In this document: positions 1 to 64,000 of the stretch, one piece after another | How positions within the stretch are numbered: position 1 is the first letter of the stretch | Layout of the letters: each line of letters opens with the position of its first letter | Source of the DNA: Candidatus Binatia bacterium | GTDB taxonomy: Bacteria; Desulfobacterota; Binatia; HRBIN30 | Length of the DNA stretch: 64,000 nt | Assembly: GCA_038245295.1 (NCBI GenBank) | Contig: JBBRSP010000001.1 | Coordinates: 392,632 to 456,631 of the forward strand | Direction: 5' to 3' | Program-made: the position numbers and the translations under genes | Notes under the pieces: model-generated | What the model was told of the DNA's origin: nothing | The model's input: only the letters and a program-made list of their open reading frames with translations | Databases searched by the model: none

Positions 1-68
1 AAGAACCGAGGCGGCGCCGAGACGTTTGCTCCCGGCGGTGACGACGGCCACAGGTTTGGTCGGATGGC

Positions 69-2246
69 TCATGTCTTGGGGCGCCTTCCCGAACGGGCCG
101 CCTCTGGCCACGCACCGCGCACGCGTAGTCGAACCGTGTCGAGGATACGGCCGTTCGTATCTTGCAGCGTCAGGGTGTGCGGGCCCGCCTCCGGCGTCCA
201 CCATGCGTCGCCTCGCACACTGCCGATATCGATGCCGTCGACAACCCAACGCCGATCGGCTGCTGCGGTCTGTGCTTGTAAGGGAATGCGCTGGCGATCC
301 ATGCCGATATCCGGGTCGATCGCGACGATTGCCCCTGCTACCGGCGTGACGATGTGCTCGCGACCCTCCGAGCGCTTGATCACCGCCGTGATCGGCTCGG
401 TGCCGGCCAGATACCACTCGCGGCGCGCCAACTCCGTGGTGTCGGGAAACTCCGACCACTGCGCCACGACACCGAGCGGCGGCGTCGGTGCCTGACTGCT
501 GTGTTGACGATGCATCGATTCCATCAGGTCGTGCCAGATCAACGCCGCACCGGAGACGCCGGTCACATCATGCATCGGCGCTCCTGAAGCGTTGCCTACC
601 CACACGCCGATTGTGTAGCGATCACTGAAACCGATGCACCAGTTGTCACGCATATCTTTACTGGTCCCCGTCTTTACCGCCGTCCACGAAGTTGTCCCGA
701 GCGGTGAATCGAGCCCGAACGTAAGAGCCCGACTCTCGCGATCAGCAAGAATGTCATCAACAATGAAGACGGCGGCCGGATCGAAAACGTTACCCGTCAT
801 TGGACTCGAGCCCGTGCCCTGGCCCGTGCCCGGCTTAAGCAGCCTCATCTCGCCAAACGCCCCACCGTTCGCGAGACTCCGATAGGCATTGACCAACTCC
901 CAGAGATTCACATCAACGGCACCCAGGGCGAGTGCCGGGCCGTAGAATTCTGCCGGTCGATTGAGTTGTGCGAAGCCGAGTCGCCGCAGCTTGCTAAGCA
1001 GAGTATTCGGCCGCAGCAGCATCAAGGTTCGCACCGCCGGAACATTGATCGATCCAGCCAACGCCCGCCGCAGTGTCATCATTCCATGAAACCGGTGATC
1101 GTAGTTCTCCGGCCGATAGACCCCGGTGCTCTCGGCCACCTCGACAGGCGAGTCATCGAGCAGCGACGCGGCGGTTAGAACCTGACGCTCGAGCGCTGTG
1201 GCGTAGAGGAACGGCTTGAGTGTGGAACCGGCCTGGCGTCGCGCCCGCACCGCGTCAACCTGCGGCGCCTGCGACAATCCGCCGCTGCCGCCGACATAAG
1301 CCATCACCTCACCGCTGGTGTTGTCGACAATCAAGACGGCGCCGTCGTCGACGTGGCGGTCGTGCAAGGCCAGCAGGTGCCGGCGCAGGGTCGCGGTGGC
1401 CAGCCGTTGCAGATCGATATCGATTGCAGTCGACACATCCGACGCTACCGCGGGCGTCAACAAACGAGCTGCCAGATGCGGTGCCAAATCGTCACGTTCG
1501 AGACGTCCCGGGGACTGCAACGCGCTGATCGCACTGTCGATGTCGACCTCCGTCCCGGCTCCTCCAAGCCGCGTCGCGAGGTGTCGCGCTCGCGCCGCCA
1601 CGTGTTGCGCCGATGCGGTCGGATCACGCAGCAGGGCCGCCAGGACAAGCGACTCGGCGTCACTCAAACCGTGTGGTGCTTTGGCGAACAGGGTGCCGGC
1701 GGCGGCGTTGATGCCGTGTATTTCACCGCGGAAGGCGATGACGTTGAGGTAGGCTTCGAAAATTTCGTCCTTCGACCAGGCGCGCTCAATGGCCCACGCA
1801 GCGCGCATCTGTTGCCATTTGAATCGCAACCCGCGCTCACTCTGACGGCGCTGCAAGTGCGGTTCGAGCCAACGCGCCAGTTGCATGGTGATCGTACTGG
1901 CGCCGCGTGGTCGGTGACCGCGCAGGACCTCGGTGATCGAGGCCACAATGGCATAGTAGTCGACGCCGTCGTGATTCCAGAAGCGGCGGTCTTCGACGGC
2001 GACGACGGCACGCTGCAGCGCCGGCGAGATCTGCAACAATGGTGTCCACGCCCAACGGCGCACCCTGGCGTCGACACGGCGTTGGCCGAGGTTCTGGCCG
2101 GAGCGGTCGAGGAGGCGGAGGTCGGAGGGGTGGTGGTGGTCCTTCACCTCTTGGAAGGATGGTGCTTGGTCGGGGCTTTGGGAAGCAAGGACTGCAAGGA
2201 CTACAAGGACTGCAGCGGATGCTCCAATGCAAGCGCGTCCTTTCAT
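69..2246 (-). CDS. pbpC: Penicillin-binding protein 1C (transglycosylase + transpeptidase + C-terminal beta domain)
   Basis: GT51 motifs EDRRF and GASTITMQLAR; transpeptidase STLK, SIN and KTGT; ATG at 2246 overlaps the alpha-2-macroglobulin stop (ATGA), the usual A2M-pbpC pairing. Confidence 0.93.
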   Translation of the reverse strand: MKGRACIGASAAVLVVLAVLASQSPDQAPSFQEVKDHHHPSDLRLLDRSGQNLGQRRVDARVRRWAWTPLLQISPALQRAVVAVEDRRFWNHDGVDYYAIVASITEVLRGHRPRGASTITMQLARWLEPHLQRRQSERGLRFKWQQMRAAWAIERAWSKDEIFEAYLNVIAFRGEIHGINAAAGTLFAKAPHGLSDAESLVLAALLRDPTASAQHVAARARHLATRLGGAGTEVDIDSAISALQSPGRLERDDLAPHLAARLLTPAVASDVSTAIDIDLQRLATATLRRHLLALHDRHVDDGAVLIVDNTSGEVMAYVGGSGGLSQAPQVDAVRARRQAGSTLKPFLYATALERQVLTAASLLDDSPVEVAESTGVYRPENYDHRFHGMMTLRRALAGSINVPAVRTLMLLRPNTLLSKLRRLGFAQLNRPAEFYGPALALGAVDVNLWELVNAYRSLANGGAFGEMRLLKPGTGQGTGSSPMTGNVFDPAAVFIVDDILADRESRALTFGLDSPLGTTSWTAVKTGTSKDMRDNWCIGFSDRYTIGVWVGNASGAPMHDVTGVSGAALIWHDLMESMHRQHSSQAPTPPLGVVAQWSEFPDTTELARREWYLAGTEPITAVIKRSEGREHIVTPVAGAIVAIDPDIGMDRQRIPLQAQTAAADRRWVVDGIDIGSVRGDAWWTPEAGPHTLTLQDTNGRILDTVRLRVRGAWPEAARSGRRPKT

Positions 2247-5200
2247 GGATTGATTTGCCACCGGTCGTTGGGGAGGTCGCCTTGGAAGTCGGGCGTGTAC
2301 ATGGCTTCGATGTGGGTAGGCGGTAGCTGGAAGGTGCCGGCGTGATCAAGACGGAAGGCGTGGCGTAGATGCCATGTTCCCTTCGCCAGTGAGCTGAAAT
2401 AGGCGCGGTAGGTGTCGAACGGGTTCTCGACGAAGGTTGGGTAGAGGACGTCGTCGGACCATTCGAGGCGCGGTGCGGCGTGTGACGCGCCTGCCGGGAT
2501 CGGGTCATCAATGACGACCCAAGGCATGGCCGCGGCGGCGCCGATCTCGATGTCGGCTTCGACGACGTCACCCTGGCTCCACTGCCCGGGAACCTTCTGC
2601 TGCGCCGCTTTGTAGCTTTTCTTGATTGTGTAGCCGGCGAAGCGCGGTTGGCGCAGCGGCACGGCCGCGCGCAGCTCCACCATGGCCCACGGCGTTCCGG
2701 TGCCCGTATGGCCGAGCGTCAGATCGGTCGGCTGGGCCGGCCAGCCGAAACTCATTTTACCGGGTGCAGCGGCCGCCCAGTCGACCTGCTGCGAATCGTT
2801 GCCGAGGTGGGCCTGCGTCGTGCCACTGACCGCCGTCGTCTCGAATTTCGCGGCGAACCGGTCGAGGGCGACCCGACCCCATGCGTTGGCGATGGTGGTA
2901 ATCCACGCACCGTTGCGTTGGCGTTGGATGGCGGCGCGCATCAGCTTTGGCAATTCGCCTGTCCACCGATTGGTGGCGATCAGATCCCCCACCAGCCGCA
3001 CGGCGTTGATGTCGGGGTCGGCCAGCAACCACGGCAACGAGTCGCTCGTGTCCGTCGAGAAGCTCAGGGTGGAGCCGGTCAATGTCAGGCGCGCGCGCAG
3101 GAGCTGTTCGACTTCCATCAGACGCGAGGCTTGCTTGGGGATGCCCTGGACGCGGCTCAGGATCGTCCACCAGTCGAGCACGGCCGATGTCGGCCACAGC
3201 TGTGGCTCGATGACGAGACTCTCCAGCAACGCCGGCGTCGCCGCGTCGGCGCGCGCCAGGGCCGCGACGGCGGCGAGTTTGCGCATGGCAAGATCGGGAA
3301 GTGTCGATCCCTCCTGGATGCCGCCGCTGACGAAACGCTGCAGGGCGCTCTTGAGGCGATCCTCTAGCTCCGCCGGCAGCGGCAACGCTGCCGCCTTGGC
3401 GATCGACAGGACATACGCGGTGAGAACCGAGCTACCTTCCTGCATGGATGGGAAGAACTTCAGCAGCCCGTCCGGATGTTCGTAGGCTGGCATCTCCGCC
3501 ACCAGGCGATCCCACAGCTCGCGATCGGCCGTTATCACAGCGCGCGAGACGCGTTGCTCGAGGCAACTGTACGCGTAGTGGTCCATCCATTCCACCAGGC
3601 CGCTGGTGTTGCCGGCCAAGGAAGCGGCGAGCTGCACAACAACGCCACCGCGTCCGCCGTCCGCCTCGCGCGGCATTTCGATACGATCGGTCGTCGTCGT
3701 TGCCAACCGGCGGAGCACTGCCTGGTACGTGCGCACGGCGGTGACGGGAAGAATCTTTTGTGGCACCTTTACCTTGTCGGTGGTGCCGCCGGCCGTGGCT
3801 ATGACCTGGTACGTTGCGTTCACGGCGTCGACCGGAACGTCTACGGGCCAGGAAATCAGCTGCGATTCATGTGGCCCAAGATGCACCGGTTGGTCGCCAG
3901 CGCTGAACTTTAGTCCGTCGATCGCCAGATTCACAGTCGCATCCATGGTGGTTTCGGTGGTGTTGCGTATGGTGAACTCAGCCGGGAAGCGGTCGCCTTG
4001 GCGCGCGATCGGCGGAACACCGGGTAACACCATGAGGTCTTGCGTACTGCGGATCGACGTCGAGCCGCTGCCGAAACGATCGCTGCCGGCGTGGGCGACG
4101 GCGACGATGCGAAAGCTGGTGAGTGAATCGTTCAGTGGAACCTCGACGTTGGCGTTGCCCGCTGCATCGAGCGCGACACGTCCCTGCCAGAGCAGCAACG
4201 TGTCGAACAACTCACGCGTCCCTTGAAAGCCACCGCCCCCACCTTGCGGCCGCGCTTTGAGCCCGAAGTGACGGCGGCCAATGACCTGACCCTGCATCGT
4301 CGAGGTGTTCACCTCATAGGGGCGGCGCGCCATCATTGCATCGAGAATCTGCCAGCTACGATTTGGGCGCAACTCGAGCAACCCTTCGTCGACCGCAGCG
4401 ACCGCCAGTTCGGCCGGCCCAGGCAACGCCGAGCCGTCGGCCGTGGCGACATGAATGTCGACATGAGCTTTGTCGCGTACGCGGTACGTGGGCCGATCGG
4501 CCTTTACCTCGACGTTGAGTTGAAACGGTTTCCAACCGACGTCGATCGAGGCGATACCGAGCTTGTAGGCGGGGCGGCCGAGGTCGACCATGGCGGTGGG
4601 TTGGATGTCGCCGACACGTCCTCGTACCACCAATGCCGAGACGAATACGTTGGGTGCAAACTCGGGGCGGATCGGTATCTCAATGACGGGTTTGGTGCCC
4701 GAGATGTGGACGACCTGGGCGGTCAGGACACCCTCGCGTTCGGCGGTGACCAGGACGTTGGCCTCGCGAAACGGCATGCGCAGCTGAAAGCGCGCGACAT
4801 CACCGGCTTCGTAGTGGTCCGACTCCGGGATCAGATCGATACGGTCGCTCGGGCTGCCCTCTTGCAGGAACTCGCCTTCGTCTTCGCTCCACACCTCGGC
4901 GTGCGCCAGGCATTTGTTGCCGCTCGCATCGACTGTCTTGGCGACGAGGATGAGGCGCCCGCCAGCCGGCGTGGGCCCCTCACAGGAGAAGCGTCCGTGT
5001 TCGTCGGAGACGCCGGCGCAGAAGGGACCCAGCTCGGTCGTCTCTTGTGAGGTTGCATAGGCGTAGAAACCGCCGACGAGACGTTGGCGGTGCGTGTATT
5101 CGAGACGCTTGAATGCCTGCACCTCGACCCGTGCGCCGGCGATTGGTTTTAGGTTTACGTCGACGACAATGGCCTGGGCTGTAAGTTTGTGTTCGGCGCC

Positions 5201-7882
5201 GGCGGAGTTGTCGATCGACACGCCGACGAGCTGCGCCGCCGGCCACAGGCGCAGCGACTGCGCCGTCGTTTGCACCTGGCCGTTGGTATCACGGTACTCC
5301 ATCTCCAGGTGCAGGTCGCGCGCCACGCCGTCGCGCGGCAGCTCCTTCACCACGTCGACCGCTGTGCCGTTGGCATCAAGCGTGATGCGATCGCTCTGAT
5401 GCACGGCTGTCGACGCCGCGGCTTCATCGGTCAACTCGCGTTTACCAGCGGTCACGGTGCCGTTGGCGAAGGTGAACTCGCCCAAATGCGGCGGTGTGCT
5501 GAATGCCGCCGGCAGTAGCGACGCGCGTATCGTGACCGGTGCGGCGCTCGCCGCGCCGCCGGAGAGGTACTGCAGCGAGACATCGATGGGCACACTCGGG
5601 GCGCCGACTTGCGGCTCCTTCGGGGCGGTGAGTCGACCGCGCATCAGCGGTAAACGAAATTCGCTGACCGTGAAGCTGGGCGAGAAGAACAAGTAGTCGC
5701 TGTCGTGCCAGCGCAATGCATAGGAACCGAGCTTGGCGCTGCGCGGAATCTCCCAGGTCGACTCAGCGGTTCCGTCGCTGCTCCACGTCAGCGGTACCTC
5801 GAAGCGATCGTTGCTGCCGAGGTGTTCGATGACGAGTTTTGGCGGCAGATCCTTCGGAAGGTCGAAACCGGCCGACGTCTTACGGCGCGCGATGTGTTTC
5901 ATGTGCACGGTTTCACCGGCGCGAAACATCGGTCGATCGAGAATCGTGTAGGGACTCCACGACGCCGTGCCCCAGATGGTCGGCAGTTGGAAGCGCCACG
6001 GCTCGATGCCGTCGTTCCATTCGGAATGGGTGAAGCTGAAGTCGCCGTCGCGTTGCGCGATCACCAGAACACCGGACTGCAAGGCGCTCAAGTTGGCGAT
6101 GGTCTCGCGATCACTCCAGTCATCGTCGTTGCCGGTTTCTGGGGAACGCTCGCAGCGCGGGCCGGGGGATGGGAACGGCAGGTCGGAGATCCACGCGATG
6201 CCGTGTTCGTCGGTCTCACCCTGCCAGACGCTGGTGCCATGACAATCGACGATCGTGATGGCGGCGCCGCTTACGGACTCGCCGCCGTCGAGCGTTGTGA
6301 CCCATGCCAACGATCGTTCGCGTCCCCATTTGAAATGCACCGACAGATTGGTGACCAATGCCGCAGCGGACACGTACATGGTCTGGTTCTCGCCCAGCAA
6401 TCGGGCGCCGAGTGCCGGGCTGGCGATCTCGACGACGTACAAGCCCGGCGCCTCGAGTGGCAGGCCGACGACCTCGGTCTCCTGGGCCGGCTTCGGTTTC
6501 GGAATGCTGATTGGTTTGGCGCCGCGGGCGGTTGTGAAGATACTCTTTCTGCGGCTCGAGGTGCTGACGGCATCGAGCCAGTGCAGAATCTGGCTGACCG
6601 CCGATGCATCGAGACGCATCACCTTGCCGCTGACCTGTTCCCAGGCGCTGCCGGCGCCATTGCTCGCCGGCGGCGCTGCCACCGTCTGTTGTTGTCCGCT
6701 CATCAGCATTTCGACATTGCGCACGGTAATCGGCAGGGCTGGCTGAGCCTTCGATTCGAGGACGCCGAAGCGCGCAGCGAATTTCGCGAGAGCCGGCATG
6801 GCGCCGGTCTTCGCATCGGGGGCCGATCGATTCGGTTCTTCCAGCGGACGGCCGGCGTCGTCGTGCAGATTCTCCGGCAGCACGACTTTGAGGGCGGTGT
6901 TTTCGGGAAACGGCGGACGAAAGACGACCGAATCGACGAACAGGTCATTGTCGTTGGTGCTGGCCTCCCACGTTTTCCCGGCACCATCTTCAAGGCGTGC
7001 CTGCTCGGCGACGGCGCGCGCCACCGGGGCGCCGAATTGGAGGCGAATCGGCAGCAGCGGGATACATCCGGCGTGGGCGTTCTCGCGATCACAATGGATC
7101 CAGGCGCGAAAGGCCTGGCGGGTGCGGAACAGGAACTTCTGCGGTGTTGCGACGGTGACGCCGCCACTCGATTGAATACCCGCGCCCCAGACCAGGGTGA
7201 CCTTGGTGTCTTGTGGGAAATGACGGCGCGCCTGAATGATCAACGTCGTTGGCTTGGCGAGCTCTGACCACAGCGTATCGAGGATCGCCTTGCGGGCCTG
7301 ATCCTTCAGAACGTTGATGCCGACGCGTTCGCCGACGCCGTCGACCATGAAGTACGCATGCTGCAGCAGCGACGCTTCGGTCACAGGACTATCGACCTCG
7401 AGGGCGAACGCCTGGTCTTCGCTGATGCGGCTATCGTTCCCCTCGCTGTCGTCCGCATCGGGTTCCCGCGCCGCCGGACGAACTTCGAGTACCGCGGGGG
7501 CGCCCGTGTTGAAGCGGAACGCCCGGGTGCCGGTGAATGGCGTGCCGGCGGCGGACTTCAGATCACCGCGAACCGTACACGTGCACAGGACGCCGCCGGG
7601 AAGGTCGGCCTCGAAGTCATAGATCCAGGTGTTGGTGTCGGCCCAGCGACCGTTGCGTTTGCCGGGACAATCACAGTCGAGCGGCGCCGGCTCATCCGAC
7701 GGTGAGCCAAGCGCCACCACCGGTCGCGAAAAGCGGGCGCTGATCTGACGTACAGGTTTCACTTCTCCCTGTGGCGAGAAGACGTCCATCGTGAACGGTT
7801 TTGGGGCGGCCGACTTGGCGGCGCCAAGCAGTAGCGGCAACGCCGCGAGCGAAATCAGGATGGGGAGAAGTCGACGCCTCAT
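2243..7882 (-). CDS. Bacterial alpha-2-macroglobulin (1879 aa)
   Basis: Signal peptide, MG-type motifs (DRPMFRAGETV, AVAAVDEG, LNDSLTSFRIVA), thioester CLEQ, adjacent to pbpC. Confidence 0.93.
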   Translation of the reverse strand: MRRRLLPILISLAALPLLLGAAKSAAPKPFTMDVFSPQGEVKPVRQISARFSRPVVALGSPSDEPAPLDCDCPGKRNGRWADTNTWIYDFEADLPGGVLCTCTVRGDLKSAAGTPFTGTRAFRFNTGAPAVLEVRPAAREPDADDSEGNDSRISEDQAFALEVDSPVTEASLLQHAYFMVDGVGERVGINVLKDQARKAILDTLWSELAKPTTLIIQARRHFPQDTKVTLVWGAGIQSSGGVTVATPQKFLFRTRQAFRAWIHCDRENAHAGCIPLLPIRLQFGAPVARAVAEQARLEDGAGKTWEASTNDNDLFVDSVVFRPPFPENTALKVVLPENLHDDAGRPLEEPNRSAPDAKTGAMPALAKFAARFGVLESKAQPALPITVRNVEMLMSGQQQTVAAPPASNGAGSAWEQVSGKVMRLDASAVSQILHWLDAVSTSSRRKSIFTTARGAKPISIPKPKPAQETEVVGLPLEAPGLYVVEIASPALGARLLGENQTMYVSAAALVTNLSVHFKWGRERSLAWVTTLDGGESVSGAAITIVDCHGTSVWQGETDEHGIAWISDLPFPSPGPRCERSPETGNDDDWSDRETIANLSALQSGVLVIAQRDGDFSFTHSEWNDGIEPWRFQLPTIWGTASWSPYTILDRPMFRAGETVHMKHIARRKTSAGFDLPKDLPPKLVIEHLGSNDRFEVPLTWSSDGTAESTWEIPRSAKLGSYALRWHDSDYLFFSPSFTVSEFRLPLMRGRLTAPKEPQVGAPSVPIDVSLQYLSGGAASAAPVTIRASLLPAAFSTPPHLGEFTFANGTVTAGKRELTDEAAASTAVHQSDRITLDANGTAVDVVKELPRDGVARDLHLEMEYRDTNGQVQTTAQSLRLWPAAQLVGVSIDNSAGAEHKLTAQAIVVDVNLKPIAGARVEVQAFKRLEYTHRQRLVGGFYAYATSQETTELGPFCAGVSDEHGRFSCEGPTPAGGRLILVAKTVDASGNKCLAHAEVWSEDEGEFLQEGSPSDRIDLIPESDHYEAGDVARFQLRMPFREANVLVTAEREGVLTAQVVHISGTKPVIEIPIRPEFAPNVFVSALVVRGRVGDIQPTAMVDLGRPAYKLGIASIDVGWKPFQLNVEVKADRPTYRVRDKAHVDIHVATADGSALPGPAELAVAAVDEGLLELRPNRSWQILDAMMARRPYEVNTSTMQGQVIGRRHFGLKARPQGGGGGFQGTRELFDTLLLWQGRVALDAAGNANVEVPLNDSLTSFRIVAVAHAGSDRFGSGSTSIRSTQDLMVLPGVPPIARQGDRFPAEFTIRNTTETTMDATVNLAIDGLKFSAGDQPVHLGPHESQLISWPVDVPVDAVNATYQVIATAGGTTDKVKVPQKILPVTAVRTYQAVLRRLATTTTDRIEMPREADGGRGGVVVQLAASLAGNTSGLVEWMDHYAYSCLEQRVSRAVITADRELWDRLVAEMPAYEHPDGLLKFFPSMQEGSSVLTAYVLSIAKAAALPLPAELEDRLKSALQRFVSGGIQEGSTLPDLAMRKLAAVAALARADAATPALLESLVIEPQLWPTSAVLDWWTILSRVQGIPKQASRLMEVEQLLRARLTLTGSTLSFSTDTSDSLPWLLADPDINAVRLVGDLIATNRWTGELPKLMRAAIQRQRNGAWITTIANAWGRVALDRFAAKFETTAVSGTTQAHLGNDSQQVDWAAAAPGKMSFGWPAQPTDLTLGHTGTGTPWAMVELRAAVPLRQPRFAGYTIKKSYKAAQQKVPGQWSQGDVVEADIEIGAAAAMPWVVIDDPIPAGASHAAPRLEWSDDVLYPTFVENPFDTYRAYFSSLAKGTWHLRHAFRLDHAGTFQLPPTHIEAMYTPDFQGDLPNDRWQINP

Positions 7883-7954
7883 TGAGGCGTACTCTTACTC
7901 ATCCGCTTCATCGTCGCGCAACTGCGATTGCGGGGGCAGACGCGATGCGTGTCC

Positions 7955-10279
7955 CTAGTCGGGGGGCGTGTCGGCAATCGCCTCGTCTTCCGGCGTTGGT
8001 TCCGGTGCGGCAGCCGGCGCGTGCAACGAGCAAGGTTCGGTGGGCGCACGGCCTGCTGGAAAGGCTTCATCGAGCGAGGTAGGACAATCGGCCGTCGCCA
8101 GCTGGCCGGAGGCGGGATCGATTCGCACGGTGACGATCGTCGGCGGCGCGATGAACGGTTGTTGCGGGCGCGGCCCCAGGGCGCGTCGCATGAAGTCGGC
8201 CCAGATCGGCAGGGCCGCGTCACCGCCCGTAAGGTGCAGCGGTCGCGGATCGTCGAAGCCGACCCAGACGATGGTGACGAGTTCGGGAGTGTATCCGGCA
8301 AACCACGCGTCTTTGTAATCGCTGGTCGTGCCGGTCTTGCCTGCCGCCGGACGGGTCCACCCGCGAGCTCGCACGGCGCGTCCGGTGCCACGTACCAGAA
8401 CGCCTTCGAGCAGGTGCGTCACCAGATAGGCACTCTCCGGCGAGATGACCTGGTTGAACTGCACCGGTCGTCGCTCGAGAGCGATCCCATCGTGGGCGCG
8501 GATCTGTTTGATCGACACCAGATCGGCGCGTACGCCGCCGTTGGCGAGCACACTGTACGCTTGGGCAATCTCGAGAGGTGACACCTCGGCGGCACCCAGG
8601 GCGATCGATGGGAACTCGCCGAGCGGTGACGTGATGCCCATGCGACGCGCCGTATCGATCACGGCGCGCAACCCGATCTTCTGCGCAATGCGTGCGGTTG
8701 CGGCGTTGAGTGAATGTTCGAGGGCTTCGCGCATACTAACGCTGCCGACGTAGGTCTTGTCGTAATTGGCGGGGCTCCAGCTCTGTCCCTGGAACACCCA
8801 GGTGAACGGTTCATCGTCGATGCGTGACGTCGGCAGCATACGCTCGGCCTCGTCGGGGACCTCGAACGCCGCGGTGTAGACGAACGGCTTGAACACCGAG
8901 CCCGGCTGTCGTCGCGCCTGTGTGCAGCGGTTGAACTGGGTGAAGCGGTAGTCGCGGCCACCCATCATGGCGCGGATGGCGCCGGTCTGCGGTTCGACGG
9001 CGAGCAGGCAGCCTTGCAACCGCGCCCCTGGATCGTCGGAGCGCAAACGTGGGTGCGCTTTTTCGATCGCGTCGAGCCCGCTCTGCAGGGCTTTCTCGGC
9101 GAGCAGCTGGAGCCGTGTATCGAGGGTCGTCTCGACATCGAGCCCTTCGGCGGACAGGACGTCGGCGTCGTAAGCGGCCGTCAGCTCCTGGCGCACGAAG
9201 TCGACGAAGTAGGGTGCATCGTCGGCATGCGCCGGCACCTCGGCGGTGCGCAACGGCTCGGCGACGGCCGCCTCATACTCGGCCTGGGTAAGGTGCTTGT
9301 TCTCGAACATCGCGTGCAACACCGTGTTGCGTCGCTCTTTCGCGCGCTCGGGATGGCGCAGCGGCGAGTAGATGCTGGGGCCCCGAATGATGCCGGCGAG
9401 CACGGCCATCTCGCCGGCCGACAGGTCCTGCAGATCCTTGCCGAAATAGTGCTGTGCCGCCTCACGCACGCCGTGGATCGCTTGGGCGCCGCGCTGACCG
9501 AGGTAGATCTCGTTGAGGTAGTTCTCGAGAATCTCCTGCTTTGTGAAGCGGTGCTCGACGATCAGCGCCATCAGCATCTCGCGGCGCTTGCGCGCAAACG
9601 TGCGCTCGTCGGTGAGGAAGAAGTTTTTCATCAGCTGCTGTGTCAGAGTGCTGGCACCCTGGCGCATACGTCCGGAAGTCAGATTGACGATGGTGGCGCG
9701 TACCAAGCCGATGAGGTCGACGCCGTGATGCGAGTAAAAACGTTGATCTTCGGTGTCGAGAATCGCCTGAATGAGTAGGGGAGGGACGTCCGCGAGCTTG
9801 ACCAGATTGCGTTCTTCCCAGTTGCCCTGGAAGAGCGCCGTGATCAGCTTTGGCTCGAGGGCGACGATCGGCAGCTCCTCCTTGGAGTTGGCGTCTTCTA
9901 TTCGCTGGATCATCTGGCCGCGCCCACTGACGATGCGTACCAGGTCGGATGCGCCCAACCCGGCTGACGACTCGCGGCGGGCGATGAGCACTTCGCTCTC
10001 GGAGATCGTAAATTCCCCGTGCTTTAGCGGCGCCGATGCCGCGCGGCGGTAGCCGATGCGTTCGAGGGAGGCCTGCAGCTCCGCCGGGTCGAGAAGGAGC
10101 CCGGGATACAGAATCGGCCGATCGGCGACGACCTTCGACGGGAAGGCCCAGCGGTGATCGCGGAAGCGTTCGGTGACGACCGCGTCCCACGCCTGCAGGC
10201 GTGGCCACACGAAGAGGAAGAAAGCCAGGGTGGCTGCCACTCCGAGCAGGGCGAAGGCAGCAAGGAGGCGGCGCCACAT
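7955..10279 (-). CDS. mrcB: Class A penicillin-binding protein, PBP1B-like
   Basis: N-terminal TM, UB2H-like region, EDQRF and GASTLTQQL, then SVFK, SLN and KTGT. Confidence 0.88.
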   Translation of the reverse strand: MWRRLLAAFALLGVAATLAFFLFVWPRLQAWDAVVTERFRDHRWAFPSKVVADRPILYPGLLLDPAELQASLERIGYRRAASAPLKHGEFTISESEVLIARRESSAGLGASDLVRIVSGRGQMIQRIEDANSKEELPIVALEPKLITALFQGNWEERNLVKLADVPPLLIQAILDTEDQRFYSHHGVDLIGLVRATIVNLTSGRMRQGASTLTQQLMKNFFLTDERTFARKRREMLMALIVEHRFTKQEILENYLNEIYLGQRGAQAIHGVREAAQHYFGKDLQDLSAGEMAVLAGIIRGPSIYSPLRHPERAKERRNTVLHAMFENKHLTQAEYEAAVAEPLRTAEVPAHADDAPYFVDFVRQELTAAYDADVLSAEGLDVETTLDTRLQLLAEKALQSGLDAIEKAHPRLRSDDPGARLQGCLLAVEPQTGAIRAMMGGRDYRFTQFNRCTQARRQPGSVFKPFVYTAAFEVPDEAERMLPTSRIDDEPFTWVFQGQSWSPANYDKTYVGSVSMREALEHSLNAATARIAQKIGLRAVIDTARRMGITSPLGEFPSIALGAAEVSPLEIAQAYSVLANGGVRADLVSIKQIRAHDGIALERRPVQFNQVISPESAYLVTHLLEGVLVRGTGRAVRARGWTRPAAGKTGTTSDYKDAWFAGYTPELVTIVWVGFDDPRPLHLTGGDAALPIWADFMRRALGPRPQQPFIAPPTIVTVRIDPASGQLATADCPTSLDEAFPAGRAPTEPCSLHAPAAAPEPTPEDEAIADTPPD

Positions 10280-10291
10280 GGGTGGGGGGGC

Positions 10292-10319
10292 CGACCGGGC
10301 CGCCGAGGCGGCCCGGTCG
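10292..10319. terminator. GC-rich perfect hairpin between htrA and mrcB (possible terminator or processing stem)
   Basis: CGACCGGGCCGCC-GA-GGCGGCCCGGTCG; no U-tract on either strand. Confidence 0.4.
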
Positions 10320-10327
10320 TGGGTGCT

Positions 10328-11962
10328 CTACTGAGGTTTGAGCGCGATGAAGATCGTGTTGTCGCCGCGCTTGACCAGGAAGAGCAAGCTCTTGCCCTTC
10401 GACGAGCTCTTCATCGCTTTGCGATAGGAGGCAAGATCCTTGACCGCTTCGCGATTGACCTCGACGATAACGTCGCCGCGCCGCATACCGGCGTCTTCGG
10501 CGGCGCTGCCCTGTTCGACAGCCGACACAACGACACCCTTGATGTCGCTGCTGATGCCGAGGCTCTCGGAGACGTCGGGGGTGAGCGGCTGGACGGTGAG
10601 TCCGTAATTGCTCTCCTCGGCGCCGCGTTCGGCGACGTCTTCGTCTTTGAGTTCGCCGACGCGCAGCGAGACACTCGACGTTTCCTTGTCGCGGATGAAC
10701 TTCAGGTTTGCCGTCTTGCCCACCGGCGTACGGGCGACAAGGTATGGAAGCTCGGTTGAATCCTTGACCGCATGTCCGTCAAATTCCGTGATCACGTCGC
10801 CGACCTTGATGCCGGCCTCGGCGGCCGGTCCGTCTTTGACGACGTCGGCCACCAGCGCGCCCTGGCTGTCCTTGAGGTTGAGCGACTCGGCGATCTCCGG
10901 CGTTACCTTTTGGATCAAAACGCCGAGCCAGCCACGGGTGACTTTGCCCTTCTGTTCGAGCTCGGGAAGCAGCTCTTTGGCGATATTGACTGGGATGGCG
11001 AAACCGATGCCGATGCTGCCGCCGGAGCGGCTGAAGATGGCGGTATTGATACCGACAACTTCACCCTTGAGATTGATCAGGGGACCGCCGGAGTTGCCCG
11101 GGTTGATGGCGACGTCCGTCTGAATGAACTGATCGTAGCTGCCCTGGCCGATGTAGCGGCCCTTGGCGCTGACGATACCGGCGGTGACGGTGTGCTCGAG
11201 GCCGAAGGGGTTGCCGATGGCCATCACCCATTCTCCGACGCGCAGAGACTCGGAGTTACCAAGCGGCGCCGGGATGAGGTCGGGGGCGTTGTCGATCTTG
11301 ATCACGGCGATATCCGTCTTCGGGTCGCGGCCGATGATCTTCGCCTTGTACTCTTTGTTGTTCGCTAGCTTGACCAGAATCTCGTCGGCGTCCTCAACCA
11401 CATGATTGTTGGTCAGGATATAGCCTTCCTTGTTGATGATGAAGCCGGAGCCGAGGCTACGTTGCTTGAATTGACGCTTCGGCATCGGGCCGAAGAAACG
11501 CTCGAACGGCTCAAAATACTCGTGCGGGTCGCCTTGGCCTCCGCCCTGGCCGCCGCCGAATGGATTGCGCGGGCCACCACCGCCGGGACCACCGCCGCCA
11601 GGGCCGCCACCGGGGCCGCCACCGGGGCCGCCACCCATGCCGGGACCCGACGAGTCCGAGCCGCCGTTGGAGGACGTGGAAACGTTGACCACCGCTGGGC
11701 TCAAGCGATCCGCCAGCGTGGCGAAGTCCGGCAGAGTGATCACCGCCGGCGCCGATGCCGCTGGGGCCGCGGCGGGCGCGCCAGCCGCGGCGGCCGGTGC
11801 GCCGGGTGCGCCGGGCTGGGTCGGTGCGGGTGTTCCGGATTCGCCCCAGAAGCTGATGGCGTGTGAGGGTGAAACTACGTGTAACGTGCTGGTGGCAAAG
11901 ATGCCGGCTGCGAAGCCGGTGCTGATCCACAGGACGGCACGGGCAAGCCGTGGCGTATTCAT
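10328..11962 (-). CDS. htrA: HtrA/DegP/DegQ family periplasmic serine protease with two PDZ domains
   Basis: GSGFII, TNNHVV, TDIAVIK and GNSGGPL catalytic motifs; signal peptide; two PDZ-like repeats. Confidence 0.95.
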   Translation of the reverse strand: MNTPRLARAVLWISTGFAAGIFATSTLHVVSPSHAISFWGESGTPAPTQPGAPGAPAAAAGAPAAAPAASAPAVITLPDFATLADRLSPAVVNVSTSSNGGSDSSGPGMGGGPGGGPGGGPGGGGPGGGGPRNPFGGGQGGGQGDPHEYFEPFERFFGPMPKRQFKQRSLGSGFIINKEGYILTNNHVVEDADEILVKLANNKEYKAKIIGRDPKTDIAVIKIDNAPDLIPAPLGNSESLRVGEWVMAIGNPFGLEHTVTAGIVSAKGRYIGQGSYDQFIQTDVAINPGNSGGPLINLKGEVVGINTAIFSRSGGSIGIGFAIPVNIAKELLPELEQKGKVTRGWLGVLIQKVTPEIAESLNLKDSQGALVADVVKDGPAAEAGIKVGDVITEFDGHAVKDSTELPYLVARTPVGKTANLKFIRDKETSSVSLRVGELKDEDVAERGAEESNYGLTVQPLTPDVSESLGISSDIKGVVVSAVEQGSAAEDAGMRRGDVIVEVNREAVKDLASYRKAMKSSSKGKSLLFLVKRGDNTIFIALKPQ

Positions 11963-12015
11963 GCTTCCTCCTTCAAAGGGGCGCGGGTGGTTGGCAAGTG
12001 GTTGTTTTCGATGCG

Positions 12016-12450
12016 TTAGCGTCGAGCTTGGTCAACGTAGCGCAATCGTAGGTCGTAGAGCAGCCCTTCGATCAATTCGGCCTCGGCCTTATCGAGATTG
12101 CCGCGTGTCTTCTCCTGCAGCATGCCTACGATGTCGATCATCTGCCGAGCGGCACCGAGATCGACGTTTGTTTGCTGCGAGATCGGGTCGGGAATCTCAC
12201 CGAGCAGGGACAGTGCCTGCGTACTCAGGCTGATGATGAACGTCGAGAAGTTGAGCTCCAGCGGCGGTCGGTCGGTGGCTGCCGCGGCTGGCTTCTCGCC
12301 GCGTAGCACACCTTCGTTACCCGGCGGGGCCGCTGTTTTGGTCGGCTCCGGGTCCGGTGCGTCGCTGCGCGCTGTGCCGTCGTCGGTAAAACGTCGGCGA
12401 TCTTCAACTTTGAATGACGTGGGTGCGTCGTTTTCGTCTTGTCGGCTCAT
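12016..12450 (-). CDS. DUF1844-like protein
   Basis: FSTFIISL...ARQMIDIVGMLQEKTRGNL...LYDLRLRY pattern typical of DUF1844. Confidence 0.8.
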   Translation of the reverse strand: MSRQDENDAPTSFKVEDRRRFTDDGTARSDAPDPEPTKTAAPPGNEGVLRGEKPAAAATDRPPLELNFSTFIISLSTQALSLLGEIPDPISQQTNVDLGAARQMIDIVGMLQEKTRGNLDKAEAELIEGLLYDLRLRYVDQARR

Positions 12451-12467
12451 AGTGGCTTTTGAAGTCC

Positions 12468-13328
12468 TTAGGCGTTGTGGAACGGCGAATTCAAGGCGCG
12501 CAGGCGAGCAATGCGCTCTTCCACCGGTGGGTGGGTGCTGAACAACTTGGCGAATGACTGGCCGCTCAAGGGGTTGAATATGAACATGTGGGCGGTCTGG
12601 GCCATCGCCGGCATCGGCGTGCTCTCGGCTGCCGTGTGTAACTTCTCCAGGGCGCGCGCCAGACCGTCGCCGCTGCCGGCCATCTCGGCGCCGCTGGCGT
12701 CGGCTTGAAACTCGCGCGAGCGCGAAATCGCCATCTGGATCAACATGGCGGCGATTGGTGTGAGAATGGCCACGACAATCAGGCCGATGCCGCCGCCGTT
12801 GTTGCGCTCATCGCGCGAGCCACCCCCGAAGAGCGCGCCCCACTGGGCCATACGCGCCAGCATCATGAGCACACCCGCCAGGGTGGCGGCGATGGAGCTG
12901 ATGAGGATATCCCGGTTCTTGATGTGGCTGAGCTCGTGCGCCAGTACACCTTCGAGCTCATCCTGCGACATCAGGCGCAAGATTCCTTCCGTAACCGCCA
13001 CCGCGGCGTGTGACGGATTGCGCCCGGTGGCAAAGGCGTTGGCGCCGTCGGTCGGCAGAATGTACAGGCGTGGCATCGGAATTCCAGCACGCTGCACCAA
13101 CTTTTCGACGGCTCGGCGGTATTGCGGCGCTTCGTCGGGGCCGACTTCGCGTGCCTGGTACATGGCAAGAACGATCTTGTCGGAGAACCAATAGCTGCCG
13201 AAGTTCATGACGATGGCAAAAACAAAGGCGGTGATCAGACCCTGCTGGCCACCGACAAGCTGGCCAGCCGCTAAAATCAGGCCGGTGAGTACTCCTAGCA
13301 AGAGAGTTGTCTTCAATGTGTTTGACAT
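12468..13328 (-). CDS. htpX: Zinc metalloprotease HtpX (M48)
   Basis: [21 protein letters not shown] and FSTHPP motifs with TM segments. Confidence 0.95.
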
Positions 13329-13495
13329 GTGCTCAGCTCCCGTCGGCTACCGACGACGCGCTCGTCGATCTGTTCGATTCGGCACTCAAAAGATCCTGAG
13401 AACCTTCATCGCGTTATTGCACGCCCCATCAACGTGTCAAGAAATCGGACTGCTCGCCTACCACGGTGTATATCTTCACCGAAGACCCATTCGCG

Positions 13496-13524
13496 TTGAC
13501 TGCTTCCTCCGCGGCCGGTAGTTT
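13496..13524 (+). promoter_or_regulatory. Putative sigma70-type promoter for the lytic transglycosylase
   Basis: TTGACT-17 nt-TAGTTT about 65 bp upstream of the RBS-preceded ATG at 13591. Confidence 0.45.
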
Positions 13525-13590
13525 CGTCTTGCAGGAACAAAACCAATGCTGCGAAATCAACAACGTGGCCATGGTGGGGGAGGTGAACGG

Positions 13591-14964
13591 ATGTGGCGGC
13601 GGTGTCTTCTCGGTCGAGTTGTCCTGGTCCTCGGATTAGTCATCCTGGCCGTGCCGACCTTCGCGTCGCGCCCGACCCCTGAATTCGAATACCCGGCGGC
13701 TCTAAAAATACAAGTCGAATTCTGGAAGCAGATCTTCGCAGTCTACTCGTCGAAACAGATCGTCATTCACGATGTCCTCCATCTTGATTGGGTCTATTCC
13801 GTCGTCGATCTGACCGACGTGGCCGATACGTTCGAATCGAACGCCGACCTTTCTCGCTACGCCGACGACCGGATCAAGCAGGAGAAATCGCGCATCCAGG
13901 CCATGCTGCGGCGGCTGCACGAGATGGGCAGCGAGCCGCACGAGTTGACCGGCGAAGAGAAGAAGCTGCGCACGATGTTGTCCGACGACCATGATCCGCT
14001 GCACTATCTCAATGCCGCCGCCGACGATCGCATCCGCGGCCAGCGCGGCCTGAAGGAAAAGTTCAGCCGCGGTATCGTCATTTCGCGCCGCTACCTACCT
14101 GAGATGGAGGCGATCTTTCGTTCCGAGGGTGTACCGGTTGGACTGACGCGTCTGCCGCTGGTCGAATCCTGCTTCAACGTTCAAGCCTACTCCAAGGTCG
14201 GTGCCGCCGGCATGTGGCAGTTCATGCCGAGCACCGGGCGCCTTTATCTGCGCATCAATGACCAGGTCGACGAACGCCGCGATCCGATCGCCGCAACCCA
14301 TGCCGCCGCACGCCTGTTGCGTGGCAACTATGACGCCCTCGGCACGTGGCCGCTGGCGATCACCGCCTACAACCACGGTCGGGCCGGCATGGCGCGCGCC
14401 GTCGATCGGGTTGGGACGACCGACATTGCCGAGATCATTCGCGAGTACGACGGCCCCGCTTTCAAGTTCGCCTCACGCAACTTCTACCCTGAGTTTCTTG
14501 CGGCGCTCGAAGTCGAGCACGAGCCCGAGCGTTACTTCGGGAGGCTCGACTATGAGCCGCCCATGCGCACCGAGAAGGTCAAGGTGCCGGATCCGGTTTC
14601 GATCGGCGTGCTGGCGCAGGCCTGCGGCACCAGTGTTTCGACGCTCGCCGAGCTCAATCCGGCACTGACGCCGGATGTGGCAGCGGGCCGGCGCCTCGTG
14701 CCAAAAGGTCACGCCCTGTGTGTGCCGGAGGGCGCCAATCACGGCTTCGAGGCGCGCTACGCGGCGCTCAAACCGCGCCTTCAGGCCAAGGGCCACGGCG
14801 GCAAAGCGACCGCGAAGACCGTCCATAAGGTGCGCGCCGGCCAGACGTTAGTGTCGATCGCGCACCAATACCGCACCAGCGTCAGTGCCATTCAACGTCA
14901 CAATGGACTGCGAACCGGCGCACCGTTGAAAAGCGGCCAACAACTGACGATTCCGAAGGGCTGA
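13591..14964 (+). CDS. MltD-like lytic transglycosylase with LysM domains
   Basis: SLT motifs VES, GAAGMWQFM and AYNHG; C-terminal LysM (HKVRAGQTLVSIA); start set at GGAGG-preceded ATG 13591. Confidence 0.9.
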   Translation: MWRRCLLGRVVLVLGLVILAVPTFASRPTPEFEYPAALKIQVEFWKQIFAVYSSKQIVIHDVLHLDWVYSVVDLTDVADTFESNADLSRYADDRIKQEKSRIQAMLRRLHEMGSEPHELTGEEKKLRTMLSDDHDPLHYLNAAADDRIRGQRGLKEKFSRGIVISRRYLPEMEAIFRSEGVPVGLTRLPLVESCFNVQAYSKVGAAGMWQFMPSTGRLYLRINDQVDERRDPIAATHAAARLLRGNYDALGTWPLAITAYNHGRAGMARAVDRVGTTDIAEIIREYDGPAFKFASRNFYPEFLAALEVEHEPERYFGRLDYEPPMRTEKVKVPDPVSIGVLAQACGTSVSTLAELNPALTPDVAAGRRLVPKGHALCVPEGANHGFEARYAALKPRLQAKGHGGKATAKTVHKVRAGQTLVSIAHQYRTSVSAIQRHNGLRTGAPLKSGQQLTIPKG

Positions 14965-15035
14965 AGGGGCAGGGTGCCACGCTCTTGAGGCAACGCCCCT
15001 TAACCTAACACCTCAGTCCCCGAACACCCTGCTCC

Positions 15036-16808
15036 ATGCGCGAACGCCGGGTCCCTCTCTTGCCCCAGATCGGGGCTTCCGTGGCGATCTTGCTGGCGTT
15101 GGCCTGGGTGTATTCGCAGGTGCGGACCTTCGGGCTCGTCAATCTCGACGACTCTGCCTACGTCACCGACAACCCCGCTGTGCGGGCCGGCCTGAGCTGG
15201 GATGGCGTACTCTGGGCGTTCACGCACCTTCATGCTGCGTATTACATACCGCTCACATGGATCTCGCTCATGTTCGATGTGTCGTTCTACGGCAACGTTG
15301 GTGGCATGCACGTCAGCAACGTCGTCTTGCACGCGTTCAGCAGCATCACCCTCGGCTGCCTCCTGGTAGCTGCTACTGGCGATACCTGGCGATCGTGGTG
15401 GGTCGCCGCCATCTTTGCCGTCCATCCTTGCCAAGTGGAGTCGGTCGCGTGGATCACCGAACGCAAGGATGTCCTCAGCACGGCATTGGCACTCCCAGCC
15501 CTCGGCGCATACGGCCTGTACGCCGTGTCTATCCGTCGCCAACCGTCGGCCGGACGCCGTGTTCTATGGATGGGCGCGGCGCTCCTATTTTATGCTCTGA
15601 GCTTGCTGGCCAAACCGCTGTGGGTGCCTATGCCGCTGATGTTGCTGGTCCTCGACCAGTGGCCGCTGCAGCGATTCGCATCGATGCGTTGGTTCGATCT
15701 CCTTGTCGAGAAAAGCGGATTCGTCGCCTTGGCACTGCTTGGCGCGGCGTCGACGATATCGGCGCAATCGACGGGTGGTGCTATCGCACCGCTCGCCGAT
15801 TGGCCGCTGTGGTTTCGGCTGATCTCAGTGCCGTGGTCGTTTGCGGTCTATCTGGCGACATTGTTCTGGCCAATCCACCTTGCCGCTTTTTATCCGTTGC
15901 CCGACGCGCCCAGTCCCTGGCTCGGCCTGATCGGCGTGCTCGTGATTCTTGCGATCTCGCTGTCGACGTTTGTGGCGCGCCATCACTGGCCCGAGGGCTG
16001 GGTCGGCTGGTTGTGGTTCGTCGTACTGCTTCTGCCGGTGTCGGGGATTGCCCAGGCCGGTGACCAGGTGCGTGCCGATCGTTTCACCTATGTGCCCATG
16101 ATCGGTGTTGCCGTGGCAGCGGCGGGCGCGACCCGTTTGCTGTCGGGGCAGATCTTGCAACGTGGCTGCGCCGTGCTCGGGGTGTTGCTGATCGCGGCGG
16201 CGACAGGGCTGGCGACCTCGCAAGCGGCGTATTGGCGCAATGGCACGAGCCTGTTCGAGCACGCCGTCGCCGTGACACGTGACAATTGGAAGGCGGAGTT
16301 TCTGCTCGGTGATGCGTACCGCGAGGCGGGGCGAGCGCCGCAGGCGGAGGCCGCCTATGTGCGTGGCTTGGCGCTGCGGCCGCGCGACGGCATTGCCAAC
16401 CTGAACCTCGGTAACCTGCGCCTGACAAGCGGTAGATCAGCCGAGGCGATGGCGCCCTTGCTGCTGGCGCTCGAGGCGCTGCCGCAGATCGCTGATACCC
16501 ACAACTCGGTGGGCGGGGCGCTGGTCGAGCAGCGGCGCTACGCCGAGGCCATTGTCGAGCTCGAGCGCGCTCTGCGCATCGATCCGCAGCTGATCAACGC
16601 GCAGTTCAATCTCGGCGACGCCCTGTTTGCCGCCGGCCGCTTCGACGAAGCACTCGTGTATTTCCGTCGAGCCCTGCAGCAGCGCCCCGACATTGCCGAG
16701 CTGCACCGGCGCGTCGCGGCGACGCTGGAGCGCCTGGGTCACACGGCCGAGGCGCATGCGGAGTACCAGCAGGCCGAGCGGCTGGACCCGGCCAAAGCCG
16801 GCGGTTGA
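15036..16808 (+). CDS. TMTC-like GT-C membrane protein with TPR repeats (putative protein O-glycosyltransferase)
   Basis: LDD motif after first TM, HPCQVESVAWITERKD, ADRFTYVP, many TMs, C-terminal TPRs. Confidence 0.8.
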   Translation: MRERRVPLLPQIGASVAILLALAWVYSQVRTFGLVNLDDSAYVTDNPAVRAGLSWDGVLWAFTHLHAAYYIPLTWISLMFDVSFYGNVGGMHVSNVVLHAFSSITLGCLLVAATGDTWRSWWVAAIFAVHPCQVESVAWITERKDVLSTALALPALGAYGLYAVSIRRQPSAGRRVLWMGAALLFYALSLLAKPLWVPMPLMLLVLDQWPLQRFASMRWFDLLVEKSGFVALALLGAASTISAQSTGGAIAPLADWPLWFRLISVPWSFAVYLATLFWPIHLAAFYPLPDAPSPWLGLIGVLVILAISLSTFVARHHWPEGWVGWLWFVVLLLPVSGIAQAGDQVRADRFTYVPMIGVAVAAAGATRLLSGQILQRGCAVLGVLLIAAATGLATSQAAYWRNGTSLFEHAVAVTRDNWKAEFLLGDAYREAGRAPQAEAAYVRGLALRPRDGIANLNLGNLRLTSGRSAEAMAPLLLALEALPQIADTHNSVGGALVEQRRYAEAIVELERALRIDPQLINAQFNLGDALFAAGRFDEALVYFRRALQQRPDIAELHRRVAATLERLGHTAEAHAEYQQAERLDPAKAGG

Positions 16809-16916
16809 GAGACGGAGCCGCGCAGTCGGAGCAGCGGCCGTTGGGGCGGTGATTCGGATGACTCGTGAGAACGCGCTATTTCGTATCGCCGCAACTTGCT
16901 ACGACGGACAGACTGT

Positions 16917-18290
16917 ATGGCGCCAAGAGAAGTCCCGATTCGCACGAAGTTGCTTTATGCCACCGGGGAGATCACCTCCGGGGCGAAGAACGCCGTTCTC
17001 AATCAGTTCCTGCTGTTCTTCTACACCGACGTCATCCATCTGGCGCCATTGCTGGTCGGCGCAGCGATTGCGCTGGCGAAGTGCTGGGACGCGATCACCG
17101 ACCCGGTGCTGGGGTACCTCTCCGATACGACACGTTCGCGTTGGGGCCGGCGGCGGCCTTACATCGTCGCCGCCGCCATTCCCCTCGGTATCCTTTTCGC
17201 GTTGCTGTTCTCGCCCCCGGTGCGCAGCCCGTCGGTGACCTTCCTCTATCTGCTCGGCATCTACGCTCTGCTCAATACGGCGTTCACTGTGTTCCTGGCG
17301 CCGTATCATGCCTGGGGAGCGCAGTTGGTCTCCGACTATCACGAGCGCACGACGCTGGTGCAGATTCGTTTTCTATTCGGCCTCGTCGGCGCGATCATCG
17401 GCACGGCTGTGCCGGTGTGGCTCGCTTCGCAATACGGCGGCGACGTGCGCCAGGGCTATCACGCCGTCGGCATCGGGATCGGCATGCTGCTGACCGTGGC
17501 GGCGTTGGTGCCGGGGTTGACCGTTCGCGAGACGGTGCGTGCGGAGATCGCCGACGCCAGTTTCTCACACTTTCTTCAGGGCCTGCGGCGCACGGTGGCG
17601 AATCGCGACTTTCGTGTCGTCTTCATTACGTTCTGCATGCTGACCGTTGCCGGCGCATTGGGCGAGGCCGTGCGCGTCCATGTCGTCAAGCACTGGCTCA
17701 AGATGGAAGACTTCTATCCGATGATCGGGCTGACGTTTGCTCTGGCATTTACAGCTTCGTTCCCCCTGTGGTTCGGCTTGTCGAAGCGATTCGGCAAACG
17801 TCAGACGATGCTCGGCGGGCTCGTCCTCGGATGGTTCGTGCCGCTCGGCTGGTTGCTCGTCCAACCAGGCCAGCGCGGCGCGATGCTGGTGTTCATGGTG
17901 GCGGCCGGCTTGGCTTCGGGGGTGGTGACGTTGATCACCTCGAGTGCCATCGATGTCATCGACTTCGACGAATACGAAACCGGCGAACGCCGCGAAGGGG
18001 CGTTCTTCGGCGTCTGGACCTTTGGCCTCAAGCTCAGCAGTGCCTGCGGCATCATGCTCAGCGGTGCCTTCTTGTGGTTGCTCGGCTACTCGGTCGAACG
18101 CGCCGACGATCCGAACGTCATGTGGTGGCTGCTGATGCTCGTCGGCCCCCTGCAGGTGCTGGTCAACATCATCGGCTTTGTCCTCTTCCGCAGTTTTCGC
18201 TTCGAGCAGGCGCACGTCGAGGGTATCCAGGCGGTCCTGGCCGAGCGGCGTAACGCCCGCTTGGAGCCGAGTCGCGCCACGGCGGGATGA
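16917..18290 (+). CDS. MFS transporter, GPH (glycoside-pentoside-hexuronide) family
   Basis: WDAITDPVLGYLSDTTRSRWGRRRPY and DVIDFDEYETGERREG motifs; about 12 TMs. Confidence 0.9.
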   Translation: MAPREVPIRTKLLYATGEITSGAKNAVLNQFLLFFYTDVIHLAPLLVGAAIALAKCWDAITDPVLGYLSDTTRSRWGRRRPYIVAAAIPLGILFALLFSPPVRSPSVTFLYLLGIYALLNTAFTVFLAPYHAWGAQLVSDYHERTTLVQIRFLFGLVGAIIGTAVPVWLASQYGGDVRQGYHAVGIGIGMLLTVAALVPGLTVRETVRAEIADASFSHFLQGLRRTVANRDFRVVFITFCMLTVAGALGEAVRVHVVKHWLKMEDFYPMIGLTFALAFTASFPLWFGLSKRFGKRQTMLGGLVLGWFVPLGWLLVQPGQRGAMLVFMVAAGLASGVVTLITSSAIDVIDFDEYETGERREGAFFGVWTFGLKLSSACGIMLSGAFLWLLGYSVERADDPNVMWWLLMLVGPLQVLVNIIGFVLFRSFRFEQAHVEGIQAVLAERRNARLEPSRATAG

Positions 18291-18405
18291 CTTGGGTCTC
18301 GCGGCACTTCTGTAGTTGACGATCGGCCTCGCAGCGCGGTAGGGGGAAGCAAAACTGCCGCTCCCGACCGCCCGTGGCCGGAACCAACTCAGACCATCCA
18401 GCCCT

Positions 18406-18496
18406 ACCTCCGTCATTCCGGCGGAAGCCGGGATCTCCTCGAGTGGAAGGCCAAAAATGCTGGGGAGATACCGGCTTTCGCCGGTATGACGGAGGT
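18406..18496. repeat. REP-like 33-bp inverted repeat pair
   Basis: ACCTCCGTCATTCCGGCGGAAGCCGGGATCTCC (18406-18438) vs reverse complement of 18464-18496; 30/33 match. Confidence 0.85.
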
Positions 18497-18622
18497 GTTT
18501 GGGCAGCTTCAAACGATGAATCAGAGAAAATCGACAGTCTCTTTCGCCGGTTTGACGGAAAGGTGTGCTCGGTTTCGAATTTGGTTTCCGAGTAAATCGC
18601 CAGTCTCTTTCGTCGGGATGAC
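18462..18622. repeat. Degenerate 66-bp tandem repeat
   Basis: CTTTCGYCGGNWTGAC starts at 18475, 18541 and 18607; 29-mers at 18528 and 18594 match 25/29. Confidence 0.7.
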
Positions 18623-18905
18623 AGGTCAGGGCGACAAAGTCCGGCACCAAGAAAATCTTCGCGCACCGACAAGATTTGGAACGTTTGTTACGCAGATGAA
18701 CGCGGACCGAACCGGAACACGGGGGAAAACCCAAAACCCCAGCTTTCAAAAGACGGCCCCGCGCACGGTCGCGCAACCGACTACGTTCGATCACCTTGCC
18801 GGTCAGCCGCGCTGGCGCGTTCCACTCTCTGAGTGATACATACTCCAAGGGCCACTGAGCCGGTTCCATCGTGACCTGAATCAATCGCGGTGATAGAGCC
18901 CCCTG

Positions 18906-20018
18906 ATGCCAGCCGAACTTCCCGGTGCCGCACGGCAGACCGATCTTGCCATGGCCCGCGCGCTGACGCCGACCGGTGTTGAATTGCCGCGACTGCGGCT
19001 GACCAATCTGCCAACGCGGGTGCATCGTTTGCCGACGATCAGTGGCGAGGTTGGTGCCGATGTTTGGATCAAGCGCGACGACGAAACGGCGACCCTCTAT
19101 GGCGGCAACAAGCCGCGCAAGCTCGAGTTCGTGCTCGCCGACGCCCTGCGCCAGAAGAAGAAGGCCGTCATTACCTTCGGCGGCATCGGCACGCATCACG
19201 GACTTGCCACAGCGATCTTCGCTCGTTCTCTCGGCTTGCGGTGCATCCTGGTCATGCTCGATCAGCCGGTCACCGAAGGCGTGCGCCGGTCGTTGTTACG
19301 CGACGCCGCCGCCGGCGCCGAGATGTATTTTGCCGGCGGTGTATTGCCCATCGTCCTGCGCTCGCTGCGCCTTTGCGCCGAAGAGTGGCGGCACGGCAAC
19401 GGCTTTCCCTACATCATCCCGACCGGCGGCACGTCACCGCTCGGCGCGCTCGGCTACGTCAACGCGGCGTTCGAGCTCAAGGCGCAGATCGACGCCGGCG
19501 AGTTGCCGGAGCCGGCGGCGATCTTCTTACCCGTCGGCAGCGGTGGCACGATGTCGGGGCTGGTCGCCGGCGCAAAGCTCGCTGGCCTGAAGTCGAAGAT
19601 CATCGGCGTCGTCGTGACCGACATCTTACCGCCCGGAGGCATGCGTCTGGCGGGGCAGGCGCGCCGAGCCCTGGCCGTCCTTCGGCGTCACTTTGCGCTG
19701 CCGCCTGCCACCGTACGCCCGGCAGACTTCACCACCGTCGGTGGCTACGTGGGGGCGGCCTACGGTGCACCGACGCCGGCCGCCCTGGCGGCACGTGAAC
19801 GTGCTCTTGCCGGTGAAGGCTTGAGCCTCGACACGACGTATACCGCCAAGTGCATGGCGGCGATGTTCGATGCCCTGGCCGCGTCCGAGTATCGTAATCG
19901 GCCGGTGCTGTTCTGGAACACCTACAGCAGCGTCGATCCGGATACACACCTCGGGCTGCTGCCGGACTTTCATACACTGCCGCCGGCGTTTCATCGGTTC
20001 TTCGAGGGTTCGCCTTGA
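18906..20018 (+). CDS. PLP-dependent D-cysteine desulfhydrase / ACC deaminase family protein
   Basis: WIKRDD...GGNKPRKLEF, GSGGT and LDTTYTAK; start could be 18951. Confidence 0.88.
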   Translation: MPAELPGAARQTDLAMARALTPTGVELPRLRLTNLPTRVHRLPTISGEVGADVWIKRDDETATLYGGNKPRKLEFVLADALRQKKKAVITFGGIGTHHGLATAIFARSLGLRCILVMLDQPVTEGVRRSLLRDAAAGAEMYFAGGVLPIVLRSLRLCAEEWRHGNGFPYIIPTGGTSPLGALGYVNAAFELKAQIDAGELPEPAAIFLPVGSGGTMSGLVAGAKLAGLKSKIIGVVVTDILPPGGMRLAGQARRALAVLRRHFALPPATVRPADFTTVGGYVGAAYGAPTPAALAARERALAGEGLSLDTTYTAKCMAAMFDALAASEYRNRPVLFWNTYSSVDPDTHLGLLPDFHTLPPAFHRFFEGSP

Positions 20019-20089
20019 GGGGCGCGCGAGTTTCGCAGCTCTTCACCGCCCGTTGCAATGCCACACTAGACTCGATACCTGCGAGCCCG

Positions 20090-20617
20090 ATGACTGGTCT
20101 CTCGCGACGATCCTTTCTCCGTCTAAGCGCTGGTATGGTTGCCCTGGCGCGTCTGCGGCCGGTCTTGGCCGCCGTGGAGCCAGCCGTGGGGCTGCAAGTG
20201 TTGAGCACCGGCGACGCAGCGATCTTCACGGCCATCGCGTCGCGTATGGTCGACTCCGGCGGGGCCGGCTTTCCCAAGGTGAGTGAGACGCAGACGATCC
20301 ACGTGATCGATCAGACCCTGCTGGTCATCGACCCGTCGCTACAGTCGCAGGTGCGCTGGCTGTTGAAGATCGTGCAGTATTGCCCGCCGGTCGTCATTCG
20401 CCGGCTGTCGACGTTTACCAGCCTGAGTGATGCCGAGCAGGATGACGTGCTGCGCGCCTGGTCGCGCAGCAACTACGAGATTGGCCGCCTTGGTTTCCGG
20501 GCCCTCAAGAACCTGTCGATGCTCGGATACTACTCGCAAGACGTCGTGTGGCCTTTTATCCATTACCGCGGCCCATGGGCGCCGCGGGCGCGGAAGGCGG
20601 CGCGACTCGCACCATGA
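20090..20617 (+). CDS. Tat-signal small partner subunit (gluconate 2-dehydrogenase subunit 3-like)
   Basis: LSRRSFL twin-arginine motif; C-terminal GYYS...WPFIHYRGP; stop overlaps GMC start (ATGA). Confidence 0.7.
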   Translation: MTGLSRRSFLRLSAGMVALARLRPVLAAVEPAVGLQVLSTGDAAIFTAIASRMVDSGGAGFPKVSETQTIHVIDQTLLVIDPSLQSQVRWLLKIVQYCPPVVIRRLSTFTSLSDAEQDDVLRAWSRSNYEIGRLGFRALKNLSMLGYYSQDVVWPFIHYRGPWAPRARKAARLAP

Positions 20618-22146
20618 TTACCAAAGGCAGTCAGATTACTTCCGATCTGCAGCTCAAGGCCGAGGTGTGTGTCATCGGCACCGGCGCCGGCGGTGCGGTC
20701 ATCGCCAAGGAGCTCGCCGAGGCCGGGCGCGATGTGATCGTTCTCGAGCAGGGCGGGTATTACACCAAGGAAGACTTCACGCAGCGCGAAGACGAGATGA
20801 TGCCGCTGCTGTACGAGGATGGCGGCCAGCGCGCTACCACCGACGGCTCGCTGCTCATTCTGCAGGGCCGCAATGTCGGCGGCTCAACGGTGCACAATCT
20901 TTGTTACTGCTTTCGTACGCCGAAACCGATCCTCGAGAAGTGGAAGCGCGAGGACGGCTTGCGTGATCTGTCGTACGACGACCTGGTGCCGTCCTTCGAG
21001 CGCGTCGAGAAGATGCTCAAGGTGAAGGACATCAAGCCGCATGAGGTCAACACCCTGAACAACAAGCTGCGCGAGGGCTGCGAGAAGCTCGGCTACCACG
21101 GGTTGATTGCCCAGCATAACCGCGAGAACTGCACCACGAGCGGTTTCTGCCTGCTTGGTTGCCCGTTCGATGCCAAGCAGAGCATGCTGATCACGTACAT
21201 CCCGGCGGCGTCGAAGGCCGGGGCGCGCATCTACGCCAATTGCGCCGTCGACCGCCTGGTGGCGGTTGAGGATCGTGTACGGCGCGTCGAAGCCAGCGTG
21301 CTCGACGACTTCGGTCGCGTGCAGCACAAAGTCAACGTCGAAGCGTCGCTCGTCGTGCTCAGCGCCGGAGCGATCAATTCACCGCAGATCCTGCTGAAGA
21401 GCGGCATCGCCAACAGCAGCGGCCAGGTCGGCAAGAACCTGCACGTGCATCCGAGTGTGGTGCTGGCCGGCATCTATGACGAAGACATCAACGGCTACAC
21501 CGGTGTGCCGCAGTCGTACTACATCGACGAATTCATCGATCTCGAGAAGGACCCGAATAGCGGGTACATCCTGATGCCCGTGTTTGGATTTCCAGTGACC
21601 ACGGCGGCGCAGTTGCCAGGGTTTGGCCGCGAGCACACCGAGATCATGCAGAGCTTTCACCGCATGGTCGGACTGCTGGTGTTGATGCACGACCAGTCGG
21701 CCGGCGAAGTGCGCATCAACCGCGCCGGCAAACCGGAGATCTCGTACAGCGTCAGCGCCAAGGAGCAGAAGCTCTTCGTCGAAGGGATGAAACACTGTGC
21801 CGAGATCTTGTTCGCCAGCGGCGCGCGCAAGGTGATGGTTCCCTACGAAGATCCGCTGTGGCTGAAGCCCGGTGACGCGCTGAGCGCGGTCGACGCGCGC
21901 GGTTTGCGCTCCAACGAGATCCAGATCGCCTCGACACACCCGCAGAGCACCTGCCGCATGGGCGAGGATCCGAAACGTTCGGTGGTCAATTCCTGGTGCC
22001 GCTCGCACGACGTGAAAAACCTGTTCGTCTGCGACATGAGCGTCTTCCCGTCGTCGCTCGGCGCGCCGCCGCAAATCACCACCGCGTCGCTCGCCGATCG
22101 CACGGCTCATTACATTGCCCAGAATTTCGCGACACTGGTCGCCTGA
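20614..22146 (+). CDS. GMC family FAD oxidoreductase
   Basis: GTGAGG FAD motif, GRNVGGSTVHN, Cys cluster CTTSGFCLLGC, HPQSTCRMG, NLFVCDMSVFP. Confidence 0.92.
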   Translation: MITKGSQITSDLQLKAEVCVIGTGAGGAVIAKELAEAGRDVIVLEQGGYYTKEDFTQREDEMMPLLYEDGGQRATTDGSLLILQGRNVGGSTVHNLCYCFRTPKPILEKWKREDGLRDLSYDDLVPSFERVEKMLKVKDIKPHEVNTLNNKLREGCEKLGYHGLIAQHNRENCTTSGFCLLGCPFDAKQSMLITYIPAASKAGARIYANCAVDRLVAVEDRVRRVEASVLDDFGRVQHKVNVEASLVVLSAGAINSPQILLKSGIANSSGQVGKNLHVHPSVVLAGIYDEDINGYTGVPQSYYIDEFIDLEKDPNSGYILMPVFGFPVTTAAQLPGFGREHTEIMQSFHRMVGLLVLMHDQSAGEVRINRAGKPEISYSVSAKEQKLFVEGMKHCAEILFASGARKVMVPYEDPLWLKPGDALSAVDARGLRSNEIQIASTHPQSTCRMGEDPKRSVVNSWCRSHDVKNLFVCDMSVFPSSLGAPPQITTASLADRTAHYIAQNFATLVA

Positions 22147-22193
22147 CGTCGACGCGCGCGTGACATACTCGTCAGAGATGAGAAGCAAGCACC

Positions 22194-22341
22194 CCCTCTC
22201 CCACTGCGAGCGGTATCGAAGGGTGTGGGAGAGGGTCGGGGTGAGGGCACCCGACTGAATCCTGTTCGCTTCCGTGAACGAGCTGCACCCTCACCCTAAC
22301 CCTCTCCCAGAGCTCGCCCATCCGGTCGAGCTGGGAGAGGG
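22194..22341. repeat. CCCTCTCCC/GGGAGAGGG palindromic repeat element, copy 1
   Basis: CCCTCTCCC..GGGAGAGGGTCGGGGTGAGGG..CCCTCACCCTAACCCTCTCCC..GGGAGAGGG; related copy at 33270-33410. Confidence 0.85.
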
Positions 22342-22380
22342 AATGCTTCGTAGCCGCAACAGCCAAGAAGGGATCAACAT

Positions 22381-22707
22381 ATGGCTCTCCCCGAAAGTCT
22401 CTTTCCAACCCAAGTGAAGCAGCTTCTCGATGCCGGAAGGCCGCTGGTGTTGCTCGACGTGCGTGAGAACGAAGAGGTGGCGATCGCACGCATCCCCGGC
22501 TCCGTGCACATTCCCATGGGCGACATCCCGGGACGCCTGCACGAGCTCGACCCTGACGCCGACATGGTCGTCTACTGTCACCACGGCATGCGCAGCGCCA
22601 ACGTGATTGCCTTCCTGCGGCAACACGAGTTCCGCAATCTCGCCAATCTGACCGGCGGGATCGAGGCGTGGTCGGCGAGCGTCGATCCGGCGCTGCCGCG
22701 CTACTGA
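22381..22707 (+). CDS. Single-domain rhodanese / sulfurtransferase
   Basis: LLDVRE, active-site VYCHHGMRS, NLTGGIEAW. Confidence 0.9.
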   Translation: MALPESLFPTQVKQLLDAGRPLVLLDVRENEEVAIARIPGSVHIPMGDIPGRLHELDPDADMVVYCHHGMRSANVIAFLRQHEFRNLANLTGGIEAWSASVDPALPRY

Positions 22708-22793
22708 TCCCGTCGGTGCTCGAACGAGATTCGCCGCCCGGCGTGAGCCAACCAAACTCCCGCCCTTGAAGCAGGTATCGCCACGAAGGTACG

Positions 22794-25700
22794 GTGCAAT
22801 CGATGATGGATCGCGGGGGTGTCAGTCCTGCCACCGCGGCGCGTTCGTTTTTCGGTCGCGACGCGGAGCTCGCCGAGTTTGAGCGTGGCATCGAAGATAT
22901 GCTTGCCGGACACGGTCGGGTTTTTCTCGTGGCGGGTGACGCGGGCATCGGCAAGACACGCCTCGCCGATCAGGTCAGCAGCATCGCGAAGACCCACGGC
23001 GCGCGAATCTTTTGGGGCCGTTGCTGGGAGAGCGGCGGCGCACCGGTGTACTGGCCCTGGGTTCAGGCACTGCGCAGCTACATTACGAGTCGTGATAGCG
23101 CCGCCCTGGCGCAGGAGCTTGGGGTAGGCGCCTCGGATATCGCCACGCTGCTGCCTGATCTGCGGGCTCGTCTGCCCGAGCTGCCGCCGCTCACCGAGTT
23201 CGACCCGGAAAGTGCCCGGTTTCGTCTATTCGATGCGCTGACCGTCTGGCTGAAGCAGATCGCCGCCAGTGGTCCGCTGGTGCTGGTGCTGGACGACTTG
23301 CATGCGGCCGACCTACCGTCGCTGCTGTTGCTACGTTTCGCGGCGCGCGAGATCCGCGACGCGGCGTTGATGATCATCGGCACCTATCGCGAGCTCGAAG
23401 CAGCGCGCAACCCCGCCGTGGCTCAGGTGATGGCCGAGGTCTCACGTGAGGCTGCCCGCGTTTCCCTCGGCGGTCTCAGCCGTGAGGACGTCGCGAGCTA
23501 CGTGCGCGCCAGCGTTGCTACGCAGCCCGTCGAATCACTGATCGATTCGCTCTACGACGCCACCGACGGCAATCCGTTGTTTCTCTCGGAGAGTCTGCGC
23601 GTGCTGGCGAGCGACACGCGCCGCGGCGTGCCGACCGCGATTCGTATTCCCGATGAGGTGAGCGTGGCATTGCGTCAGCGGATCGAGCCGCTCGACCCGA
23701 CCCTGCGGTCGCTGCTGTCGTACGCCGCGGTGATCGGCCGCGAGTTTGATCTGCGGGTTCTCGAGCGTGTCGCCGAGCGTCAGGATCTCGGCAACGACAC
23801 GATGCGGTGGCTCGACGTGGCGCAAAGCGCCGGAATGATTGAACCGCTCGGCGACCAGATCGGCCGGTACCGCTTCCTGCATGCGCTGATTCGCGACACC
23901 CTGTACGAGGCGCTGCCGGTGGCGGCGCGGGCTGCCGCGCATCGGCTCGTCGGGGAGGCGCTCGAAGACCGCTACCAGGGCAATGCCGCACCTCATCTTG
24001 CCGAGCTGGCGCATCATTTCTTCCGCGCCGCGGCGGACGGCGACGTCATGAAGGCCATCGAGTACGCCAAACGTGCGGGCGATCGCGCCACGGCTCTGCT
24101 GGCGTACGAGGAGGCGGTCGAGCACTACGACCGCGCCCTGCATGTCATTGATCGCCTTGCCGATGAACGCTCCCTGACGGCGCACGAGCGTTGCGACTTG
24201 CTGCTGGCGCTCGGCGAAGCGCAGTGGGGTGCGGGCGACTTGGAAGGCGCGCGCGCGACATTCTTTCGCGCCGTCGAGGGCGCCCGAGGTCTGCAAGGCG
24301 AGGAGGGCGCCTACCTCTTCGCCCTGTCGGCGATTGGCTTTGGTGGCCGCCAGCAGCGTGCCCATCTCGTCTTCGACCCGGAGGTCGTGGCGCTGCTCGA
24401 GGAAGCCCTGGCCAAGCTCAACAACAAAGCGAGCGGACTACGGGCGCGACTGATGGCGCGGTTGGCTTATGCGCTCTACTCCCAGGCGGGCTCGCATGAC
24501 CGCCGTCAGCTCTTGTGCCGCGACGCCGTCGCCATGGCGCGGAAAGTCGGTGACGTCACGACTCTGCGCTGGGTGCTCAACGATTGGCGCTGGGCGCTCT
24601 GGGAGCCCGACAGCATCAGCGAACGCCTCAACATTGCCGACGAACTGGTGTTACTCGCCGAGCAATCGCAGGATCGCGAGATGGCGTTGAGCGAGCACGC
24701 CTGGCGCTTCGTCGACTATCTCGAGCTTGCCAACATCGCCGCCGTTGATGCCGAGATCTCGACGTTCGTGCGCGGTGCACATGAGCTGCGCCGGCCGTGG
24801 TTCTTGTGGTACGTCGGACGGTTTGGTGCCTGCCAGGCCATGCTCGAGGGTCGGTTCGATGATGCCGAGCGACTGGTCGGTGAGGGCTTGGCCGCCGCCC
24901 AACGCGTCAGCCACAACGATGCGATGCTCATCTATGGCACGCTGATCCTGGCGCTGCGGATGGAGCAGGGGCGTACCGCCGAGCTCGAAGCCGGCGTGCA
25001 GTCGTTCGTAACGCAATATCCGAGTGTCCCGATCTGGCGCTACTTTCTCGGCTTCCTACACTCGCAGTTGGGTCGTAAAGCCGAAACGCAGCTCGAGTTC
25101 GAACGTGTGGCGCATTCGAACTTTGCTGATCTGCCGCGTGACTACTCGCGCCTGCAAGTCGCCGTCTACTTGACCGAATCATGCACCTTCCTCGGTGATC
25201 CGGTCCGCGCTTCCGCCCTCTACGACTTGCTGCTCCCGTATGTGTCGCGCGCCGTTGTCGTAGGCTACGGCATCCTCTGCTTCGGTGCGGTCGCGCGTTA
25301 CCTCGGCATGCTGGCGAGTGTGATGGGATGCTGGGACGATGCCGAGCGCCACTTCGAAACGGCGATGCAGGTGAACGGGCGATTACGGGCTCGCCCGGCG
25401 CTGGCGCGCACCAAGTTCGAGCACGCGCGCATGCTGCAACGCCGCCTCACCACGACGCCGGCGGATGGCAACGATCTACAACGAGCCATGCTTCTGGCCG
25501 AGGGGGCCGTTATCGGCGCGCGCGACCTAGGGATGCACGGACTAGAGGTCCAGGCACACGAGCTCCTCGATACCTTGCGTGGCGTGAAGAAGCCGAGCCT
25601 GACACCGCCGCCGGCCGAGCGCGGCTCGGCAAGTGCGGTGCGTGTTGCGGCGTTCCGGTGCCAGGGCGATTACTGGGCGATTACGTTCGATGGCCAATCG

Positions 25701-26210
25701 GCGCAGCTCAAGGATCTGCTCGGCTTTGCCTACATCGCCTATCTACTGCGACACCCGGGTGTCGAGTTCCACGTCTTCGATCTCGTGCATTCGGACGACG
25801 CGGCGGGCATTGGCGGCGACGCAATCGGCTCTCTCGGCGGCGACGCCGGCGAGCTGTTGGATGGGCGCGCCAAGAGTGCATACAAACAGCGCCTGCGCGA
25901 TTTGCGCGAAAACCTCGAAGAAGCGGAATCGCTCAACGACCTCGGGCGAGCGGCACACGCACGCGCCGAGATCGACGTGCTGAGCCAGGAGCTGGCACGC
26001 AGCATCGGTCTCGGCGGGCGCGACCGCCGTGCCGCTTCGTTGGCGGAACGAGCCCGTGTCAACGTAACCAAAAGAATCTCGATTGCTATGAAGCGGATCT
26101 CGGAGCATGTGCCGAGTATGGGCCGCTACCTCGATCGTGCCATCAAGACTGGTACGTTTTGTTCCTATGCTCCGGATCCCGATGTGACCGTGGCGTGGGA
26201 GCTCGATTGA
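22794..26210 (+). CDS. Large AAA/STAND-like ATPase with helical repeats and C-terminal putative effector domain
   Basis: FFGRDAEL, Walker A GDAGIGKT, Walker B LVLDDLH, GNPLF; TPR-like middle. Confidence 0.85.
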   Translation: MQSMMDRGGVSPATAARSFFGRDAELAEFERGIEDMLAGHGRVFLVAGDAGIGKTRLADQVSSIAKTHGARIFWGRCWESGGAPVYWPWVQALRSYITSRDSAALAQELGVGASDIATLLPDLRARLPELPPLTEFDPESARFRLFDALTVWLKQIAASGPLVLVLDDLHAADLPSLLLLRFAAREIRDAALMIIGTYRELEAARNPAVAQVMAEVSREAARVSLGGLSREDVASYVRASVATQPVESLIDSLYDATDGNPLFLSESLRVLASDTRRGVPTAIRIPDEVSVALRQRIEPLDPTLRSLLSYAAVIGREFDLRVLERVAERQDLGNDTMRWLDVAQSAGMIEPLGDQIGRYRFLHALIRDTLYEALPVAARAAAHRLVGEALEDRYQGNAAPHLAELAHHFFRAAADGDVMKAIEYAKRAGDRATALLAYEEAVEHYDRALHVIDRLADERSLTAHERCDLLLALGEAQWGAGDLEGARATFFRAVEGARGLQGEEGAYLFALSAIGFGGRQQRAHLVFDPEVVALLEEALAKLNNKASGLRARLMARLAYALYSQAGSHDRRQLLCRDAVAMARKVGDVTTLRWVLNDWRWALWEPDSISERLNIADELVLLAEQSQDREMALSEHAWRFVDYLELANIAAVDAEISTFVRGAHELRRPWFLWYVGRFGACQAMLEGRFDDAERLVGEGLAAAQRVSHNDAMLIYGTLILALRMEQGRTAELEAGVQSFVTQYPSVPIWRYFLGFLHSQLGRKAETQLEFERVAHSNFADLPRDYSRLQVAVYLTESCTFLGDPVRASALYDLLLPYVSRAVVVGYGILCFGAVARYLGMLASVMGCWDDAERHFETAMQVNGRLRARPALARTKFEHARMLQRRLTTTPADGNDLQRAMLLAEGAVIGARDLGMHGLEVQAHELLDTLRGVKKPSLTPPPAERGSASAVRVAAFRCQGDYWAITFDGQSAQLKDLLGFAYIAYLLRHPGVEFHVFDLVHSDDAAGIGGDAIGSLGGDAGELLDGRAKSAYKQRLRDLRENLEEAESLNDLGRAAHARAEIDVLSQELARSIGLGGRDRRAASLAERARVNVTKRISIAMKRISEHVPSMGRYLDRAIKTGTFCSYAPDPDVTVAWELD

Positions 26211-27532
26211 ACAACCTGCGCAGTTCGGCGATCGAGCCCATCGCCGAGGCAACCTATGAGCAACAGCGAGACGAGCTAGTCCGCGCGCACGCCTTCTGGG
26301 TTTGTGTGGTGGTGCTGTGTCTTGATGTAATTTTCCTCATCGCGCTGCTGCTGGTTGCGCCGGCGGTTCTGGAAAAGCAGTGGTGGTTCAACGCGGCTGG
26401 CGTGCTGTCTCCGGCGTTGGCGTTGGTGCTGCTGTCGCTGCCATTCCGCATCTCGACGTCGCAAGCGATTTTCGTCAGTGACATGGTGTTCACCTTGAGT
26501 GTTGTGGGGCGGGCGTTTGTTCCGGAAGCACGCACCGGCGGGGTGTGTGCTTTCACTCTCATCAAACTCGCCGCTACGTCCATTCTCATTCCGTGGTCAC
26601 CCGCCATGCAGATCATTTCCACATTGATGACCGTGGGCTTGTACTGGCTTTGCATGTGGGGGACCGGCCGTCTGGAGGCGGCCGGTCCTGACCTGGCGTA
26701 TGTGGCGACGGCGCCGTTGTTTGGCGGCCTGCTGTCCATCCTCGGCGCGCAAAGCGCCGACGTGTTGCGGCGCGCCGTGTTCCGACAGCAACGCGCCGCC
26801 GAATCGCAGGCGAAGATGAGCTCGCACTTTGCCGCGACGATGAGCCACGAGCTACGCAATATGCTCGGCGCCGTTCTCGGCTACGGCGAGATCCTCGCCG
26901 ACGTAACGCGCGACTCGAAAGTAGAAGTCGAGGTCGAGGCGCCGCGCCGGCTGCAAGCGTTAGCACATCAGGGCATCGACATCATCAACGTGACTCTCGA
27001 GATCAGCCGCGCCGACTCCGGCGCGCTGACGATCGAGCGTCAGCCGATCCGCCTTGCCGCGCTGTTTGCGGAGGTGGAGGGCGACTTTGCCATGCGCGGC
27101 GGGCGTTCCGTGGTGGAATTGCAGTGGCATGCCGATCCCGAACTCGAGATCGTCAGTGATCCGGTCAAGCTGAAGATGATCCTGCGCAACCTCGTCGGCA
27201 ACGCGATCAAGTTTACCGAGCATGGGGAAATCGTCGTGGCGGCGACACGCCACGACGATGGCGTCGAGATTGCGGTTGCCGACAGCGGCGAAGGTATCTC
27301 GGCGGTGGATTGTCGGCTCATCTTCGATGCGTTCCAGCAAGGGGGTCCTTCGCAGCGACGCCGCGACGGCGCCGGCCTCGGACTGTACGTCGTCCATCGT
27401 CTAGTCACCGCCCTCGGCGGACGCATCACGGTCGAGAGCACCCTGGGGCATGGCTCGACGTTCCGCATCGTACTGCCATCGGCGACCGGCGCCGCTGTTG
27501 GTGACCAGCAGCGGGCGATGCCCGCCCTGTGA
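26207..27532 (+). CDS. Membrane sensor histidine kinase
   Basis: TM region, H-box SHELRN, N-box NLVGNAIKFT, G boxes DSGEG and GAGLGL; TTG start overlaps upstream stop (ORF-track start 25328 overlaps the ATPase). Confidence 0.88.
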   Translation: MNNLRSSAIEPIAEATYEQQRDELVRAHAFWVCVVVLCLDVIFLIALLLVAPAVLEKQWWFNAAGVLSPALALVLLSLPFRISTSQAIFVSDMVFTLSVVGRAFVPEARTGGVCAFTLIKLAATSILIPWSPAMQIISTLMTVGLYWLCMWGTGRLEAAGPDLAYVATAPLFGGLLSILGAQSADVLRRAVFRQQRAAESQAKMSSHFAATMSHELRNMLGAVLGYGEILADVTRDSKVEVEVEAPRRLQALAHQGIDIINVTLEISRADSGALTIERQPIRLAALFAEVEGDFAMRGGRSVVELQWHADPELEIVSDPVKLKMILRNLVGNAIKFTEHGEIVVAATRHDDGVEIAVADSGEGISAVDCRLIFDAFQQGGPSQRRRDGAGLGLYVVHRLVTALGGRITVESTLGHGSTFRIVLPSATGAAVGDQQRAMPAL

Positions 27533-27728
27533 GTGAACTCTCGCCTTTCCTGCCGCCACCTGCCCCCGCCGGTTCGGTACGCGTGCTTCTGCTTGACCGG
27601 TTCGGTTCGGACGGGTTACCCGCGCAGCAGTGGGTCGATTCTGACAATCTGGGCTGACATGGAAACGGCCGCGGGAATGTCCCGCAGCCGTTTCCGAGGG
27701 GTCGCCCTCGAACGAGGGCGACGTCCGC

Positions 27729-29360
27729 TTATGTATGCGTCGGCAGACGTCGCAAGCCGAGCAGACCGACGAGGGTGAGCGAGGCGGCCAGCGCGAGTAT
27801 CATCCCCGGCGACAGGGCCGGTGCCGGCGCGGATCGGCTGACGAGAATGACCGCTCCCACCTGTCCTGGCGGCGTTCCCAAGCAACTATCGATGACGTAG
27901 ATCGGCTCGCCGCCCACGAGCGGACGTGTCAGCGTAATCGAGAAGAAGCCGGCGGCGCTGGTGCCACCCTGGCCGAGGACGTTGTCGTCGCCGTTTTGGC
28001 AGATGCGGTCGGTCCCGCAGTCCATGATCCGGATGCAGGTACTGGCCTCGTTCGGCGCGCCGCGCCCGGTGACGACGGTTGAACCTGCCGTTGCGCCGCC
28101 CGTGATACTCGGTCCCACAGGGGTCGGGCTTGGTGTCGCCGTCGCGGAGCTCGTTGGTGTTGCCGTCGTCGTAGTTGTCGGCGTGATGGTTGGCGTGTCG
28201 GTCGGTGTACCGGTCGGCGTCTTCGTTGCGGTTACCGTCGCCGTGGTTGTCGGCGTTTGCGTCGGCGTGCTGGTCGAAGTCACGCTTGGCGTCGTCGTCG
28301 GCGTTTGCGTCGCGGTCTCCGTCGGCGTGCTCGTCGGTGTTTCCGTCGGCGTGGTCGTCGGGGTCTCCGTGGGCGTCGTTGTCGGGGTTTCCGTCGGCGT
28401 GTCGGTTGGCGTCGTTGTCGGCGTATCCGTCGGCGCCGTGGCTTCGAAGCCCGTGGCGAAGGAATTGGCGGTTGTTGCGGCGCCGGTGTTGTTGACGATC
28501 ATCGAGACGTCGTCGACGTAGAATCCTTGATGGGTTGGGTAGTCGTTGAAGCTATTCGACCACTTGATGCTGGTGCCCGGCGAGTACGGGCTGGCGTTGC
28601 AGTGGTTGAGCTGGTGCACCCAAACCGCGTCGGTGTCGGTCACTGTCACCTGGCCGCCCGTGCCTTCATCGATGACATAGGTGGTTGATCCGTAGGTGGA
28701 GAGGTCCGACGGTGTGACGTTCGGGTAGGTCGTCGTCATTTTCACCGTGTGCCAGGTGCCCGCCGCCACCGTGGTGAGGACAATCTCGGGAAAGTCCTGG
28801 TTCATGCAATCATCGGTGGAAGACAGGTGAAAGCGAGACAGTGTGACGTCCACGAGCGAGGTTGCCGTAATGTACAGGTTGCCGCCGGTACGCGACGGGT
28901 CGGCGAGGTCGCGGTTGCCTTCGTAGACGTTGAACCGCGAACCATCCCCCGGGGCAACTGCCCTGAACGCAAACGAGATGATCGACTGATCGCCGGCGGG
29001 TGTCACCGGGCTGTTGCCGCCGGCACCGAATGCCGTGGCCGCATTGGGAGCGCCGACGGTCGCGACGTAGGGCGTGAACGGCGGACCTGAACCAGGGCTG
29101 CCGTAGCTTCCGCTGTAGCGCCACGACTGTGTTCCGTTGAAAGCGTCGGTGTTCGCAACCACGTCGGAGTTGGCGTTGTTGTTGGTGAAACCCTGGGCGA
29201 CAATCCCGGCGTCCCAGCCGTTCTGAAGGCTCAGGTCGCCAAGACTGTACGGGGTGAACGCCGATGCCGGCCGGATGAAGGACCCGGTGGAAAGGATTAG
29301 CGCAACAGCAAGGACAAGCCGGCTCAGTGCGGGCTCGCGTCGATTGTGAACAGGGTGCAT
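27729..29360 (-). CDS. Secreted/surface protein with Pro-Thr linker and C-terminal sorting signal (IPTL-CTERM-like)
   Basis: GGAGG RBS, signal peptide, beta-rich domain, ~110-aa PT repeat, APAPALS + TM helix + RR tail. Confidence 0.8.
28110..28440 (-). repeat. Coding tandem repeat encoding (PTxT)n linker
   Basis: [15 protein letters not shown]... in the translation, 12-bp periodicity. Confidence 0.9.
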
Positions 29361-29525
29361 TGGACCTCCCTCAAGAACCTACTCGGCGGCAACGCGTGGA
29401 AGTGTGTCGGCGACGGCCTCGACCCACGATTCCGCTGCGATCACCGCAGCTCGAGCCTTATAGGGGGAGGGACGACGACTCTGTAAGCCGGGGTTACTAC
29501 GCGCGTAGGACTACGGGGCGAGGTT

Positions 29526-29933
29526 TCAGGGATTGAGGTAGTAGAAGGAGGGATCGATCTCGAGGTCGATCGAGGCGATGCTGGCCACGGGGCTGATGCC
29601 GATCTGATAGTATTTCATCTCGACGTGACTGCCGTCCTTCGAGGTGACCTTGAGTCGCAAGGATGGCTTGCCGTAGCTGCCGCCCCAGAGACCGTCGACG
29701 GCGACGTTCACGTCCTGGCAAGCCTTGATCGCTGGGCTCAGCTCGAGAGGTTTGCTTGGCGAGGTGAGACCTTTGAATCGAGTATATTGCGCGTCGGTGC
29801 ATCGCGCGATGACGTATTGTGTGTAGTAGCGGAGGTTGAACGGCGAGCGTGCTAAGTGATGGATCCACGCCAGGTACCCGCCGTAGACCAGGACAGCGAC
29901 GACCAATCCTTGCAACCTAAATCTTCGTTTCAC
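29526..29933 (-). CDS. Hypothetical membrane-anchored protein
   Basis: GTG start after GGAGAGGGAG, N-terminal TM, two Cys; no recognised family. Confidence 0.55.
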   Translation of the reverse strand: MKRRFRLQGLVVAVLVYGGYLAWIHHLARSPFNLRYYTQYVIARCTDAQYTRFKGLTSPSKPLELSPAIKACQDVNVAVDGLWGGSYGKPSLRLKVTSKDGSHVEMKYYQIGISPVASIASIDLEIDPSFYYLNP

Positions 29934-30000
29934 TGCGCTCCCTCTCCAGGATGGCGGTACCTCGACCGGCCGCCGATGCTTCTCTAGCATCGTCCGCACT

Positions 30001-30351
30001 ATGGAAACCGTGACCATCTATCACAACCCCCGCTGTTCTAAGAGCCGCGGTGCCTTGGAGATCTTGCAACAACGCAACTTCGATGTGCAAGTCATCGAGT
30101 ATCTGCAAGCGCCACCAAGTCGCCTGGAGCTCGAGCGCCTACGGCAGCTCCTCGGTGTGCCGGCCGGTGAGTGGGTGCGCCGGCAAGAGGACGCGTACAA
30201 GCAAGCCGGCTTGAGTGCCGCGAGCAGCGACGCGGAGATCCTCGACGCCATGGCAAGGTATCCGTCGATCATCGAGCGCCCGATCGTCATTCGCGGCCAA
30301 CGCGCCGTGCTGGCGCGGCCGTCGGAGCGTGTGCTGGAGATTCTCGACTGA
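30001..30351 (+). CDS. arsC: ArsC/Spx/MgsR family (glutaredoxin-type arsenate reductase-like)
   Basis: YHNPRCSKSR and IIERPIV motifs. Confidence 0.88.
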   Translation: METVTIYHNPRCSKSRGALEILQQRNFDVQVIEYLQAPPSRLELERLRQLLGVPAGEWVRRQEDAYKQAGLSAASSDAEILDAMARYPSIIERPIVIRGQRAVLARPSERVLEILD

Positions 30352-30357
30352 CAGGAA

Positions 30358-30476
30358 TTTCAACAGGATGGACAGGATAGACAGGATGCCCAGGATGGGC
30401 GCCTTCAACGTTCTGAATTGTTCGAAGATGTTTGACAGCGCTGGGGATCCTGTAAATCCTGTCCAGCCTGTTGAAA
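30358..30476. repeat. Inverted repeat built of 9-bp ACAGGAT units
   Basis: TTTCAACAGGATGGACAGGATAGACAGGAT (30358-30387) vs reverse complement of 30447-30476; 27/30 match. Confidence 0.85.
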
Positions 30477-30496
30477 CCCGTGCGGCGTAACTTCGA

Positions 30497-30527
30497 CTTG
30501 CCCGTGCCCTTGCCCTTGCCCGTGCCC
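30497..30527. repeat. GCCCNN hexamer tandem run
   Basis: CTTGCCCGTGCCCTTGCCCTTGCCCGTGCCC. Confidence 0.8.
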
Positions 30528-30544
30528 GGGTTCATACGACGCTA

Positions 30545-31363
30545 ATGAGCAGCCCGCCGGATCTTTCAACCACCTTCGAGGTTCCCGAAGACTGCGTCCG
30601 TGAGTATCGCAACAAGGGGCACACCGTCGTGCGCGGTCTTGCCACTCCAGATGAAGTCGCGGCGTTCCATCCGGCGATCGTCGCCACCGGACCAAAGGGG
30701 CGCTACGACATGCGGCCGCTCCAGGAGCGGGATACATACGGCAAAGCCTTCATCCAGATGGTGAACCTCTGGGTCCACGACGAACGAGTCAAAGCCTTCG
30801 TGTGGGCGCGGCGATTTGCCCAGGTGGCCGCCGACCTCATAGGCGTCGACGCGGTGCGCCTCTATCACGATCAAGCGCTGTTCAAGGAACCTCGGGGCGG
30901 GTTGACGCCGTGGCACCAGGATCAGTTCTACTGGCCACTCGATACGCTGCACACGATTACCATGTGGATGCCGCTGGTTCCTGTGAGTGCCGCAATGGGT
31001 CCGATGCATTTCGCTTCCGGCTCACAGCGTCTGGGCAATTTGGGTGACTTCCCCATCGGTGACACCTCGCAAGAAAAGTTTGGCGAGCTCGTGGCGCGGC
31101 ATCAATTGCCGATCACGAGCCATGAGCCATTCGCGCCGGGCGACGCGACGTTTCACAGCGGCTGGACCTTGCACGGCGCGGCGGGTAACCGGACGAATCG
31201 AATGCGTGATGTCATGACGATCATCTACTACGCCGACGGCGCGCGCATCGGCGACCTCGATGACATACACCGGCGCTTCGATCGCGATGTCTGGCTCAGC
31301 GGGTGTGAACCCGGTGAGCTGGCGGCCGGGCCGTTGAACCCCGTGCTCTACCAGCGCGACTGA
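30545..31363 (+). CDS. Phytanoyl-CoA dioxygenase (PhyH) family 2OG-Fe(II) oxygenase
   Basis: PWHQD (HxD), distal LHGA and conserved Arg. Confidence 0.9.
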   Translation: MSSPPDLSTTFEVPEDCVREYRNKGHTVVRGLATPDEVAAFHPAIVATGPKGRYDMRPLQERDTYGKAFIQMVNLWVHDERVKAFVWARRFAQVAADLIGVDAVRLYHDQALFKEPRGGLTPWHQDQFYWPLDTLHTITMWMPLVPVSAAMGPMHFASGSQRLGNLGDFPIGDTSQEKFGELVARHQLPITSHEPFAPGDATFHSGWTLHGAAGNRTNRMRDVMTIIYYADGARIGDLDDIHRRFDRDVWLSGCEPGELAAGPLNPVLYQRD

Positions 31364-31487
31364 GTTTTACCGCAGAGACACCGAGGCGCAGAGAGAACGG
31401 ACAGCCGTATACTGGGTAATAATCAAGACCCGAGGACCAAAGGCTGGATAAAAAGTGGCCAAGTCCATTGCGGATGTGGGAGCGTGT

Positions 31488-32294
31488 ATGACCGATTCTG
31501 AATTCCAAAGACGTTACGGCTCCTGGGCCGTGGTCGCCGGCGCTTCGATGGGAATGGGTGCGGAGTATTCGCGCCAGTTGGCGGCGAAGGGGCTCAATGT
31601 CCTGATGCTCGCCGAAGCGGCCGAGCCGCTGATGGAAGTCGCGGCGGAGATTGCCCGCACCCATAGGGTCGAGACACGCACGGCGGTGGTCGATCTTTCG
31701 GTCGCCAACCTCGTCGACATCGTCAGCGCCGAAGCCGCCGGACTCGACGTCGGCATGTTCGTGTACAACGCGGCGCATTCGGTGGTCGGCCGCTTCCTGA
31801 ACGTGCCGATTGCCGAGCGGCTGAAGATGATCGACGTCAATGTCCGCGGCGTGTTGTTGCTGTGCGACTACTTCGCGCGGCGCTTCGTCGAACGCGGGCG
31901 CGGCGGCTTGATCGTCATGTCGTCAATGTCGGGCTTTCAGGGCCAGGCGATGGTCGGCACCTATGCGGCGACGAAAGCCTTCGATCTCGTGCTGGCGGAG
32001 TCGCTGTGGGATGAATTGAAAGGAACCGGAGTCGATGTGCTCGCCTTCTGTCCCGGAGCGACGCGCACGCCGGCGTACCTGGCGACCCAACCAAAGCAGG
32101 GCGGGGTGCTGTCGCCGCCGACGATGAGCCCGGCGGCGACCGTCGCCGAGGCGATCGCGGCGATCGGCAAGGGCCCGACGGCTATCGCGGGACGCAATAA
32201 CCGCATCTCGGCGTTCATCCTCAGTCACCTCATTCCACGCCGGGCGCGCATCACGCTGATGAGCCGTGCGACGCGCGGGATGTACGATGGGTGA
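31488..32294 (+). CDS. Short-chain dehydrogenase/reductase (SDR)
   Basis: GASMGMG, YNA, catalytic YAATK. Confidence 0.92.
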   Translation: MTDSEFQRRYGSWAVVAGASMGMGAEYSRQLAAKGLNVLMLAEAAEPLMEVAAEIARTHRVETRTAVVDLSVANLVDIVSAEAAGLDVGMFVYNAAHSVVGRFLNVPIAERLKMIDVNVRGVLLLCDYFARRFVERGRGGLIVMSSMSGFQGQAMVGTYAATKAFDLVLAESLWDELKGTGVDVLAFCPGATRTPAYLATQPKQGGVLSPPTMSPAATVAEAIAAIGKGPTAIAGRNNRISAFILSHLIPRRARITLMSRATRGMYDG

Positions 32295-32825
32295 CGGCAC
32301 AGGGTTCATTCCGGTGGGGCCGTCACAGGCTCGGGCATAGGCTGAGGCTCAGGCATGGCGGTGTGGTGCGTAGCTTCCAGGTTATTGTGCCAGTGGGGGT
32401 GGACTCACATGTACTGGCGCACGGCGCGGGACGGGTTTGGCCACAGATGAATGGGATGAACACAGATAGCTTGCCAACAACCAAGGGGCGCAACGCAGGC
32501 CGCAGGCAGCAGGCCTGCATCTGTGTTTATCTGTGTCCATCCGTGGCAAAAAACCGCACGGTGGTTTCAAGTTTCACAAATCATTGCGCGTCGCGACAAT
32601 TTCGCACGCCAGTAATACGAAGAAAGGGTGCTGGCGCCGGTTTCTTCTCGTGGCTCGGCTCTTCGTGGCCTTCGGCAGCATCGCGCCCAACCTTTCGGGG
32701 CCGAATCTTGACAGCCGCCTTTACCGCATGGTCATGTGGCGATCGTGAGGGGCAAGCTGTGAACAAACATTCGGGCATGAATGAGATGGGTGACGGCACA
32801 GACTTCATTCGGGTGGGGCCGCCAC
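32286..32825. repeat. 41-bp direct repeat pair (32286-32326, 32785-32825), each a hairpin
   Basis: GATGGGTGACGGCACAGggTTCATTCcGGTGGGGCCGtCAC; 37/41 identical. Confidence 0.85.
32440..32547. repeat. Inverted repeat built of CACAGAT units
   Basis: GCCACAGATGAATGGGATGAACACAGAT ... ATCTGTGTTTATCTGTGTCCATCCGTGGC. Confidence 0.8.
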
Positions 32826-33269
32826 CGTGCCATCGGAACGCACGGTTATGAGACGCAGGCCGCTGGCGTTTCCGGTTTACCCGGATCACCGCCGTCGCGT
32901 ACTCCTCGCCGTCGCAATTCCATCGCGATTTCAATGGTCTTCTCATCGGTGACCTGCCGGAAAGGCAAAAAACGTTGAGTTTGTGTGCGTAGGTGGAGTC
33001 ATCCAGGTCGCTGATCGGGGCTCTACGGGCTTCCTGGTGCGCCTGGCGCGGGGGCGACGCTTTGCGAAATGCGTGTTTTTGCGACCGCCTTGCCCAGGGT
33101 GGCTTATTATCAGTACTAGGCCGAGATTCTCACCACGGAGGCAGCGAGACGCGGAGATCCCAAGATGGCGATTGACGACGTTGAGCGTGTGCCTGGCTAT
33201 CGATGCAGCTCGCTCCGCTCTTCTCCGGGCCGTCGTGTCTCCTTTGAAAAGGGCCGGCTGCGGTCCGCT

Positions 33270-33410
33270 CCCTCTCCCAGCTCAACTGGATTGCCAGCAT
33301 CTGGGAGAGGGTTGGGGTGAGGGTCTGGTCTGCGGGTACAGCCCGGCATCGGCGGACCCTCAGCCCGACCCTCTCCCGCCAGCGACGTGTTCCCCCGATG
33401 CGGGAGAGGG
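33270..33410. repeat. CCCTCTCCC/GGGAGAGGG palindromic repeat element, copy 2
   Basis: Same architecture as 22194-22341. Confidence 0.85.
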
Positions 33411-33560
33411 GGCGCTTGCTTTTCACCCGACATGGGCGCCCCCAGCTCATGACCACTCTGTGGAGTCTTTTGGTTGCGAGCATCCGTGGAGATCGGAGCG
33501 CGGCACGCCGCATAGCCGTTTTGCAATGACCCCGCTCGCTGCTAGACACCGCCACGTCTC

Positions 33561-36110
33561 ATGGCACGAAGTTCTGCTGCAGTGGAGTTGGTCGAACGGC
33601 GAGTGGACAGTGCGCCGCGCAGTGATCGGCTGCGGGCAAGCGGCAAGTTCATTTTCCGGGGCGACGAAAAGATCTTCCTACGCGGAGTGACCTACGGGCC
33701 GTTCGCGCCCGGGCCGGACGGAACGCAATTCCCCACGCCCGAGGTAGCGCGCCGCGACTTTACTCTGATGGTGGAGATGGGTGCCAACTGCTTCCGCACC
33801 TTCACTCCACCGCCGGTCTGGCTGCTCGACCTGGCTGCCGAGTTCGACCTCGGCGCCCTGGTTGGTTTGCCGTGGACCGAACATGTCTGCTTCCTCGACG
33901 ACGAAAAAGTTACCGCCGACATCCGCCGCCAGATCGCTACGGCGATCGAGCCGCTCAAGGATCACCGCTCCGTCTACGCGTTTTTCATCGGCAACGAGAT
34001 CCCGCCCGACATCGTACGCTGGCATCGTCAGGATCGCGTCAAAGCCTTCCTGAAAGAGCTCTACACGATGGTGAAGGGCATCGCTCCCGGAGCGTTGGTC
34101 AGTTACGCCAACTTCCCGTCCACCGAGTACCTCGATCTCGACTTCCTCGATTTCATTTCGTTCAACGTTTACCTGCACCGCGAGAACGACTTCCGGCGTT
34201 ACCTGTCGCGCCTGCAGAACCTGGCCGAATCCAAGCCTCTGGTGCTGACCGAGTTCGGTATCGACTCGATGCGCGAAGGCGTTGAGCACCAGTCCGAAAT
34301 CCTCGCGTGGCAGGTGCGCGCCGCATTCGAAGGCGGCGTTGCCGGTACGTGTGTGTTTGCCTGGACCGATGATTGGTTCACCGGCGGTTTTCAAGTCGAA
34401 GACTGGGCCTTCGGTCTGGTCGACAGCGAACGCAACAAGAAGCCGGCCTTCGACGCCGTGCAACGGCTCTACGGCAACCAGCTGCCGCCGATGATGCCGA
34501 ATCCGCCGCGCATCTCGGTCGTCATCTGCGCCTACAACGCCGAACGCACGATGGATGCCTGCCTGGCGTCGCTGCGCGAGCTGCAATATCCAAACTACGA
34601 AGTCATCGTCGTCAACGACGGCTCCACCGATCGCACACTCGAAATCTCCGAGCGTTATCCGGAGTTCCGCCTCTTCAGTCAGGAGAACAAGGGTCTCAGT
34701 GTGGCGCGCAACGTCGGCATGGAGAAAGCCGACGGCGAGATTGTCGCCTATACGGACTCCGACTGTGTCGTCGATCCGGATTGGCTGACCTACCTAGCGT
34801 ATGTGTTCGTGCACAAAGGATTCGTTGCCGTCGGCGGTCCGAACCTGCCGCCGCCGGAAGATTCGGCCGTCGCTGCCTATGTCGCGGCGGCGCCGGGCGG
34901 ACCGACACACGTCCTGGTCGATGACGAGGTTGCCGAACACATCCCGGGTTGCAACATGGCCTTTACCAAGAAAGCCCTGTTGGAAATCGCCGGCTTCGAT
35001 CCGCTGCACCGCGCCGCCGGCGACGACGTCGACTTGTGCTGGCGCTTGCAGAATCAGGGCTATCCGATCGGCTTCAGCCCGGCGGCTCAGGTCTGGCACT
35101 TCCGTCGCAACACCATCAAAGCCTACCTCAAGCAGCAGATGGGTTACGGCCAGGCCGAAGCGCAGCTCTATTTCAAACACCCGTTCCGCTTCAACATGCT
35201 GGGGCAGTCACAGTGGATCGGCCGCATCTATGGCGACATCGGTATGTCGTTGTTCTCGGGGCGACCAGTGATCTACCACGGCGTCTTCGGGCGCGGTCTT
35301 TTTCAGACGATGTACGAGCCGTCTTCGTCGCTGCTCTCGTATGTGCCGTTTACGCTCGAATGGAATGCCGTTGCTTTGATCGTCCTGATCGGCGCCTTTG
35401 TCGCCGGGCGCTACGAGTTCATTGCAAGCTTGCCACTGCTGACGTCGATCATCTGGGCGGCGGCACGCGCCTGGCGCGCCAACGTCGAGCCACGTTACGA
35501 CAGCATTGGCGGCCGTCTTCTGATCACGGTGCTGATCTATCTCGGACCGTTGGTGCGCAGTCTGCAGCGCTATATCTATCGCTTGCAAGGACACACCGAT
35601 GTCGCCCGCATCCAGTTCGACGAAGTGTCGCAGCCGGCGCGCGTCCATTGGTTGCGTCGCGAGTTGTTCGTTTCCTACTGGAACGAGACCTCTCTCGAGA
35701 AGGAAAACCTCCTGCACGCCGTGATGGAATTTCTCGTACCGCGCAAATACCTGATCTCGATCGATCAGGGCTGGAATGATTGCGACATCACCGTGCAACG
35801 CGGCATCTGGGCCAAAGGTGATCTGAAGGTTGCGGTGGAGCACCACGGCGGCACCAAGCGGTTGTTCCGCACGCGAGTTCGGGTGCGTGAGTCGCTGCTG
35901 TCGCGCGTCGTGCTGCTGTCGCTTGCTACGTTGTTCGTGCTCGGTGTCGTCGGTGGTCTGGCGGAGATCGCCGAAGTGTCGGCGCTGCTCGGCGTCATCA
36001 CCATCGGTGTCATCGCCGGCGAGCACATTCGGCTCGGTCGCACGGTGTACCATGTGCTGGAGATCGTCGGTAAACAGATCGGCTTGGCGCCGCTGAGCTC
36101 GCGCGACTGA
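33561..36110 (+). CDS. Fusion of clan-A glycoside hydrolase TIM barrel, GT2 glycosyltransferase and membrane domain
   Basis: GNE (acid/base) and LTEFG (nucleophile); GT2 VVICAYN, VNDGSTD, DSD, GDDVDL, KQQMGYG; C-terminal TMs. Confidence 0.88.
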   Translation: MARSSAAVELVERRVDSAPRSDRLRASGKFIFRGDEKIFLRGVTYGPFAPGPDGTQFPTPEVARRDFTLMVEMGANCFRTFTPPPVWLLDLAAEFDLGALVGLPWTEHVCFLDDEKVTADIRRQIATAIEPLKDHRSVYAFFIGNEIPPDIVRWHRQDRVKAFLKELYTMVKGIAPGALVSYANFPSTEYLDLDFLDFISFNVYLHRENDFRRYLSRLQNLAESKPLVLTEFGIDSMREGVEHQSEILAWQVRAAFEGGVAGTCVFAWTDDWFTGGFQVEDWAFGLVDSERNKKPAFDAVQRLYGNQLPPMMPNPPRISVVICAYNAERTMDACLASLRELQYPNYEVIVVNDGSTDRTLEISERYPEFRLFSQENKGLSVARNVGMEKADGEIVAYTDSDCVVDPDWLTYLAYVFVHKGFVAVGGPNLPPPEDSAVAAYVAAAPGGPTHVLVDDEVAEHIPGCNMAFTKKALLEIAGFDPLHRAAGDDVDLCWRLQNQGYPIGFSPAAQVWHFRRNTIKAYLKQQMGYGQAEAQLYFKHPFRFNMLGQSQWIGRIYGDIGMSLFSGRPVIYHGVFGRGLFQTMYEPSSSLLSYVPFTLEWNAVALIVLIGAFVAGRYEFIASLPLLTSIIWAAARAWRANVEPRYDSIGGRLLITVLIYLGPLVRSLQRYIYRLQGHTDVARIQFDEVSQPARVHWLRRELFVSYWNETSLEKENLLHAVMEFLVPRKYLISIDQGWNDCDITVQRGIWAKGDLKVAVEHHGGTKRLFRTRVRVRESLLSRVVLLSLATLFVLGVVGGLAEIAEVSALLGVITIGVIAGEHIRLGRTVYHVLEIVGKQIGLAPLSSRD

Positions 36111-36118
36111 GCGAACCC

Positions 36119-37888
36119 ATGTCTTTGCTGCGCCACGTCGTCCGTGCCCTGCAGCCTTACCGCGCCGCCTTCTCCGTGTCGGTCGGCCAGGTTGTTCTCA
36201 TCAGTATTCTCGAGTTGGCCAAACCCTGGCCCCTGAAGATCGTCATCGATTACGTCCTGCCGAAGAAGCCGGCGCCCTGGGCATTTTTGAGCACGCAAAC
36301 ACCGGCGCAGCTGCTGATGATTGCGACCATCGGTCTCGTCGTCGTTTACGGCCTACTCGGGGCGATTGCCGTATGGAACAACTTCACGACCATCTCGATC
36401 GGTCAGGGAATGGTCAACGATCTGCGCAGTCGCGTCTACCAGCACCTGCAACGCTTATCGCTGTCGTTCCACACGCGCGCCGCCGTCGGCGACCTGATCT
36501 ATCGCGTCACCGGCGATACCTACGCTATCCAGACTCTAGCGATGAACGGGATCTTTCCGGTGATCGCCGCTTTGCTGCTGCTCGGCGGCATGTTCGGCAT
36601 CATGTTGCGCCTCGATTGGCGCCTGACCCTGGTGGCGATGTCCGTTTGCCCCGTCCTGATAATCGCCATCGTGGCGCTCAATAAGCGCATCTCCGCCGTC
36701 GCTCTGACGGCGCGCGAGAGCGAAAGCGCCGTCTATCAGGTCGTCCAACGCGGCATGTCGGCGATCAAAGTCGTGCAGGCGTTTTCCAAAGAAGAAGAAG
36801 AGTTGCGCGAGTTCGAAGCGACGAGCCGCGCCAGCCTGCGCAGCAACCTCAAGCTCTACACACTGCAGACAGCCTTCGGCGCCGGCACCAACGTCGTTCT
36901 GGCTTTCGGTACCGCCGGTGTGTTGTGGCTCGGAGCCAACGAGGTGTGGGGCGGGGCGCTCAGCGTTGGCGACATGGTGGTGTTTCTGTCGTACCTGGCA
37001 TCGCTGTATGCACCGATCAATTCGATCATCCAGACCTACGGCACGGTGCAAGGTGGTAAGGCCGGCTTCGGGCGCGTCCTGGAGCTGTTAGGCACCGAGC
37101 AGACGGTGGCGGACGGCACCGAGGACTGGCCGGGCGTGGTGCGTGGTCATGTCGAGTTTCGCAACGTCGCTTTCGGCTATGCTGCCGGGCGCGAGACGCT
37201 GCACGGCGTGAATGTCGAAGCCAAGCCGGGCGAGGTGATTGCCATCGTCGGTCCGACCGGTGCCGGCAAGAGCACCCTGGTCAGCCTCATTCCGCGCTTC
37301 TACGATGCCACCGCCGGTGAAGTCCTCATCGACGGGATCAACGTGCGCCGTCTGAAGCTGGCGGCGCTGCGCCGGCAGGTGAGCATGGTGCTGCAGCCAC
37401 CGATGGTGTTTCCGATGACGGTGTTCGAGAACATCGGATACGGGCGCTCGCAGGCGACGTGGGCCGAAGTCGAGCATGCCGCCAAGGCGGCCCAGGCCGA
37501 CGCCTTCATCCGGCGCTTGCCGCAGGGGTACGACACGGTCATCGGCGAACAGGGCGCCACGTTGTCGGAGGGCGAACGACAGCGGCTTACCATCGCGCGC
37601 GCGTTGCTGCGCGACGCGCCGATTCTCATCCTCGACGAGCCCACGTCGTCGGTCGACAACACCACCGAGGCGGCGATCATGGAGGCCGTCGAGCAGGTGA
37701 TGCACAATCGCACCACCTTCGTCATCGCGCACCGGCTCAGCACCGTGCGCCGCGCCGATCTGATCCTGGTCGTCAAGGACGGTACGATTTTCGAGCGCGG
37801 CACCTTCGACGAGTTGATGGCACTGGGCGGCTTCTTTCATCAACTCTATGCGACGCCGGGCCGCGATGCGGTGGCGCCGAAGGTGTAG
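36119..37888 (+). CDS. ABC exporter, fused permease + ATPase (MsbA/NdvA-like)
   Basis: TM domain, GPTGAGKST, LSEGERQR, ILILDE, IAHRLST. Confidence 0.95.
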   Translation: MSLLRHVVRALQPYRAAFSVSVGQVVLISILELAKPWPLKIVIDYVLPKKPAPWAFLSTQTPAQLLMIATIGLVVVYGLLGAIAVWNNFTTISIGQGMVNDLRSRVYQHLQRLSLSFHTRAAVGDLIYRVTGDTYAIQTLAMNGIFPVIAALLLLGGMFGIMLRLDWRLTLVAMSVCPVLIIAIVALNKRISAVALTARESESAVYQVVQRGMSAIKVVQAFSKEEEELREFEATSRASLRSNLKLYTLQTAFGAGTNVVLAFGTAGVLWLGANEVWGGALSVGDMVVFLSYLASLYAPINSIIQTYGTVQGGKAGFGRVLELLGTEQTVADGTEDWPGVVRGHVEFRNVAFGYAAGRETLHGVNVEAKPGEVIAIVGPTGAGKSTLVSLIPRFYDATAGEVLIDGINVRRLKLAALRRQVSMVLQPPMVFPMTVFENIGYGRSQATWAEVEHAAKAAQADAFIRRLPQGYDTVIGEQGATLSEGERQRLTIARALLRDAPILILDEPTSSVDNTTEAAIMEAVEQVMHNRTTFVIAHRLSTVRRADLILVVKDGTIFERGTFDELMALGGFFHQLYATPGRDAVAPKV

Positions 37889-37890
37889 CG

Positions 37891-39060
37891 GTGCGCATCG
37901 TCGTCACCGGCTTGATCGCCACCTATCCACTGGGCGGCGTCGCGTGGGACTATGAAGCCTATGTCAGCGGCTTCCGCCGCCTCGGCCATGATGTTTTCTA
38001 TCTCGAGGACACCGGACAGTGGCTCTACGATCCGCGCATCGGCTCGTTCACCGATGACGCCGGGTTTCAAAGCGCCTACTTGGCCGAGACCCTCAGCCGT
38101 GCCGGTGCCGAAATGCGCGAGCGCTGGGCGCTGCGTGGGCCCGACGGGGTGTACCACGGACGCACGCTCGCCGAAGTCGAGCGCATCTGCAGTCAGGCCG
38201 ACCTGTTTCTGAATGTTTCCGGCTCCTGTTGGTTGCGCGACGAGTATCGCGGCGCCAAGCGGCTCGCCTATCTTGATAGCGACCCGTGCTACAGCCAGGC
38301 CAAGCTATCGGCTGCCCTGAACGGCACGGCGAGCAAGGACCAGCTGTTCTCGGTCGACCTGATTCACGCGCACAACTGTTTCTTCACCTTCGCCGAGAAC
38401 ATCGGCGCCGCCTCGTGTCGTGTCCCCGCCTGCGGCATCGAGTGGCATCCGACGCGGCAACCGATCGTCCTCGAGGACTGGCCCTACCACTTCGACGCCC
38501 AGGCGAAGGCCTATACAACGGTCATGTCGTGGAAGGTCGACACGACGCTGCCGACCATCGACGGCGTTGAATACGGCGGCAAAGACGTCGAGTTCACCAA
38601 GTTCATCGACCTGCCGTCGCGCACCCCGGTGACTCTCGAGATGGCGATCTCCGGCAAGGCGCCGCGCGAGTCTCTCGCCGAAAAGGGTTGGCAGGTTGCC
38701 GACGCCTATGAGCGGTCGTCGACCATGGACATCTACCGCGACTATTTGCGCCACTCGCGCGCCGAGTGGAGCATCGCGAAGAATGCCTACGTCGCGTCGC
38801 GCAGCGGCTGGTTCAGCACGCGTAGCGCCGCGTATCTGGCCCTCGGCAAGCCTGTCGTTGTGCAGGACACCGGTTTCCGGCCCTACTACGAAGTGGGCGA
38901 AGGCATCTTGCCGTTCAGCAATGTTGACGAGGCGGTCGCGGCCATCGCGGCGGTCGAGAGCAACTATCAGCGCCACTGCGAAGCGGCACGCGCCGCGGCC
39001 GAGCGCGAGTTCGGCGTCGAGCGCGTGCTCGGCCAGCTGTTGCGGGACGCAGGGCTGTAG
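37891..39060 (+). CDS. Putative GT-B-fold glycosyltransferase, paralog 1
   Basis: YPLGGVAW...GHDVFYLED; SRAEWSIAK..SGWFSTRSAAYLALGKPVVVQDTGF; GTG start just after ABC stop. Confidence 0.7.
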   Translation: MRIVVTGLIATYPLGGVAWDYEAYVSGFRRLGHDVFYLEDTGQWLYDPRIGSFTDDAGFQSAYLAETLSRAGAEMRERWALRGPDGVYHGRTLAEVERICSQADLFLNVSGSCWLRDEYRGAKRLAYLDSDPCYSQAKLSAALNGTASKDQLFSVDLIHAHNCFFTFAENIGAASCRVPACGIEWHPTRQPIVLEDWPYHFDAQAKAYTTVMSWKVDTTLPTIDGVEYGGKDVEFTKFIDLPSRTPVTLEMAISGKAPRESLAEKGWQVADAYERSSTMDIYRDYLRHSRAEWSIAKNAYVASRSGWFSTRSAAYLALGKPVVVQDTGFRPYYEVGEGILPFSNVDEAVAAIAAVESNYQRHCEAARAAAEREFGVERVLGQLLRDAGL

Positions 39061-40215
39061 ATGGCGCAACGCATTCTGGTGGCGGGTGCCCTGGCCGTGC
39101 ACCCGATTGGCGGGTCCGGGAACACCTGGGCCTTCCTGCAGTACCTTCTGGGCTTCCGCAGGCTTGGCTGCGAAGTCATCTATGTCGAGCACATCGACGG
39201 CAAGAACTGCATCGGCGACGACTGGCAGCCGTCGTCGTTTGCCGATTCGGCCAATGTGCGACACTTCCGAGCGACGATGGAGCGCTGGGGTTTTCTCGAG
39301 TCGTCGTCGTTCTTCGAGTTGGACGGTACGGGATCCTGCGGCTTGACGCGCTCCGAAGTTCTAGCCTTGGCCGGCGACGCCGATCTGCTGATCAACATGT
39401 CGGGACGTTTTCACGCCAAGGAAATTCTCACCGCCGCGCGGCGCCGCCTCTATCTCGATCTCGATCCGGGTTACGTGCAGATCTGGCAGGAGAAATACGG
39501 CGTCGACATGAATCTGCGCGGGCATGACGTCTACGCGACGGTCGGGTTGAACCTCGGCGCCGCCGACTGTCCGATGCCGACCTGTGGTGTTCACTGGGAG
39601 CACACGCTGCCGCCGGTTGTGCTCGACGAGTGGCGGGATTCCGGTGTCGCCGGCCGCCATTACACGACGGTGGCCGATTGGCGCGGCTATGGGCCGGTCG
39701 AATGGGACGGCGTCTGGTACGGCCAGAAGGCCGACGAGTTTCGCAAGATCATGACGTTGCCGCGTCAGGTGGTGGCGCCGCTCGAGATCTGTCTGGCCAT
39801 TCATCCGGACGAGCCCGATCGCCGGGCCCTGGTCGAGAACGGTTGGATTCTGAGCGATCCGCTGCACCATTCGGCAACCACCGACACGTACCGCGCGTTT
39901 ATCTCCGGATCGCGTGGAGAGTTCACCGTCGTGAAGAACGGCTATGCGGCCGGCAAAACCGGCTGGGTCAGCGATCGCAGCGTTTGTTATCTGGCCGCCG
40001 GCCGCCCGGTGATCGTGCAAGACACGGGCATCGGCCGCTACCTGCCGACCGGCAGCGGCCTGTTGACGTTCACGGATGTCAGCAGCGCCGCGGCGGCGAT
40101 CGATGCGGTAGAGGCCGACTACGAGCGCCACGCCGCCGCGGCAAGGGCGTTCGCGGCGGCGTACCTCGATTCCGACATCGTGTTGAGCCGCTTGCTCGAG
40201 GTCAGCGGTCTGTGA
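39061..40215 (+). CDS. Putative GT-B-fold glycosyltransferase, paralog 2
   Basis: SRGEFTVVK..GWVSDRSVCYLAAGRPVIVQDTG shared with neighbours. Confidence 0.7.
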   Translation: MAQRILVAGALAVHPIGGSGNTWAFLQYLLGFRRLGCEVIYVEHIDGKNCIGDDWQPSSFADSANVRHFRATMERWGFLESSSFFELDGTGSCGLTRSEVLALAGDADLLINMSGRFHAKEILTAARRRLYLDLDPGYVQIWQEKYGVDMNLRGHDVYATVGLNLGAADCPMPTCGVHWEHTLPPVVLDEWRDSGVAGRHYTTVADWRGYGPVEWDGVWYGQKADEFRKIMTLPRQVVAPLEICLAIHPDEPDRRALVENGWILSDPLHHSATTDTYRAFISGSRGEFTVVKNGYAAGKTGWVSDRSVCYLAAGRPVIVQDTGIGRYLPTGSGLLTFTDVSSAAAAIDAVEADYERHAAAARAFAAAYLDSDIVLSRLLEVSGL

Positions 40216-41372
40216 GTCATCCCGATAAGGTGATCCTCGCCGGCTATCTCGTACGCTGCCCGCTCGGCGGCTACGCCTGGCAGGTTCTGCAATACATGGC
40301 CGGGCTGCGCGCCGCCGGCTTCGATCCGTACTTCTACGAAGATACGGCATACTATTGGGACTGCTTCGATCCGACCACCGGCAAAATGCCCAGCGGGCCC
40401 GAAGCCGGGCTGCGGTGCACGCGTGAGCTGTTCGAGCGCTACGGGTTTGGCGACCGGTGGGTCTTTTGGGATGCACAGCGCGGGCAGCATCATGGCATGA
40501 GCGCATCCGATCTCACCGAGCTGCTGTGGGAAACGCGCTATGTGATCACCCTGGCGGCGGTGACGCGCCTGCCGCGCCGCCACCGCGAGTGCAAGATCTT
40601 CCTCGATATCGATCCCGGGTTTACGCAAATCGTCGTCGATCAGGGCAAGTATGAATCGCGCGGCCTGCTGGCCGAGCACGATCTGCACTTTACGTTTGGC
40701 GAGAACATCGGCACGCCCGGATGCCATATTCCGAATGCCGGCTTCGAGTGGCGACCGACACGGCAGCCGATCGCGACCGATTGGTGGGAGCCCCTGCCGG
40801 CGGACTCGCGGGCGCCTTTCACTACCATCGGCCGCTGGAACGAGAGTGCCCGCGATCTGACGTTCGAGGGCGTCACCTATTGTTGGCGCAAACGTGTCGA
40901 GTGGATGAAGTTTCTCGAACTGCCGCAGCGCACGCAGAGCCGCTTCGCTCCCGCCATCGACGCCGATCGGATTCCGGAGGACGCGGCGGCATTGCGCGCC
41001 TACGGATGGGCGACGCGCGATCCGGTGCAGCTTTCTGCCGATGCCATGGGATATCGCGACTTCATCCGCGGCTCGCGCGGCGAGTTCACCGTCGCCAAGG
41101 ATCTCAATGTCCGGTTGGCAACCGGTTGGTTCAGCGATCGCGCCGCCTGTTACCTGGCGGCCGGTCGTCCGGTGATCAACCAGGACACCGGTTTCGGGAA
41201 CATCCTACCGGTCGGGGATGGTCTGTTCGCCGTTCGCACCTTGGACGACGCCACGGCCGCCGTCGCGGCGATCCAATCCAACTATGACCACCACTCCGCC
41301 GCGGCCCGGGCAATTGCCAAGGAATACTTCGAGGCCGGTGATGTCATGCGGCGGCTCATGAACAACGTGTGA
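40212..41372 (+). CDS. Putative GT-B-fold glycosyltransferase, paralog 3
   Basis: CPLGGYAWQVLQY; SRGEFTVAK..GWFSDRAACYLAAGRPVINQDTGF; GTGA overlap with upstream stop. Confidence 0.7.
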   Translation: MSHPDKVILAGYLVRCPLGGYAWQVLQYMAGLRAAGFDPYFYEDTAYYWDCFDPTTGKMPSGPEAGLRCTRELFERYGFGDRWVFWDAQRGQHHGMSASDLTELLWETRYVITLAAVTRLPRRHRECKIFLDIDPGFTQIVVDQGKYESRGLLAEHDLHFTFGENIGTPGCHIPNAGFEWRPTRQPIATDWWEPLPADSRAPFTTIGRWNESARDLTFEGVTYCWRKRVEWMKFLELPQRTQSRFAPAIDADRIPEDAAALRAYGWATRDPVQLSADAMGYRDFIRGSRGEFTVAKDLNVRLATGWFSDRAACYLAAGRPVINQDTGFGNILPVGDGLFAVRTLDDATAAVAAIQSNYDHHSAAARAIAKEYFEAGDVMRRLMNNV

Positions 41373-41569
41373 CGATCGCTCCAAGCGCGACGCAAAAGTG
41401 ACCTTCCGCGTCCGGCGCGTCACTCTTGCGACACAGTTTCCCAAGAGAACGAGCAAAAGATTGCGCGTTGACACGTGTAGACGCGACCCTGATCATCCTG
41501 GCTCGTAATTCGCTTACGGAACGCCCCTGAGGCGTAGGGCGTTCTAACGCATGGAGGGAGATCACCGCG

Positions 41570-43039
41570 ATGGGTGACCAGAATACGGTTCTTTCCGCAT
41601 CCGATGCGGCGCATTTTCTGCGGCGTACCGGCTTCGGTGCCGCACCGAAGGATGTTGCGACGTACACGGGGCTGACGCGCGGCCAGGCGGCGGACAAAAT
41701 TCTCAATTTCAACACCGCCGGGGTGTTCCGACCGCGGGGCAACGACAGCCGCAAGCTGCGCGACTCCTGGCTGAAATACATGATCCGCAGCAACCGCCAG
41801 CTGCAGGAGAAGCTCGTCCTGTTCTGGCACGATCACTTCGCCGCGGGTGCGGACAAAGTAGGCAACAGCCTGCGTACCGCCGACTACAACCACCTGTTAC
41901 GCCTGAACTGCAAAGGCAATCTCAAGAATTTCGTGAAGGCCATCAACCTCGATGGCGCCATTATGGTGTACCTCGACACCGTCGATAACCATAAGGATCA
42001 GCCGAACGAGAACTACGCCCGCGAGTTGCAAGAACTGTTCACCCTCGGAGTCAGAGATCTGAACGGCATGCCCAACTATGCGCAGGCGGACATCGTGCAG
42101 ATTGCCCGCGCCTTCAGCGGTTGGGACTCGAGCTACAACAAGAACAAGCCGTCGTTCAACGACTACGATCACGACTACACGATGGACTTTCCGGCCCGTG
42201 GGGCGAAGGTAATCTACCAGACCCATGGCGGGTTCGGTCCGGCGGGGAAGGACTTTACCCTGCCGGCTGGCGAAGGTCCGGCGGAGATCAGCCAGGTCAT
42301 CGACATCATCTTCCAGCACACCGACTCGGACGGCAAGAACACCGTGACGCGCTTCATCACACACAAGCTGCTCGAGTACTTCGGTCATGCCGGCCCATCC
42401 AAGACGATCGTTACCGATTTAATCACGACGTCGAGCTTCGACACGACGTTCGAGATCTCGCCGTTGCTGCGGGCGATCTTCACGCACGACTTCTTCTACG
42501 AGACGGCGGTGCCGGCACCCTTCAACGGGGCGACGCAGAAGTCGGTGAAGTGGCCGATCGATTATGTCGTCAGCACCTTGAAAGCCCTCAAGATCAATCT
42601 GAAGCAGACCAAGTACGACCTCTACATCAACGGAAGTTTCTACAGCAACATCCACAACAGCCTGGAAAACATGGGCCAGCTGATTCTCGAGCCGCCGAGC
42701 GTTTTCGGGTGGGATTGGGAGACGGCGTGGTTGAGCAGCGCGACCCTGCTGTCGCGCTTCGAGTTCGCCCGCAACGCGACCAACGCCTACGGCAACGGCC
42801 GAACGAAGTTCCATCCGGAGAAACTGATCGATCTGGGTCTGTCCGACCCCGGCGACATTGTCGACGCGGTGACGACGTATCTGGGAGTCAAAGATCAGTT
42901 CAGCACATCCGATCGCCTGGCGCTGATCGCGTACCTCGGTGCCGGCCCGATTGATCTGCACAATCAGGACACGCGTGAGGTCAAACTCAACGGCTTGTTC
43001 ACCCTGGTCCTGCAGGCACCGGCGTTTCAAGTTCACTGA
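41570..43039 (+). CDS. DUF1800 family protein, copy 1
   Basis: HFLRRTGFG, EKLVLFWHDHF, PNENYARELQELFTLG, PPSVFGW. Confidence 0.9.
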   Translation: MGDQNTVLSASDAAHFLRRTGFGAAPKDVATYTGLTRGQAADKILNFNTAGVFRPRGNDSRKLRDSWLKYMIRSNRQLQEKLVLFWHDHFAAGADKVGNSLRTADYNHLLRLNCKGNLKNFVKAINLDGAIMVYLDTVDNHKDQPNENYARELQELFTLGVRDLNGMPNYAQADIVQIARAFSGWDSSYNKNKPSFNDYDHDYTMDFPARGAKVIYQTHGGFGPAGKDFTLPAGEGPAEISQVIDIIFQHTDSDGKNTVTRFITHKLLEYFGHAGPSKTIVTDLITTSSFDTTFEISPLLRAIFTHDFFYETAVPAPFNGATQKSVKWPIDYVVSTLKALKINLKQTKYDLYINGSFYSNIHNSLENMGQLILEPPSVFGWDWETAWLSSATLLSRFEFARNATNAYGNGRTKFHPEKLIDLGLSDPGDIVDAVTTYLGVKDQFSTSDRLALIAYLGAGPIDLHNQDTREVKLNGLFTLVLQAPAFQVH

Positions 43040-43059
43040 GTGGGTGGAGGAATCATTCG

Positions 43060-44469
43060 ATGGCACTGTCTAGACGACAATTTCTTTCCCGCACCGGCCT
43101 GGCCACGGCGGGTATGTTTGGTTCGGGGTTGTGGCGGAGTCCGTTCATCCGGCGCGCCTACGCCGATACCATCGGCGACCGTTATGTGATCTCGCTGTTC
43201 CTCAATGGCGGCAACGATGGACTGAATACCGTTACGCCGATCGCCAACGGCGGTAGCGGCACGTTGCGTACGGCTTATCAGGTGGCGCGTAAGACCGGAG
43301 TTGGTGGGCTGCAACTCTCGGCGGCCGAGCTCGCCGCCACGGCAATCGGCAACGATCCGATTTCGGGAACACCGTTGGCGCTACACCCCGGCTTGGTTGG
43401 ATTATCGAGCCTGTATAACGCAGGGCACGTTGCTGTCATTCAGGGCTGTGGATACCCGGACTACAATCTGTCGCACGAAACCTCGCGTCGCACCTGGGAG
43501 ACCGCCATCCTGGGCGGCAACGGCAACGGCTGGATCGGCCGCTACCTGGCGCAGAACTATGGCGGTACCGACATCCCGGCGCTCAATATCTCGGGTGGTG
43601 TCGCGGGTGATTTCCAGCAAAATGCCACCAGCGTGCTGGCGGCTGATCGGGTTGCCTATCTGGAGTTCCCGTACGGCTACAACTCGGACAGCGAAAAGCT
43701 CGCCAAACGCGCTTGTTTCAACTCCCTTTATGGTGATGCCGCCTCGTCGTTGCAGGCTGCCTTGAGCTACACGGGCTCGGCCGGTTCCGCGACTCTCGAC
43801 GCCACGGATAGCTACCCGGGGCTCGAAGATCTCTACGTCGCCGATCGCGCCAGCTTCGACCTGCAGTACGACACGCTCGACAAGAGCACCGGCAACGACC
43901 TGCGCGAGATTGCCAAGGTGATGTACGGCGTCAAGCAGAACGCGATGGGCGTCCACGCGCGTCACTTCGAGCTCTCGAACGGTGGCTACGACACCCACTC
44001 GGATCAAGGCACCAGCGGGGCGATGGACCAGCACTATGGGTTACACCGCGAGCTCGGTGATTCACTGCAGCTGTTCTACTCGGACATTGCCGACATGGGC
44101 CTGGCGAGCAAGACGCTCATCTTCGTGTTCACCGAATTCTCGCGTCGCGTCACCCAGAACGACAGCGGTACCGATCATGGATCGCAGGGGCCGGTATTCG
44201 TCATCGGCGGTGCCGTCAACGGTGGCGTCTACGGCAACCACCCGAACATCAATGCCGCCGCTCTCGATGACGGCGACAACACGGTCTACTCGCAGGCCGT
44301 TGCTGATCCGTATCGCTCGACCGACATGCGCGACATCTACGGAACGATCCTCAAACACTGGCTCAACATGTCGGCGCCGACGATTCTGTCGTCGGTGCTT
44401 ACCGCGGATGGCGGTGATCCTGATCTCTACTGGACGGCACCGAATTTCGACATGGGATTCCTGCCCTGA
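43060..44469 (+). CDS. DUF1501 family protein (Tat signal), copy 1
   Basis: LSRRQFL, GGNDGLN, LHP, SH, GYDTH, TEFSRR, GTDHG. Confidence 0.9.
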   Translation: MALSRRQFLSRTGLATAGMFGSGLWRSPFIRRAYADTIGDRYVISLFLNGGNDGLNTVTPIANGGSGTLRTAYQVARKTGVGGLQLSAAELAATAIGNDPISGTPLALHPGLVGLSSLYNAGHVAVIQGCGYPDYNLSHETSRRTWETAILGGNGNGWIGRYLAQNYGGTDIPALNISGGVAGDFQQNATSVLAADRVAYLEFPYGYNSDSEKLAKRACFNSLYGDAASSLQAALSYTGSAGSATLDATDSYPGLEDLYVADRASFDLQYDTLDKSTGNDLREIAKVMYGVKQNAMGVHARHFELSNGGYDTHSDQGTSGAMDQHYGLHRELGDSLQLFYSDIADMGLASKTLIFVFTEFSRRVTQNDSGTDHGSQGPVFVIGGAVNGGVYGNHPNINAAALDDGDNTVYSQAVADPYRSTDMRDIYGTILKHWLNMSAPTILSSVLTADGGDPDLYWTAPNFDMGFLP

Positions 44470-44512
44470 CAGTTCAACGGCGTCGATTCGCGGAAGGGAA
44501 CTAAGAGGATTC

Positions 44513-45586
44513 ATGCAACGCACCCCATCGCTGATGCTAGTTCTGGCCTTGGTGGCCGTGGCTTCTACGACGCGCGCCCAAATGATCGGTGGTGGCGGTC
44601 CGGCGAGCACCGATTGCTGGGTGACACTATCCTCCATGCCGTCGCCCAACCGCCCGACATCGAAGCCAAGCTACGTGCAGTGCGCCGATCAGGACGTGAC
44701 GTGTGGTGACCAGAACCCGGCCCTCGGCTACTGCCAGTTCCAGGCGCAGTTATCGTTGAACACGTCGACCGGCTTCCCTTTGTGTGCGCCGACCGACGCG
44801 ATGGGCTTCAACATCCCATACTCCGGACCAACCAACGACGATCATCCAAAACACATCAACGACTTCGAGGTGCTGCAGCAGTTTGGCGAAGGCAACATGC
44901 CGCTGAGCAGCACCGACCTCGACAAACTTTCCGGCTTCAAATCGATCGGTGTGCGGCTGGGAGTTTCGTTGAGTGGTAAGCCGCACTTCATCAATACGAC
45001 GCTCAAACTCCAGCCGACGGTGTGTACGAGCGGATTGCTTACCGATGGCAAATGCCCCCCGGGGTTCGCCAAGGATAGCGATACCTTCAAGTTCGTCTGC
45101 ACGGCGCCCGTCGACATGACCGGTGCCAAGATCAGCCCGTGCAGCGGCATCGCCAGCACGTTCCAGCAGATCCAGGAGCATATCTTCGATCGCAAGTGCA
45201 GCAATATGGCGACCTGCCACGGCTCAGCCGATCCGGCCCACGATCTGTGTCTCAAGCCAATCTGTGGGGCGCGCTCCGCCTACACCGACCTCGTCGGGGT
45301 CACGCCGCACAATTTCTTCGCCAGCACGGACGGCTTGAAGCGTGTCGATCCGACCAATCTCTCGAACAGCCTGCTGTGGCGCAAGCTCAAAGGCGGCAGT
45401 CTGCTCAACAACACGACGTTCGGCACCAGCGCCTACGGCTTCCGTATGCCGTACCACAATCCCAGCGCCGATCGGGCGCGACCGAAACTCACGGGCGGTG
45501 AGATCAAGTTGATCGAGCAATGGATTCTTGCGGGAGCCCCTCAGACGGGGTTCATCGCGACCACGTTCAGCGGGGCATGCCAGTAA
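44513..45586 (+). CDS. Secreted Cys-rich protein with C-terminal atypical cytochrome c-like domain
   Basis: RBS + ATG 44513, signal peptide; IFDRKCSNMATCH, RVDP...NSLLWRKL, RMP, IEQWILAGA. Confidence 0.65.
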   Translation: MQRTPSLMLVLALVAVASTTRAQMIGGGGPASTDCWVTLSSMPSPNRPTSKPSYVQCADQDVTCGDQNPALGYCQFQAQLSLNTSTGFPLCAPTDAMGFNIPYSGPTNDDHPKHINDFEVLQQFGEGNMPLSSTDLDKLSGFKSIGVRLGVSLSGKPHFINTTLKLQPTVCTSGLLTDGKCPPGFAKDSDTFKFVCTAPVDMTGAKISPCSGIASTFQQIQEHIFDRKCSNMATCHGSADPAHDLCLKPICGARSAYTDLVGVTPHNFFASTDGLKRVDPTNLSNSLLWRKLKGGSLLNNTTFGTSAYGFRMPYHNPSADRARPKLTGGEIKLIEQWILAGAPQTGFIATTFSGACQ

Positions 45587-45648
45587 TCGGGAAGTTGCGC
45601 GCGGTGGCGGCCAGCGGCGCGACTCATTGACGGGGAGGAATACGGCGT

Positions 45649-47142
45649 ATGCCCAATATCAGTCCGGCTGCGTGGAATTACGACACGGCGGCGCATCTCC
45701 TACTGAGAGCCGGGTTCGGTCACGATGGCCGCTTCCGCAAATCGGCCGGCGAGGCCAATCAGGTCAGTTCCCTGGCCAAGAAGACTCCTGACGATGCCGT
45801 TGCCGCGTTGTTGCGCATGAAGACGTCGACGGCCCGCGGGCCGGCCAAGCTCGGCGACGGCAACTGGGCCAAGCTGCAAGGCTGGTGGCTCGATCGCATG
45901 GTGAAGAACCCCAAGGCCGTGCGTGAGAAGGCGGTCCTGTTCCTGCACGCCCATTTCGCCACGGCGCGCGCCAAGGTCGACCGGCCCTACTACATGGCGA
46001 TTCAGAATGCGCTGTTTCGCGAGTTTGCACTCGGCGACTTCCGCAAGTTGGTCAAGCGCATCAACATCGATCCGGCGATGCTGTGGTGGCTCGATGGAAT
46101 CTCCAACAAGAAGGGCTTCCCGAACGAGAACTACGGTCGCGAGCTGCAAGAGTTGTTCACCCTCGGCGTTTACGACTTCGCCGGCAACAAGAACTACTCG
46201 CAGAACGATGTGGAGCAAGCCGCCAAGATCCTGACCGGTTGGCGCAACCGCGAGGATCACGCCAAGCTGTCTTCCTACTTCACGATGAGCCGCCATGAAC
46301 CCGGATCGAAGACGATCTACGCCTCCGATGCGGCGGAAACGCCGAACCAGAATCCGACGAATCAGTACCTCGAGCCGGCCAATGCGATGGACGAGACTCT
46401 GGCGACCACCGAGCACGAGCGCTTGATCGATGCGATCTTCAACCACGTCGATACGGAAGGCCGGCCGACCGTGGCGCGTTACATGGCTCGAAAGGCGTGG
46501 AAGTTCTACGCCTACGACCCCGTGGTCGACATGGGAACGTCGCGCGCCGACCTCTCGCTGATCGACGACTTGGCCGACGCATTCAAAAACAGCGGGTACA
46601 ATTTCGGCGAGCTGTTGCGGGCGATCTTCCTGCGCGAAGAGTTCTACGCCGACAGCACCAAGACGGTGAAAAGTCCGGTCGAGTACGTCGTCGGCACGCT
46701 GCGCATGCTGCGTGGCAAGCTCAAGGGCGCGACGCGCGACAACTATTCTGCCGGCAAGCTTGCCGACATGGGGCAAGAGATCTTCAACCCGCCCGATGTC
46801 TTCAGCTGGCGCGGCAACGACGCCTGGATTACCTCGCAGACGATGCTCAAGCGCTGCGAGTTTGCTCGCGACCTGGCGCAGAACGACACGAGCACCAAGC
46901 ACGAGCTTGGATTCAATATCTTCGGCTTCATCGATATTGCCGAGACGACACGCGCCGGTGTCGTCGATCAATTGTTGAAACTTCTAGGCCCTCTGCCAGT
47001 GGATTCGATGACTCGTGACGAGTTGATCGCCTGGCTCGGCACCATGGATCCGATCGATCTCACGGACACAACGTTCGTCGACAAGAACGTGCGCGCCCTG
47101 ATCAATCTGATTCTGACGCTGCCGCAGTACCACGTGCAGTGA
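45649..47142 (+). CDS. DUF1800 family protein, copy 2
   Basis: HLLLRAGFG, PNENYGRELQELFTLG, KSPVEY, PPDVFSW. Confidence 0.9.
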   Translation: MPNISPAAWNYDTAAHLLLRAGFGHDGRFRKSAGEANQVSSLAKKTPDDAVAALLRMKTSTARGPAKLGDGNWAKLQGWWLDRMVKNPKAVREKAVLFLHAHFATARAKVDRPYYMAIQNALFREFALGDFRKLVKRINIDPAMLWWLDGISNKKGFPNENYGRELQELFTLGVYDFAGNKNYSQNDVEQAAKILTGWRNREDHAKLSSYFTMSRHEPGSKTIYASDAAETPNQNPTNQYLEPANAMDETLATTEHERLIDAIFNHVDTEGRPTVARYMARKAWKFYAYDPVVDMGTSRADLSLIDDLADAFKNSGYNFGELLRAIFLREEFYADSTKTVKSPVEYVVGTLRMLRGKLKGATRDNYSAGKLADMGQEIFNPPDVFSWRGNDAWITSQTMLKRCEFARDLAQNDTSTKHELGFNIFGFIDIAETTRAGVVDQLLKLLGPLPVDSMTRDELIAWLGTMDPIDLTDTTFVDKNVRALINLILTLPQYHVQ

Positions 47143-47156
47143 GAAGGAGGCGCCTC

Positions 47157-48617
47157 ATGCCATTCAATCGACGAGAATTTCTACAAGGCACCCTGGCTGC
47201 CGCCGCGGCGGCGTCGTTTCCCACCATCTGGATGCGCGCCCGCGAGGCGAGGGCGCTCGACACGTGCGAGCAGGGGATCAACTTTGTCATCGTCCAGCTG
47301 AAGGGCGGCAACGACGGTCTCAATACGCTGATCCCGATGACCGACGGCACCGGCCAGAATCGCACCGTCTACACGGCGAAGCGTCCGTACTTGGGCATCA
47401 ATCCGAGCGACCTGGCGGCGACACAGGTCAGTAACGATCCGCTGCACAACGGCCAGTTGGCGTTGCACCCGCACATGCTTGGCTTGAAGGGCCTGTTCGA
47501 CTCGGGAAATCTTGCCGTCCTCGCCGGCTGCCACTACGCCCAGCCGAATCTGTCGCACGACGTCTCGGAGCGTATCTGGTATCGCGCCGACCCGCCTCTG
47601 CATGGGCCCGGCACTGGTTGGGTCGGCCGCGTGCTGGATGGCCTGTGTGTGGGCCAGCCCCTGGCGGTTCCCGCGGTCGACACCTCGAGCCAGCTGACGC
47701 CGCTGTTCTATGGCAACACGTCGGTGCTGGCCTTCGACAGCTTGTTGAGCCTGTCGTTCCCGACCCTCGGTAGCCTGAGCACGACGCAGAAAGCCGACTA
47801 CAAGGCGCGCTTCCTTAATATCTACAACCAGGCGATCTCCTCCGGCGGCTATCTCGGGAAGCTCGGCGGCTCCGGCTACGCCGCCGTGTCGAAAATCAAC
47901 GATTACAAAACGACGACGAGCACGACGGCGACGAATCTGAACGATCTGATCAACGGCACGACCCTCAGCAGTTCCGGCGCCTTCGGCGTTTCTGGCAAGA
48001 CCCAGGGCTACGGCCTGGCGAAGTCCCTGCGCACCATTCTGGCGTTGATGAAGGGCGAGCAGCCCGGCAACGTACCTCTCGGATGCCGCATCTTCCGCGC
48101 TTCGATCGGCGGCTTTGACACGCACGGCGATCAAGGGGCTCACATCCCGCTCGGTACGAAGAGCATCGCCACAAAGGTCAATGAGGGATTCGCCAATGAG
48201 AATTACGGGGCGTTGATGCACCGCCTCGATCGCGCCGTGTCGGCGTTCTGGCAGGATCTGAAGGACAACAACCTGCACGGCAACACGGTGGTCATGGCGT
48301 TCTCCGAATTCGGGCGCCGCATCGAAGAGAACGGCAATCACGACGCCGACAGCGGCACCGATCACGGCAGCGCCGGGCCGGCCTTTGTCATCGGACCCAA
48401 GGCCGGAGAGTCAACCGCCGCCGCGCACATGGTCGGCGGTCTGTACGGCGCCTTCCCCGAGCTGAACGTTCCCGACAGCAACGGCAACATGGTCTATCAG
48501 CTTGATTTTCGGCAAATGTACGGCGAACTCATGACCAAGTGGTTCGGACTCGGCAACGGAACCGTCAGCACGATCCTCAACGGCTTCAGTTACTCGCCCG
48601 TTGGCTTCCTAGTATGA
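47157..48617 (+). CDS. DUF1501 family protein (Tat signal), copy 2
   Basis: FNRREFL, GGNDGLN, GFDTH, SEFGRR, GTDHG. Confidence 0.9.
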   Translation: MPFNRREFLQGTLAAAAAASFPTIWMRAREARALDTCEQGINFVIVQLKGGNDGLNTLIPMTDGTGQNRTVYTAKRPYLGINPSDLAATQVSNDPLHNGQLALHPHMLGLKGLFDSGNLAVLAGCHYAQPNLSHDVSERIWYRADPPLHGPGTGWVGRVLDGLCVGQPLAVPAVDTSSQLTPLFYGNTSVLAFDSLLSLSFPTLGSLSTTQKADYKARFLNIYNQAISSGGYLGKLGGSGYAAVSKINDYKTTTSTTATNLNDLINGTTLSSSGAFGVSGKTQGYGLAKSLRTILALMKGEQPGNVPLGCRIFRASIGGFDTHGDQGAHIPLGTKSIATKVNEGFANENYGALMHRLDRAVSAFWQDLKDNNLHGNTVVMAFSEFGRRIEENGNHDADSGTDHGSAGPAFVIGPKAGESTAAAHMVGGLYGAFPELNVPDSNGNMVYQLDFRQMYGELMTKWFGLGNGTVSTILNGFSYSPVGFLV

Positions 48618-48680
48618 GCGACGCGGCAGTAACTCCGCGGCGTTCCTCAACCGGAGACAGTCTTGGGAGGGAATCGGTCA

Positions 48681-49802
48681 ATGCACATTGGGCATAGACC
48701 CTGGAAACGAGTTGCTTGGGTATGCTTGACGGCGTTGGTCTGGCTCGGAGTCGGACATGCGGCTCTGGCGCAGGCGGATCTCTCCGGTTCGTATGACGGA
48801 CAGCTGGTGGCGACGAACGGCGTCACCGCCAGCAGCGTGGCGGCCACACTCAGTCAGTCTGGTCGCGTTTTGAGCGGTACGGTTTCGCTGACGCTGAGCG
48901 AGGCGCGACTGACGGGAACCTACAATGTGCACGGGAAGAATACCGGGAAACGATTCTGGCATCTCGGCAAGAGTGACACGGGCGCGCGCTTCTCGTGGCG
49001 CGGCCCGGCGAGCGCCGCGCCACTGACCGGACGCCTGCGACTTGCTACCCGACCGTACGTCCACCTGCGCGGCACCCTCACCCTCACGCCTGGCACAGGA
49101 GGAGGGGGTGGTGGCACGGGTACCGGTGCTGCCTTGTACACGCAGAACTGTTCCGCCTGCCACGGCGCGGATGCGCGCGGTGTGGCCGGACGCCCCGACA
49201 TTCACTGCAATAAGGCGATTCACGACACGGTGCGCAACGGCCGTACCGGCTCGATCGGGGTGATGCCGGCGTTTGCGAACCTGTCCGACGCCGACATTGC
49301 GGCGATTCAAAGTTTCTTGAACAGCCTGTGCACGACGCCGCAAACTCCGGCGGAGTTCTTCAGCAGCTCCTGCGCCTCTTGCCACGGCAGCGACGCGGCG
49401 GGCCTCGGTGGGCGGCCGGATATCCGCTGCACCGTGCGTAGCCGCATCTACAATGCGATGCGCAGTGGGCGCGGCAACGGTCTGATGCCGGTGTTCACGG
49501 CTAGCGCGGTGCCCGATACCCAAGTCGATCAGCTCGCCGACTACCTAGGGTCGCTGTGCGACGGCACGCCGGCCGGATTCTTCCGATCCAACTGTGTGAC
49601 CTGTCACGGCGCCACCGGCGGCGGCGGTGTCAACGCCGATGGGATTCCTGGGCCAAATATGCGCTGTACCGCGACCAACGACTTCCTGGAGAAGGTCCAA
49701 TTGGGCAGCAATCCGATGCCGGCCTTCCCCGAATTCACGACAACCGATGTCCAGGCGATCGCCAGTTTTGTGCAGGTGAATTTCTGTCCGCTCGGCGGCT
49801 GA
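48681..49802 (+). CDS. Secreted triheme cytochrome c (three class-I-like domains)
   Basis: Signal peptide; CSACH, CASCH and CVTCH, each followed by an MPxF distal Met. Confidence 0.88.
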   Translation: MHIGHRPWKRVAWVCLTALVWLGVGHAALAQADLSGSYDGQLVATNGVTASSVAATLSQSGRVLSGTVSLTLSEARLTGTYNVHGKNTGKRFWHLGKSDTGARFSWRGPASAAPLTGRLRLATRPYVHLRGTLTLTPGTGGGGGGTGTGAALYTQNCSACHGADARGVAGRPDIHCNKAIHDTVRNGRTGSIGVMPAFANLSDADIAAIQSFLNSLCTTPQTPAEFFSSSCASCHGSDAAGLGGRPDIRCTVRSRIYNAMRSGRGNGLMPVFTASAVPDTQVDQLADYLGSLCDGTPAGFFRSNCVTCHGATGGGGVNADGIPGPNMRCTATNDFLEKVQLGSNPMPAFPEFTTTDVQAIASFVQVNFCPLGG

Positions 49803-49849
49803 GCGCCACGGCACGCGACTCGATTTCGGACGACCAGAGGAGAGAGAAA

Positions 49850-50884
49850 ATGTTGCGAGCTCGATCATCGTTCCTGACGACTGTTGGCTGTGTTCTGTGG
49901 CTTGGCTTGGCGCCTGCGGCGCATGCCTACTCGACGGGGTCCATCACGACCTGGTTCCCCGACCAGGCAACCGGCTGCAACAATGCCGCCTGCCACAGTG
50001 GTGGCACGACGCCGACGGTGACGGTGAGTGGTCCCACGGCGGTCGCGCCGGGCTCGACCAACACCTACACGGTGACGGTTTCCAACCCGGGCCTGCAAAA
50101 AGCGGCGGGGCTCAACGTGTCGGCGCCTTTGGGGCAGCTGGCGATCGGCGGCCCCGATGCCGCCAACACGAAGACGGTTCTCAACGGAGCTCTCGATGAG
50201 GTGACGCACACGGCGCCGAAGCTTGGGACGGCGGGCCTTACGACGTTCTCCTTCGATTGGACCGCGCCGGCGTTGTTCAGCAGCGCGGGACTCAATGTGT
50301 GGGGCAACGCCGTTGACCTCGGCCTGACCTCGCTGGGCGACGCCGCGGCGAAGTCGACGCTGAGCGTCAGCAACAACACGTTGTGCCCGGCCGTTCCGCG
50401 CAGCTGCATTGCGCCACTGAAGAGTGTGCTCACCATCACCAGTAAAGTTACGACGACGTCGACGAAGCAGACGATCAACTTCGCCTGGCGCAAGGGGCCA
50501 ACGACGGCGGTGAGCGACTTCTCGACGCCGACGGCGAACACGCCGTATGCGCTGTGTCTCTATGTCGATTCCAACCTGTTGGCGCAGATGGGTGTGCCCG
50601 CCGGTCTGGCCTGGACGGCCAATCCCAAGGGGTTCCGCTACAAGGACAAGACGGCGCCGCAGCTGCAAGCCATGAGCCTGGCGATCGGCACCTCGCCCGA
50701 CAAGGCGGTGATCACCACCAAGGGCAAGAACACTTCGCTTGGCCTGCCGACGATGTTGCCTGCCCCCACCACGTCGATCATCGTGCAGGTTGCCAACGGT
50801 GAAAACGGCATGTGCTGGGGTGAGCAGTACAGTGGTCTGGCGATCACGAAGATCGCCGTCGACAAGTTGGTCGCGAAGCACTAG
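49850..50884 (+). CDS. Secreted protein with CX4CH motif and Reeler-like beta domain
   Basis: Signal peptide (AHA), GCNNAACH, EVTHTAPK, FSFDWTAP; C-terminal FAWRKG..YALCLY domain. Confidence 0.65.
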   Translation: MLRARSSFLTTVGCVLWLGLAPAAHAYSTGSITTWFPDQATGCNNAACHSGGTTPTVTVSGPTAVAPGSTNTYTVTVSNPGLQKAAGLNVSAPLGQLAIGGPDAANTKTVLNGALDEVTHTAPKLGTAGLTTFSFDWTAPALFSSAGLNVWGNAVDLGLTSLGDAAAKSTLSVSNNTLCPAVPRSCIAPLKSVLTITSKVTTTSTKQTINFAWRKGPTTAVSDFSTPTANTPYALCLYVDSNLLAQMGVPAGLAWTANPKGFRYKDKTAPQLQAMSLAIGTSPDKAVITTKGKNTSLGLPTMLPAPTTSIIVQVANGENGMCWGEQYSGLAITKIAVDKLVAKH

Positions 50885-50997
50885 CGGCGGCGCGGATCGT
50901 TCCGCGCCGCGCCCGATCGCGGCTGCCGCACCAGAACCCTTGCTTTCGAATGCCTGGCGGAGCACAAACGTGCCCGTAGCAGTCACTGAGGGTTCGA

Positions 50998-52920
50998 ATG
51001 TCATGTGCCGAAGCAGCGTTCCAGAGGTCTGTTCCCAGCGTGCCGCCCTGGCGGTGGGTCCTGTCGTGCCTGGCGGCAATGATTCTGCTCGGACGGTCCC
51101 CCGCGGCTGCCTGCACGGGCGATTGCAACGGCGATGGCGAGGTCACCGTCGACGAGATCCTTGTTGGCGTAAATGTCGCGCTGGACCGCACAGCGCTGCC
51201 GACTTGTCCGAGTCTAGACGGTGATCAGAACGGCCGGGTGACGGTCGATGAGCTCATCAGCGCGGTGCGCGCGGCGTTGCAGGGCTGCCCCACGCCGCCA
51301 ACCCCGACTGCGACGCCGGTACCGTTGCCGGCGTTCAGCGATGTCACGGCGGCAGCTGGGGTTGAATACCTCCAGTATGTGTTGCCGCGTATCGCGCCGA
51401 TCAGCGAAGCTGAATACTACTCCGGCGGTGCCGCGGCCGGCGACTATGATGGGGACGGTTGGGTCGACCTCTACGTGACACGTCTCGATGCGCCGGCGAT
51501 CCTATTTCACAACCAGGGCGACGGTACATTTGAGGACCGCAGCGAGCCGGTGATCGGCACGCTGAGGCGCAATTGGAACGGCGCGGCATGGGGCGACATC
51601 GACAACGACGGCGATCTCGATCTTTACGTCACGGCGCTGAACGACACACGCCACTATCTGTTCATCAACGATGGCGCCGGGCACCTTACCGAGCAGGCGG
51701 AGCTGCGCAACGCCGCCATCCCGGACCCCGGCGGCCATTACGGATTCAGCGTGGCGTTCGGCGACTTCGACCGCGACGGCTACCTCGATGTGGCGGTGGG
51801 GCAGTGGCTCTTTCCAGTCGGCTCCGAGCCATCGAAGGCCGGCGTGCGGTTGCTGCATAATCGCGGCGCCGCGGCGCCGGGATATTTTGACGATGTAACG
51901 TCGGCGGCAGGCCTCGAGGCGGAGCGCACGCGGCCAATTCCGAATCACACCGGTGCCAGCTTTCAGTTCACGCCACGATTTGCCGATCTCGACGATGACG
52001 GCTGGCCGGATCTCGCGATGACCGCCGACTTCGGCACCAGCCGACTGTTCTGGAACAATCACGACGGAACCTTCCTTGACGGCACGCTGGCGGCCGGCGT
52101 CGGGAGCGACGAAAACGGCATGGGAGCGACGATTGGCGACTACGACGGCGATGGGCGGCTTGATTGGTTTGTGACGTCGATCTTCGATCCCGACAACTAC
52201 TGTGCGTTGTTGGGGCTGACGTGTTCGTGGGGCAGGACAGGCAACCGTCTCTATCACAACGACGGTCAACGGCGGTTCTCGGATCGAACCGACGCGGCCG
52301 GCGTGCGTGACGGCTATTGGGGCTGGGGCACGGCGTTCTTCGACTACGACAACGACGGCGATCTCGATCTGACGATGACCAACGGCTTGCGCTACGGCTT
52401 CGCGGCACCCGACGATCCGAATCTGCTCGTCATCAGTCGCTTCCTCAACGATCCGATGCGCCTGTGGCGCAACGACGGTGCGACGATGAGCGAGGTGTCG
52501 GCGGCCAGTGGCATGACGAGTCTGGAATCCGGCAAGGGTCTGCTGACCTTCGACTACGACAACGATGGCGACGTCGATGTGTTCGTCGTCAACAACACGG
52601 GATACCCGGTGCTGTATCGCAACAACGCGCAGGGCAATACGTGGCTGAGCGTCAAGCTGATCGGCACCGACACCAACCGCGACGCGATCGGCGCGCGTGT
52701 CTGGGTGACGGCCGAAGCCGGCGGCCCGTCGCAGCTACGCGAGATCGACGGCGGCAGCCATTACCTGGCGCAAAGCGAGTTCACCGCCCACTTCGGTCTC
52801 GGCGCCGGCACCGAGCCGGTCGCCGAGGTACGAGTCGAATGGCCCAAGACCGGCCGCGTACAACGTTTCGAGAACGTCGCGCGCAATACGAAGCTGATCG
52901 TCGAGGAGCCGGCAGACTAG
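50998..52920 (+). CDS. CRTAC1/ASPIC-UnbV family FG-GAP repeat protein with N-terminal dockerin/EF-hand-like module
   Basis: CTGDCNGDGEVTVDE; multiple DxDxDGxxDL repeats; NRDAIGARV...HFGLG. Confidence 0.88.
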   Translation: MSCAEAAFQRSVPSVPPWRWVLSCLAAMILLGRSPAAACTGDCNGDGEVTVDEILVGVNVALDRTALPTCPSLDGDQNGRVTVDELISAVRAALQGCPTPPTPTATPVPLPAFSDVTAAAGVEYLQYVLPRIAPISEAEYYSGGAAAGDYDGDGWVDLYVTRLDAPAILFHNQGDGTFEDRSEPVIGTLRRNWNGAAWGDIDNDGDLDLYVTALNDTRHYLFINDGAGHLTEQAELRNAAIPDPGGHYGFSVAFGDFDRDGYLDVAVGQWLFPVGSEPSKAGVRLLHNRGAAAPGYFDDVTSAAGLEAERTRPIPNHTGASFQFTPRFADLDDDGWPDLAMTADFGTSRLFWNNHDGTFLDGTLAAGVGSDENGMGATIGDYDGDGRLDWFVTSIFDPDNYCALLGLTCSWGRTGNRLYHNDGQRRFSDRTDAAGVRDGYWGWGTAFFDYDNDGDLDLTMTNGLRYGFAAPDDPNLLVISRFLNDPMRLWRNDGATMSEVSAASGMTSLESGKGLLTFDYDNDGDVDVFVVNNTGYPVLYRNNAQGNTWLSVKLIGTDTNRDAIGARVWVTAEAGGPSQLREIDGGSHYLAQSEFTAHFGLGAGTEPVAEVRVEWPKTGRVQRFENVARNTKLIVEEPAD

Positions 52921-52924
52921 ACTA

Positions 52925-53007
52925 CCCCGCGCCCGCGCCCGCCCGTGCCCGTGCCCCTGCCCGTGTTCGGACGCGGGCGGGGGCAGGGGCAGGGGCACGG
53001 GCGGGGG
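52925..53007. repeat. Palindromic GCCCNN/NNGGGC hexamer array
   Basis: C-rich hexamer run, short loop, G-rich hexamer run; no gene inside. Confidence 0.85.
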
Positions 53008-53047
53008 AGTATGGCGTCACACCCACCACCTGACCTATCGTCGGGCG

Positions 53048-53920
53048 ATGAAATTGCATCGCATGGTTCGAGGCGTCCAGGTGCCGGCCTTCTTCTACGG
53101 CACGGCCTGGAAAGAGGAGCGCACCCGTGAGCTCACCGAGTTAGCCCTCAGCGCCGGCTTCCGCGCCATCGATACGGCCAATCAGCGCAAGCACTATCTC
53201 GAGGCGGGTGTCGGCGACGCGGTCGCCGCGGCGATTGCCGCCGGCCGGTGCACACGCGGTGATCTGTTCCTGGAAACCAAGTTCACCTACGCGCGCGGCC
53301 AGGACCATCGTCTGCCATACGATCCGGCGGCCGATACGACGACCCAGGTGGCCCAATCGTTTGCCAGCTCGTTGGAGCATCTGCACACCGACTACGTCGA
53401 TGCGTTGTTGCTGCACGGGCCGTCACACACGAAGGGCATCAGCCCGAGTGACTGGCAGGCCTGGCACGCCATGGAAGAGCTGGCCCAAACGGGCAAGGCT
53501 CGACTCCTCGGGATCAGCAACGTCTCCCTCGATCAGCTCACCGCTCTCGAAGCGGGGGCACGTATGAAACCTGCTTTCGTACAGAACCGTTGTTACGCTC
53601 GTGGTGGATGGGACCGCGAGGTGCGCGCCTTCTGTCGCGCCCATGACATCGCCTACCAGGGCTTCTCGCTGCTGACCGCCAATCAGCGCGAGCTGACACG
53701 ACCGGCAATGACGCAGATCGCCCGCCGCGTGCAGCGACCGGTGTCTGCTGTTGTCTTTTGCTTCGCCCTGCAAGTCGGGATGATCCCGCTGACCGGCACG
53801 ACGAGCCTGGCGCACATGCACGACGATCTCGCGAGCTTCGATTTCGAGCTATCAGCCGACGAGCTTCGCAGCGTGGAGGAGATTGGCGATCAACCGGCGC
53901 TCGGCAACGCCGCAGGCTGA
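53048..53920 (+). CDS. Aldo/keto reductase family protein
   Basis: YGTAW, GFRAIDTA, LFLETK, LLHGP, LGISN. Confidence 0.9.
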   Translation: MKLHRMVRGVQVPAFFYGTAWKEERTRELTELALSAGFRAIDTANQRKHYLEAGVGDAVAAAIAAGRCTRGDLFLETKFTYARGQDHRLPYDPAADTTTQVAQSFASSLEHLHTDYVDALLLHGPSHTKGISPSDWQAWHAMEELAQTGKARLLGISNVSLDQLTALEAGARMKPAFVQNRCYARGGWDREVRAFCRAHDIAYQGFSLLTANQRELTRPAMTQIARRVQRPVSAVVFCFALQVGMIPLTGTTSLAHMHDDLASFDFELSADELRSVEEIGDQPALGNAAG

Positions 53921-53990
53921 AGCCTGCGCCTACCACGCGGCATCCGCGGGGCAAGATGGAACTGGTAGGCGCAGGCTTCAGCCTGCGGCG
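53908..53990. repeat. GTAG-class REP pair (perfect 28-bp inverted repeat)
   Basis: CGCCGCAGGCTGAAGCCTGCGCCTACCA (53908-53935) and exact reverse complement (53963-53990). Confidence 0.9.
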
Positions 53991-54153
53991 CACGTTGAGG
54001 CGGATCAATGGGCAAACGGCATCACCGCTTCCCTAACGTTTGCGCGCCGGTGCGAGCGGCAAGACAGGACCGCAGCGATCCACAAGCCAACCGCACGCCA
54101 GGGACTTGCCATCTTTCCCCGGAGCAGACACTGAAGAGCGTCATGGAGGCGAG

Positions 54154-55194
54154 ATGATCTTCGAACAGATCGTTACCGGCGGCTGCCAGTCGTATCTGGT
54201 GGGTTGTGACCAAACCTGCGGCGCGGCGCTGATCGACCCCGAGATCACGCAGATCGACCGCTACCTGGCGCTCGCCGCACGCGACGGCCTGCGTATTCGC
54301 TACCTCATCGACACACACACCCACGCCGATCACTTCTCGGCGACGCGCGAGCTGGCACGCCAGCTCGGCGCGCCGGTTGTCATGCATCGCCTGAGCCCGG
54401 CGCCGTTTGCGGCGATGCGAGTCGACGATGGGGAGATGATCGTGCTCGGCCGTTTGCGATTGCAGGTCCTGCACACCCCGGGGCATACGCGTGACTCGAT
54501 GTGTATACTCGTCGACGACCGCCTGTTTACCGGCGACGCCCTGCTCATCGGCGCCACCGGGCGCACCGATCTGCCGGGTGGCAACCCGGAGGAGCTTTAC
54601 GACAGCCTGTTCTCCGGCATCCTGCGCCTGCCTCCCGAGACCGTGGTGTTTCCAGCCCACGACTACAAAAGCCGCGGTCATTCGACGATTGCCCAGGAGC
54701 TCGCCGAGAACCCGCGACTGCAACAGCGTGACCGCGGTACCTTCGTCGAAATGATGAACCATCTCAGCCTCAGCATGCCGACCCACATCACTGAAGCCCT
54801 GCGCACCAACATGAATGGCGGCAAGACGGTAGCCCAGATGCTCTCCGAAGCGGCGGCCACGGTTCCGTTCATGTCGCTGACCGAGCTCCAGGCACGCCTG
54901 GCGGCGGACAACGAAAGCCTCGTCGTGCTCGATGTACGCGAGCGCGACGCGTACGAGGCGGGGCATATCCCAGGCGCACGATTGCTACCGCGCGGCCAGT
55001 TGGAAATGCGCGTCGACACCGAGCTGCCGGATCCGACACGCCGCATCCTGGCCTACTGCGAGCTCGGCCTCATCTCGACGCTCGCGGCAGCGACCCTGCA
55101 CGAGATGGGTTTCCAACGCGCCCTGGCGTTGGATGGCGGGATGAAAGCCTGGCGCGAGGGTGGATTCCCGATCAAAGCGGGAAAGGAAGCCTAA
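54154..55194 (+). CDS. MBL-fold persulfide dioxygenase (ETHE1-like) fused to rhodanese
   Basis: THTHADH, HTPGH, FTGD, GRTD, PAHDY; C-terminal LDVRE..YCELG. Confidence 0.88.
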   Translation: MIFEQIVTGGCQSYLVGCDQTCGAALIDPEITQIDRYLALAARDGLRIRYLIDTHTHADHFSATRELARQLGAPVVMHRLSPAPFAAMRVDDGEMIVLGRLRLQVLHTPGHTRDSMCILVDDRLFTGDALLIGATGRTDLPGGNPEELYDSLFSGILRLPPETVVFPAHDYKSRGHSTIAQELAENPRLQQRDRGTFVEMMNHLSLSMPTHITEALRTNMNGGKTVAQMLSEAAATVPFMSLTELQARLAADNESLVVLDVRERDAYEAGHIPGARLLPRGQLEMRVDTELPDPTRRILAYCELGLISTLAAATLHEMGFQRALALDGGMKAWREGGFPIKAGKEA

Positions 55195-55229
55195 CGCCCC
55201 CGCCCCCGCCCCCGCCCGTGCCCGTGCCC
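55195..55229. repeat. GCCCNN hexamer run between convergent genes
   Basis: CGCCCCCGCCCCCGCCCCCGCCCGTGCCCGTGCCC. Confidence 0.8.
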
Positions 55230-55278
55230 ACGTCAGATCCGGATCCGTCTCTAACTTCTACGCAGGCGAGGGCGGAGG

Positions 55279-56979
55279 CTACGCCTTCATCTCATACGCT
55301 CCATCGAGAGCCAGCACATGCTCTTTCCAGACCGCGTCGTAACGTCGCGCGTCTCCAGCCGGCTTCTTGATCATCTGCAGGCAGAGTCGCATCTGCTCCG
55401 GCGTGCTGTTCGGCTTGTTGTGCAGCTGCAGCGCGAACTCGGAAAAGTCGCGGACGAGGAAGTCGAAGATCTGATCGATGACATCGGTTGCCGTCTCGTA
55501 GATGCGCGCGTTCTCCAGAATGAGCTGAGCGTAGACCACGAGCGCGAACAGCTCACCGCCGCTCAGCAGGAAGTCGGTATCCTTCATCTGGTCGCCATTC
55601 GGAGGAGCACTGGCGAGCATCTCACGGAAGGCGTCGACCTGTTCGGCGAACACCTTGACGTTGGGTTGATCGAAGGACGCGAGAACGGTGCGATAGTCGT
55701 GGAAGCGGATACTGCTGAGTCCTTTGGCGGCACCCTGCTCAAACAGGAAATCGTCGTTCGTCGCGTCGTCGCGCCGCGGCACAGCCGGAAAATCGGCGGG
55801 GGCGAAGAAAAAGTTCGGCATGAACTTTAAGATCAGGGCGATGTTGACATGCACTGTGCCCTCGAGTTTGGGCAGGCCGCGAATTTCGACGGCGGCTTGT
55901 TCGAAGTACATGCTCTTTTCGAACCCCTTGGCGGCGATGACGTCCCACAGCAGATTGATGACCCGTTCACCTTCCGTGGTGACCTTCATCTTGACCATCG
56001 GATTGTAGAGCAGGTAGCGGCGGTCGTCGGCCGAGGCGCTGCGCATGTAGTCGCAGGCGCGCAGGGCGAACAGCTTCATGGCCACCAGGCGCGCGTAGGC
56101 ATCGACGAACATGCGCTTGACGTGCGGGAAGTCGGTGACGCGCATCTTATAGAGGTGGCGATTGTGCGCGTGGGCGACGGCTTCGTAGAGCGCGTGGGTG
56201 CAGATGCCGATCGAGGCCCAGCCGAGATTGTACTTGCCGATATTGACCGTGTTGAGCGCGGCGTCCCAGGCGGCGCGGCCTTTGTGCAGGATATCGGCTT
56301 CGGTCAGCGGGTAATCGCGCAGCTCGAACTCGGAGACATAGTTCTGGCTGGCGACGACGTTCTGCTTGCACTCGTAGTTCTTGTGCGTCGAGTCGGCGGC
56401 GAAGAAGACGTAGTCGTCGGAGCCGGCGAGCTTTCCGAAGGTAGAGACGATGGCCGCCTTGTTGCCGTTGCCGATGTAGTACTTGCTGCCGCTGGCGCTG
56501 TAGACGCCTTCGTCGCGCGGCGTCAGGATCATATCGGTGGAGTAGATGTCGGCGCCGTGTGTCTTCTCCGACAGACCGAAGGCGAAGATGCCGCCCTCGT
56601 CGAGCAACCGCGCCGCCCGCTGCTTGATCGCTTCGTTGTCGCTCATCCAGATCGGCCCAAGCCCGAGCACGGAGACCTGCCAGGTGTACCAATAACCGAG
56701 CCCGTAGAAGCCAAGGATCTCGGCAAACTCGCAGATGCGCCAGGTATCCCAGCGCGAATCGGCCGCCCCGTAGCCGGCCGGCGTGCACATCGTCGCGAAG
56801 ATCTTCTCGCGCTTCACAAAGTCGAGGAAGTCGGCGTACCAGACCTGGGCGTGGTAATCCTCCTTGAGGCGGCGCTTGCCCTTGGCTTCGAAGAACGCAA
56901 TCGTCTTCTGCATCACCTGCTGCGAGCGATTGTCGGAATAGGCGCGCGGGCCACGCTTCGGGTTCAATAGGATTTCCAA
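55279..56979 (-). CDS. Acyl-CoA dehydrogenase family protein
   Basis: AFGLSE..GAD, GSKYYIGNG, KLEGT; GGAGG before TTG start. Confidence 0.9.
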   Translation of the reverse strand: MEILLNPKRGPRAYSDNRSQQVMQKTIAFFEAKGKRRLKEDYHAQVWYADFLDFVKREKIFATMCTPAGYGAADSRWDTWRICEFAEILGFYGLGYWYTWQVSVLGLGPIWMSDNEAIKQRAARLLDEGGIFAFGLSEKTHGADIYSTDMILTPRDEGVYSASGSKYYIGNGNKAAIVSTFGKLAGSDDYVFFAADSTHKNYECKQNVVASQNYVSEFELRDYPLTEADILHKGRAAWDAALNTVNIGKYNLGWASIGICTHALYEAVAHAHNRHLYKMRVTDFPHVKRMFVDAYARLVAMKLFALRACDYMRSASADDRRYLLYNPMVKMKVTTEGERVINLLWDVIAAKGFEKSMYFEQAAVEIRGLPKLEGTVHVNIALILKFMPNFFFAPADFPAVPRRDDATNDDFLFEQGAAKGLSSIRFHDYRTVLASFDQPNVKVFAEQVDAFREMLASAPPNGDQMKDTDFLLSGGELFALVVYAQLILENARIYETATDVIDQIFDFLVRDFSEFALQLHNKPNSTPEQMRLCLQMIKKPAGDARRYDAVWKEHVLALDGAYEMKA

Positions 56980-57153
56980 GAAACACCTCCGGAGGATTGA
57001 TCACGGCAGCCTTACGCCGTGCTGAGGATGGCGACAAGGCCTCATCCCCCGCCCGAGCCCTCGCCCCCGCCCGCACCCGCGTCTTCGGACGTCCCAACGC
57101 GCAGGTCGACGACGAAGGCGAAGACGAGGCGTGGTCTTGATCCACCGCGCTCC

Positions 57154-58281
57154 ATGGGTGATGCAGAACGGGTGACTACCGCGCCCACATCACCGCGTGT
57201 TACCGGCGTGTGCCACGTCTTTCTCGCCTACGATGTCGGTTTGGCGATCGACCTGAGTGGCGCCGAACGGCACATCAAGGCGGAGCGTGAAACACTGCGC
57301 CACAAACGCCGCGCCCCGCCGTATTTCGAATATCGACCGGCGCCGCTGCGGGTTTCGCAGGTGGGTGATCCGGTGGAGGTTGGCGAGCAACGCACCGCCG
57401 CGACCGTCGACATCGTCTTGTACGACTTCGGCGCCTTGTCAGTCGAGTACCGCCTGCCATTCGACACGACGTTGACCGAGCTCGTGGCCCTGAGTGCCGC
57501 GTTATCCGGTCACCCGGCGCTTCTCGCCGATTCGCGCCAACGCGTGGCGCGTCTGTCGCCGGTTCTGGCGCCGGCGATCAGCCAGCCGATGATCGCCGAC
57601 TTCGTTGAGCCGTATGCGGTCTTCGAGATCAACGACAGCACACCGGCGGCTCGCCCGGAGGATTTCTATACCCTGCAGGCCGATGTGGTGGCCGAGATCT
57701 TGCGCTCGGAATGCCAGCCCTTGTCGAAGGAGGAGGTCGAAGACGCGTTGAACCACCGCATCGCCTATGGCGTGGACGATGTCGTCCTGATCGATTGGGA
57801 CAGCGCGTTGCTGTTTGGCGAGGACATGGACGATGTCCTGGCTGTGCTCGAGTTCGCCAACGTAGAGTTGCTGGAGATGCGCTTCTTGGATCAGCGTCTC
57901 GATGACGCGCTCGAAGAGGCCTACGGATCGCTGACGCGCGACTCGTGGCACGGCATCCCGCTACCAGGCCTGGCGCGCCGCGCCTTGCGTCGCGTGGCGC
58001 AGCTGCAGATTGACAACGCCTTGCTGTTCGAGGGCGTCAACAACGCGCTCAAGCTACTCGGTGATCAGTATCTGGCGCGCCTGTATCGCCTCGCCTCGCG
58101 GCGCTTCCACCTGGATGAGTGGGACAGCAGCATCCTGCGCAAATTGCACGTGCTAGAGAGCATCTACGAAAAAATGTCGGACGCCTCGACCAACCGCCGC
58201 ATGGAAGTCCTCGAGTGGATCGTGATCCTGCTGATTGCGACGGAGATCGGCATCGCGTTGCTACCGGGACTGTCACGTTAG
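57154..58281 (+). CDS. Hypothetical membrane protein, RMD1/DUF155-like
   Basis: C-terminal MEVLEWIVILLIATEI; start uncertain because the upstream extension is hexamer repeat. Confidence 0.65.
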   Translation: MGDAERVTTAPTSPRVTGVCHVFLAYDVGLAIDLSGAERHIKAERETLRHKRRAPPYFEYRPAPLRVSQVGDPVEVGEQRTAATVDIVLYDFGALSVEYRLPFDTTLTELVALSAALSGHPALLADSRQRVARLSPVLAPAISQPMIADFVEPYAVFEINDSTPAARPEDFYTLQADVVAEILRSECQPLSKEEVEDALNHRIAYGVDDVVLIDWDSALLFGEDMDDVLAVLEFANVELLEMRFLDQRLDDALEEAYGSLTRDSWHGIPLPGLARRALRRVAQLQIDNALLFEGVNNALKLLGDQYLARLYRLASRRFHLDEWDSSILRKLHVLESIYEKMSDASTNRRMEVLEWIVILLIATEIGIALLPGLSR

Positions 58282-58424
58282 CGGTCCGTTGATTGGCTGG
58301 CGAACCCTTGACGGCACCCACAACCCAGGCAAGGGCAGGGGCAGGGGCGCGGGCGGGGTGGAAAACACCATCGCCGCGATCCTTCACCAGGACATCAAGA
58401 ATCGTTAGTAAGGATCGCGCACAC

Positions 58425-58509
58425 GCCGGGGTGGTGGAATTGGCAGACACAAGGGACTTAAAATCCCTTGAGACTTAGTCTCGTGCGGGTTCAAGTCCCG
58501 CCCTCGGCA
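58425..58509 (+). tRNA. tRNA-Leu (anticodon TAA), CCA not encoded
   Basis: Acceptor GCCGGGG/CCTCGGC, D arm GTGGAATTGGCAGACAC, anticodon arm AGGGA-CTTAAAA-TCCCT, long variable arm, T arm GCGGG-TTCAAGT-CCCGC, discriminator A. Confidence 0.96.
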
Positions 58510-58510
58510 T

Positions 58511-58710
58511 TCCCCCGCGCCCGCGCCCCTGCCCCCGCCTGCGTTTGTAGGGCCGAACTGGATCGAGATCTTTCCGATGTCGGGCAGGGGCGCGGGCGGG
58601 GGCAGGGGCGGGGGTTTAATGCATCCACTGCAGTCATTGATCCGGCACGGGAGGTTGACACTCTGATCGACATGAAACCCTTCGACCATGAGAAGCTGGA
58701 CGTCTATCGC
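58511..58710 (+). repeat. Hexamer-palindrome + leader + four-helix-bundle start module (other copies ~59030-59212 and 63912->64000)
   Basis: GCCCCCGCCyGCGTTTGT..GGATyGArATsTTTCCGATGT..G-rich hexamers..AATGCATCCACTGCAGTC..ATCGACATGAAACCCTTCGAyCATGA. Confidence 0.85.
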
Positions 58711-59082
58711 GCCGCATTGGCGTTCGTTCGATCGGCGAAGCGTCTCCGGCCGAAGCTGGTTCCTGGAAACGCCGAGCTCGCCGACCAACTCGACCGCGCC
58801 GCGTTGTCGGTCGTGCTCAACATCGCCGAGGGGGCAGGTGAGTTCGCCAGGCGAGAGAAGGCACGCTTCTATCGGATGGCCAGACGATCGGCGACCGAGT
58901 GCGCCGCGACGTTGGACGTTGCGCGCGAGCTCGGGTTGATCGAGCCCAGCGTGATCGATGCCGAGAAACGGAGCCTGTGGTCGATCGTTGGGATGCTGGT
59001 CGCGTTGGCAAAATCACTGGAATCACGTCCCCACCCCCCGCCCGTGCCCCCGCCCGCGTTTGTCGAGGGCGAGCCGGATTGA
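58672..59082 (+). CDS. Four helix bundle protein (23S rRNA IVP / bAvd-like fold family)
   Basis: FDHEKLDVY, LADQLDRAALSVVLNIAEG, RFYRMARRSATEC. Confidence 0.9.
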   Translation: MKPFDHEKLDVYRAALAFVRSAKRLRPKLVPGNAELADQLDRAALSVVLNIAEGAGEFARREKARFYRMARRSATECAATLDVARELGLIEPSVIDAEKRSLWSIVGMLVALAKSLESRPHPPPVPPPAFVEGEPD

Positions 59083-59176
59083 AATGTTTCCGATGTGCGG
59101 GCGGGGGCGGGGGCGCGGGATGAATGCATCCACTGCAGTCCTTGATCCGGTACGGCAGGTCGACACTATAATCGAC

Positions 59177-59212
59177 ATGAAACCCTTCGATCATGAAAAG
59201 GTGGACGTCTAA
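59177..59212 (+). pseudogene. Truncated second four-helix-bundle start (MKPFDHEKVDV*)
   Basis: Near-identical to the first 11 codons of 58672, then TAA and unrelated sequence. Confidence 0.8.
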
Positions 59213-59438
59213 AGACTCCGCGCCGAACGAGGAGCTGGCTCGTGAAGTGGTGACGAAGCTCCAGCCGGGGCCGCGCCTCGAGAACGCCTGAGAATTCTTT
59301 GGCGTCGAGCGTGCCGCGCAGTATGTCCGCCAGAGTTTCTATCGCGGCGTCCAGAGGCTGGATGCGGCGCACGTGTATGTCGGCCAGAAGGCTGATTACG
59401 TGTCTTGTGTTCCAACCTCAAACAAACGACGTTGTCAC

Positions 59439-62048
59439 ATGAAATCGAAATGGACGAACCTCGCGGTGGTTTCACTTCTGCTCGCCACCACGATCGCCTC
59501 TGGGCGGGCTCAAACGAATGGCTGGACGTTGGTTGGTTGGAACAACCTCGGGATGCATTGCATGGACCCCGATTACTCGGTGTTCTCGCTGCTGCCTCCC
59601 TACAACACGATTCACGCCCAACTCATCGATCCGCAGGGACACTTCGTCATCAACCCTGCCGGTTTCACGGTTACCTACGAGGCGGTCGCCGACCCCTCGC
59701 GCTCGCTCAACACGACATCCGCCGGCAAGACCAACTTATGGGATCACCTGCTCGCCCTCTTCGGTGTGGCACTGCCGGTCGACAGCGGCCTGGCGGGCAA
59801 CAAGATGCCCGGTCTTGCGAATACTCCGCAGCCGATGTCCTTCGACGGCACTAGCGGCTGGTTCATCGCCGAAGGGATTCCGCTCACGCCCTACGACGAC
59901 ATGAGACTGAAAAATCCCTATCCGATGATGCGCCTGGTAGCTCGGGATCAATCCGGGCAGGTGCTGGCGACGACGGATATCGTGCTTCCCGTATCTACCG
60001 AAATGAGCTGTCTGACCTGTCACGCGTCCGGCTCCGGCCCAGCGGCGCAGCCGATCGGCGGCTGGGTCAACGATTCCGACCCAGAGCGCGACACGCGTCT
60101 GAACATTCTGCGTTTGCACGACGACCGTCAGGCCGGGGACAGTAAGTTCTCGACCGCGCTGGCAGCCGCCGGATACAATGCGGCCGGGCTTTACGTCACC
60201 GTAACCAACGACGGCAAGGCGATCCTGTGCGCCGGCTGCCATGCTTCGGCGGCGCTGGGCACGGCCGGGCTGGCCGGGACAAAGCCGCTGACTCAGGCGA
60301 TACACGGCCACCATGCCACGGTCATCGACCCGACGAGCGGCGTCAGCCTCGACGCCAGCAGCAACCGCTCGGCCTGTTATAGCTGCCATCCCGGTTCGGT
60401 TACGCGCTGCCTGCGCGGCGCGATGGGCTCTGCCGTGGCGGCAAACGGGTCGCTCGCCATCCAGTGTCAGAGCTGTCACGGCACCATGAGCGACCTTGCG
60501 GTCAGCACCCGCAGCGGCTGGCTCAACGAACCAGCATGCCAGAACTGTCACAGCGGCACCGCCGTCAGCAACAACGGGCAGATTCGCTATACCTCGGTGT
60601 TCGACGCGCCCGGTCATGTTCGGCAAGCCGTCGATCAAACCTTCGCTACCAACGCCGACACACCGGCGCCCGGCCTATCCTTGTACCGCTTCTCGACCGG
60701 GCACGGTGGAATCAAGTGCGAGGGTTGCCACGGTTCGACCCATGCGGAGTTCCCGAGCTTGCACCGCAACGACAACATTCAGAGCATTCAGCATCAAGGT
60801 CACGTCGGTATGTTCGCGGAGTGTACAAGTTGTCACGGGACGTCGCCGGTAACCGTAAGCGGGGGGCCACACGGCATGCACCCGGTTGGACAGGACTGGG
60901 TGAGTCGCCACGGCGGCCTCTTCGAAAGCGGGGGCGCCACTCGCTCGGCCTGCCAGGTGTGTCACGGGACTGACTATCGCGGCACAGTACTCTCCCGTTC
61001 CCAGGCAGATCGTCTCGTGTCGACGGAGGATTCTGGCAGCAAGTACCTATGGAGAGGGTTCCAGGTGGGTTGCTACACCTGCCACCTTGGTCCCAACAAT
61101 GGCGACGCGAATCCGAACCATCCCCCCACCGTGCAGGATACAGCAGCGTCCACGACGGCCGGGACTCCGATCTCTGTCGCGTTGACGGCGCAGGATAGCG
61201 ACCACAATGCGCTCACGCTGCGCGTCGTGTCGCAGCCGACCAACGGCTCGGTCGCGCTCAACGGCGCCGTCGCCAACTACATTCCCGCAGCCGGATTCCT
61301 TGGAACCGAGACCTTCACGTTTGCCGCCTCCGACGGTTCAAGCGATTCGAATCTCGGCACGGCGTCGGTTACGGTTGGTAGCGGCGGGACCTGCCCGCCG
61401 ATTAGCTGTGGGCATGGGGTTGCCAATGCCGTGTCCACACTGATCAAGGCCGTGGATCGCTGTCACACCAAGCTGGCGAGCGCGGCATACAGAGGCGCAA
61501 CCTTCGATCAAGAGGCATGCGAAAAAGGCGATCCGGTCAGATCTGCCAAGCGCAAGTTCGACGTCATGATCGCCAAGCATACGGTAGGATGTCCAGCCCA
61601 GGTGTTGACCAATGCCAACGCGCTGCGCGATGGGCTTCTAGATGGGCCGCAGTCTTTGGACGCATTGAACGGCAAGATCTACTGCGATGCCAGCTCGGGG
61701 CGCTTGCTCGAGCCGGGCGGTGAGGAAGAGGGCTTCGCGCCGGCCTCGTGGGCGGCGCTCAAGTGCACCGATGGCATCGTTAGCTATCTCAATAAGCTTG
61801 CCGACAGCGTCGTCACCTGCCAGCGCCGGTGGGCCGACGCCAGCACCACCAGCCACCCTCTCGACCTCCTCGCGTGCGAGACCACTGCCATCGGGAGAGC
61901 CATCGCGGCGCGCGACCGAGTCCTGCACAAGGGCGGCTGTCCCGCGTGTGTTGATCAGACGGGACAGGACAACCTGCGCAACACCCTGGTCGGACAGCTG
62001 AGTGCGCTGCGCCCGCTGATCTTTCTCTGTCCCGCGAGCCCACTCTGA
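59439..62048 (+). CDS. Secreted multiheme cytochrome c (9 CxxCH) with Ig-like and Cys-rich C-terminal domains
   Basis: Signal peptide, GWNNLGMHC; CLTCH, CAGCH, CYSCH, CQSCH, CQNCH, CEGCH, CTSCH, CQVCH, CYTCH; NHPPT..FTFAASDG Ig-like repeat. Confidence 0.9.
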   Translation: MKSKWTNLAVVSLLLATTIASGRAQTNGWTLVGWNNLGMHCMDPDYSVFSLLPPYNTIHAQLIDPQGHFVINPAGFTVTYEAVADPSRSLNTTSAGKTNLWDHLLALFGVALPVDSGLAGNKMPGLANTPQPMSFDGTSGWFIAEGIPLTPYDDMRLKNPYPMMRLVARDQSGQVLATTDIVLPVSTEMSCLTCHASGSGPAAQPIGGWVNDSDPERDTRLNILRLHDDRQAGDSKFSTALAAAGYNAAGLYVTVTNDGKAILCAGCHASAALGTAGLAGTKPLTQAIHGHHATVIDPTSGVSLDASSNRSACYSCHPGSVTRCLRGAMGSAVAANGSLAIQCQSCHGTMSDLAVSTRSGWLNEPACQNCHSGTAVSNNGQIRYTSVFDAPGHVRQAVDQTFATNADTPAPGLSLYRFSTGHGGIKCEGCHGSTHAEFPSLHRNDNIQSIQHQGHVGMFAECTSCHGTSPVTVSGGPHGMHPVGQDWVSRHGGLFESGGATRSACQVCHGTDYRGTVLSRSQADRLVSTEDSGSKYLWRGFQVGCYTCHLGPNNGDANPNHPPTVQDTAASTTAGTPISVALTAQDSDHNALTLRVVSQPTNGSVALNGAVANYIPAAGFLGTETFTFAASDGSSDSNLGTASVTVGSGGTCPPISCGHGVANAVSTLIKAVDRCHTKLASAAYRGATFDQEACEKGDPVRSAKRKFDVMIAKHTVGCPAQVLTNANALRDGLLDGPQSLDALNGKIYCDASSGRLLEPGGEEEGFAPASWAALKCTDGIVSYLNKLADSVVTCQRRWADASTTSHPLDLLACETTAIGRAIAARDRVLHKGGCPACVDQTGQDNLRNTLVGQLSALRPLIFLCPASPL

Positions 62049-62099
62049 GCAGGCCGTTGAGTGCTTGTGATCAATCAGTGCAGGCAAAAAGGCATCAAG

Positions 62100-62687
62100 A
62101 TGGAAATCAAAGTTCTGGGGTCGGGATGCAGCAAGTGCCGCAGCACGATCGGCATGATCGAGCGGGCTGCACTGGCATCGGGTGTCGAGGTGAACATCGT
62201 CAAGGTCGAGAAGCCCGAGGACATCCATCAATACGGCGTCCACGCGACGCCCGCGGTCCTCATCGGTGGCCAGGTCGTGCATGCTGGACGGATTCCTTCG
62301 CATGACAAAGTGCAAGCATGGCTGACGCCGAGCGCCATCGGCTTCCTGATGCAACCGACCCGACATCTATTCTTCACGGGAAAAGGCGGCGTCGGCAAGA
62401 CTTCGCTGTCAACTGCCGCTGCACTGACGCTGGCCGACGCCGGCAAGAAGGTTCTTCTGGTGAGCACGGACGCGGCGTCGAACCTGGACGAGATGCTGGG
62501 CGTCGAGCTGCGCAACACCCCGACGCCGGTGCCCGGCGCTCCCGGTCTGTGGGTCCTGAACATCGACCCCGACAACGCCGCCGAGTCCTATCGGCAGCCT
62601 GTCCTGGCGCAGATGGGGGGCGGCAAGCAGGACACCCATCTCCGCCCGGCGACAGTCCCGGAGAGGTCCGCTGATTTAAGACGCTGA
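62100..62687 (+). pseudogene. arsA: Truncated thioredoxin-like (MTH895-type)-ArsA ATPase fusion
   Basis: IKVLGSGCSKC...TPAV, then FFTGKGGVGKTS and LLVSTDAASNL; ArsA similarity ends near 62617 after ~95 aa. Confidence 0.8.
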
Positions 62688-62743
62688 TCGTACGTCACAA
62701 TCGCCGAGTCCTGTGGGTGGGTGTCCTCTGGATCGACCCCCTC

Positions 62744-63589
62744 CTATGCGACCGATGCAGCGACTTCGATGAACCTCAGGACGTTCAACGTCGCACGCCA
62801 ATCCGCCTTACCCAAGTCGGTGATCGTTGTCGGATCTCCTTTTCGCCAGCGCCAGCGGAGCGAGTCGCGACTCGGATCGACGCCTCGAGCGAATAGGAGG
62901 GATGCAGCTCCAGATTTTTTGCAGCCGGACCGCAGGTTCGGGGCGCAGCGCGGGGTTGGCGTTGCACTCGCGGTTGCTGTCAGCGTGGGTGTATTGGTCG
63001 GAGTGTTGCTCGGCGTCGGCGTTTGAGTCGGCGTCGGCGTCGGTGTCCTGGTCGGGGTCGACGTGGGCGTCTCTGTCGGCGTGTTGGTGGGACTTTCCGT
63101 AAGCGTCGACGTTGGCGACCGTGTCGGAGTGTATGTGATCCCGAAGTACGTAAACGTGCCGGGGGTCACAGCGGCGCCAACGTCTACTCCGGAGGATGTT
63201 ACAAAATCTACTGTAGTTGCAGTTACCGATGCGGACCCGTAGAACCCGGCACATGAACAACCCGAACTGTGATTCTGAATGGTGCAGTAGATAATAGTGC
63301 CATCAGGAATGATGCTTCCATCTCCGGAAGCGGAAACATGCATGTAGGGGGACTGGCTTTGTGTTGCCGCGAATCCAGCGATGCTTGAGCCGCAGTCTCT
63401 GAAGTCGGTGCATGCTCCGCACAAGGAACCACTTAGCTGGAAGTCCAACGTCGATATCCCAACGACGCTGGCGCCGTTCTTCGAGAGGGAGATCCCCAAT
63501 GACACCGATCCGCCTAGACCTGCGGAACCTGAACTGAACGCGACGCTGGTCTTCGGTTCATTCATCGACGCTGGCGAGCGACACGGCAA
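62744..63589 (-). pseudogene. Degraded secreted PT-linker protein
   Basis: Beta-rich Cys domain, PT linker, then start of a WRWRKG domain cut off after TDLG; no in-frame signal peptide. Confidence 0.6.
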
Positions 63590-63831
63590 CTAGTCCTGCG
63601 AAAGGGACACCGGCGAACCTGGACCCAGGAGCCTGGTGAATTGGGGTGGAAGGGGAGTCTTTTGCCGCATGTTGCGTCGCGTATACCCGACCCGATTCGC
63701 GGTCTCGACTGTGCCCGTAACTGTGCCCGCGGCGGTACTTACTCAGGCAAAACACGGCACAAGTCGACCATCGCCGTCCAACGTCAACCAACGGGAACCA
63801 CAACATGGGCAAGGGTTTTGCGGGTGAGAGC

Positions 63832-63910
63832 GCCGAGGGCGGGATGTTTGGTTCGGACTTGAAATCCCTTGAGACTTAGTTTCGTGCGGGTTCAAGTCCC
63901 GCCCTCGGCA
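63832..63910 (+). pseudogene. tRNA-Leu 3'-half copy (att-like) with TGA in the anticodon loop and a non-tRNA 5' part
   Basis: GGACTTGAAATCCCTTGAGACTTAGTTTCGTGCGGGTTCAAGTCCCGCCCTCGGCA; no valid D arm. Confidence 0.8.
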
Positions 63911-64000
63911 TTCCCCCGCGCCCGCGCCCCTGCCCCCGCCTGCGTTTGTAGGGCCGAACTGGATCGAGATCTTTCCGATGTCGGGCAGGGGCGCGGGCGG

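Follow-up and report, generated by a model that had tools for sequence, protein, structure and literature searches.

A gene for a PF05635 four-helix-bundle protein lies directly behind tRNA-Leu(TAA) in the stretch of DNA analysed here (64,000 nucleotides, the window) and is framed by hairpins of tandem GCCYNN hexamers. Because relatives of the protein in many unrelated bacteria share this kind of repeat, the protein likely recognises its hexamer repeats and spreads with them, gene and repeats together acting as a selfish cassette. On balance, we think that the product forms a pentameric ring binding the arms of its own clade, and that cutting and joining are the work of host recombination or of islands, not of the protein. 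The likely overall reading is a semi-mobile cassette with a putative binding role for its protein.

Organization of the locus behind tRNA-Leu(TAA)

Module 1 (Table 1) starts 1-2 nt past the 3' end of tRNA-Leu(TAA), and its spacer begins with GCGTTTGT (58541) and finishes with TTTCCGATGT (58571). The hairpins of modules 1 and 2 reach -76.2 and -63.2 kcal/mol (z of -4.7 and -4.1), values matched by 0 of 200 shuffles. The leader contains GCAGTCATTGATC, common to both distant gene copies on contig C44, and its spacing (TTGATC-16 nt-CAnnnT-6/7 nt-ATG), judged by eye, suggests a leaderless promoter; a consensus scan of 58280-59450 found neither a sigma-70 promoter nor an intrinsic terminator. The preliminary description had the last codons of the gene built from the next module, and this is indeed so: the domain covers residues 1-117, and the tail, with the C-terminus PPPVPPPAFVEGEPD, is read-through into module 2, inside which the stop (59082) lies. 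The second leader and stub are 89% identical to copy 1 across 115 nt. Within the 6 kb before the tRNA, four gene-less sites were counted against 0.13 expected, a post hoc count of the genome's sole such cluster.

Table 1. Features of the tRNA-Leu(TAA) locus and its surroundings in the window
Feature	Position	Strand	Basis or remark
Gene-less hexamer hairpin with its own short spacer	52941..53002	.	
Gene-less hexamer hairpin between convergent stop codons	55196..55279	.	
Gene-less C-rich arm	57051..57072	.	
Gene-less G-rich arm, upstream of tRNA	58327..58354	.	
tRNA-Leu(TAA)	58425..58509	+	ARAGORN; Rfam RF00005
Module 1: hairpin of C-rich GCCYNN arm, spacer and G-rich arm	58511..58614	+	
Conserved leader between module 1 and gene	58615..58671	+	
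Four-helix-bundle gene, 136 aa, ATG 58672	58672..59082	+	TIGR02436, PF05635, structure model
Module 2: hexamer hairpin repeating module 1 directly, period 505 nt	59029..59121	+	
Second leader, then 11-codon stub left from an older gene copy (ATG 59177; stub 59177-59212)	59122..59212	+	
Cargo: multiheme cytochrome c / Ig-like domain protein	59373..62048	+	PF14522, PF14537, PF17963
Cargo: thioredoxin-like domain fused to ArsA-type ATPase start, truncated	62100..62687	+	TIGR00412, TIGR04291 positions 2-85 of 565
Two 10-nt direct repeats, 12-nt period	63708..63729	+	
attR-like copy of tRNA-Leu 3' half, anticodon arm onward	63855..63910	+	96% across 56 nt
Module 3, same sequence as module 1, truncated at contig end	63912..64000	+	Goes on in contig C53

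The third module lies within a duplication of the tRNA end

Module 3 is preceded by the tRNA 3' half, so that 146 nt up to the end of the window, which is also the contig end, are 99% identical. The first 108 nt of contig C53 equal this contig tail and continue module 3, and C53 then carries, in order, the leader and 73 codons of a second, broken gene copy, a stretch of 13.5 kb with other genes, the last gene codons and a fourth module. Rather than being a separate insertion, module 3 belongs to a duplication that includes the tRNA 3' half and is att-like. All three modules that had been described beside tRNA-Leu exist, but only two adjoin the tRNA, the third lying 5.4 kb off. Three independent insertions are ruled out by the tRNA 3'-half copy before module 3 and the continuation in C53: the third copy belongs to the tRNA-end duplication, and the second is a decayed tandem duplicate.

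The position of module 3 at a contig end and its identity to module 1 could point to an assembly artefact, an explanation that is largely refuted and deserves next to no weight. The unitig graph of run X1, possibly the source, has one shared 322-nt piece with two entering and two leaving unitigs, all at a single-copy depth of 8-12.5; contigs cannot phase which entry unitig pairs with which exit. Moreover, 14 of 271 positions distinguish the copies. Both module 2 and the C53 variant were recovered from two other samples, runs X2 and X3 of the same study containing 58804-59185 and 58988-59190 without difference.

tRNA-integrated genomic islands carry a duplication of the tRNA 3' end as attL and attR. 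As in such islands, a direct repeat of the tRNA 3' end bounds foreign genes here, the 56-nt half recurring 5.4 kb downstream behind arm-like repeats, with typical cargo in between; the two 10-nt direct repeats may resemble integrase arm-type sites. Different from such islands, the repeated block extends for ~380 nt through module, leader and gene, and no integrase lies between the repeats: in a search that covered PF00589, none of the 11 matches is at the locus, on C53 or on C44. The cassette may have settled behind tRNA-Leu and then duplicated in tandem, leaving the stub, and it would have arrived a second time with the tRNA end through an island-type event whose integrase has presumably since gone.

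The four-helix-bundle protein

The gene product matches TIGR02436 (64.4 bits, cut-off 24) and PF05635 (67.7 bits, cut-off 33.8), the latter alone in the Pfam search, and is without a known catalytic site. Its predicted model has four long helices (pLDDT 97), and the closest solved structures are Xcc0516 (PDB 2gsc; 30% identity, TM 0.93, rmsd 1.4, pentameric) and BT_0352 (2rld). Three intact clade genes are present in the genome, which also encodes a heptamer-clade protein on contig C49, and dN/dS values of 0.025/0.184 and 0.033/0.405 for two pairs of gene copies indicate purifying selection. Among 52 clade proteins, R65, R68 and R72 are invariant and K63 is near-invariant; E57 and K63/R65/Y67/R68/R72 are found in the hexamer clade, and in a heptamer-associated set residue 57 is mostly R and conserved basic residues are absent. 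Sequence clustering of neighbouring frames at 80 loci revealed no recurring nuclease or recombinase and no fixed partner gene.

The predicted fold is common to this protein and Avd (TM 0.79), PF05635 is the commonest family beside DGRs in the accessible part of PMC10053308, and arrays directly abut the 3' ends of 4 of 49 tRNAs under a strict pattern, all of which would suit an Avd-like partner of a reverse transcriptase, with cassette and arrays spreading via an RNA intermediate. We regard this as highly improbable, since the 96.6%-complete genome gave 0 PF00078 (reverse transcriptase) matches, the sequence is only 8% identical to Avd (Foldseek E 0.18), and the tRNA-module junctions carry no CCA, so that priming by mature tRNA does not fit.

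Repeat period follows the protein clade

The 200-nt flanks of the 80 closest relatives were surveyed, and period-6 arrays occurred in 98 of the 157 scorable flanks compared with 28 of 1351 control windows, loci and genomes not being independent samples. Such arrays extend to AT-rich hosts, being present at 25 of the 32 loci whose GC is under 47%. Among 57 flanks at 30 loci of other clades, period 7 was found in 29, period 8 in 5 and period 6 in 2, and in a quick tree one branch (83 rows, SH-aLRT 100) holds 64 period-6, one period-7 and one period-8 rows. G000, G004 and G038 carry both gene kinds, each gene with its own period, so host composition fails as an explanation. Between relatives of different phyla, whose proteins are 50-62% identical, the hexamer unit persists while the spacers turn over, the units per arm peak at 4-5, and an inverted match across the gene was detected at 49 of 77 loci versus 0 of 178 controls. 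No array was called at 15 of the 80 close loci, and long inverted repeats without tandem units stand at some; genes outside the clade at three loci (L014, L030, L159) have period-6 flanks of other units, and the G037 gene has period-5 arms.

In the genome itself, palindromes and gene co-locate, the clade genes being 3 of just 7 among 5179 called genes with hexamer arrays on both sides. At the apt-hisI junction of Gemmataceae (n = 22), the cassette is present in 3 genomes and at most 48 nt in 9, so genomes differ in whether this site is filled or empty. Inspection of the junction by eye showed no target-site duplication, the flanking protein of the empty sites being only 75-84% related and too distant to read one, and the three filled sites may be one old, vertically kept insertion. 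With arms in relatives of many phyla and a filled/empty site, the initial proposal that gene and flanking palindromes act as one unit is supported. tRNA targeting is ruled out as a clade-wide rule: 60 of the 80 loci were scanned, of which only 4 had a tRNA within 3 kb, and module or gene was found in none of 15 tRNA-Leu(TAA) trailers of the family.

A gene between pairing arms also recalls rRNA intervening sequences (IVS). In an IVS-like scheme, pairing of the arms would enclose the gene, RNase III would excise the cassette from an mRNA or the precursor of the tRNA, and the protein would serve the host by regulating this transcript or others that bear hairpins. The best fold of the cassette, at -322.5 kcal/mol, has nested long-range stems round the gene and weakens to -311.9 kcal/mol when these pairs are disallowed; the layout seen most often is a C-rich arm, the gene and a G-rich arm (34 of 80 loci), 121 of 142 array sites in the genome are intergenic, and the Coxiella IVS with its S23p gene is cut by RNase III, as described in the accessible part of PMC4990558. 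We nevertheless find this scheme distinctly unlikely. The stems contain 41 G-U and 46 A-C mismatches, with no G-U bias on the sense strand and hence no pointer to one RNA strand (a looser alignment with a poor control, 12/56, was replaced by the one giving 0/178); relative to the tRNA, the cassettes on C44 run antisense and the tRNA-Leu cassette runs sense; and presence is patchy, any protein match at 1e-12 occurring in 9 genomes of a set of 41 and the clade gene in 5.

Gene-less arrays are dispersed mainly in genomes that carry the gene

Arrays of at least four anchors number 101 in the 6.63-Mb genome versus 0 in 2 Mb of order-5 Markov simulation. The suggestion that gene-less palindromes are non-autonomous derivatives of the cassette holds in part: the hexamer unit is common to them, and their occurrence across genomes follows that of the gene, but 114 of the 142 array sites have no spacer or flank family in common with another site, and since the unit but not the spacer is shared, the gene-less arrays are not simple copies. 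The largest spacer/flank family comprises 7 sites, every one at the tRNA-Leu locus, whose module spacer was found nowhere else in the genome, and GCAGTCAT showed no genome-wide enrichment (45 seen, 33 expected).

In the set of 41, all five genomes with the clade gene have 18-188 pattern hits, and 3 of the 36 without it have at least 17; G002, G015 and G033 have many arrays and no clade gene found. Among 81 Gemmataceae genomes, hits at three or more places occur solely in the two with the gene, and in G194 the dispersed arrays use a CCCGTT variant, the same as the flanks of its gene. A search of 150 other genomes of the phylum gave one match at 1e-30, in a genome with 0 GCCYNN hits and a different flank hexamer; the remaining 149 have at most 12 GCCYNN hits each.

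Alternatively, the palindromes might be mobile alone or via another enzyme (a GxxExxY nuclease or a Y1 tyrosine transposase), the gene being cargo whose arms are kept by descent. Unrelated GxxExxY genes in the same genome are framed by palindromes of the same arm kind with 9-10-nt units, which may make such arms a vehicle of general use; the genome also has five Y1 transposase (PF01797) matches, gene-less palindromes of other units occupy 4 of the 22 apt-hisI junctions, and arrays adjoin toxin-antitoxin-like pairs too. However, GCCYNN arms were found at 0 of the 2 GxxExxY and 5 Y1 loci, the protein is under purifying selection, and retention of the unit across phyla and in AT-rich hosts despite spacer turnover is hard to obtain by simple hitch-hiking. 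We rate this alternative as unlikely.

A proposed mechanism and its implications

For the cassette with an arm-binding protein, the reading we favour, 2gsc and Avd suggest that the protein would assemble as a five-membered ring, which could bind each arm, in single-stranded or cruciform nucleic acid, through about five of its repeats. As a result of such binding, the arms might seed hairpins without a gene at the 3' ends of genes and tRNAs, while the cutting and joining would probably fall to host recombination or to integrating islands. More tentatively, and with considerable doubt, PF05635 proteins in general may be sequence-reading rings, each for its own tandem unit, that seed and maintain palindromes of 6-9-base repeats without a catalytic site. 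They would then form a selfish class apart from transposons, retroelements and REP/RAYT. DGR Avd and rRNA intervening sequences would be offshoots of this class, and in this lineage the hexamer clade would prefer the 3' ends of tRNAs.

The results tie a very common protein family of no known function to unexplained short-repeat palindromes of bacterial genomes, and they make a sharp prediction, namely that hexamer-clade and heptamer-clade proteins should favour different repeats. If true, the model would explain the origin of short-repeat arrays, hint at the role of the ancestor of DGR Avd and rRNA intervening-sequence proteins, and provide a natural series of repeat-specific nucleic-acid-binding rings.

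Comparison with known systems

In the accessible literature, the 23S rRNA IVS of Coxiella burnetii and Leptospira (S23p / PF05635) encode the same protein family as the cassette, and, like it, have an ORF within terminal inverted repeats able to form a long stem and are patchy and horizontally acquired. Different from these IVS, the cassette lies outside rRNA, none being present at the tRNA-Leu locus and 7 others, where Rfam gave tRNAs alone, and its arms are tandem hexamers, each side being a hairpin itself. While the Coxiella ORF is described as decaying in the accessible part of PMC4990558, purifying selection acts on the cassette gene, whose genome also has many dispersed arms without a gene.

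DGR Avd (PDB 4dwl, 8ub7) shares the four-helix-bundle fold, and its pentamer binds a stem-loop, all five protomers touching one RNA stem-loop according to the accessible part of 10.1101/2023.10.23.563531; the cassette protein differs in its low identity to Avd and in a genome without a reverse transcriptase match.

The heptamer/octamer arrays of Xanthomonas, Nostoc, Beggiatoaceae and Geobacter (PMC4692102, PMC4679880, PMC2700814) are likewise short intergenic tandem units, often inverted pairs, whose origin is unexplained in these sources, whereas the cassette unit is 6 nt; their main texts contain no mention of 'helix bundle' or 'S23'. The accessible parts of PMC8700078 and PMC3936711 note such genes merely as strain-specific or within cas loci, and a search of largely open-access literature, in its main texts, found no link between the PF05635 family and tandem-repeat arms.

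The REPIN-RAYT system, as presented in the accessible part of PMC3116915, differs in that RAYT is a catalytic Y1 tyrosine transposase, a domain that the cassette protein lacks, and in that REPINs are conserved REP doublets while the cassette arms are short tandem repeats with unrelated spacers; a doublet copied as a unit was not found, given the 114 sites without a family. In both systems, one or a few genes are flanked by their own palindromes, many gene-less palindromes are intergenic, local or tandem clusters occur, and the repeat type is tied to the protein lineage.

A four-helix-bundle gene between hexamer hairpins behind tRNA-Leu(TAA)

The preliminary description of a gene set inside hexamer modules matches the sequence, and the arrangement is real: a gene whose product is a PF05635 member lies between GCCYNN-hexamer hairpins (modules) behind tRNA-Leu(TAA). 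The hairpins of modules 1 and 2 folded much better than shuffled sequences (z -4.7 and -4.1, respectively). In the source genome (G000), 101 arrays of at least four anchors were found, and 2 Mb simulated with an order-5 Markov model had none, indicating that the arrays are not due to chance.

Features of the cassette behind tRNA-Leu(TAA) (window positions)
Feature	Position	Remark
tRNA-Leu(TAA)	58425-58509	
Module 1, hairpin: C-rich GCCYNN hexamers, spacer, G-rich hexamers	58511-58614	directly after tRNA-Leu(TAA)
Leader, 57 nt		after module 1, ahead of 58672
Four-helix-bundle frame, 136 codons	58672-59082	above TIGR02436 and PF05635 cut-offs
Module 2, second hairpin	59029-59121	overlaps last codons of four-helix-bundle gene
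Second leader and 11-codon stub		3' of module 2

An ATGCA..GCAGTCATTG-like motif at window 58630-58642 was also seen at intergenic C42:685, C46:24798, C5:106520 and C18:38674, upstream of cassette genes, one Y1 transposase and other genes; its 8-mer was not enriched genome-wide. The island cargo at window 59373-62048 is a multiheme cytochrome c that is secreted and carries an Ig-like domain. At 62100-62687 a thioredoxin-like domain is fused in-frame to residues 1-85 of an ArsA-type ATPase, which is truncated at that point; contig C53 seems to carry related genes of the arsenic type. Repeats of 12-nt period lie at window 28116-28459 and 62936-63129, the latter encoding a Pro/Thr-rich linker. 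REP-like repeats of two families (around GTAGGCGCAGGC and GCCGGTATGACG) are abundant, at window 18475-18606 and across the genome, with ~300-400 intergenic matches per 8-mer.

Duplication at tRNA ends

The window ends with contig C1. Upstream of module 3 lie 56 nt of the tRNA-Leu 3' half and two 10-nt direct repeats, which places module 3 within an attR-like block; we take these repeats to resemble integrase arm-type sites. Just ahead of the half-copy, 13 nt of the tRNA-Leu 3' end recur in inverted orientation (window 63832-63844) and could pair with it. No tyrosine integrase was found in the 5.4 kb between the tRNA-end repeats, and the tRNA-Leu(TAA) trailers of 15 family genomes contain neither module nor gene.

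The first 108 nt of C53 are identical to the C1 tail. C53 continues with a leader and a second copy of the gene, 73 codons long, then 13.5 kb of other genes (including a P-type ATPase, a Fic-domain protein and a methyltransferase), followed by the gene's last codons and a fourth module. In sequencing run X1, possibly the source, a shared 322-nt piece has two unitigs in and two out at depth 8-12.5, and two further samples sequenced in the same study contain the C53 variant as well as module 2 and the stub. These data indicate that the module copies are real, with their order of joining unproven, and leave an assembly artefact hardly conceivable. Over 271 compared positions, the C1 and C53 gene copies show 14 differences, and 12 of these fall within the last 90 nt, a mosaic suggesting that recombination may have been anchored in the tRNA-proximal part.

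On C44, which is only putatively from the same organism as C1 (genome contamination 3.35%), a same-clade hairpin-gene-hairpin cassette stands behind tRNA-Leu(GAG), antisense to the tRNA, with 55% protein identity and GCCT-rich hexamers; the cassette is repeated 5.7 kb on, behind 26 nt of the tRNA-Leu(GAG) end. At tRNA-Glu(TTC) on C4, the corresponding version spans 1.2 kb and contains a toxin-antitoxin-like pair together with what is left of the gene's 3' end. At tRNA-Leu(CAG), G000 has a gene-less module and the related genomes G004 and G038 have modules and gene; two further tRNA-Leu genes have arrays behind them by eye. By strict pattern, 4 of 49 tRNA calls have an array starting no more than 60 nt away, versus 0.12% of random windows (P ~6e-4 against intergenic background). 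The tRNA preference is confined to this lineage, with a tRNA within 3 kb at just 4 of 60 scanned clade loci.

By eye, 7-9-nt arrays lie directly behind further G000 tRNAs (Arg-CCT on C3, Ser-TGA on C8, Ser-GGA on C35, Glu-CTC on C34 and Arg-CCG on C69). At relative locus L032:3340-4480, whole hairpin modules run in tandem across the stretch that separates the four-helix-bundle gene and tRNA-Leu(CAG), and a gene for an addiction-module antitoxin lies between them; at L034 a 115-nt module, its end similar to a tRNA-Leu 3' end, stands three times in tandem.

Hexamer arms accompany one protein clade

We sampled the best 80 of at least 371 confirmed relatives in GTDB (49-62% identity), whose hosts are Planctomycetota, Chlamydiota, Pseudomonadota, Myxococcota, Acidobacteriota and others. 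Some array was present at 65 of these 80 loci, with period 6 at 61 of the 65; by flank, period-6 arrays were found in 98 of 157 scorable flanks (three shorter than 100 nt excluded) compared to 28 of 1351 control windows, and they occurred at 25 of the 32 clade loci with GC below 47%. At 30 other-clade loci (the best PF05635 matches among 40 relatives), period 7 was found in 29 of 57 flanks, period 8 in 5 and period 6 in 2 (controls, 2/167). A quick tree of 114 rows placed the close set, with 64 period-6 rows, on one branch (SH-aLRT 100). Similarity was the criterion for the close set, some genomes contribute more than one locus, and sampling differed between the two sets; this is therefore a contrast between sets, not a count of independent changes. 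The better control comes from G000, G004 and G038: both gene kinds occur in each of these genomes, and each kind has its own period. Exceptions are G037, with period-5 arms, hexamers of other units flanking genes outside the clade (L014, L030, L159), and loci whose arms are simple long inverted repeats.

The commonest arrangement, C-rich arm, gene, G-rich arm, was found at 34 of the 80 loci, and the window's hairpin-gene-hairpin form is a minority; the window cassette can also be folded like the commonest layout, with nested stems enclosing the gene. At L059, L087, L097 and L098, clade genes lie within long inverted repeats without tandem units, none of the four in rRNA by an Rfam test. By eye, other PF05635-like genes of G000 have their own 7-9-nt arms (C49:3147, C25:57777, C4:206154, C14:96570, C12:162953), and none are evident at C25:81193. 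Heptamer- or octamer-armed cassettes seem, also by eye, to lie inside other frames at L001, L003, L004, L006, L009, L010, L012, L015, L021 and L023, several seemingly at the same spot in different genera; these host frames presumably encode a DNA methyltransferase or an error-prone polymerase (dnaE2-like).

Gene-less arrays and filled sites

Of 142 array sites in G000, 121 are outside called genes (simple gene caller). Arrays flank only 7 of 5179 called genes on both sides; three of the seven are the three intact clade genes, bearing out genome-wide the co-location of gene and palindromes, and two are neighbours of the window locus. The 6 kb upstream of tRNA-Leu(TAA) hold four gene-less sites, the only such cluster in the genome. 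A clade gene is present in five of 41 related genomes, each of which shows 18-188 hits to the pattern. In the other 36, hit numbers are 17-42 in three genomes, 8 in one and 0-2 in the remainder (Fisher P 7e-5, a value that kinship makes too strong). In the Gemmataceae, hits at three or more locations were limited to two of 81 genomes, the same two that carry a clade gene (E <1e-50), raw counts being inflated by overlapping hits. The dispersed arrays of G194 are built from the unit variant that also flanks this genome's clade gene. Two findings speak against the proposal that gene-less palindromes are simple derivatives of the cassette: 114 of the 142 sites have no spacer or flank in common with another site, and the spacer of the window module occurs only at the window locus. 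In related genome G001, the pattern read backwards has 53 matches and the pattern itself 1, probably another hexamer family.

Filled and empty sites were compared between two genes that we take to be apt and hisI. Junctions came from 30 of 70 hisI hits and one added locus (L060), 22 with apt upstream. Three of the 22 hold the cassette (two chosen because they were filled) and nine have at most 48 nt, in genomes too distant for the junctions to be read; the others are four gene-less palindromes with 7-9-nt units, four other inserts and two short, unclassified ones. The unit variant differs among filled sites, with both arms altered in step. The filled sites may represent one old insertion, vertically kept.

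A candidate mechanism

The dN/dS values were 0.025/0.184 for the C1 and C53 copies (73 codons) and 0.033/0.405 for the C44 pair. The structure predicted for the protein (pLDDT 97) matches Xcc0516 (TM 0.93), BT_0352 and, weakly, Avd. R65, R68 and R72 are invariant in clade proteins and K63 nearly so; in the heptamer set, basic residues are not conserved at these positions. All five Avd protomers contact a stem-loop (10.1101/2023.10.23.563531). Units per arm peak at 4-5 in flanks and drop sharply beyond 6 in G000, a weak hint at one unit per protomer.

On balance, we lean towards a semi-mobile cassette whose protein likely rings its own repeat arms. Such a predicted ring would keep gene and repeat unit paired and may allow arms to settle at gene and tRNA ends, the DNA itself presumably being moved by host recombination and island integration. 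That the gene is instead carried along passively by palindromes which some other enzyme moves is unlikely in our view; similar arms at the G000 GxxExxY (PF13366) genes fit that reading. Both of these genes, C12:78323-78667 and C10:198-539, lie between palindromic arrays with units of 9-10 nt, the build of the cassette around an unrelated gene, a predicted nuclease. IVS-like RNA processing or regulation appears somewhat less probable still; G-U and A-C stem mismatches are balanced (41 versus 46), so RNA is not favoured over DNA. No reverse transcriptase was found in the G000 genome, which argues against a retro-mechanism, a highly improbable reading.

Comparison with known systems

Papers on intergenic heptamer arrays (PMC4692102, PMC4679880, PMC2700814) gave no mention of the PF05635 family in term searches and passages of the main text, and a literature search covering openly available main texts yielded no description linking this family to repeat arms. 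This analysis adds the hexamer clade, its genome-level co-occurrence with arrays in two lineages, a site that is filled in some genomes and empty in others, selection acting on the protein, and duplications at tRNA ends. The window cassette is excluded from three known classes, namely rRNA intervening sequences, RAYT and DGR. It is built like rRNA intervening sequences (PMC4990558) and distributed like RAYT systems (PMC3116915).
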